Made by a program: the position numbers and the translations under genes. This document shows positions 1 through 24,000 of a stretch of 24,000 bases of DNA, in pieces. This DNA comes from Litoribrevibacter albus (GTDB lineage Bacteria > Pseudomonadota > Gammaproteobacteria > Pseudomonadales > Litoribrevibacteraceae). A model generated the notes under the pieces. That model ran no database searches. It worked only from the letters and a program-made list of their open reading frames with translations, and had not been told where the DNA came from. Numbering within the stretch: the first letter of the stretch is position 1; every line of letters begins with the position of its first letter. The stretch lies in NCBI RefSeq assembly GCF_030159995.1, contig NZ_BSNM01000014.1:421802-445801 (forward strand), read 5' to 3'.

Positions 1-1
1 T

Positions 2-757
2 GAAATAAACTCAATCAGTTTCAATGCCAAAAAGGTAGCTGATTATGCTGAGCTGTGTGGGTTCCAGTTTAACGGTAAGACAGTACCTATTACCTACCCT
101 CACATTCTTGCTTTTAATCTGCACATGGAACTGATGGTGAACCCTTCTTTTCCTGTTCCTCTTCTGGGATTGGTTCACGTCCGGAATAGTATTCGCAGTT
201 ATCGAAGCATTGGTCTCAATGAGTCCATAGACATACACGTGTCGTTAAGCGAAGCACGTGATACCGATAAAGGTATAGAGTTTGACCTGACAACGCAGGT
301 GTACAGTCAAGGCGAACGGGTTTGGGAGTCAGTCAGTACAAATCTATATCGCAAATCCCAGAAGGCCATCAAATCGCCTTATCAACCAAAAGCGCTTAAA
401 GACTATCGATTTGCTGAATTCTGGACTTTGAAAGAAAATACGGGCCGAAAATACGCTAAGGTCTCTGGTGATTCGAATCCAATTCATCTGCATAAATGGA
501 CGGCAAAAGCCTTTGGCTTTAAACAAGCGATCATTCATGGCATGTGGACTAAGGCCAGGACTCTCGCTGCCTTACAGCCGCTTCTGAAAAGCGATGCGAT
601 TTGCATTGAAACAGAGTTCAAGCAACCTATCTTTCTCCCCAGTAAAGTGGGGCTACATTATGATGAAAACAGTGATGGAATAGCCTTTGAAGTCAGAAAT
701 AAAGGCAATGACAAGGTTCACATGAAAGGGCGTGTTAGCTGTATTAGTTCAATCTAA
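2..757 (+). CDS. MaoC-like (R)-specific enoyl-CoA hydratase/dehydratase with hot-dog fold. It is 5'-truncated by the window edge.
   Basis: The frame is open from nt 2 (EINSISFNAKKVADYAELCGF...), so the listed ATG at 125 is internal. The C-terminal half carries the MaoC signature region SGDSNPIHLH...FKQAIIHGMW. The length implies a double hot-dog protein. Confidence 0.75.
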   Translation, partial: EINSISFNAKKVADYAELCGFQFNGKTVPITYPHILAFNLHMELMVNPSFPVPLLGLVHVRNSIRSYRSIGLNESIDIHVSLSEARDTDKGIEFDLTTQVYSQGERVWESVSTNLYRKSQKAIKSPYQPKALKDYRFAEFWTLKENTGRKYAKVSGDSNPIHLHKWTAKAFGFKQAIIHGMWTKARTLAALQPLLKSDAICIETEFKQPIFLPSKVGLHYDENSDGIAFEVRNKGNDKVHMKGRVSCISSI

Positions 758-794
758 GCCTGGCAAACTCACACATCAACCCAACACTGAAAGA

Positions 795-1325
795 TTATGT
801 CATCTCATCTTGGTTTAACGCACTGAGATGAGATTGATACAGGTTCAAATCACTCTCTGAAAAACAACAGAAGATCACGTGTTCAAGATCGTGCACAGAA
901 GACCCAAGAAAAGTACTGACGGTAGTAATTGCGATATCAACCGCTTGCTCTATTGGGTAGCCATAAACACCAGTACTGATCGATGGAAAGGCAAGGCGTT
1001 TAAACTTGTACTTGGCGGCCAGTTTAAGAGATTCCCGATAACAAGACGCTAATAGCTCAGCTTCATTATTTCCCCCGCCACGCCAAACAGGTCCTACCGT
1101 ATGAATAATGAACTTAGCCGGAAGTTTGTAGCCTTGAGTTATTTTGGCTTGTCCTGTAGAGCAACCACTTAACGCCCTGCACTCCGACAATAAACCCGGG
1201 CCAGCAGCTCTGTGTATTGCGCCATCGACACCACCGCCACCCAGCAGACTTTCATTAGCAGCATTCACGATCGCATCAACTTCAAGTTTGGTGATATCAC
1301 CCAACTCTGCAACCAGCCTTGTCAT
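795..1325 (-). CDS. ymdB: Macrodomain protein, O-acetyl-ADP-ribose deacetylase (YmdB family)
   Basis: 176 aa. [35 protein letters not shown] and [10 protein letters not shown]...[12 protein letters not shown] align closely with my recollection of E. coli YmdB along the whole length. Confidence 0.9.
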
Positions 1326-1377
1326 ACTGCAAACCTCAATCAGTATTCTTTCGACGACAAAAACGTTTAGCGTCTAC

Positions 1378-1662
1378 TTAGAGCTTATCGTAGTTCTGGT
1401 AGATTTCCATCAGGGCCTCTACTTGGGTCTGTAAAACGAGCTTTTCATCAATCGTGATGTCTTGCCAATGGATATTTCTCAACCCGGCCTCCATTGCATA
1501 CAGAAAGTTCAGACTGATCCCTTTCTGATAATGGCGCTTGAGCAGTACATACGCCTCAACAGCCCCAACCTGCCTTAACTCTTCCGCAGACTTGATTCCA
1601 ACCGTTAAAAGTTGTTCTGCAGATTTCTCTCCTAAATTTTTAAGCGATGAAATAGCGACCAT
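1378..1662 (-). CDS. TfoX C-terminal domain protein (stand-alone, helix-hairpin-helix-like)
   Basis: 94 aa. LKNLGEKSAEQLLTVGIKSAEELRQVGAVEAYVLLK is the typical TfoX_C pattern. ATG start at 1662. Same strand as its neighbours, with short gaps. Confidence 0.7.
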   Translation of the reverse strand: MVAISSLKNLGEKSAEQLLTVGIKSAEELRQVGAVEAYVLLKRHYQKGISLNFLYAMEAGLRNIHWQDITIDEKLVLQTQVEALMEIYQNYDKL

Positions 1663-1716
1663 GGTACGCTTGCTTATCCCTTTGTTACATTCCTAAACCG
1701 TCATTCACAGCAGAGA

Positions 1717-3027
1717 TCAAACCTTCATGTTGTTGAATTGAATGTCTTGAATCGCTCTATGTTTAAGTTTAAATCGCTGCCAAACCTTAACGTTAAGAAT
1801 GAGCAGAAAAGCACTGATAAGCAACAAAATAGCGCCGGCAATGCGAGAGACCATGGTTCCCAAAGGCGCAGATACCAAAACGGGTAACAGAACAAGATAT
1901 CCGTAGAACAACAGGCGGCCCTGCTTGGCTGAGATAAATTCAGACATTGAAGGCATCATGCTGATGGTATCCATAGATTTCATCGCCAGTTGCTGCAAAT
2001 TTAAAAATGCCAGGAACGGAACAATCTTCAATAACATTCCAAGAATAATCGATACCACAAAACCGAATACGAACATTAGCAAGGCTAAAATATGCATGTA
2101 AGGTTCAACACTGCTCTCCACCACAAAGGAAAGATCAAAGACCAGTATAGAGAGGAGCAACATAATCAAGCCTAAGCGCCAGAAATTAATGGTGGTATCC
2201 GCAACTTTTCTTCGACGTTGCGTTAATAAATACAACGCCGTACCGGCATACCCCACCAACGAAAGATGAAGGAAGAAAAATGCAGCCCAAATAAATGGTC
2301 GATGCTCATTAATCAGCCCTGCCGCCAACATAAGTAAGGCCAGAAAATGAAACATGGGAAGCCCACGCTTCAACCAATCAGGAAATTCTGGCGTAACATG
2401 AAACATCGGAATGACCTGAAAACTCACTCCGATAATGGTTAAAGAAACCCATCCCAACAAACCGAACACAAAGTGGATGTTTGTCAGTACTTTTCCAACC
2501 GATGATATTTCCAACCAATGATAACTGCCCAGTTGCCATAAGCCAGTGAGAACAGTCCCTACCAAACACAACCCGGCAAGCTTAATCGAAAATATCGACA
2601 CATTAGACTTACTATTAAAGAAGACGGTCACAATGCCTGACACCATCAACAGCAATGGAATTGCAATCAGACAGGTCGTAAGTAAAACAATGACTTTGGA
2701 TGGATACAGAAAGTTAATTGGGAAAAGAACTAGCCCGGTGGTGAGTAAGGCATGAAAAACAGTGGCCGAATGATCAACATAGGGAAACCCTCTACCACTT
2801 AACACCGGAAGCACCTGAGTAAGCGCCCCACACATAATCATCAAGATGAAGCCCAAGGTGAACACATGCGTAAGCGCGATAAGATCAGGCTGCCAACGAC
2901 TTAACCAGATATTGGGAAGGCATAATACAATAGCGCCCAAAGTGCTAAACACGGGGGCGGTAATAAAAAATCGCATCGGCGTCTGGAACGAAGGAATATT
3001 GTCAAAAGACAATCCGGAAAGATTCAT
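1717..3027 (-). CDS. Polytopic inner-membrane protein, NnrS-like (putative NO-stress-associated haem/copper membrane protein)
   Basis: 436 aa with about 12 hydrophobic segments and conserved His residues inside TM segments (LTHVFTLGF..., NIHFVFGLLGW..., MFHVTPEF). Family assignment rests on loose resemblance to NnrS and on its position downstream of hemerythrin and DUF2249 genes. The CDS is solid but the function is tentative. Confidence 0.6.
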   Translation of the reverse strand: MNLSGLSFDNIPSFQTPMRFFITAPVFSTLGAIVLCLPNIWLSRWQPDLIALTHVFTLGFILMIMCGALTQVLPVLSGRGFPYVDHSATVFHALLTTGLVLFPINFLYPSKVIVLLTTCLIAIPLLLMVSGIVTVFFNSKSNVSIFSIKLAGLCLVGTVLTGLWQLGSYHWLEISSVGKVLTNIHFVFGLLGWVSLTIIGVSFQVIPMFHVTPEFPDWLKRGLPMFHFLALLMLAAGLINEHRPFIWAAFFFLHLSLVGYAGTALYLLTQRRRKVADTTINFWRLGLIMLLLSILVFDLSFVVESSVEPYMHILALLMFVFGFVVSIILGMLLKIVPFLAFLNLQQLAMKSMDTISMMPSMSEFISAKQGRLLFYGYLVLLPVLVSAPLGTMVSRIAGAILLLISAFLLILNVKVWQRFKLKHRAIQDIQFNNMKV

Positions 3028-3046
3028 AATTTAAGAGCCCCTCACA

Positions 3047-3346
3047 TTACTTGCTTGGTTCACGTTGTCTGGACTGCCAAATATGTATCTGGTATCGCGC
3101 CTCTGTTTGTTGAATGGTTTTGAAATCAAAGCCAAGAGAAGCCAATTTTTGATAGAGCGGAAATGGTTCCCGTCGATGATGAACACACAGCACTTCGCCT
3201 GGGCTTAGTTTTGGTAATGCCTCTAATATACAGACCATAGGTTCTGGCGGTTCAAGCTCACTCACATCCAGATGAATTGTTTTTAAACCACCAATATCCG
3301 TAGCTTGATCAAGCGTTAGATCATTACTAATAGCTGAATCAAGCAC
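3047..3346 (-). CDS. DUF2249 domain protein (TusA/SirA-like fold)
   Basis: 99 aa. LDVSELEPPEPMVCILEALPKLSPGEVLCVHHRREPFPLYQKL matches the DUF2249 core pattern. The GTG start overlaps the upstream hemerythrin stop by 8 nt (3339-3346). Confidence 0.75.
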   Translation of the reverse strand: MLDSAISNDLTLDQATDIGGLKTIHLDVSELEPPEPMVCILEALPKLSPGEVLCVHHRREPFPLYQKLASLGFDFKTIQQTEARYQIHIWQSRQREPSK

Positions 3347-3776
3347 ACGCAGCAGACTTCATATCTGCAATCACGGCTTCCGCCTGGATAAGAGCACGAT
3401 CAACCATCGGATAAAGCATCTGCTCTTCTTTCATGTTGTGCTGCTGAATAAATACCATTAATGAATCCGACAGCCCAAGAAACGCCTCTTTATCTTCTGA
3501 CATCAATGCAGATTCCAGATTTGAACAAATTGAGCGCATTTGTTGATGCTCCATTCTCATCACCATGGTCGGCCCTTGGGTCATCCCGGTCGCTTCTTCA
3601 AACTGAGGAAACAACACGTTTTCCTCCATAACCAAATGGTCTTCCAAATCTGCTTTAAATAGGTGCCATTTTTGTTTGGCGTCAGACCATTGCTCAGCCA
3701 CCACCGAATTTTCAGCGTCTGAAAATAATTGATCGCACTCACGGTGTTTGTGAGTCATGAATTCACTGATGGACAT
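3339..3776 (-). CDS. Hemerythrin-like cation-binding domain protein
   Basis: H/E-rich hemerythrin pattern (HKHRECDQLF..., LEDHLVMEENVLFP, MRMEHQQM, IQQHNMKEE). I prefer the internal ATG at 3776 (MSISEFMTHKH) because GGGAGAG lies 4 nt upstream. The track start at 3839 adds 21 unsupported residues. Confidence 0.8.
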   Translation of the reverse strand: MSISEFMTHKHRECDQLFSDAENSVVAEQWSDAKQKWHLFKADLEDHLVMEENVLFPQFEEATGMTQGPTMVMRMEHQQMRSICSNLESALMSEDKEAFLGLSDSLMVFIQQHNMKEEQMLYPMVDRALIQAEAVIADMKSAACA

Positions 3777-3838
3777 ATCGCTCTCCCTAAATTGGTTCTT
3801 AATAGGGTTTAATTTAGTCTCATATTGGTGAATAAACA

Positions 3839-3852
3839 TTGACCAAGATTAA
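3839..3852. promoter_or_regulatory. Candidate FNR/Dnr(CRP-family) box TTGAC-caag-ATTAA
   Basis: 8/10 match to TTGAT-N4-ATCAA. On the minus strand a TAAATT hexamer (rc of 3811-3816) sits where the -10 of a class II promoter centred at -41.5 would be, about 28 nt before the hemerythrin ATG. Confidence 0.3.
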
Positions 3853-3934
3853 TAAAATACGAGATAGCAAAATTCGCCAAAACGAGTTCGACTCGTTAGA
3901 ATTTCTCCGAGATTCACAATTAACCGGATGCAGT

Positions 3935-4834
3935 ATGAAGATAGGGATTGATTTAGGCGGTACTAAAATAGAATGCGTTGTTATTTCGCAGGACAATCAC
4001 ATCATCTTTCGGGAGCGATTACCTACACCCAAAGGGGATTATCTCGGCATTTTAGATAGCATAGAAAGTCTGGTTAATAAGACTCTTCCTTATGCCCCGC
4101 ACAATACTCCTATCGGTATTGGCATTCCCGGCACCTTATCCTCAGATACCGGCACGATAAAAAATGCCAATACTACCTGTCTGATTGGTGAACCTCTGGA
4201 TCAAGACCTGGCTGTCATGTTGAATAGACCGATCAAGCTTGCCAATGACGCTAATTGTTTTATTTGGTCTGAATTCTGTGACGGTGCGGCCAAGGGTAAA
4301 ACGAATGCATTTGGTGTCATTATCGGCACCGGTGTTGGTGGTGGTTTGGTGGTAAACCATCAGTTGGTAAACGGCTTGAATGGCATTGCGGGAGAATGGG
4401 GGCACAACCCTCTCCCCCATTTCGGTTTAGAACAACGTCCTTGTTACTGCTCGAAAGAAGACTGTGTAGAGACCTACTTATCCGGCCCGGCGTTTGAAAA
4501 AAGCTTTTTAGATGCCTCTCCTCAAACCACAGCAACATCGGTAGGCTCTGAAGAAATCGTCAGTTTGGCACGGATTGGCGACCCATTAGCCAAACAACAT
4601 CTCGATAATTACGCAAAAATGCTAGCAGCCAGCCTGACCAGCGTCATCAATATAGTAGACCCTGACATCATCGTGCTTGGTGGCGGCATGTCCAACATCG
4701 ATGAACTCTATGAATTAGTACCTAAATACCTGCAGGAATATGTGTTCTCAGACACCATTCATACACCCATCGTTAAAGCCAAGCACGGAGACTCCAGCGG
4801 TGTTCGCGGTGCGGCATGGCTTTGGAACGAATAA
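3935..4834 (+). CDS. mak: ROK-family sugar kinase (fructokinase/mannokinase Mak-like)
   Basis: MKIGIDLGGTKIE..., ANDANCF, GEWGHNPLP, PCYCSKEDCVETYLSG and KAKHGDSSGVRGAAWLW are near-colinear with my recollection of E. coli Mak. The listed TTG start at 3839 adds a non-homologous 32-aa extension, so I take ATG 3935. Confidence 0.85.
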   Translation: MKIGIDLGGTKIECVVISQDNHIIFRERLPTPKGDYLGILDSIESLVNKTLPYAPHNTPIGIGIPGTLSSDTGTIKNANTTCLIGEPLDQDLAVMLNRPIKLANDANCFIWSEFCDGAAKGKTNAFGVIIGTGVGGGLVVNHQLVNGLNGIAGEWGHNPLPHFGLEQRPCYCSKEDCVETYLSGPAFEKSFLDASPQTTATSVGSEEIVSLARIGDPLAKQHLDNYAKMLAASLTSVINIVDPDIIVLGGGMSNIDELYELVPKYLQEYVFSDTIHTPIVKAKHGDSSGVRGAAWLWNE

Positions 4835-4835
4835 G

Positions 4836-5354
4836 TTAATCTTTCTGGAAGACTAAGAGCCGGTTATTGGCAGGCATGGCGTGATCAGATCTACACGTCA
4901 TGCCGACCTCACCAAAGGCTTCAGCCACATCACTGAACTGCCTTACCCCAGATTCTGGATTCCGGTTTTTTAACCACGCATCAAACTCTAAATTACTCAC
5001 CACAGGCGGTTGGTCGTTATAAAAAAATGGACCATAGATCGCACAGACGCCCCCCTTACCTAACACTTCTGACACTAATTTCATAAAAGCCTGACAACCT
5101 TGCCAGCTCATGATATGGAGACTGTTCGAAGTGTATACACAATCAAAAGGAGACAATGTTTGAATCTCTGCCACATCACGACCATCCAGAACATCCAGGG
5201 TTTTGATGGGGGGAAACGTCACTGCACCTAATTCGTTGAGGTTGATTTGAAGGGCATTCCGTTCTGACGACATTTCCGTACACTGCCAGATCAACTCAGG
5301 ATTTTGTTGAGTAAAATACAAGGCGTGTTGGCCAGAGCCAGAAGCAATCTCCAA
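4836..5354 (-). CDS. DUF938 class I SAM-dependent methyltransferase. Start unresolved, see findings.
   Basis: LEIASGSGQH is the SAM-binding motif I and the rest is colinear with the DUF938 family. Coordinates use the first canonical start (TTG 5354), but family-typical sequence YAPAADRNKGPIWQVLKTYLP continues in frame upstream to a TAG at 5475-5477. Confidence 0.7.
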   Translation of the reverse strand: MEIASGSGQHALYFTQQNPELIWQCTEMSSERNALQINLNELGAVTFPPIKTLDVLDGRDVAEIQTLSPFDCVYTSNSLHIMSWQGCQAFMKLVSEVLGKGGVCAIYGPFFYNDQPPVVSNLEFDAWLKNRNPESGVRQFSDVAEAFGEVGMTCRSDHAMPANNRLLVFQKD

Positions 5355-5451
5355 AACCTTTTGATTTGAAGGCAGGTACGTTTTCAGTACCTGCCAAATT
5401 GGGCCTTTGTTCCTATCTGCCGCAGGCGCGTAATTCAGATAAGTTGTCTGA

Positions 5452-6678
5452 TCATTGATAACGATAACCGTCTCCTAGTGACTTGGTACGAAACGGTGAG
5501 AAGAACAAATGAACCTCTTCAACCGGTGAATATACATCCAACGATTTGGCATCTGCGATCTTCACGAGTTCCCTGTCTTTTTTAGTTCTCACAATCATGC
5601 TGTTTCTTTCACGATTGGACTTATCCTGAATCTGTTCTAACGAATCAAAAAGTTCAACATCAAGGTTTTCAGAGGTAATAACAAAATCCAATAACAAAGA
5701 CTTTCCGTTCTCAAACGTCGCCATAGCTGTAACCGGTTTGATTAACTTCTGTCCGTCCCAACGGCTCGGTTGCTCTGTCACCACGGAGGTTTCAGTAACC
5801 GAATTTCCCTTACCGACGATACCAAACAGCCAATCAAAGTTTTGCTGAATGACTTGATCAAAGGCTTTTTCGGTATTTACACGATGAAGCTGATCGTTAT
5901 AGCGTTTCTCAGAGGTAGGTGTCCAAACGAGCGGTTTTTCAACAACAGGGTATGTCTTGTTTTTTATAAAGCCATCTTCCTGATGAGCATACCGAATGGC
6001 CTGAGCCAATTGTTTCGGAAGTTCCTTCGCTATACGTTGGGACTCGGAGTCGAAGTATACCTGTGCGGCCGATAAAAACGCCTGATTTGAATCATAAACT
6101 TGTTGATCATGAGAAAGATTACCAGCGACTGCTCTTGGGTTTTCGTATTGGTTTTCACCAAAAGCAGGTCGGCCTGTAATCACCGCGTATTGATCCATCG
6201 TTTTATCCCAAGCTGGGTCATCCGGCATCAGTTTGGTAACGGTAAGATTCCTTCGAGTTTGAGCAGGTAATGAGTTAACGTCTTTGACAATGCAAAGATC
6301 GATTTTCATTTTAGTCTTGTCAGTGACTCCGTTCGTTAATAATCCCCGTTTCATTACATAATCAGGCTGCCCCTCCAATGGCGCAAACGTATAGGAATAA
6401 TTCCCATACTTACTGCCAAAGTAGTAAGTACCCGTTTCAATGGTTTTGGAATTGGTATACACGCCTGACGGTTTCAAACTACGAGGGTTTTTAAAATCGC
6501 CACAAACCACCCCATGAATGAAAATGGTTTGTTCTCGATCTAAAAAGTAATCAGGATAGCCCTCTACCGCTTGTGCAGTGGACACAACACAGGAGGCCGC
6601 CACACTACAAAAGGCTAAAACAGAAAGAGAAAAATACTTGGGTATTAAAGGCACAAAATATGTTTTGCGGATGGACAC
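5452..6678 (-). CDS. Secreted protein of unknown function
   Basis: 408 aa. GTG start at 6678 preceded by AAGGAGG (5-nt spacer). N-terminal signal peptide (...FSLSVLAFCSVAASCVVSTAQA/VEG). I recognise no family. Confidence 0.7.
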   Translation of the reverse strand: MSIRKTYFVPLIPKYFSLSVLAFCSVAASCVVSTAQAVEGYPDYFLDREQTIFIHGVVCGDFKNPRSLKPSGVYTNSKTIETGTYYFGSKYGNYSYTFAPLEGQPDYVMKRGLLTNGVTDKTKMKIDLCIVKDVNSLPAQTRRNLTVTKLMPDDPAWDKTMDQYAVITGRPAFGENQYENPRAVAGNLSHDQQVYDSNQAFLSAAQVYFDSESQRIAKELPKQLAQAIRYAHQEDGFIKNKTYPVVEKPLVWTPTSEKRYNDQLHRVNTEKAFDQVIQQNFDWLFGIVGKGNSVTETSVVTEQPSRWDGQKLIKPVTAMATFENGKSLLLDFVITSENLDVELFDSLEQIQDKSNRERNSMIVRTKKDRELVKIADAKSLDVYSPVEEVHLFFSPFRTKSLGDGYRYQ

Positions 6679-6788
6679 GGGAGCCTCCTTGATCCAACGG
6701 GTTTGCTTTTTATGATTATTCCTAAAAAGCTAATACAACACTGGAGAAATACAAGAAGACTCTGAAACTGATATTTCAAAAAATTAAT

Positions 6789-7202
6789 TTACTCTCTTAC
6801 ACCCAGAATAACATTTTGAAGATCAGTGGTATCCTCACATAATTCACTTCCTGAATCAGTGCGCATAATAGATATCATAGTCGTGAATGCATCTCTTTGA
6901 TCTTGTCTAGCCATTGAGGCCCCAAGTTTTTCAAAATTTGAGAATGCGGAAATGGCTTCTCTTGATCCGTAAAGGCAAATTCGTGACTTGGCATCGCCAG
7001 TTCTTGAAAACAACTCTTGCTGCTCTTTACTTCCTAATTTAGGTCTAAACTGTGCCTGCTCACAAACACACTTTAAATAATCCATATAAGCTTGAGAACG
7101 TAAATCACGAAGATGTCTTTGATTTTCTATATGCTTAGTAAAAAAATACTGTAGAGAAGCACCAATAACTACACCTAAGAATGAAATTAAAGCTGTTAAC
7201 AA
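6789..7202 (-). CDS. Small N-terminally membrane-anchored protein of unknown function
   Basis: 137 aa. TTG start preceded by AAGGAG with an 8-nt spacer. One N-terminal TM helix (LTALISFLGVVIGASLQYFF). Visibly AT-richer than rmuC, which ends 25 nt upstream. Confidence 0.6.
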   Translation of the reverse strand: MLTALISFLGVVIGASLQYFFTKHIENQRHLRDLRSQAYMDYLKCVCEQAQFRPKLGSKEQQELFSRTGDAKSRICLYGSREAISAFSNFEKLGASMARQDQRDAFTTMISIMRTDSGSELCEDTTDLQNVILGVRE

Positions 7203-7226
7203 ACTAATTACTCCTTTATCTGATAT

Positions 7227-8897
7227 CTAGCTTTCCAACTCAGGGACGATTAAATCCAGTTTGCCATTTTCTACTTCAGGCACGGACTCATTCGGTTCTG
7301 GTAATGACTTGGAGACTTTGACAGAAAGGTCTTTAAACTTAGCGACTTTCGGATACAAGCCTTGCTGCCCCGCCATCGCAGTCACAGCGCCGTTATAGGC
7401 ATTCGTTGCGGTTTTTAATCCATTACCGACTTTATTCAAACGATCCGCCATCACACATAACTGGTTATAAACATCCGCCGCCTGATCAGCAATCTGACGC
7501 GCTTGCTCATTGCTTCGTTCCATCACCCACAAATTCGCGACGGTGCGAACAATTGGCAATAAGGTTGTTGGCGTCACTAATACCACGTTTCGCTCAAAGC
7601 CATAATTAAACAAGGTTCTGTCATGCTCTACGGCGGCTAGAAAGGCAGGTTCAATCGGCATAAACATCAAGACAAAGTCCGGCGAGTTCATTCCGATCAA
7701 ATTGGTGTAATCTTTTGACGACAAGCCATCAATGTGAGTTCTGATAGAAGCAACGTGGGCGTCTAAATACTGCTTCTTGCTGGCCTCATCTTCGGCTTCT
7801 ACCGAATTAACATAGGCCACCAACGACACCTTACTATCAATAATGACAGACTTGTTGCCAGGCAACTTCACAATCAAATCCGGGCGTTTATTCTTACCCT
7901 CTTCATCTTTGAAGTTGGCTTCACGCTCAAATTCCTGACCTTTACTTAAGCCAGAGCTTTCCAGAATCATTTCTGCTTGAAGTTCGCCCCACGAACCTTG
8001 TTGCTTATTATCCCCTTTCAAAGCTTTTGTCAGATTGCTGGCTTCATCGGTAATCTGCTGATTCAGTTTACGAAGGTGCTCTAGCTCTTGTGACAGGCTG
8101 GCTTTGGCTTTGGTGTCTTCTGTATGAATGGCCTCAACACGCGCTTTAAAGTCTGACATCTGTTCTTTGAACGGCGTCAGCATCGCATCAATGGATTGTT
8201 TGCTGGTTTCGGTGAAACTCTTACCTTTTTCTTCGAAAATTTTATTGGCCAGATTCTCAAAATCTTTTGCCAACTGAGCGCGATTATCTTCTAAAAGCTG
8301 CAGTTGCTCTTTGTGCTTATTGTCGCGTTCATCTAAAGAGGTTTTTAATTCTGCATAATCTGCTTTGAGTTGAGATTGAGCTAAATGCAGCTGCTGAAGA
8401 TCACTTTCCCTGTCTGCTAACTTGCCTTTGAGTTCATCTAACTGAGCCGTCAGCTGATTGGCTTGAGTAAGGTGTTTCGAGGCATCGGCTTTAACGTTTG
8501 AAAGCTCATTGGTTAAGTGATGTGACTTCTCTTGTTCTTTCTCAATCTGAACCTGTTTTGCTTCTTCCCGCTCTTTTGACTGAGTTAACTGTAATTGTTC
8601 AGATTCAAGCTGAGTGGACAGACGCCCGACTACTTGCTCAATTGAGTGCTTTGCTTCGTTAAGGTCTGAATACGCTACTACTTGCTGCTCAAGCTTTTGT
8701 TGACACTGTTCAAATTGAAGTTTGGTACTCGCCAGTAGTTGTTGAAGATTAATCGTCTCAGACTCTAAACGGGTTTTCTCCAAAACCTCTTGCTCTAATT
8801 GCTTTTTCATCTTTGAAACAGCCAAAAGATAGCTCGTTATTGAGGCGAGAATGATTCCGAGCACACCAAAAACAGCTACTAAAACAGTTTGATCCAT
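7227..8897 (-). CDS. rmuC: DNA recombination protein RmuC
   Basis: N-terminal TM helix, long Q/E/L-rich coiled coil, and a C-terminal RmuC nuclease-like domain (RPDLIVKLPGNKSVIIDSKVSLVAY...FVLMFMPIEPAF). ATG at 8897 (MDQTVLVAV) is preferred over the TTG at 8927. Confidence 0.9.
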   Translation of the reverse strand: MDQTVLVAVFGVLGIILASITSYLLAVSKMKKQLEQEVLEKTRLESETINLQQLLASTKLQFEQCQQKLEQQVVAYSDLNEAKHSIEQVVGRLSTQLESEQLQLTQSKEREEAKQVQIEKEQEKSHHLTNELSNVKADASKHLTQANQLTAQLDELKGKLADRESDLQQLHLAQSQLKADYAELKTSLDERDNKHKEQLQLLEDNRAQLAKDFENLANKIFEEKGKSFTETSKQSIDAMLTPFKEQMSDFKARVEAIHTEDTKAKASLSQELEHLRKLNQQITDEASNLTKALKGDNKQQGSWGELQAEMILESSGLSKGQEFEREANFKDEEGKNKRPDLIVKLPGNKSVIIDSKVSLVAYVNSVEAEDEASKKQYLDAHVASIRTHIDGLSSKDYTNLIGMNSPDFVLMFMPIEPAFLAAVEHDRTLFNYGFERNVVLVTPTTLLPIVRTVANLWVMERSNEQARQIADQAADVYNQLCVMADRLNKVGNGLKTATNAYNGAVTAMAGQQGLYPKVAKFKDLSVKVSKSLPEPNESVPEVENGKLDLIVPELES

Positions 8898-9130
8898 GCG
8901 TAAAGTTACCTTTGAAAGACTGAGCAATTAAGAGAGAAGCTAAAGTACCACGGCTTTAAGGGCTCATAAAGAGAGAGCTGGTTCACACATCAAAAAATAT
9001 GTAACTGGCGTAAGGGCAAATCAAACCCCACCTACCCGTTTGGATAGTGGGCATACATGCAGGCTTTGATGATGATGGTTTAACAACCTAGAAAACATTC
9101 GCTCTATAAAGATAAAAACAAGGAAAAGCG

Positions 9131-10186
9131 ATGAATATCATAAAAGCACTAGCACTTGGTGGCTGTGTGGCTTTGACCACTGGCTGCGTTGACAAAACCT
9201 CTATCACTCATATCGGCGATGCCGAAAATATTCTGTTCACTACCGATGGACGCCTGATTGTTTCCGGTGGCGACAACATCTATCAAGTTACAGGCTCAAA
9301 CGGCAACTACAGTAAACGTGCGCTGTATCTGAACAATGATGGCCATGAGATTGAATGTAACTTCACAGGCATCGCGCAAAAAGATAATTGGGTAATCAGC
9401 TCTTGCGTAGAAACCAAGTGGGTCATCTTTACAAACAATCATTTGGTAGCCGCTAATCTGGATGATCAAAACATCCAGTTCAAACGCATTACACCAAACA
9501 CAAACGATCCATATGACTCATTATTCTTACCAAATGGTATTGCTTTCGGGCCTAGCGGTGACTTATTGGTCGCGGACTACAACATGTTCTCTGCTTCAGG
9601 TATTGCTAAGGTCGAACTGGATTTCTCTGGAGATCTACCAAACGTCGTTTCCGTTGAAAAAGACTTTGTTGGCATTAACCACGGCATTTCATCACCAAAT
9701 GGCGTCAGAGTAGATGGTGATTATCTGTTTGTATCGGATGGAAACGCTGTAAAACGTTTCCAGTTTGACGAAGCCGGTAATGTTCCAACGCACATTGAAA
9801 AGAACGGTCTGACTGAAGCCAACGAAACGTTGGTATGGCAAGGCGGATTGGCAACGATAGTCGACGACATCATGCCGTACTGTGGCGGTGTTGCTTTGAC
9901 CAGTTTTCTGGGCGGTAAAATCATTTATGTTGAGCGCGAAGTGGATTCGCAAGGCAATGAATCATTCCACGAACTAACAGACACTGGTGCTCTGGCTTTC
10001 AGCTCGCCTAGCTCCTTGGCGGTTGGTCAACCACCATTGTTCAGTGGCTATCAGGTATTGGTTACAGAAAAAGGGTTACTTCAAGAAACCGGTTCTGACT
10101 TCGGGAATCGCTTGTCAGCAATGGAAATGCCATTTGATCTAAACAGTGACAATGCCTGCAACATTGTTTCTTCTCTAGATGACTAA
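9131..10186 (+). CDS. Lipoprotein, probable beta-propeller (SMP-30/gluconolactonase/NHL-like repeats)
   Basis: Lipobox LTTGC at residues 15-19. Recurring blade-like motifs (NGIAFGPSGDLLVADYN, PNGVRVDGDYLFVSDGN, DGRLIVSGGDN). RBS AAGGAA upstream. Confidence 0.7.
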   Translation: MNIIKALALGGCVALTTGCVDKTSITHIGDAENILFTTDGRLIVSGGDNIYQVTGSNGNYSKRALYLNNDGHEIECNFTGIAQKDNWVISSCVETKWVIFTNNHLVAANLDDQNIQFKRITPNTNDPYDSLFLPNGIAFGPSGDLLVADYNMFSASGIAKVELDFSGDLPNVVSVEKDFVGINHGISSPNGVRVDGDYLFVSDGNAVKRFQFDEAGNVPTHIEKNGLTEANETLVWQGGLATIVDDIMPYCGGVALTSFLGGKIIYVEREVDSQGNESFHELTDTGALAFSSPSSLAVGQPPLFSGYQVLVTEKGLLQETGSDFGNRLSAMEMPFDLNSDNACNIVSSLDD

Positions 10187-10236
10187 GAGTACACAAATTT
10201 AAAGCTCCATATCCTAATCTTTCCTTTAGGCAGTTT

Positions 10237-10272
10237 GCCGCATTACTACCTCACGTAATGCGGCCTTTTTTT
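10237..10272 (+). terminator. Rho-independent terminator
   Basis: Perfect 10-bp stem GCCGCATTAC / GTAATGCGGC (10237-10246 / 10255-10264) with an 8-nt loop, followed by a T7 run. Confidence 0.75.
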
Positions 10273-10407
10273 ATCTTACGTTGCTCTCCCTTCTTTCTAC
10301 CCTCTCTTTCTGTCGAGAAAAACTAATTGACATCTCAAGTAATTCAATTGAAAGTTTGGAGCTAGACTAATAACTCTAAAAAGCCATCTGAATAAGGGAA
10401 GCAGTTC

Positions 10408-11643
10408 ATGAGTGCACAAACCTATGACTTGATCGTCTTTGGCGCAACCAGCTTTGTGGGTGAGATTCTAACTCACTATCTTAACGATACGTTTAATGGT
10501 CCAGACCAGGAATCACTGAACTGGGCGATTGCAGGACGATCGAAATCCAAATTGGAATCCTTAAAGTCATCGTTGGGAAACAAAGCCTCTGAGCTTGCCA
10601 TAGTCGTTGCCGATGCTGCTGATCAAGACCAACTTCATCAACTTTGCCAACAAACTCGCACCGTTGTTTCTACCGTCGGTCCCTATGCACTCTATGGTGA
10701 ACCTTTAGTCAAAGTCTGTTGTGAAACAGGCACGGATTACTGTGATCTGACAGGTGAAGTTCAGTGGATCAACCGAATGATCCGAAAATACGAAGCCAAA
10801 GCCAAAGAAACGGGCGCACGTATTGTGCATTGCTGTGGATTTGATTCTATTCCGTCCGATATGGGCGTGTACTTCCTTCAGCAACAAGCAGAAGCAACAC
10901 TGGGTTCAACGTGTAATAACATCAAGATGCGTGTCAAAGCCGCTAAAGGCGGGGCTTCCGGTGGTACGGTTGCCAGTATGGTGAACATCACCAAAGAAGC
11001 CACTGCCAATCCTCAACTTCGTAAAGAACTAGCAAACCCATATTCAATTTGCCCGGAAGGTCATCCGTTCAAAACTCGTCAACACAATGTAAACTCCGCC
11101 GAGTTCGATAACGACTTCAACAAATGGTCGGCACCTTTTGTGATGGCAGCGATTAATACACGAGTCGTACACCGATCAAATGGTTTGCTAGATGCCAAAT
11201 ATGGAGAGAACCTCAAATACGACGAAGCCATGCTGGTTGGCAATGGGCTGAAAGGTCGTCTCATGGCCAATGCCATTGTTGCCGGTCTTGCAGGTTTCTT
11301 GGTGGGTGCGGCACTTCCCCCTACCCGCTGGTTGCTTGAACGTTTTGTACTGCCTAAGCCAGGTGAAGGCCCTAGCCCGGAAGAACAAGTCAATGGCTAT
11401 TTCGATCTCCGATTTGTTGGCAAGAATGACAACGGGCAAGAGATCAAAGTAAAAGTAACCGGCCAAGGTGATCCTGGCTATGGATCTACATCCAAAATGC
11501 TAGGTCAAGCCGCCGCGTGCCTATCTCTGGACATCAGCAAAGAAGACAAAGCCGGTGGTTTCTGGACACCTTCGACTATTCTGGGTGATAAACTGCTTAC
11601 TCGCCTGACTGAAAAGTCTGATATGACATTCGAAGTAATTTAG
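10408..11643 (+). CDS. Saccharopine dehydrogenase-family NAD(P)-binding oxidoreductase (SCCPDH/trans-acting enoyl reductase-like)
   Basis: 411 aa. N-terminal Rossmann motif YDLIVFGATSFVGEIL, then VSTVGPYALYGEPLVKVC and HCCGFDSIPSDMG, typical of this family. RBS GGGAAG upstream. Confidence 0.85.
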   Translation: MSAQTYDLIVFGATSFVGEILTHYLNDTFNGPDQESLNWAIAGRSKSKLESLKSSLGNKASELAIVVADAADQDQLHQLCQQTRTVVSTVGPYALYGEPLVKVCCETGTDYCDLTGEVQWINRMIRKYEAKAKETGARIVHCCGFDSIPSDMGVYFLQQQAEATLGSTCNNIKMRVKAAKGGASGGTVASMVNITKEATANPQLRKELANPYSICPEGHPFKTRQHNVNSAEFDNDFNKWSAPFVMAAINTRVVHRSNGLLDAKYGENLKYDEAMLVGNGLKGRLMANAIVAGLAGFLVGAALPPTRWLLERFVLPKPGEGPSPEEQVNGYFDLRFVGKNDNGQEIKVKVTGQGDPGYGSTSKMLGQAAACLSLDISKEDKAGGFWTPSTILGDKLLTRLTEKSDMTFEVI

Positions 11644-11662
11644 TCTTTTAAATGGTTTCAAT

Positions 11663-11690
11663 ATGCGGTGGTTCAGGTCACCGCATTTTC
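11663..11690 (+). terminator. Probable rho-independent terminator
   Basis: 8-bp stem ATGCGGTG / CACCGCAT (11663-11670 / 11679-11686) followed by TTTTC. It lies between the convergent reductase and RT genes. Confidence 0.6.
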
Positions 11691-11732
11691 TAATCCTGTC
11701 TATGAGAGGAAAGGTCAGAGAGATTTAAAAAG

Positions 11733-13043
11733 TTAAGAATATATAGAAGGAAATGTATTGGTTTTATTGGCTTTTTCTATCTCTTTTTGAAGTCTTGACC
11801 ATAGAGGTTTCAGTTGTTTTCTAATTGCACTACTTCCCATAATCTTAGCAGCTCTATGTCCATACGTAATAAAGTTTCTGTTACTAAGATGGGAATAGCG
11901 TTTGTAAAGCTTTTTTCTATAAATATCTTGAATAGGAATTCCTTGTTCCAACCGTAACAGGTTTTCTTTATTTCTTTTCTTCATTGCTTGCCTTACACCA
12001 GATTTCATTTTTCCTGAGTATCTGGCTAGAGCAGCGGACCTTAAGAGCTTACTGCGCCCATCAAATGTAAAACCGAGGTATTGCAGAGGTTTATTACTGA
12101 ACTGTGTTGTACCTTTTGTCCAAAATTTTCTAATTTCAGTTTTATCCGGATTGATTGATAATCGTAGGTCTTGGATTCTTAGACTCGCCCGAGATTCTAT
12201 TTCTTTAGAGACCTCTTCAGGAACTATAAAAAGGATGTCATCACAGTAGCGATAGTAATGACCACTACATAGGTTTATGACTTCTTTTGCCCATTTATCA
12301 AATTCCAGCATGTATATATTCGATAGTAATGCACTTAGAGGGGAGCCTTGAGGTATACCCTTACTTTGAGAGTTTGTTTTGATTATTCCAGAGCCTCTAA
12401 TTAGATTTCTAAATGTAGCTGCATCACATAATTTAAAACGCCCTTTTTTAGAATTATGTTTAGATATACCTAACTTACAGTACACTTCATCTAATGCAAC
12501 CTCAGAAAATTCAGTAAGACTTTTAAATACATTAAAGTGGTCATCGGGTAAATAGCTGCAGTCAATAACATTTGCCCATGCTTGTTTCAAAATTAGATGA
12601 TCTAAGTTGTCAAAGAAGCCAGTTACATCGAGGGCAACGGCGACACAGTTCATTTGCTTCTTAATATCTTCAAATGCTTGATTGGCAAACTCAATATTCC
12701 CCTTCCCCAGTGATCTAAACGCTAGAATACTTTCATTTAGGCCATATTCAGTGATTTTAGTTTCATAGCTCTTAGAGAGTTGATATGTGTAATAAGCATA
12801 AATGTGAGAGTCTATATGAGCAGCGTATTTGATAGGCCTGATCTTTGGCTTTTTTCGTATTGAACCTGTTTCATCTTTTGAAATTTTTACAGTTTCTATC
12901 TCGTAGCTAATTAAAGGATAAAAAGCATGCATGGATACACGCTTTTGACTCATAACGATGCTTTGTGCCTTGGAGTATCTGACAGGAGAGTCAAAGTGAA
13001 GGTATCGTCTGGTTTTAAACCATTTCGGGATGTTTTTAGGCAT
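11733..13043 (-). CDS. Stand-alone reverse transcriptase of the defence-associated UG/Abi type, DRT2 (UG2)-like
   Basis: 436 aa with the ordered RT palm motifs: KIRPIKYAAHIDSHIYAYY (1/2), VAVALDVTGFFDNLDH (A), GIPQGSPLSALLSNIYM (B), YYRYCDDILFIV (C; YCDD encoded at 12237-12248), LSINPDKTEI (D), LQYLGFTF (E), plus a basic C-terminal tail of about 100 aa. There is no maturase/endonuclease, nitrilase, kinase or other fused domain and no adjacent effector ORF. Subfamily assignment is by architecture and context, not by a database search. Confidence 0.85.
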   Translation of the reverse strand: MPKNIPKWFKTRRYLHFDSPVRYSKAQSIVMSQKRVSMHAFYPLISYEIETVKISKDETGSIRKKPKIRPIKYAAHIDSHIYAYYTYQLSKSYETKITEYGLNESILAFRSLGKGNIEFANQAFEDIKKQMNCVAVALDVTGFFDNLDHLILKQAWANVIDCSYLPDDHFNVFKSLTEFSEVALDEVYCKLGISKHNSKKGRFKLCDAATFRNLIRGSGIIKTNSQSKGIPQGSPLSALLSNIYMLEFDKWAKEVINLCSGHYYRYCDDILFIVPEEVSKEIESRASLRIQDLRLSINPDKTEIRKFWTKGTTQFSNKPLQYLGFTFDGRSKLLRSAALARYSGKMKSGVRQAMKKRNKENLLRLEQGIPIQDIYRKKLYKRYSHLSNRNFITYGHRAAKIMGSSAIRKQLKPLWSRLQKEIEKANKTNTFPSIYS

Positions 13044-13172
13044 GAAAAATCCATTTCTGCAAAACCTGAAGAGTAAGGATTGTGGCCATCCAATTTCTCT
13101 TCAGGCTTAGTTAACGTATTACTACGTCATCAGATAACTAAGTTACCCAGCCACACTAAGTCAGATATGATT

Positions 13173-13178
13173 TATAAT
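13173..13178 (+). promoter_or_regulatory. Perfect -10 hexamer TATAAT (half of a circularly permuted promoter)
   Basis: TATAAT was read directly at 13173-13178. The sequence 17 bp upstream in the genome is GCCACA (3/6 to the -35 consensus). Downstream come AGGAG (13190-13194) and ATG (13203). Confidence 0.4.
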
Positions 13179-13202
13179 ATCGTTATCACAGGAGTTACTA
13201 GT

Positions 13203-13283
13203 ATGAGTCTGATAGACCTATACAGAACAATTATCTGTGTCTGTTCAAGTGTCAACCATTGGTTAATACTTGACAGCATGTGA
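13203..13283 (+). other. 26-codon mini-ORF (linear form of the putative endless ORF)
   Basis: AGGAG lies 8 nt upstream of ATG 13203. It reads MSLIDLYRTIICVCSSVNHWLILDSM then TGA at 13281-13283, in the same frame as the 13077-13280 stop-free window. Confidence 0.35.
13270..13275 (+). promoter_or_regulatory. Perfect -35 hexamer TTGACA, located downstream of its putative -10 partner
   Basis: TTGACA was read directly at 13270-13275. No usable -10 follows it in the genome (CTCCCC at the 17-bp position). With a 120-nt period the spacer to the next TATAAT is exactly 17 bp. Confidence 0.4.
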
Positions 13284-13318
13284 TACCCCTTGCTCCCCAC
13301 TTCGAAACAAGCAATTTC

Positions 13319-13347
13319 AATCTAGCTTAAGAATATCACTATTTCAA
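13319..13347 (-). promoter_or_regulatory. Candidate sigma70 promoter for the ncRNA/RT transcript
   Basis: On the minus strand: TTGAAA (rc of 13342-13347), a 17-nt spacer, then TAGATT (rc of 13319-13324). This predicts a start near 13312. Confidence 0.35.
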
Positions 13348-13535
13348 TACTCTTTTGACTTGATACTCTGCCATAAATAGCGGCGTCTCTTTAGGTGTTT
13401 AAGTTTATTGCAGTCTATCGATAGCTAAATAAGTTTTCGATAAGCCTTTCACTTACAGATATTTCCCCTAAAAGTTCGTGCTAAGCCGTTTGAATTCAGA
13501 ACTCTTACAATTGTGATCTTTCCAAAAAACCAATA

Positions 13536-13572
13536 ATAGCCATTACCTATCACTTCCATAACAACTATCAAT
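13536..13572. promoter_or_regulatory. OxyR-type binding site upstream of ahpC
   Basis: ATAG-ccattac-CTAT-cacttcc-ATAA-caactat-CAAT follows the ATAG-N7-CTAT-N7-ATAG-N7-CTAT layout (14/16 core positions). It lies about 100 nt upstream of the ahpC ATG. Confidence 0.45.
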
Positions 13573-13673
13573 TTTTAATATAACCCTGTTTGAACAACAA
13601 TAGATTTGTCGATTCAAGAGATGGGCAACCAGCCCAAATCACACACAGATATATCCGAACAGAGGAAATTATT

Positions 13674-14240
13674 ATGACTGCTAAAGTGAACTCAAAAATT
13701 CTTCCATTCAACGCAACTGCTTTCCGTCAAGGTGAATTCGTTGAAGTAAGCGAAGCTGATGTACTAGGTAAATGGGCTATTTTCTTCTTCTATCCTGCTG
13801 ACTTCACTTTCGTATGTCCTACGGAACTAGGTGACTTGGCAGAACATTACGAAGAGCTTCAAAAGCTAGGTGTTGAAGTTTACTCAGTATCAACTGACAC
13901 ACACTTCACTCACAAAGCATGGCACGACAGCTCAGACACCATCGGCAAGATCAACTACTTCATGCTAGGTGACCAAACCGGAACCATCACCAACAACTTC
14001 GGTGTAATGCGTGAAGGTCAAGGTCTTGCAGATCGCGCAACCTTCTTGGTTGATCCTGAAGGTGTAATCCAGGCGATGGAAGTAACTGCAGAAGGCATCG
14101 GTCGTGATGCTGAAGATCTGCTTCGCAAAGTGAAAGCTGCTCAGTACGTTGCAGCGCACCCAGGTGAAGTTTGCCCTGCTAAGTGGAAAGAAGGTGAAGA
14201 AACATTGGCTCCTTCTCTGGATCTAGTAGGCAAAATCTAA
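13674..14240 (+). CDS. ahpC: Alkyl hydroperoxide reductase subunit C (2-Cys peroxiredoxin)
   Basis: 188 aa from ATG 13674 with RBS GAGGAA upstream. [16 protein letters not shown] (peroxidatic Cys) and GEVCPAKW (resolving Cys). The listed start at 13590 adds a non-homologous 28 aa. Confidence 0.95.
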
Positions 14241-14266
14241 TTTGCCCTTGCTGATTAGATAAGAAC

Positions 14267-14292
14267 ATGTAGGAGTCTCATGACTCCTACAT
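14267..14292 (+). terminator. Intercistronic hairpin between ahpC and ahpF (possible partial terminator/attenuator)
   Basis: Perfect 11-bp stem ATGTAGGAGTC / GACTCCTACAT (14267-14277 / 14282-14292) with a 4-nt loop and no strong T-tract after it. A second 7-bp hairpin GCGTTTC/GAAACGC is at 14395-14401/14412-14418. Confidence 0.45.
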
Positions 14293-14441
14293 AACTTCCC
14301 CTTTCAACCGTAAGTACTTTCACCCGTTAGCACATGTGAAAAGTACAAACAAAGACAACAAATCAGCTCTCACAAGGAGCACACATAATTAATTGCGTTT
14401 CCACATTACGAGAAACGCCAAGCGAATAGAAAGGTATCACC

Positions 14442-16022
14442 ATGTTAGATCAAGCAATGAAGCAACAGCTTAAAGCCTACTTAGAAAATTTGAAGAACGA
14501 CATCCAATTGGTACTAAGCCTTGATGACAGTGATACTGCTCGAAAATTGAAAGGTTTAGCAGACGACATTGCCAGTTTGAACGCCAAAGTCAGTGTCGTG
14601 GATGATCCATCTGCCAGTGATCGTAAACCGATCATGCAAGTGATCAATCGAGAAAAGAACACCGCCATTGGTTTTGCAGGCTTACCAATGGGTCATGAAT
14701 TCACCTCATTAGTGTTGGCTTTGTTGCACTCCGGCGGCCACCCAATGAAGTTAGATCAAGCGACCATTGATCAAATCGCGGGCCTTTGCCCAGAAGAAAG
14801 CGATCGTTTGAATGTTGAGATTTATATTTCGTTGTCTTGTCAGAACTGCCCGGACGTCGTTCAAGCATTCAACATGATGTCAGCCATCAACCCTCGCATC
14901 CGAGCAACCATGATTGATGGCGCGTCGTTCCAGGACGAAGTAAAAGAGCGAGAAATCATGGCCGTTCCTACCGTATTTGTTAACGGTGAAGTATTCAGTC
15001 AAGGTCGCAGCTCATTACAAGAGATTTTGAACAAACTAGATTCCGGTGCGGTAAAACGCCAAGCATCTGAAATCAACGAAAAAGCACCTTACGACATGCT
15101 AGTTGTAGGTGGAGGCCCTGCAGGTGCGGCAGCGTCTATCTACTCGGCACGTAAAGGCATTCGTACTGGCATCGTTGCAGAACGCTTCGGCGGCCAAGTG
15201 ATGGACACCATAGCCATTGAGAACTTTATCTCAGTCAAAGCCACCGAAGGGCCAAAACTTGCTGCAAGCCTAGAGGAGCACGTTAAAGAATACGAAGTTG
15301 ACTTAATGACTGAACAACGTGCCACTAAGTTGATCAGTGCAGATAAAACCGATGACGGTTTAGTCCATATCGAACTTGCCAGCGGAGCAACCGTTAAAAG
15401 TAAAAGCGTGGTATTAAGCACAGGTGCACGTTGGAGAGAAATGAATGTGCCAGGTGAACAAGAATATCGCAATAAAGGCGTCGCTTACTGTCCGCACTGT
15501 GATGGCCCCTTATTCAAAGGTAAGAAAACAGCCGTCATCGGCGGTGGTAACTCGGGTATAGAAGCCGCCATTGATTTGGCTGGTATCGTAGAACACGTCA
15601 CGGTACTTGAGTTTGCTGATACCCTTAGAGCAGACCAGGTGTTGATCGATAAAGCAAACAGTTTGCCAAATATCGAGATCATCAAAATGGCTCAAACTAC
15701 GGAAGTCATTGGCGATGGAACTCGTGTGACAGGCCTTAGATACAAAGACCGCAATACGGATGAGATCAAAGAGATTGAAGTCGCCGGCATTTTCGTTCAA
15801 ATCGGTTTGGTGCCTAACACTGAGTGGCTTAAAGATTCAGACGTGGCCTTGAGTAAGCACGGTGAAATCGAAATAGGTTCTCACGGTGAGACCAATGTCA
15901 AAGGTGTATTCGCAGCTGGTGATGTAACAACAGTACCATTCAAACAAATCATCATTGCGATGGGTGAAGGTGCAAAAGCAAGCCTGGGGGCATTTGATTA
16001 CTTGATCAGAAACGGTCAGTAA
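14442..16022 (+). CDS. ahpF: Alkyl hydroperoxide reductase subunit F
   Basis: 526 aa. N-terminal thioredoxin-like CQNCPD, FAD motif [14 protein letters not shown], redox-active CPHCDG and NADH motif [10 protein letters not shown]. Immediately downstream of ahpC. Confidence 0.95.
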
Positions 16023-16060
16023 ATTAATAACTTCAGGATCAAATCTAACTCAAAAAATTA

Positions 16061-16089
16061 AAGGGCCCCTGGTGGCCCTTTTCTTTTGT
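16061..16089. terminator. Bidirectional rho-independent terminator
   Basis: GGGCC / GGCCC stem (16063-16067 / 16074-16078) flanked by an A-run upstream and TTTTCTTTTG downstream. It lies between convergent ahpF and the DUF2164 gene. Confidence 0.7.
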
Positions 16090-16093
16090 TGGA

Positions 16094-16342
16094 CTATTTA
16101 GTCACTGGCAACTCAATTTCGTATAAGGCATCTTCAATGTTCAGGACATGCTGATCAATGATGGTTTTTGCATCCGCCAATCCCTTATTGAAAAAATACG
16201 GCCCGATTTCTTCTGCGAAGAAATCGAGTAAGAACTCCGCATCAAACTGACCGATCTCTTGATCCAATTCTTCTCTAAAGTACATTTTCACTTTCTGAAT
16301 GATGATGTCTTTTTCTTGCCGGGTGAACTTAATTTCAGCCAT
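16094..16342 (-). CDS. DUF2164 domain protein
   Basis: 82 aa. IKFTRQEKDIIIQKVKMYFREELDQEIGQFDAEFLLDFFAEEIGPYFFNKG matches the DUF2164 pattern as I recall it. Confidence 0.65.
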   Translation of the reverse strand: MAEIKFTRQEKDIIIQKVKMYFREELDQEIGQFDAEFLLDFFAEEIGPYFFNKGLADAKTIIDQHVLNIEDALYEIELPVTK

Positions 16343-16391
16343 GCCTAGGCACTTCTCCTACTTATCTTTTTAGTTTAACTATAAATACTAA

Positions 16392-16751
16392 CTATCTAAT
16401 TTCGTTAAATAATATCTTATTACTGAATGGATCAATGACAGTAAAATTCCGATCACCCCAAGGCGCAATATCAATACAAGGGCGATTGTAAGAATGATTT
16501 TTTTCATCCATCTCTGCATACAAAGCTTCAAGATCAGAGACATGGATAAACAATTTAGCACCCGGCGAACAATCACCATAATGCTGGGTTAAATGAAACA
16601 CCAGAGGCCCTCTGGAAACTTGCATGTAGACAGGAGAGTGATCGTCAAACTTATGCTCCCAATCCAGGCTCATCCCAAGGTAATCAAGGTAGAATGCTTT
16701 GGCTTCTGCAATGTCGAAAATGCGTAATACTGGAATTGATTTAAAATCCAT
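16392..16751 (-). CDS. VOC/glyoxalase-bleomycin resistance superfamily protein
   Basis: 119 aa. IPVLRIFDIAEAKAFYLDYLGMSLDWEH...VFHLTQHYGD...DPFSNKILF is typical of small glyoxalase-fold (bleomycin-binding-like) proteins. Confidence 0.8.
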   Translation of the reverse strand: MDFKSIPVLRIFDIAEAKAFYLDYLGMSLDWEHKFDDHSPVYMQVSRGPLVFHLTQHYGDCSPGAKLFIHVSDLEALYAEMDEKNHSYNRPCIDIAPWGDRNFTVIDPFSNKILFNEIR

Positions 16752-16775
16752 ATCATCCTCCGTTGATCTAACGTA

Positions 16776-17285
16776 TTAGCCTTTAAGCCAGGATTTGAAC
16801 TCGGGATCAGAATCCTTCATATCTTCGTACAGCCATACCATACGATCCACAAACCAAGCTTTAGGCAACATCACCAGGGCGTTTCCAAGAAGAATCCAGC
16901 CTATTCCATTAATATAAAGCGCATAGATCAGAATTGGCATGCCAACAAACGTTAGAGCCAGTAGGACATTAGCCATTCTGAGATGATGATCAGGAAGCTT
17001 TAGTTGCTTCTTACGCAGATAAATACGCTCTCCAAAGGTCCCTTTTGATGCCCAATTGTTCGTAGTTTTAGGCGCTTTGAACGCTCTTGGGTTATACCAA
17101 ATCCAAAACACCACTAACGACATCGGGATTAAAGCCCCCCATCCTAACCATTCACGCGAGTAAAGCGCAAAAGACAGCAGCGGAAGAATAGTAAAACGAG
17201 AATAGACACTCCATGGGTTTGCATGTCGCGCCCATGTTGCTTCATCCATCGTCATCAACTTTTGAGAAAACTCTAATAAAGCCAT
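16776..17285 (-). CDS. Integral membrane protein of unknown function (possibly DUF6653-like)
   Basis: About 4 TM segments with an N-terminal WARHANPWSVYSRF motif. The start is ambiguous: ATG 17285 is chosen, and TTG 17315 is the track start. Confidence 0.55.
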   Translation of the reverse strand: MALLEFSQKLMTMDEATWARHANPWSVYSRFTILPLLSFALYSREWLGWGALIPMSLVVFWIWYNPRAFKAPKTTNNWASKGTFGERIYLRKKQLKLPDHHLRMANVLLALTFVGMPILIYALYINGIGWILLGNALVMLPKAWFVDRMVWLYEDMKDSDPEFKSWLKG

Positions 17286-17343
17286 AAAAAACCAAACTAT
17301 ATCATTTACTATCAAATAGTTAGATAAAATACTTAATGTGTAA

Positions 17344-18483
17344 TCAAACTTGTTTCCGATATTGAGAGGGCGTACAACCTACCTGTTTTCTGAACGCCGT
17401 ATTAAACGTAGATTTTGAATTGAAGCCTACGTCATAACATATTTTTCCGACAGGTTCGGTCGTGTTTTTCAGTGCGTCTTTCGCGGCTTCAACTCTAAAA
17501 GAATTAATCCACTCATAAAAATTGCACTGGGCACAATAGTTAATCGCTTCGGACGCTTGATGTGTACTCAACTCTGCCCGTTGTGATAACACAGTCAGTG
17601 AGATGTCATTTTCCTGATAAGCGCCGTCCTCTATAAGAGACTTTAATCGATCGAAATAGTGCCAACGAATGTCATTTGCATCCAATTCCTCATTGAATAG
17701 TCGCTCTTCAGAGGGGCTATTTTGTAACGCCTCCTCTTCCTCCTTAATTCTTCTAGGAGCAGCTTTTCGAACCGTTTGAGGAATGTGACTATTACTCAAA
17801 AAAAGATACACAAGGTAAGCAGATACTGGCGCCATAAAAAACACCGCAGAGAAATACCAGCCGAAGACTTCACTCAACAAGATCCTAATGAACAGCAACA
17901 CAGCAACGGCCAGCTGCACCATCTGTAATTGGTCAATCCATTGGTTTAATTTACCTTTTCGATTTGGATACCCAAGTCTACGTTGATACCACCAATAAAA
18001 TAATCCAAGCGTCGCAATGATGGCCAAATATACATTTCCAAAAGGAGCGTAGGATCGCCACAAAGTTTCGTTCTCATAAATAACGGAAGCCATCATTTCT
18101 ATCTTTTCTTCAGACGGCAAACTCCAATAACTGACATCTAAAAGCGCAACAACTATTGCAGGAGAAAAGTGCTTTAACAGATCTAGCTTACTAGCAATGA
18201 TATTTTTTCCTGATAACGCCTGAATGTACCCATACAGACAAAACGGCATCAGAATAACCAGAGGGTCAACCAGTTTAAGAAAAAACGGCCAGCGGTAATG
18301 AAGGTCGTTCGCGTGATAGAGATACTCTAACGACTGAAGCACCACAAGCGACGCCAACCCCACTAGCCAGGCAGTTGTTAATCGGGTATGTGTATGTGTA
18401 ACCAACCAATTCAATGCTGCCAACCACAGAATACCGCTTAGGCAAAGAGCCACCAGGGCTGTTGTACCAACTCCGTAATACAT
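17344..18483 (-). CDS. AraC/XylS-family transcriptional regulator with an N-terminal multi-TM domain
   Basis: 379 aa. About 7 hydrophobic helices in the first 230 aa. C-terminal AraC HTH (LSQRAELSTHQASEAIN...ICYDVGFNSKSTFNTAFRKQVGCTPSQYR). Divergent from the acylase gene. Confidence 0.85.
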   Translation of the reverse strand: MYYGVGTTALVALCLSGILWLAALNWLVTHTHTRLTTAWLVGLASLVVLQSLEYLYHANDLHYRWPFFLKLVDPLVILMPFCLYGYIQALSGKNIIASKLDLLKHFSPAIVVALLDVSYWSLPSEEKIEMMASVIYENETLWRSYAPFGNVYLAIIATLGLFYWWYQRRLGYPNRKGKLNQWIDQLQMVQLAVAVLLFIRILLSEVFGWYFSAVFFMAPVSAYLVYLFLSNSHIPQTVRKAAPRRIKEEEEALQNSPSEERLFNEELDANDIRWHYFDRLKSLIEDGAYQENDISLTVLSQRAELSTHQASEAINYCAQCNFYEWINSFRVEAAKDALKNTTEPVGKICYDVGFNSKSTFNTAFRKQVGCTPSQYRKQV

Positions 18484-18666
18484 TAAAACCTCGTAAAAAC
18501 TTCAATCTCGATGAAAAAAGTTCGACTCGATCGAATCAAACCTTTAACTACTTGATAAATAATTACTTTTTAAACTTTATCGGTTCCATCGAAACAGACG
18601 ACTCAACCGTTATTTCCTCGTTTAATAGTTCACGCTAACAAACAAAAATAAGAAGGAAATAATACA

Positions 18667-21171
18667 ATGCGCACACGTACAGTTATGTGCTTGCTCGGTT
18701 ACAGTCTGTTATTAGGTTGCAGCAACGACGATGGGGATGCAACTACAGATTACCAAGCCACGATTCGATACACAGATCACAATGTGCCCCATATCACCGC
18801 CAAAGATTACAAAGGATTGGGCTACGGAATTGGATACGCTCAAGCTGAAGACAATCTCTGTACTCTCTCTGAACAGATCTTGAAATTAAAGGGGGAAAAA
18901 TCAAAATATCTGGGTGCTGGTGATCAACAATCTAATCTTTTGACCGACTTAGGTTATAAGGGGCTCGATTATCTATCACAAGCCGAAACCCTCTACTCAG
19001 GGCTTAAAGATACCACCAGAGAAGTGATTGAAGGTTATGTCGCAGGTTTCAACCGTTCGTTAACGGAACGAGCATCGCCAACAGACTACCCTAGCCCTTG
19101 TCGTGATGCAGAATGGGTTCAACCCATCACAACAACTGAACTGCTTGCCTATCATCTGGATCTTGCCGGTTTAGCCAGTGCACGAAACTTTCTGAAGGCC
19201 ATGCCTGCAGCGCAACCTCCACAAGCAGTGGCCGCATCATCAAACAATCTAAGTCAAAAAGTCGCGCCAGCTCTACAACTGTCAGTTCAATTGGATGCTC
19301 AAGAAACCTTTACCTCTGAAGGCATCGGCAGTAACGGCTGGGCGCTTGGACAAGATAAAGTGGAGTCAGGTGCAAGCGCACTATTAGCTAATCCGCACTT
19401 TCCTTGGGACGGCGAGCTGAGATTCTATGAACAACATCTGACGATTCCTGGTGAGCTGGATGTAACCGGTGTGGGAATGATCGGTTTACCAGCTGTAGTC
19501 ATCGGCTTCAATAAACACTTGGGTTGGACTCACACAGTTTCCCAATCCAAACGCTTCACCTTATATCAGCTGGAATTAGATCCTACGAACCCTCTTCGTT
19601 ATCGCTACGGTTCTGAATACAGGGACATGACCACGAAAACCGTCAGTGTCGATGTGAAACAAGCCGATGGCAGCGTTCAAGCCATGCCGTATAGCCTTTA
19701 CTTCAGCCATTACGGGCCAATCGTTAATCTCTCTTCACTATCACCGGCACTTGGTTGGAACACGCAAACAGCCATCACGTATCGTGATGCTAACGCAGGC
19801 AACACTCGCATGTTGGCGCAGTGGATGGCAATGGGGAAAGCTGAATCTCGTGATGAATTCTTCGAAGCCTTTAACACGCATCAAGGCATCCCTTGGGTGA
19901 ATACCCTAATGATTGATGAAGATGGCGGTGCCTCTTATCTCGATGGTACTCAGGTTCCTCAACTATCGCCACAAGCAGAGGCCTATTGGGCAGCAGCCTC
20001 ACAATCTCCGCAGTTAGCCCCGATCTGGCAAGACGGTGCAGGCAGTGTACTCCTTCCTGGCATTGAAGAAGTGTATGAGTGGGTGGATACCAATAATGCA
20101 GGCGCACCTGGTTTAGTGCCGTTCAAGAACGCGCCACAAATGACGACCAACGATTACGCCTTTAATGCCAACAGCAGTCATTGGCTCACCAACTTAGCCA
20201 CTCCGCTTGAAGGCTATAGCATGATGTACGGCCCGGAACATACCATTCGCAGCACGCGCACACGTTATAACGCGCAACTGATCACCGGCAATGAAATCTC
20301 TGGCGATGATGGCAAGTTCAGTACCCAAGAACTAAAGAACGTGTTTACTCATAACGGTTCTCTATTTAGTCAGAGCTTCCGAAACGATTTGGTTGCTCGT
20401 TGCACTCAATACCCAACGGTAAATTTGGACGGAGCGCCTTATGGACTTTCAGAAGCCTGTAACGCACTCAGAAGCTGGGATGGCAGTTATAACCTGGACA
20501 GTCGTGGCGCCCATCTAATGCGTGAATTTCTCGCTAACTTCCGAGTTTCTGCACACAGAAGCCTTTCAGACAGTTTGTTTGAAGTGCCATTTGATCCAGA
20601 AAATGCCGCAACGACTCCGTCAGGGTTGGCAAGTATTGATACCAATCAGCCAGAGGAAGATCCTATTTTACAAGCTCTGGCAAAAGCAGCGTCATTGCTA
20701 ACAGAATCTGGCATTGCATTAGATGCACCACTACAAGATGTTCAGTACACCATAAAAGCAGAAGGCTTAGAGCCAATTCCTGTGCCTGGTGGTTATTCCT
20801 ATGAAGGTATGTTCAACATGTCTGAAACAAAAGTACCTTCCAGAAGTACTTCAAACTTTGCCAACGCTCTTACAGGCGCGTTCATAGAAGAGAACTCCCC
20901 TCTGCTTGCATTGGATGAAGATAATGACGGGAACGATGAATATGCTTACCGAATCAATTACGGTTCAAGCATTATTATGGCACTGAGATTTGATGAAGAA
21001 GGCCCACACGCGGAAATGTTCCTAACGTATGGACAGTCGCATGATCCAGAGTCAGAATATTTTATCAACCAAACGAAGAATTACAGTGAATTATCATGGC
21101 GACCTATGATGTTCGATGACTCATCAATTAAAGAACGGACTACTCGAACACAGGTTATTACGGACAGATAA
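18667..21171 (+). CDS. Ntn-hydrolase acylase of the penicillin/aculeacin/AHL acylase family (PvdQ/QuiP-like), predicted lipoprotein
   Basis: 834 aa. Lipobox LLLGCS. The alpha-subunit begins ATIRYTDHNVPHITA. The autoprocessing site is GIG/SNGWALG, with nucleophile Ser222 encoded at 19330-19332. HFPW and YEQHL motifs follow. Confidence 0.9.
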   Translation: MRTRTVMCLLGYSLLLGCSNDDGDATTDYQATIRYTDHNVPHITAKDYKGLGYGIGYAQAEDNLCTLSEQILKLKGEKSKYLGAGDQQSNLLTDLGYKGLDYLSQAETLYSGLKDTTREVIEGYVAGFNRSLTERASPTDYPSPCRDAEWVQPITTTELLAYHLDLAGLASARNFLKAMPAAQPPQAVAASSNNLSQKVAPALQLSVQLDAQETFTSEGIGSNGWALGQDKVESGASALLANPHFPWDGELRFYEQHLTIPGELDVTGVGMIGLPAVVIGFNKHLGWTHTVSQSKRFTLYQLELDPTNPLRYRYGSEYRDMTTKTVSVDVKQADGSVQAMPYSLYFSHYGPIVNLSSLSPALGWNTQTAITYRDANAGNTRMLAQWMAMGKAESRDEFFEAFNTHQGIPWVNTLMIDEDGGASYLDGTQVPQLSPQAEAYWAAASQSPQLAPIWQDGAGSVLLPGIEEVYEWVDTNNAGAPGLVPFKNAPQMTTNDYAFNANSSHWLTNLATPLEGYSMMYGPEHTIRSTRTRYNAQLITGNEISGDDGKFSTQELKNVFTHNGSLFSQSFRNDLVARCTQYPTVNLDGAPYGLSEACNALRSWDGSYNLDSRGAHLMREFLANFRVSAHRSLSDSLFEVPFDPENAATTPSGLASIDTNQPEEDPILQALAKAASLLTESGIALDAPLQDVQYTIKAEGLEPIPVPGGYSYEGMFNMSETKVPSRSTSNFANALTGAFIEENSPLLALDEDNDGNDEYAYRINYGSSIIMALRFDEEGPHAEMFLTYGQSHDPESEYFINQTKNYSELSWRPMMFDDSSIKERTTRTQVITDR

Positions 21172-21190
21172 CAGAACCTTCTACTATGGC

Positions 21191-21215
21191 AGGGCACCCT
21201 TATTGAGGGCGCCCT
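21191..21215. terminator. GC-rich hairpin between convergent genes (probable terminator, no clear T-tract)
   Basis: AGGGCACCCT / AGGGCGCCCT arms (21191-21200 / 21206-21215) pair over 10 positions with one mismatch and a 5-nt loop. Confidence 0.45.
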
Positions 21216-21260
21216 TCAAATTAACCTCATTGATGTGCAATCCACTTTTCTCAGAAGACA

Positions 21261-21800
21261 TTAATTCGCAGAGTCAGACTGAGTTGGTGACTCCTTTACT
21301 TCAACAGGTACCGGTTCAGTAGGTTTATTTGACAGCTTTACAACTGCTTTTTGAAGAATCAAGGAGTTCGGATAAGTAATCAAATCCTCCCCTCTTCGAA
21401 TTAACACATGAAAGAGCGCAATCTCTTCAACTGTACCACTGATGTCATCGTCTTTATCAATAATCTTAATTCGATCTCCGACACGGTAAGGAAACCCGAA
21501 GAAAATAATCAGACTGGCCGTAATATTGCTCAGGATGGACCACTGAGCAAAGAGAGCCACACCTAACACCGCAAAGATAGACGACAAAAAGATAGTGACC
21601 TGAGAATACTCGATTCCCAAGACGGTAAAACCTAAGACCGCATAAAAAACAATAAGCACTAACGTCAGGGTTTTATTGATGTACTTTGTTCGATAGCTAC
21701 TGACCGACTTAGATTGACCAAGACTAATGACGGCTTTATTCAAAAACCGAATCGTTAGAACAGCCGCAACGAGTATTAGCGAAAGAAGTAAAAGCTTCAT
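21261..21800 (-). CDS. Small MscS-family mechanosensitive channel-domain protein
   Basis: 179 aa. 3-4 TM helices followed by the MscS beta-domain motif FPYRVGDRIKI...GTVEEIALFHVLIRRGEDLITYPNS. Confidence 0.8.
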   Translation of the reverse strand: MKLLLLSLILVAAVLTIRFLNKAVISLGQSKSVSSYRTKYINKTLTLVLIVFYAVLGFTVLGIEYSQVTIFLSSIFAVLGVALFAQWSILSNITASLIIFFGFPYRVGDRIKIIDKDDDISGTVEEIALFHVLIRRGEDLITYPNSLILQKAVVKLSNKPTEPVPVEVKESPTQSDSAN

Positions 21801-22297
21801 TTGTCTTTCAGAGCCTCATCAATCATATTTAACTTATCGTGAAGCCGCATGATCTCTAGTTCGAGCTTCAGGTTGATTTCATACGTGGCTTCTTGTTTGA
21901 CCCGATCTTTTGCCGCCTGCCGATTCTGCGACATCATGATAATAGGTGCTTGAAACGCAGCAAGCGTCGACAAGCCCAAATTCAGAAGAATAAATGGGTA
22001 AGGATCAAAGGGCGTTTCAGAGACCAGAAACAACGTATTAATAAGAATCCAGACAAGAATAAATCCGAAAAACAAGCCAATAAAAGCCCAGGACCCACCA
22101 AACTTTGCAACCTTATCTGCGACCCTCTGCCCGAACGTCAGGCTCTCACGAAATGTTTCGTTTGTATTTTCAGAGACCGTTGTATGCTCTGCAATACTTC
22201 CAATAACACGCTTCTCAGCCTCGTCCAAATCTTTAAAAGATTGACCAAGCAAGGCTTTGGCTAGGTTTTCAAAATATTTCTTCACAGATATCTCCAT
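21797..22297 (-). CDS. DUF1003 domain membrane protein
   Basis: 166 aa. FGQRVADKVAKFGGSWAFIGLF...FDPYPFILLNLGLSTLAAFQAPIIMMSQNRQAAKDR is the DUF1003 core. Its stop overlaps the downstream ATG by 4 nt (ATGA). Confidence 0.8.
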   Translation of the reverse strand: MEISVKKYFENLAKALLGQSFKDLDEAEKRVIGSIAEHTTVSENTNETFRESLTFGQRVADKVAKFGGSWAFIGLFFGFILVWILINTLFLVSETPFDPYPFILLNLGLSTLAAFQAPIIMMSQNRQAAKDRVKQEATYEINLKLELEIMRLHDKLNMIDEALKDK

Positions 22298-22722
22298 TGC
22301 ATACTGACAATCATAAACGGCAGTCTATCCCACTCATCCTAAGTGTAAACCTTACTGTTTGTTCCACCTGTATTCCTGATAACACCTCTTAACTGAATTC
22401 AGGCACTCACTATTTTGAATTAACTCTAAACCGTTCACCTAGCAACTTAATCAGCATCACGGTTCATTTAATCTCTACTAATCAGCGCCTGATTTTTTAA
22501 TTCTAAATCATTAGGAACAACCTGACTCATTGCTAAAACATCTCAGAAGTATTAATTCTGAACCAAGTAATCAAACTTTAATAATCACTATTGATCATAA
22601 TCTCAAAAAACAATATTTCTCATCCCAAAACGCACCACCTAGGTGCAACACACAGTTGCAATTAATAATTATTTACACAAAAATGTCGCCTTAGGATATT
22701 TTCATATAAGGATATAACAAAA

Positions 22723-24000
22723 ATGAAATTCACTTTTATCTCGCACGTACTTTCACCAGCGCTACTGGGAAGTCTTATTCTGACTGGATGCGGAGGCGGT
22801 GGTGGCAGTTCTTCCAGTTCACCCAACCCTACCCCAGCAGAACCTGACACCTTTCTCTCATCAATAACCCCTAACGGCAATGCAACGGGTGTAGCACTCG
22901 GCGCAACAGTCAAAGCAGAGTTTTCTAAATCACTACTTGCAAGCTCTATCAATCAACAAAGCTTGACCTTACGGTTAAATGATCAACTTTTGACCACAAA
23001 TCTAACAATTGATGCAACTGGTAAAGCGATTGAGGCAGAGAGCCTTACCGAGATGGGACTACTCTGCGAATACACTGCAACCATCAGTGGGAACGTCAGT
23101 GATCAGGAAGGTAACACATTAGGAAATGATTTTACCTGGCGCTTCACAACACGGGATGGTCAATGGCAAACAGCTCAAACCCTGGATGACCAAGATAATG
23201 TATTTCAGACCTATCTAAATCAGCTAGACCTTTATGATAACGGTGAAGCCTTTGCTCTATGGTCTAACGAAGTTGGTGTATTACAAGGAAATGCCTACTT
23301 CAAGCGCTACGAGAATGGACAATGGCAAGAAAATCCTCAACAGATCAACACCCCGGGAACTGACTTAAATGGGGGTGAAGTTGCCTCGAACAGCCAGGGA
23401 GATATCATCATTGTTTGGCGAGAACAGAATAATTCGGAGTATCAAATTTACGCCCGATATTATGATGCCACCAATGACCAATGGAGCACCGTGGATCAAC
23501 TACCAAGCAGTAATAATGATGTGGATTCACGCTTTGACGTGGCTATTTCAGAAGACGGCATCGCTTATGCCGCCTGGTCACAAGAGAAAACTAACGGCGA
23601 TTTCGATCTATATGTTTCGAAGTATCTTCCGGGACTGGGCTGGCAAGCACCAGATATTGCTCTGACAGAGGCAGAAAATGATGACTATGCCCCTCGCATC
23701 GCCATTGATCAAAACAATGATCTTTTATTAATCTGGATGAACATATCCCCTGACGACCCAACACAAGCCGATATTTATGCTCGTCGCTTTCTTAACGAAA
23801 CTGGTGACTGGCAAGATGTCGTAGCGTTTGACGTTGATGCTTCAAATAATGTCTCTCATTCTCTAACGATGAACGCGAATGGCCAAGCTATTGTTACCTG
23901 GAATCAGGTGGATGACGTGCAATTCTCCGACAGCCTTTATGCCAGATATTTTAATCCGGACGTAGCTGAAAATAGTGGCTGGGGAACAATTCAAACAGTC
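22723..24000 (+). CDS. Large repeat-containing lipoprotein (Ig-like domain plus tandem W/Y-rich blades). The 3' end is outside the window.
   Basis: Not in the ORF track because it has no stop. I translated 426 codons by hand from ATG 22723 with no stop. N-terminus MKFTFISHVLSPALLGSLILTGCGGGGGSSSSS (lipobox LTGC plus G/S linker). An SbsA/Big_5-like segment follows (ITPNGNATGVALGATVKAEFSKSLLASSINQQSLTLR). Then there are at least 5 repeats of the pattern [IL]Y[AV]R[YR][YF]...W[QSG]. Confidence 0.8.
   Translation, partial: MKFTFISHVLSPALLGSLILTGCGGGGGSSSSSPNPTPAEPDTFLSSITPNGNATGVALGATVKAEFSKSLLASSINQQSLTLRLNDQLLTTNLTIDATGKAIEAESLTEMGLLCEYTATISGNVSDQEGNTLGNDFTWRFTTRDGQWQTAQTLDDQDNVFQTYLNQLDLYDNGEAFALWSNEVGVLQGNAYFKRYENGQWQENPQQINTPGTDLNGGEVASNSQGDIIIVWREQNNSEYQIYARYYDATNDQWSTVDQLPSSNNDVDSRFDVAISEDGIAYAAWSQEKTNGDFDLYVSKYLPGLGWQAPDIALTEAENDDYAPRIAIDQNNDLLLIWMNISPDDPTQADIYARRFLNETGDWQDVVAFDVDASNNVSHSLTMNANGQAIVTWNQVDDVQFSDSLYARYFNPDVAENSGWGTIQTV

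What the first reader, a model, noticed from the sequence alone, without database searches (positions are those of the whole stretch)
11733..13347. Stand-alone defence-type reverse transcriptase with its own non-coding leader in an AT-rich islet (DRT2/UG2-like)
A 436-aa protein carries all the RT palm motifs (YCDD at 12237-12248) and nothing else. It sits alone between a convergent reductase gene and the divergent OxyR-regulated ahpCF operon. No effector, second RT, integrase or intron-type domain is adjacent. Three 60-nt samples I counted inside the gene gave 28-42% G+C, against 45-50% in samples from the flanking genes, which suggests horizontal acquisition. About 270 nt of ORF-free, hairpin-rich sequence with its own promoter-like element lies directly upstream. 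A single small RT plus an upstream ncRNA is the published architecture of DRT2 (UG2) anti-phage systems.
Basis: partly seen in the sequence, partly recalled or inferred. Interest (0 to 1): 0.85.

Follow-up and report, generated by a model that had tools for sequence, protein, structure and literature searches.

The report
Known DRT2 reverse-transcriptase defence locus
This is a standard DRT2 anti-phage system (a reverse transcriptase plus a structured RNA that hides a permuted toxin gene, neo), and this exact Litoribrevibacter albus locus is already listed in the 2024 paper that worked out the mechanism, so it is real but not new.

Summary
A 436-aa reverse transcriptase (11733-13043, minus strand, YCDD at 12237-12248) sits alone in a 36% G+C stretch between a saccharopine-dehydrogenase-type gene and ahpCF (46-48% G+C).

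The DRT2 reading is supported:
- PADLOC Drt2 scores 621 bits; the next family scores 86.
- The NCBIfam Drt2 equivalog scores 563 bits against a cutoff of 390.
- The protein is 52% identical, end to end, to the solved K. pneumoniae DRT2.

The upstream "leader" is the 257-nt DRT2 ncRNA (13312-13056). It has the published 5' handle, template-closing stem, pseudoknot and 3' hairpins, all supported by covariation in 37 homologues. It contains a 120-nt template (13281-13162).

Concatenating the template's complement gives a TTGACA-17-TATAAT promoter across the junction. It also gives AGGAG plus ATG and a stop-free 40-codon hydrophobic repeat (neo). Neo is the "missing" effector.

57 of 76 homologous loci follow the same rules; controls give about zero.

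The locus is row 623743644 of Tang et al. 2024 Table S1, with identical ncRNA, cDNA and Neo predictions. The only oddity is that the second jump motif reads ACU instead of ACA. Already known; low interest.

The parts
11733..13043 (-). Drt2 reverse transcriptase, 436 aa. Catalytic D139 and Y266-C-D268-D269. GenBank calls it from M38 (399 aa, 'hypothetical protein').
   Evidence: ORF. Drt2 HMMs. PDB DRT2 hits. Invariant W8, R12, Y14, H16, D18 in the first 37 residues and D139/D268/D269. The Kpn triad D140/D269/D270 is from PMC12596737.
13319..13347 (-). Promoter-like element for the ncRNA-RT transcript: TTGAAA (13347-13342), 17 nt, TAGATT (13324-13319). Predicted start at about 13312.
   Evidence: A TAnnnT -10-like hexamer sits at the same distance upstream of the 5' hairpin in the homologues (alignment A2, columns 3-8). 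Function is inferred.
13056..13312 (-). DRT2 non-coding RNA, 257 nt (GCUUGUUUC...GGUUUUGCAGA).
   Evidence: Same ends as the 'putative ncRNA' for this locus in Tang et al. Table S1. Covariation. Fold z = -4.0.
13289..13311 (-). 5' handle hairpin: CUUGUUU (13311-13305) pairs with GAGCAAG (13295-13289).
   Evidence: Helix 1: 93% of cells paired, 6 of 7 pairs with compensatory changes.
13282..13287 (-). 5' strand of the template-closing stem (GGUAUC). It pairs with GAUAUU at 13181-13176, inside the template's 3' end and overlapping the -10 complement.
   Evidence: Helix 2: 74% paired; pair 46/73 is A-U in 16 sequences and G-C in 11. Matches the 'template hairpin' of Wilkinson et al..
13162..13281 (-). 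Template region, 120 nt. It begins with ACA-1 (13281-13279) and ends with the primer-binding AUAUC (13168-13164) at positions -7 to -3.
   Evidence: Identical to the 'putative cDNA' in Tang Table S1. PBS position as in Kpn bases 142-146 of a 29-148 template.
13159..13161 (-). ACA-2 position (acceptor site for the template jump). Reads ACU here.
   Evidence: By the unbiased pick, the 61 upstream regions with a candidate read ACA in 41, GCA in 6, ACG in 1 and ACU only in the window.
13149..13155 (-). Pseudoknot 5' strand UGUGGCU. It pairs with the hairpin loop GGCCACA at 13087-13081.
   Evidence: Helix 3: pair 100/209 is C-G in 25 and U-A in 12 with none broken; pair 102/207 is G-C 33, A-U 3, G-U 1.
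13133..13147 (-). Variable hairpin: GGUAACU (13147-13141) pairs with AGUUAUC (13139-13133).
   Evidence: Seen in the fold and sequence. Length varies among homologues, so it was not counted for covariation.
13114..13127 (-). Short hairpin ('buttress'-like): ACGUA (13127-13123) pairs with UACGU (13118-13114).
   Evidence: Helix 4: 68% paired, 4 of 5 pairs with compensatory changes. The alignment is imperfect here.
13062..13108 (-). Long 3' hairpin ('tower'-like). Outer stem AAGCCUGAAGAG / CUCUUCAGGUUU, inner stem GGAU / AUCC (13091-13088 / 13080-13077), followed by a U-run.
   Evidence: Helices 5 and 6: 92% and 88% paired, 9 of 12 outer pairs compensatory. Part of the Rfam RT-12 match 13056-13163.
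13162..13281 (+). neo repeat unit as it would appear in concatemeric cDNA, 40 codons: DMIYNIVITGVTSMSLIDLYRTIICVCSSVNHWLILDSMS. Frame starts at 13164; the junction codon is T(13281)+CA.
   Evidence: One frame of three is stop-free in the concatemer. Same Neo as in Tang Table S1, flagged TRUE.
13270..13275 (+). neo -35 element TTGACA, 6 nt before the unit's 3' end.
   Evidence: Invariant in the 120-nt homologues (entropy about 0).
13173..13178 (+). neo -10 element TATAAT, 11 nt after the unit's 5' end. The spacer to the -35 is 17 nt only across a repeat junction. In the linear genome the -35 position reads GCCACA.
13190..13205 (+). neo ribosome-binding site AGGAG (13190-13194) and start codon ATG (13203-13205).
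   Evidence: In the stop-free frame. [quoted passage not shown]
13203..13283 (+). Linear proto-neo: 26 codons (MSLIDLYRTIICVCSSVNHWLILDSM) ending at TGA 13281-13283. The T of that stop is the last template base, so the jump removes the stop.
   Evidence: Kpn also shows 26 codons in the linear view (PMC11100668).

Best explanation
The locus is a complete DRT2 (UG2) anti-phage system of the K. pneumoniae type. It consists of one promoter, a 257-nt structured ncRNA and the Drt2 reverse transcriptase.

By analogy with KpnDRT2, the mechanism would run as follows:
1. The RT binds the ncRNA through the 5' handle and the pseudoknotted 3' scaffold.
2. It primes at AUAUC (13168-13164) and copies the 120-nt template up to ACA-1.
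3. The nascent ...TGT-3' end re-anneals at the ACA-2 position just 3' of the template, and copying starts again. This gives head-to-tail 120-nt cDNA repeats.
4. [quoted passage not shown]
5. Only in the double-stranded concatemer do the -35 (end of one repeat) and the -10 (start of the next) lie 17 bp apart. Only then is the antisense strand transcribed.
6. From AGGAG and ATG the ribosome reads a never-ending 40-codon hydrophobic repeat (Neo), which arrests the cell (abortive infection).

Shown here by sequence and comparison: family membership of the RT, the conserved covarying RNA architecture, the template boundaries, the junction promoter, the RBS and ATG, and the stop-free frame.

Inferred from the published system and not tested here: RT-ncRNA binding, concatemer synthesis, the phage trigger and Neo toxicity.
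For: Protein:
- PADLOC Drt2 621 bits, next family 86.
- NCBIfam Drt2 equivalog 562.7 bits against cutoff 390.
- Solved DRT2 chains 9lje_A and 9c0i_A score 465-466 bits over residues 7-426, 52% identity.
- Catalytic D139, D268 and D269 are invariant.

RNA:
- Rfam RT-12 matches 13056-13163 on the RT strand over the full model, 38.5 bits, E 2.7e-4.
- RT-12 reaches its gathering score directly upstream of the RT in 16 of 20 homologous loci.
- On 37 distinct homologous ncRNAs the six-helix structure including the pseudoknot has 85% of cells paired, against 40-48% with slid partners. The covariation score is 0.504 against 0.09-0.16, and 0 of 500 shuffles reach it.

neo:
- The unit 13162-13281 is 120 nt, has one stop-free frame, and gives TTGACA-17-TATAAT only across the junction. 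AGGAG and ATG are in frame.
- 58 of the 77 upstream regions scanned (the window plus 57 of 76 homologues) have a stop-free unit. The reverse-complement control gives 0 of 77 and shuffles give 0.3 per 77.
- Unit lengths are 105-132 nt and all divisible by 3.
- The trinucleotide after the unit, which was not used in the selection, is ACA in 41 of 61 regions.
- Differences between close units fall 65/40/86 on codon positions 1/2/3. Neo is 58% hydrophobic against 46% in the other frames.

Stand-alone: no neighbour family is found in more than 4 of 67 loci.

Independent confirmation: Tang et al. 2024 Table S1 lists this locus with the same ncRNA, cDNA and Neo, flagged TRUE.
Against: - The ACA-2 acceptor reads ACU (13161-13159), the only such case among 61 regions. 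Tang et al. report loss of defence when ACA-1 or ACA-2 is mutated, so jumping could be weakened here. The two 3'-terminal cDNA bases still pair.
- The partner base in the alternative basal stem is G13287 where the nearest relatives have U. That would give G.U in place of U-A, but this is one case and that stem is not conserved across the whole set.
- The RT-12 score is below Rfam's gathering score (38.5 against 44.2).
- The stop-free frame extends beyond the unit (13077-13280), so openness alone does not fix the boundaries. They rest on the promoter spacing, ACA-1 and the homologue register.
- No experiment exists for this locus. The nearest other RT is only 62% identical.
Confidence: 0.9

Rival explanations
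1. A decaying or weakened DRT2. The RT and ncRNA are of DRT2 type, but the A-to-U change in ACA-2 impairs the programmed template jump, so the locus makes mostly single-unit cDNA and gives little or no defence.
For: ACU at 13161-13159 is unique among 61 regions. Mutations of ACA-1 or ACA-2 abolish defence in KpnDRT2 (PMC11100668 main text and the legend of fig. S3F). The Rfam RT-12 score is below gathering.
Against: - Everything else is intact: full-length RT with all invariant residues, consensus junction promoter, RBS, ATG and open frame, and all helices able to form.
- Natural variants at this motif exist in otherwise canonical loci: GCA in 6 and ACG in 1.
- The two bases that pair with the cDNA 3' end are kept.
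- A possible compensating G.U in the basal stem is present.
Confidence: 0.2
2. A mobile retroelement RT (group II intron maturase or retron RT), with the upstream RNA being intron or msr-msd sequence.
For: Weak partial hits of the palm region to group II intron (85.5 bits) and retron (43.5 bits) models, as expected for any prokaryotic RT.
Against: Both scores are far below their curated cutoffs of 300 and 235. No group II intron or retron RNA family was found in 11000-14000 even at E <= 1. The protein has no maturase or endonuclease domain. The Drt2 models match end to end.
Confidence: 0.01
3. The upstream 270 nt is only a 5' UTR or regulatory leader of the RT gene, and the antisense open frame is chance.
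For: The open frame on the + strand runs 29 codons past the unit. The median in homologues is 14 and the maximum 52, so some openness is chance. AT-rich DNA yields promoter-like hexamers easily: 4 were found against 7.3 expected in 11500-13750.
Against: Perfect TTGACA and TATAAT hexamers, a 17-nt junction spacer, a unit length divisible by 3 and a stop-free frame co-occur in 57 of 76 homologues, against about 0 in controls. The substitution pattern is coding-like. Neo repeats align across loci. Covariation includes a pseudoknot.
Confidence: 0.02

Closest known systems
Klebsiella pneumoniae DRT2 (KpnDRT2): Tang et al. 2024 (PMC11100668); Wilkinson et al. 2024 (PMC12039810); structures 9c0i/9c0j/9lje
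   Same: - The RT aligns end to end (52% identity) with the same catalytic residues.
- The ncRNA is upstream on the same strand, with a 5' handle, template-closing stem, pseudoknot and 3' hairpins.
- The template is 120 nt and starts with ACA.
- AUAUC lies at -7 to -3 from the template end.
- The -35 and -10 are split across the repeat junction with a 17-bp spacer.
- RBS and ATG follow the -10.
- 26 codons are visible in the linear genome.
- The Neo repeat is hydrophobic and 40 aa long.
- There is no protein effector gene.
   Different: ACA-2 reads ACU. The ncRNA is 257 nt against about 281 nt. The host is a marine Oceanospirillales bacterium, and the locus sits next to ahpCF rather than in a defence island. 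It has not been tested experimentally.
Rfam RF03016 (RT-12 RNA motif)
   Same: It covers the 3' scaffold of the ncRNA (13056-13163), full model length, same strand, directly upstream of the RT. This is also the case in 16 of 20 homologous loci.
   Different: The window's copy scores 38.5 bits, under the gathering score of 44.2. The Rfam model covers only the scaffold, not the template or the 5' handle.
DRT10 / UG17 and telomerase (tandem-repeat synthesis from an internal RNA template)
   Same: An RT uses a short alignment sequence next to a template bounded by a stem and a pseudoknot to make tandem repeats (concept discussed in PMC12039810 and PMC12632851).
   Different: The protein is not UG17 (86 bits against 621 for Drt2). 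There is no SLATT effector. The repeat unit is 120 nt and codes for a protein, rather than a short non-coding repeat.
Retrons
   Same: An RT plus an adjacent ncRNA template, used for abortive-infection defence.
   Different: There is no msr-msd structure and no separate effector gene. Retron HMMs score far below cutoff. The product is predicted to be a concatemeric coding DNA, not msDNA.

Membership tests
DRT2 (UG2) defence system | RT protein matches Drt2-specific models above curated thresholds and better than any other RT class | tested here: met
   PADLOC Drt2 621 bits against 86 for the next class. NCBIfam NF041746 equivalog 562.7 bits against cutoff 390. PDB DRT2 chains 465-466 bits over the full length.
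DRT2 (UG2) defence system | Intact catalytic site (YxDD plus the upstream Asp) | tested here: met
   Y266-C-D268-D269 and D139 are invariant columns in 39 Drt2 proteins. The Kpn triad is D140/D269/D270 (PMC12596737).
DRT2 (UG2) defence system | Structured ncRNA upstream on the RT strand: 5' handle, template-closing stem, pseudoknot, 3' hairpins | tested here: met
   All six helices can form in the window. 85% paired and covariation 0.504 against at most 0.16 in slid controls on 37 sequences. Rfam RT-12 hit.
DRT2 (UG2) defence system | Template begins with ACA-1 | tested here: met
   ACA at 13281-13279, in register with the homologues.
DRT2 (UG2) defence system | A matching ACA-2 immediately 3' of the template | tested here: inconclusive
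   Reads ACU (13161-13159), so 2 of 3 bases match, including the two that pair with the cDNA 3' end. ACA in 41, GCA in 6 and ACG in 1 of the 61 regions. The authors' pipeline still accepted this locus. The functional effect is unknown.
DRT2 (UG2) defence system | Repeat unit length divisible by 3, with one stop-free frame across the junction, antisense to the ncRNA | tested here: met
   120 nt; frame 2 is open and frames 0 and 1 have 5-6 stops per unit.
DRT2 (UG2) defence system | Sigma-70 promoter formed only across the repeat junction | tested here: met
   TTGACA 13270-13275 and TATAAT 13173-13178. The spacer is 17 nt across the junction. In the linear genome the two elements are in the wrong order (91 bp apart) and the -35 position reads GCCACA.
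DRT2 (UG2) defence system | RBS and start codon downstream of the -10, in the open frame | tested here: met
   AGGAG 13190-13194, then 8 nt, then ATG 13203-13205.
DRT2 (UG2) defence system | No dedicated protein effector gene next to the RT | tested here: met
   No neighbour cluster in more than 4 of 67 homologous loci. The window neighbours are housekeeping genes.
DRT2 (UG2) defence system | Concatemeric cDNA synthesis, phage-triggered second strand, Neo toxicity, phage defence | not testable with these tools
   Needs cloning, sequencing of the cDNA and phage assays.
Group II intron RT / maturase | Match to the group II intron RT model above cutoff, and an intron RNA | tested here: not met
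   TIGR04416 85.5 bits against cutoff 300. No intron RNA family in 11000-14000 at E <= 1.
Retron | Retron-type RT with msr-msd RNA and an effector | tested here: not met
   The best retron model scores 43.5 bits against cutoff 235. No retron RNA hit. No effector gene.
DRT3 (UG3+UG8) | Two RT genes (Drt3a and Drt3b) with an ncRNA | tested here: not met
   Drt3a 67.9 bits against cutoff 200. Only one RT-sized ORF with RT motifs in the window.

The most novel reading that the evidence does not exclude
The ACU at the ACA-2 position is tolerated, not a defect. This lineage would then perform the programmed template jump with only two matching bases. The basal stem would be kept by a G.U pair (G13287.U13159) where relatives have U-A. 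That would show that re-annealing of the cDNA 3' end needs less homology than the 3-nt ACA rule derived from KpnDRT2, or that stem geometry rather than sequence identity sets the jump site.
Probability: 0.5. Interest if true: 0.3.

Novelty: already known. Interest (0 to 1): 0.15.

Why it matters
It matters little beyond annotation. The genome record calls the RT a 399-aa 'hypothetical protein' and annotates neither the ncRNA nor neo. The correct reading is a 436-aa Drt2, a 257-nt ncRNA and a permuted neo gene.

The case shows that a 'lonely RT with no effector' can be resolved from sequence alone by testing for a junction promoter and a circularly open frame.

The one point of specialist interest is the natural ACU variant at the jump acceptor. 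It offers a ready-made test of how much homology the template jump needs.

Tried and rejected
- Genome-collection scan with the single protein gave only distant relatives at 29-36% identity. The metagenome scan with a protein alignment gave the 80 loci that were used.
- Exact-protein look-ups for the window's AhpC and for the 399-aa GenBank RT found nothing on record.
- Empty-site test. Relatives with a reductase 82, 70 and 69% identical keep the upstream genes. Downstream they have Peptidase_M14, DUF6164 or a TonB receptor, with no ahpC and no RT. This shows a synteny break-point, not a clean insertion site.
- No direct or inverted repeats bound the AT-rich stretch; only short chance matches were found.
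- The Tang-type basal stem (GGUGU with ACAUU) was tested as an alternative to the Wilkinson-type template hairpin. It holds in the nearest subclade only, so the 'compensated ACU' idea remains a single observation.
- A weak Rfam L20_leader match at 11534-11698 (24.4 bits against 58.7, E 0.085) overlaps the reductase terminator hairpin and was dismissed as chance.
- The PADLOC 'RTasRmuC' hit for RmuC (7227-8927) was considered as a possible partner. It was rejected because the same RmuC lies in the same gene order in relative L089, which has no RT.
- The 2025 structural paper PMC12596737 gave no data on sequence tolerance at ACA-2.
Full report
OBSERVATION

The codons TAC TGT GAT GAC (YCDD) lie at 12237-12248. 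Pfam finds only the RVT_1 domain.

The RT gene is 35.6% G+C and the whole 11650-13660 stretch is 36.0%. The convergent upstream gene is 47.6%, ahpC 45.6% and ahpF 46.2%.

The neighbours are as described. A Sacchrp_dh_NADP protein lies at 10408-11643, AhpC at 13671-14240 and AhpF at 14442-16022. No integrase, second RT or effector-like gene is found anywhere in the 24-kb window.

On the RT strand a TTGAAA-17-TAGATT element lies at 13347-13319. The 277 nt between it and the RT start fold better than all 200 shuffles, z = -4.0.

The leader is not ORF-free: its opposite strand is open for 68 codons, 13077-13280.

WHAT THE PROTEIN IS

The protein is a Drt2 reverse transcriptase.
- PADLOC's Drt2 model scores 621 bits (E 2e-187). 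The best other class, RT_UG17, scores 86 bits.
- The NCBIfam equivalog 'antiviral reverse transcriptase Drt2' scores 562.7 bits against a cutoff of 390.
- The group II intron model scores 85.5 against 300, retron 43.5 against 235 and Drt3a 67.9 against 200. All three fail.
- The protein aligns over residues 7-426 with the solved K. pneumoniae DRT2 chains (9lje_A 466 bits, 9c0i_A 465 bits) at 52% identity.
- In an alignment of 39 Drt2 proteins, D139, D268 and D269 are invariant. They correspond to the Kpn catalytic triad D140/D269/D270 (PMC12596737).

The window comes from Litoribrevibacter albus. A 100% identical entry is annotated as a 399-aa 'hypothetical protein', and the next closest RT is 62% identical. 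The first 37 residues that GenBank omits contain invariant positions W8, R12, Y14, H16 and D18, so the 436-aa start is the right one.

WHAT THE LEADER IS

The published mechanism gives testable sequence rules (Tang et al. 2024, PMC11100668; Wilkinson et al. 2024, PMC12039810):
- a ~280-nt ncRNA upstream on the RT strand;
- a template that starts with ACA-1 and is followed by ACA-2;
- a unit length divisible by three;
- a stop-free frame on the antisense strand;
- a -35 near the unit's 3' end and a -10 near its 5' end, so that a promoter exists only across a repeat junction;
- an RBS and ATG after the -10;
- a primer-binding AUAUC near the template's 3' end;
- a pseudoknotted 3' scaffold.

The window meets nearly all of them:
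- The unit 13162-13281 is exactly 120 nt.
- On the + strand TATAAT is at 13173-13178 and TTGACA at 13270-13275. Their spacer is 17 nt only when two units are joined. In the linear genome the -35 position reads GCCACA.
- AGGAG (13190-13194) is followed 8 nt later by ATG (13203-13205).
- One frame of the concatemer is stop-free and encodes DMIYNIVITGVTSMSLIDLYRTIICVCSSVNHWLILDSMS.
- In the linear genome the frame gives 26 codons and ends at TGA 13281-13283. The T of that stop is the last template base, so the jump replaces TGA by TCA. KpnDRT2 also shows 26 codons in the linear view.
- AUAUC lies at -7 to -3 from the template end, the same place as bases 142-146 of the Kpn template.

COMPARATIVE TEST

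A metagenome scan with a Drt2 alignment returned 80 loci with RTs 47-59% identical to the window's. I scanned the 360 nt upstream of each RT for ACA, the reverse-complemented -35 and -10 (at most one mismatch each) and a 17-nt junction spacer.

Of the 77 upstream regions scanned (the window plus 76 loci with enough upstream sequence), 61 had a candidate, 59 had a unit length divisible by three and 58 had a stop-free frame. The reverse complements of the same regions gave 6, 1 and 0. Shuffles gave 4.25, 1.3 and 0.3 per 77.

When candidates were picked on hexamer mismatches alone, 51 of 61 were both divisible by three and stop-free. In the final set of 58 units the lengths run from 105 to 132 nt, with 120 nt the most common. 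The trinucleotide after the unit, which was not used in the selection, is ACA in 41 regions and GCA in 6.

The Neo repeats align with one another, for example window DMIYNIVITGVTSMSL...LDSMS with L012 DMIYNIVVSGVFDVSL...LDSLS. Among close 120-nt units, differences fall 65, 40 and 86 on codon positions 1, 2 and 3. Neo is 58% hydrophobic against 46% in the other frames.

RNA STRUCTURE

I aligned 37 distinct ncRNAs with the template interior removed (A2). RNAalifold found the 5' hairpin and the long 3' hairpin, and 16 of 19 pairs showed compensatory changes.

I then wrote a six-helix structure that adds the template-closing stem, a short hairpin and a pseudoknot. It gave 85% of cells paired against 40-48% when partners were slid. 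The covariation score was 0.504 against 0.09-0.16, and no shuffle of 500 reached the observed values for cells paired, cells with a change on both sides, further pair types or the covariation score.

The pseudoknot is particularly clear. Pair 100/209 is C-G in 25 sequences and U-A in 12, and it is never broken. The structure was drawn from the window's own sequence, which inflates the paired percentage but not the compensatory changes.

Rfam's RT-12 motif matches 13056-13163 over the whole model at 38.5 bits, under the gathering score of 44.2. The same family reaches its gathering score directly upstream of the RT in 16 of 20 homologous loci. RT-12 is therefore the 3' scaffold of the DRT2 ncRNA, and the window has a divergent copy.

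STAND-ALONE STATUS AND CONTEXT

Flanking ORFs from 67 homologous loci were clustered by all-against-all BLAST. No family occurs in more than 4 loci. The RT plus ncRNA is thus a self-contained module, and no effector gene has been lost here. The effector is Neo.

No repeats bound the AT-rich stretch. Relatives whose reductase is 82, 70 or 69% identical keep the upstream genes but have different genes downstream, and none has an RT. The low G+C and the position at a synteny break-point fit horizontal acquisition, but I found no clean empty site and no mobile-element marks.

PRIOR KNOWLEDGE OF THIS LOCUS

Table S1 of Tang et al. 2024 lists this very locus: row 623743644, BSNM01000014.1 433534-434733, GLQ31952.1, L. 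albus NBRC 110071. The row gives:
- a putative ncRNA GCTTGTTTC...GGTTTTGCAGA, which equals window 13312-13056;
- a putative cDNA identical to my 120-nt unit;
- a Neo CDS starting at the same ATG;
- 'Neo identified: TRUE'.

My analysis was done before I saw that row and agrees with it in every coordinate.

THE ONE ODDITY

The acceptor motif ACA-2 reads ACU (13161-13159), the only such case among the 61 regions. Tang et al. report that mutations of ACA-1 or ACA-2 abolish defence in KpnDRT2; the exact mutated bases are shown only in a figure I could not read.

The two bases that would pair with the cDNA's 3'-terminal G and T are kept. In the alternative basal stem of Tang et al. (GGUGU with ACAUU), the window has G13287 where its nearest relatives have U. 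That would turn a U-A pair into G.U. This is a single case and the stem is not conserved across the whole set, so I treat it as a lead only.

I put about 0.2 on the locus being a weakened system.

VERDICT

The locus is an ordinary, apparently intact member of the KpnDRT2-like clade and is already catalogued in the literature.

Novelty: already known. Interest is low (0.15). The residual value is a corrected annotation and a natural ACU variant that could be used to probe the template jump.

Noticed in passing
window 12933-13043 (-): The GenBank protein for this gene (GLQ31952.1, 399 aa, 'hypothetical protein') starts at M38. The 37 residues it omits contain positions that are invariant in 39 Drt2 proteins (W8, R12, Y14, H16, D18) and that align with the solved Kpn DRT2 from residue 7. 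The annotated start is therefore too short.
   Followed up: yes
window 13159-13161 (-) and 13287 (-): The ACA-2 jump acceptor reads ACU, unique among 61 regions. The base that would pair with its third position in the Tang-type basal stem is G here and U in the nearest relatives (U-A replaced by G.U).
   Followed up: partly
window 7227-8927 (-): RmuC-family protein (Pfam RmuC, 338 bits) hits PADLOC's 'RT-associated RmuC' DRT model at 375 bits. It lies 2.8 kb from the RT with two genes between them. The same RmuC is in the same gene order in relative L089, which lacks an RT, so it looks like the housekeeping gene rather than a partner.
   Followed up: partly
window 11643-13671 compared with L086, L089, L091: Gene order upstream of the reductase is conserved in relatives (in L089: DUF938, an unnamed protein, RmuC, UPF0231, the 351-aa protein, reductase). 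It ends exactly after the reductase, and each lineage has different genes downstream. The DRT2 islet sits at this break-point.
   Followed up: partly
window 13062-13108 (-): The long 3' hairpin of the ncRNA is followed by a conserved U-run (GGUUUUGC) about 15-20 nt before the RT start codon. It resembles an intrinsic terminator and may set the ncRNA 3' end or attenuate read-through into the RT gene.
   Followed up: no
window 11663-11686 (+): A GC-rich hairpin (ATGCGGTGGTTCAGGTCACCGCAT) followed by TTTTC lies between the convergent reductase and RT genes. It is probably a shared, bidirectional terminator. The weak Rfam L20_leader match here (E 0.085) is most likely due to this hairpin.
   Followed up: no
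window 1717-3027 (-), 5452-6678 (-), 9131-10186 (+): Three sizeable ORFs (436, 408 and 351 aa) have no Pfam or PADLOC match. L089 and L090 carry a 351-aa gene, and L086 a 350-aa gene, directly upstream of the reductase with no firm Pfam hit, and L089 has an unnamed 390-aa gene beyond RmuC. These appear to correspond to the window's 351- and 408-aa ORFs, though I did not compare the sequences.
   Followed up: no
L019, L034, L054, L055, L057, L059, L060, L062, L063, L068, L073, L074, L077, L081, L082, L084: About a fifth of the homologous loci (RTs 47-54% identical) gave no canonical ACA / -35 / -10 arrangement in my scan. Tang et al. also note clades in which Neo is hard to predict, so these may use a variant template layout.
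   Followed up: no

What the first reader, a model, noticed from the sequence alone, without database searches (positions are those of the whole stretch)
13161..13283. Circularly permuted consensus promoter, SD-ATG and a stop-free frame: a gene that exists only after 120-nt head-to-tail concatenation
All of this was read directly on the + strand, which is the sense of first-strand cDNA made from a minus-strand leader RNA. TATAAT is at 13173-13178, AGGAG at 13190-13194, and ATG at 13203 with an 8-nt spacer. That ATG lies in a frame that is stop-free from 13077 to 13280 and ends at TGA 13281-13283. A perfect TTGACA sits at 13270-13275, which is 97 nt downstream of the -10 and followed by no -10 of its own. 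If the segment is repeated with period L, the -35/-10 spacer equals L-103, so L=120 gives exactly 17 bp. Among periods giving a 16-18 bp spacer, only 120 is divisible by 3. A jump from about 13281 to about 13162 (shared GT dinucleotide) also deletes the only stop. The result is TTGACA-gcatgtcagatatgatt-TATAAT driving an endless ORF of the 40-aa repeat SDMIYNIVITGVTSMSLIDLYRTIICVCSSVNHWLILDSM. No minus-strand frame in the leader is comparably open. This is the logic reported in 2024 for Klebsiella DRT2, where rolling-circle reverse transcription creates the 'neo' gene. I recall that repeat as being of similar size, about 120 nt, but I cannot verify this from memory. Three independent constraints (promoter spacing, reading frame and stop removal) converge on one number, which is hard to dismiss as chance. 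It remains a prediction.
Basis: partly seen in the sequence, partly recalled or inferred. Interest (0 to 1): 0.95.

Follow-up and report, generated by a model that had tools for sequence, protein, structure and literature searches.

The report
Known DRT2 'neo' gene template

Summary
A 120-nt head-to-tail repeat of 13162-13281 gives TTGACA-17 bp-TATAAT, an SD-ATG, and one stop-free frame out of six. The ORF next to it on the minus strand (11733-13043) is a DRT2 reverse transcriptase (PADLOC E=2e-187, about 55% identical to the solved KpnDRT2). The leader on that strand (13312-13056) is the DRT2 non-coding RNA: a 5' hairpin, a 120-nt template and a pseudoknotted scaffold of the Rfam RT-12 type. 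In 58 of 81 DRT2 leaders I found the same permuted promoter, a repeat length divisible by 3 and an open concatemer frame; controls gave 2-8 of about 80. The geometry matches published KpnDRT2 exactly: 120 nt, hexamers 12 nt from each end, 91 bp apart in the genome. Supplementary Table S1 of Tang et al. 2024 lists this locus (Litoribrevibacter albus NBRC 110071, GLQ31952.1) with the same ncRNA, the same 120-nt neo repeat and the same Neo peptide. I found no experiment on this homolog. One deviation: the second jump motif (ACA-2) reads ACU, which leaves 2 nt of terminal microhomology. Verdict: real and correctly read, already known, low residual interest.

The parts
11733..13043 (-). DRT2 reverse transcriptase gene, 436 aa, with the YCDD active site (YRYCDDILF).
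   Evidence: PADLOC Drt2 E=2.4e-187 over residues 3-424. Pfam RVT_1. E=2.5e-138 to KpnDRT2 PDB 9c0i. 100% identical to L. albus GLQ31952.1 / P0001. Residues W8, R12, Y14, H16 and D18, invariant in homologs, show the start is ATG 13043.
13056..13312 (-). DRT2 non-coding RNA, 257 nt: 5' handle, template and 3' scaffold.
   Evidence: Identical to the ncRNA string in Tang et al. Table S1. The fold has z = -3.6 against shuffles.
13319..13347 (-). Candidate sigma-70 promoter for the ncRNA-RT transcript (TTGAAA-17-TAGATT); it would place the transcription start near 13312.
   Evidence: Consensus scan, 9 of 12 matches. This is not above chance on its own; its position fits the published ncRNA 5' end.
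13289..13311 (-). 5' handle hairpin (CUUGUUUC / GGAGCAAG).
   Evidence: Present in both the MFE and the centroid structure. A 5' handle hairpin is described for KpnDRT2 (PMC12039810).
13282..13287 (-). 5' arm of the 'template hairpin' (GGUAUC), which pairs with GAUAUU at 13176-13181 and so overlaps the -10 element.
   Evidence: MFE pairs. Wilkinson et al. describe pairing between the -10 region and the RNA upstream of the template.
13279..13281 (-). ACA-1, the last three templated bases; TGT on the cDNA.
   Evidence: Sequence. 44 of 58 homolog junctions have the same geometry: 11 nt before the -10, and the -35 starting 12 nt from the repeat end. Of 57 leaders scored at that register, 41 carry ACA at both positions.
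13162..13281 (+). neo repeat unit, 120 nt (40 codons). It is the template on the minus-strand RNA; the + strand is the sense of the first-strand cDNA and of the neo mRNA.
   Evidence: Identical to the 'neo' repeat in Tang et al. Table S1. One open frame of six in the concatemer.
13270..13275 (+). [quoted passage not shown]
   Evidence: Same position in most homologs and in KpnDRT2.
13173..13178 (+). -10 element TATAAT, starting at position 12 of the repeat.
   Evidence: Matches the KpnDRT2 description.
13190..13205 (+). Shine-Dalgarno AGGAG (13190-13194) and neo start codon ATG (13203-13205).
   Evidence: The Table S1 Neo peptide begins MSLIDLYRT, that is, at this ATG.
13164..13168 (-). Primer-binding site AUAUC, templating the DNA primer GATAT.
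   Evidence: The same GATAT primer is reported for KpnDRT2. The repeat starts CAGATAT. 7 of 57 homolog leaders have GATAT at these positions; others have related pentamers.
13159..13161 (-). ACA-2 position, the landing site of the template jump. It reads ACU here, not ACA.
   Evidence: The Rfam RT-12 alignment puts consensus UAACA opposite UGACU. See also alignment A2 and the homolog statistics.
13056..13163 (-). 3' scaffold of the ncRNA (Rfam RT-12-like): two hairpins plus a long hairpin whose loop forms a pseudoknot.
   Evidence: RT-12 at 38.5 bits, E=7e-5, below the gathering score of 44.2. RT-12 is at or above gathering in 15 of 19 homolog loci at the same position. Covariation: 95% of cells paired, 13 of 18 pairs with changes on both sides.
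13150..13154 (-). Pseudoknot 5' strand GUGGC, pairing with GCCAC at 13082-13086.
   Evidence: The pseudoknot helix is 100% paired in 36 sequences and 4 of its 5 pairs covary. The window carries U-A where the consensus has C-G.
13082..13086 (-). Pseudoknot 3' strand GCCAC, in the loop of the inner hairpin GGAU/AUCC (13077-13091).
13056..13059 (-). 3' end of the ncRNA (…GCAGA). The CA at 13059-13058 equals the first two bases of the cDNA repeat and can pair with the last template bases UG (13163-13162).
   Evidence: The MFE pairs CAGA with UCUG at 13165-13162. In homologs the tail dinucleotide tracks the first two repeat bases: CA with CA in 12 of 12; TA with CUA or GCUA in 20 of 26. Covalent priming from the RNA 3' end is reported for KpnDRT2.

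Best explanation
The segment 13162-13281 is the template region of the non-coding RNA of a DRT2 (UG2-type) antiphage reverse-transcriptase system in Litoribrevibacter albus.

Shown here by sequence and comparison:
- A minus-strand transcript (about 13312 to 13056, continuing into the RT gene) carries a 5' hairpin, a 120-nt template and a pseudoknotted 3' scaffold.
- The template, read as cDNA, holds a -10 element 12 nt from its start and a -35 element 12 nt from its end.
- It also holds an SD-ATG and a frame whose only stop lies just past the repeat boundary.

Inferred by homology with KpnDRT2 (Tang et al. 2024; Wilkinson et al. 2024):
- The RT binds the scaffold.
- The RNA 3' end primes DNA synthesis at AUAUC (13168-13164).
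- The RT copies up to ACA-1 (13281).
- The cDNA 3' end (…GT) re-anneals at the ACA-2 position (13161-13160) and the cycle repeats, giving 120-nt head-to-tail cDNA.
- On phage infection the cDNA becomes double-stranded.
- Each junction then forms TTGACA-17-TATAAT, and sigma-70 RNA polymerase transcribes a repetitive mRNA.
- Translation from ATG 13203 yields an endless 40-aa-repeat, hydrophobic Neo protein that arrests growth (abortive infection).
For: - RT identity: PADLOC Drt2 E=2.4e-187; E=2.5e-138 to the solved KpnDRT2.
- ncRNA scaffold: Rfam RT-12 hit on the correct strand, directly abutting the template. The same family is at or above gathering in 15 of 19 homolog loci at the same relative position. 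The pseudoknot and stems are supported by covariation and fitted by the window sequence.
- Concatemer logic verified.
- Geometry identical to the published KpnDRT2 description.
- Conservation: 58 of 81 DRT2 leaders show a permuted promoter (at least 5 of 6 in each hexamer) with a 17-bp spacer, a period divisible by 3 and an open frame; opposite-strand, flanking and shuffled controls give 2-8 of about 80. Periods run from 99 to 141, all multiples of 3, with 120 the commonest.
- Neo peptides of the closest clade share DM.YNI..(T/S)GV…LDS and the same reading frame relative to the hexamers.
- Chance for this leader is about 4e-4, or about 3e-6 with the SD-ATG.
- Tang et al. Table S1 lists this locus with the same ncRNA, neo repeat and Neo peptide, in a row whose last column reads TRUE.
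Against: - No cDNA, RNA or defence data exist for this organism. I found no mention of it in the main text of Tang et al. or in the held supplements of Wilkinson et al..
- ACA-2 reads ACU, so the terminal microhomology is 2 nt rather than 3. ACA equals ACA in 41 of 57 homologs at the same register. Tang et al. report loss of defence when ACA homology is disrupted.
- The Rfam RT-12 score (38.5) is below the gathering score (44.2). The closest clade also scores low: 44-53 bits for L006, L007 and L001, while L002, L003, L016 and L034 do not reach gathering.
- The ncRNA promoter match is weak.
Confidence: 0.88

Rival explanations
1. It is a DRT2 locus, but a weakened or inactive one. The A-to-U change in ACA-2 (ACU at 13161-13159) impairs the template jump, so mostly single 120-nt cDNAs would be made, and the promoter and ORF features would be inherited relics.
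For: ACA-2 is ACU. 41 of 57 homologs keep ACA=ACA, and variants usually change on both sides together, for example GCA/GCA, AUA/AUA and AUU/AUU. Tang et al. report complete loss of defence in mutants that disrupt ACA homology.
Against: The RT ORF is intact, with YCDD and all residues invariant in homologs. Both hexamers are perfect, the frame is open and the scaffold pairs are intact, which argues for ongoing selection. The two 3'-terminal cDNA bases still pair (G:C, T:A), and the base at -4 also pairs (sequence). One other leader, L051, has ACA/ACU at the canonical register, though its junction register is uncertain.
Confidence: 0.1
2. A conventional small gene on the + strand (ATG 13203 to TGA 13283, 26 aa, or the 67-aa TTG ORF 13080-13283) is expressed directly from the chromosome without any reverse transcription.
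For: An SD-ATG with good spacing and an open frame exist in the genomic arrangement.
Against: No + strand promoter precedes it in the genome; the -10 has no -35 upstream and the -35 lies downstream. The ORF lies wholly inside a structured antisense ncRNA. Conservation in homologs is of the permuted arrangement and of a period divisible by 3, which a linear gene would not need.
Confidence: 0.01
3. The permuted promoter, period and open frame are a chance coincidence in an AT-rich intergenic region.
For: The region is AT-rich (GC 0.36-0.39), which favours TATAAT-like strings.
Against: Simulated probability of 4e-4 to 3e-6. The same arrangement recurs in 58 of 81 independent DRT2 leaders against 2-8 in controls. 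The geometry is identical to KpnDRT2.
Confidence: 0.01

Closest known systems
Klebsiella pneumoniae DRT2 (KpnDRT2) and its neo gene (Tang et al. 2024, PMC11100668; Wilkinson et al. 2024, PMC12039810; PDB 9c0i)
   Same: A single RT gene preceded on the same strand by an ncRNA with a 5' hairpin, a template and a pseudoknotted scaffold. 120-nt repeat; TATAAT 12 nt from the 5' end and TTGACA 12 nt from the 3' end; 91 bp between them in the genome and 17 bp after concatenation. SD-ATG just after the -10, one stop-free frame, GATAT primer site, ACA-1.
   Different: The RT is only about 55% identical. The ncRNA is 257 nt against 280-281 nt. ACA-2 is ACU. The Neo sequence is unrelated outside the residues fixed by the promoter and ACA elements. 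The host is a marine Oceanospirillales-type bacterium. This homolog is untested experimentally.
The entry for this same locus in Tang et al. 2024 Supplementary Table S1 (L. albus NBRC 110071, BSNM01000014.1:433534-434733, GLQ31952.1)
   Same: Identical ncRNA (13312-13056), identical neo repeat (13162-13281) and identical Neo peptide.
   Different: Nothing in the sequence differs. The table uses the truncated 399-aa GenBank RT, and its ncRNA 3' end may run 2 nt past the true RNA end.
Rfam RF03016, RT-12 RNA
   Same: It covers the 3' scaffold from 2 nt upstream of ACA-2 to the ncRNA 3' end, including the GCGGC/GCCGC pseudoknot partners.
   Different: The window scores 38.5 bits, below the gathering score of 44.2. 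The Rfam model does not include the template or the 5' handle.
DRT10 and telomerase-like tandem-repeat synthesis (PMC12632851)
   Same: An ncRNA-templated, processive tandem-repeat DNA made by a defence RT (abstract seen).
   Different: DRT10 is protein-primed and works with a SLATT effector. From that abstract, its product is not described as a gene with a promoter and ORF. The RT here scores as Drt2, not as another DRT class.
Junction promoters of circularised IS and transposon intermediates
   Same: A -35 and a -10 element that are separated in the linear form are brought to a functional spacing only when the ends are joined; both DRT2 papers draw this analogy.
   Different: There the joining is by DNA circularisation during transposition, not by reverse transcription, and no endless ORF results.

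Membership tests
DRT2 (UG2) defence system with neo gene synthesis | DRT2-clade reverse transcriptase with an intact YxDD active site and no extra domains | tested here: met
   PADLOC Drt2 E=2.4e-187 with full-length coverage. KpnDRT2 structures are the best PDB hits, E about 1e-138. YRYCDD is present, as are all columns invariant in 25 homologs.
DRT2 (UG2) defence system with neo gene synthesis | ncRNA directly upstream on the RT strand with a pseudoknotted 3' scaffold (RT-12 type) | tested here: met
   RT-12 hit at 13056-13163 (-), E=7e-5, though below the gathering score. The window fits helices supported by covariation, including the pseudoknot (100% paired, 4 of 5 pairs covary). Homolog loci hit RT-12 at the same relative position.
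DRT2 (UG2) defence system with neo gene synthesis | Template flanked by matching ACA-1 and ACA-2 trinucleotides | tested here: inconclusive
   ACA-1 is present (13281-13279). The ACA-2 position reads ACU (13161-13159), so only 2 terminal nt match. 41 of 57 homologs have ACA/ACA.
DRT2 (UG2) defence system with neo gene synthesis | Repeat length divisible by three | tested here: met
   120 nt from ACA-1 (included) to the base before ACA-2. Homologs have 99-141 nt, all multiples of 3.
DRT2 (UG2) defence system with neo gene synthesis | Permuted -10 and -35 elements that form a 17-bp-spaced sigma-70 promoter only across the repeat junction | tested here: met
   Perfect TATAAT and TTGACA, each 12 nt from a repeat end, with a 17-bp spacer in the concatemer. 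Conserved in 58 of 81 leaders against 2-8 in controls.
DRT2 (UG2) defence system with neo gene synthesis | A single stop-free frame through the junction, with an RBS and a start codon downstream of the -10 | tested here: met
   One of six frames is open. AGGAG at 13190, ATG at 13203.
DRT2 (UG2) defence system with neo gene synthesis | Primer-binding site next to the template 3' end, used by the ncRNA 3' end | tested here: met
   The repeat starts CAGATAT, so the PBS AUAUC (primer GATAT) is as in KpnDRT2. The ncRNA tail dinucleotide CA matches the first two repeat bases, and tail and repeat start change together across homologs. This is sequence evidence only.
DRT2 (UG2) defence system with neo gene synthesis | Production of concatemeric cDNA and junction-spanning neo mRNA | not testable with these tools
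   Needs DNA and RNA sequencing of cells that express the locus.
DRT2 (UG2) defence system with neo gene synthesis | Phage defence by abortive infection, and Neo toxicity that depends on repeat number | not testable with these tools
   Needs plaque and growth assays. I found no data for this homolog.
Retron | msr/msd ncRNA with flanking inverted repeats and a 2'-5' branched msDNA; retron-clade RT | tested here: not met
   The best retron-type RT model scores E=4e-12, against 2e-187 for Drt2. The ncRNA matches RT-12, and no other Rfam family matched above chance.

The most novel reading that the evidence does not exclude
The most novel reading my evidence leaves open concerns the degenerate landing motif. 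This natural DRT2 may work with ACU instead of ACA, so that two terminal base pairs are enough for the programmed template jump, or the jump is deliberately made less efficient as a way of tuning it. That would refine the published ACA-1/ACA-2 microhomology model. A less likely variant is that the jump uses another register: every junction between 13156 and 13162 keeps the 120-nt period, the 17-bp spacer and the open frame.
Probability: 0.35. Interest if true: 0.25.

Novelty: already known. Interest (0 to 1): 0.15.

Why it matters
[quoted passage not shown] This window holds a clean natural example, and an unaided reading of the raw sequence recovered the mechanism, the period and the junction correctly. 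That is a useful validation of the scan. For biology the value is small, because the mechanism, its conservation and this specific locus are already published. What remains is a natural ACA-2 variant (ACU) that could serve as a ready-made test of how much microhomology the template jump needs, plus a correction of the RT start in the GenBank annotation.

Tried and rejected
- Alternative junction picked by maximising microhomology: ACA at 13153-55 and 13273-75, giving the unit 13156-13275. Rejected because it lies inside the pseudoknot strand GUGGC (13154-13150) and disagrees with the register in 44 of 58 homologs; it gives the same 120-nt period anyway.
- Conventional + strand small ORF. Rejected because it has no upstream promoter in the linear arrangement.
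- Chance. Rejected.
- Codon-position variability in the neo frame of the closest clade gave only a weak signal: position 2 is less variable, 0.77 against 1.07 and 1.13 bits. I do not use it as evidence.
- Defence-island context: none found. The neighbours are housekeeping-type genes (RmuC, an NHL-repeat protein, a saccharopine-dehydrogenase-like protein, AhpC/AhpF, an AraC regulator, penicillin amidase) and have no PADLOC hits.
- The supplements of Wilkinson et al. do not mention this organism.
- I did not predict the Neo structure. The tool only accepts sequences present in the window, and a single 40-aa repeat without an alignment would be uninformative.
- I did not resolve the SL2 element of Tang et al. 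in this RNA.

Full report
**1. The observation**

| Feature | Coordinates (+ strand) |
|---|---|
| TATAAT | 13173-13178 |
| AGGAG | 13190-13194 |
| ATG | 13203-13205 |
| TTGACA | 13270-13275 |
| TGA | 13281-13283 |

- A TAA at 13074-13076 bounds the frame upstream. It is therefore stop-free from 13077 to 13280, and the ORF listing reports 13080..13283.
- Repeating 13162-13281 head-to-tail gives TTGACA-GCATGTCAGATATGATT-TATAAT.
- Exactly one of six frames is open, encoding (S)DMIYNIVITGVTSMSLIDLYRTIICVCSSVNHWLILDSM. It is 52% hydrophobic (A, V, I, L, M, F, W, C).
- The consensus scan finds no + strand promoter after the TTGACA in the linear genome.
- Chance: of 400,000 random leaders of the same dinucleotide make-up, 173 met perfect hexamers, a 17-bp spacer, a period divisible by 3 and an open frame. 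Only 1 also had an in-frame SD-ATG.

**2. What surrounds it**

- The minus-strand ORF 11733-13043 (436 aa) is a DRT2 reverse transcriptase. It scores PADLOC Drt2 E=2.4e-187 and Pfam RVT_1. Its best solved relatives are the KpnDRT2 cryo-EM structures (9c0i, E=2.5e-138).
- It is 100% identical to a hypothetical protein of Litoribrevibacter albus. The next relative is only 62% identical.
- The leader on the RT strand matches Rfam RT-12 at 13056-13163 (38.5 bits, E=7e-5, gathering score 44.2), ending exactly where the proposed template begins.
- RT-12 is at or above its gathering score in 15 of 19 homologous DRT2 loci, always starting 2 nt upstream of the ACA-2 position. The clade closest to the window scores lowest, 44-53 bits.
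- On an alignment of 36 scaffolds, the outer stem, inner hairpin and pseudoknot are 95% paired, with compensatory changes at 13 of 18 pairs. The pseudoknot itself is 100% paired and 4 of its 5 pairs covary. Slid controls drop to 34-53% paired.
- The window carries GUGGC (13154-13150) and GCCAC (13086-13082), a compensated version of the consensus GCGGC/GCCGC.
- The 257-nt RNA folds better than shuffles (z = -3.6). The fold has a 5' hairpin (13311-13289) and a helix between GGUAUC (13287-13282) and GAUAUU (13181-13176). That helix corresponds to the 'template hairpin' between the -10 region and the RNA upstream of the template described by Wilkinson et al..
- A weak minus-strand promoter match (TTGAAA-17-TAGATT, 13347-13319) would start transcription near 13312.

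**3. Comparison across relatives**

I fetched 80 DRT2 loci from one genome per species and scanned 420 nt upstream of each RT in the cDNA sense.

- I required a -10 followed downstream by a -35 (at least 5 of 6 matches each). The period that gives a 17-bp spacer had to be divisible by 3, and the concatemer had to have an open frame. 58 of 81 leaders qualify.
- The same test gives 8 of 81 on the opposite strand, 4-8 of about 79 in flanking regions and 2-7 of 81 in dinucleotide shuffles.
- Periods are 99, 105, 108, 111, 114, 117, 120 (the commonest, 20 loci), 123, 126, 129, 132 and 141.
- In 44 of 58 loci the junction lies 11 nt before the -10, and the -35 starts 12 nt from the repeat end. 36 loci have 3 nt of microhomology at the best-scoring junction and 18 have more, so 54 of 58 have at least 3 nt.
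- Where ACA is not used, both motifs tend to change together: GCA/GCA, AUA/AUA and AUU/AUU.
- Neo peptides of the nearest clade share DM.YNI..(S/T)GV…LDS. The YN and LD residues come from TAT-AAT and (C)TT-GAC read in the same frame.

**4. Mechanism**

The sequence shows the parts. The process is inferred from KpnDRT2.

- The published facts are as follows. A 280/281-nt ncRNA carries a 120-nt template. Programmed template jumping between ACA-1 and ACA-2 gives concatemeric cDNA.
- Double-stranded product appears on phage infection. A promoter is reconstituted across the junction, from TATAAT 12 nt from the 5' end and TTGACA 12 nt from the 3' end. These lie 91 bp apart in the genome and 17 bp apart after concatenation.
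- An RBS and start codon follow the -10. The stop-less neo ORF causes growth arrest.
- The window reproduces each of these numbers exactly.
- Wilkinson et al. also found that the ncRNA 3' end is covalently extended by a DNA primer, GATAT, templated at a primer-binding site near the template 3' end.
- Here the repeat begins CAGATAT. The ncRNA ends …GCAGA, whose CA matches the first two repeat bases and can pair with the last template bases.
- Across homologs the tail dinucleotide tracks the first two repeat bases: CA with CA in 12 of 12, and UA with TA in 20 of 26.

**5. Is it known?**

Yes, down to the locus.

- Supplementary Table S1 of Tang et al. (PMC11100668) has a row for Litoribrevibacter albus NBRC 110071, BSNM01000014.1:433534-434733 (-), GLQ31952.1.
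- Its ncRNA string maps to window 13312-13056, and its neo repeat to 13162-13281.
- Its Neo peptide is MSLIDLYRTIICVCSSVNHWLILDSM followed by SDMIYNIVITGVTS… The row's last column reads TRUE.

**6. Deviations and caveats**

- The ACA-2 position reads ACU (13161-13159). After the jump only the two 3'-terminal cDNA bases pair (plus the base at -4), against three in 41 of 57 homologs at the same register.
- Tang et al. report that disrupting ACA homology abolishes defence. A weakened system is therefore a real, if minor, possibility.
- Against decay: the RT is intact, both hexamers are perfect, the frame is open and the scaffold helices are intact.
- Every junction from 13156 to 13162 preserves the period, the spacer and the open frame. 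The prediction is therefore robust to small errors in the jump site.

**7. Verdict**

The novelty class is 'already known', so residual interest is low. What remains is a natural ACA-2 variant and an annotation correction.

Noticed in passing
window 13159-13161 (minus strand): The landing motif for the template jump (ACA-2) reads ACU instead of the conserved ACA, leaving only GT as terminal microhomology with ACA-1. 41 of 57 homolog leaders have ACA/ACA. One other, L051, shows ACA/ACU, but its register is uncertain.
   Followed up: partly
window 12933-13043 (minus strand): The GenBank protein GLQ31952.1 (399 aa) starts at MHAFYP…, 37 codons downstream of ATG 13043. The longer ORF includes the N-terminal W-x3-R-x-Y-x-H-x-D residues that are invariant in 25 DRT2 homologs and align to KpnDRT2 from residue 7. 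The deposited start is therefore almost certainly too short.
   Followed up: yes
window 13056-13059 with 13162-13165; loci L001-L070: The ncRNA tail after GGUUU(U)G ends in CA or (C)UA, and this dinucleotide tracks the first two bases of the cDNA repeat (CA or TA) across homologs. This fits priming from the RNA 3' end as reported for KpnDRT2. The 3' end in the published table (13056) may be 2 nt too long; the true end may be 13058.
   Followed up: partly
window 13077-13161 (+ strand): The neo reading frame stays open for a further 84 nt upstream of the template, into the scaffold region, which gives the 67-aa mechanical ORF 13080-13283. I know of no role for this and take it as probably chance.
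   Followed up: no
window 12001-14000: GC content dips to 0.36-0.39 over the RT gene and the ncRNA, against 0.43 for the whole window. The flanks are housekeeping-type genes (a saccharopine-dehydrogenase-like gene, then ahpC-ahpF). This suggests a solitary, horizontally acquired DRT2 insertion rather than a defence island.
   Followed up: partly
window 12921-12946 (minus strand): A terminator-like hairpin (AAAAGCGTGTATCCATGCATGCTTTT followed by a T-rich run) lies about 100 nt inside the RT coding sequence. The region has 2 such sites against 0.4 expected. It could be chance, or it could relate to how the ncRNA and the RT mRNA are separated, a step that Tang et al. describe as unknown.
   Followed up: no
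window 1717-3027 and 5452-6678 (minus strand): Two sizeable ORFs (436 and 408 aa) have no Pfam match. The first is a very hydrophobic, polytopic membrane-type protein, which explains the strong AT skew (0.34) at 2001-3000.
   Followed up: partly
locus L017 3389-3729 (minus strand): A group II intron (domains D1-D4) lies just downstream of the DRT2 gene in a Sedimenticola MAG, and tRNA genes lie next to DRT2 in L019 and L054. These may be insertion hot spots for DRT2 cassettes.
   Followed up: no
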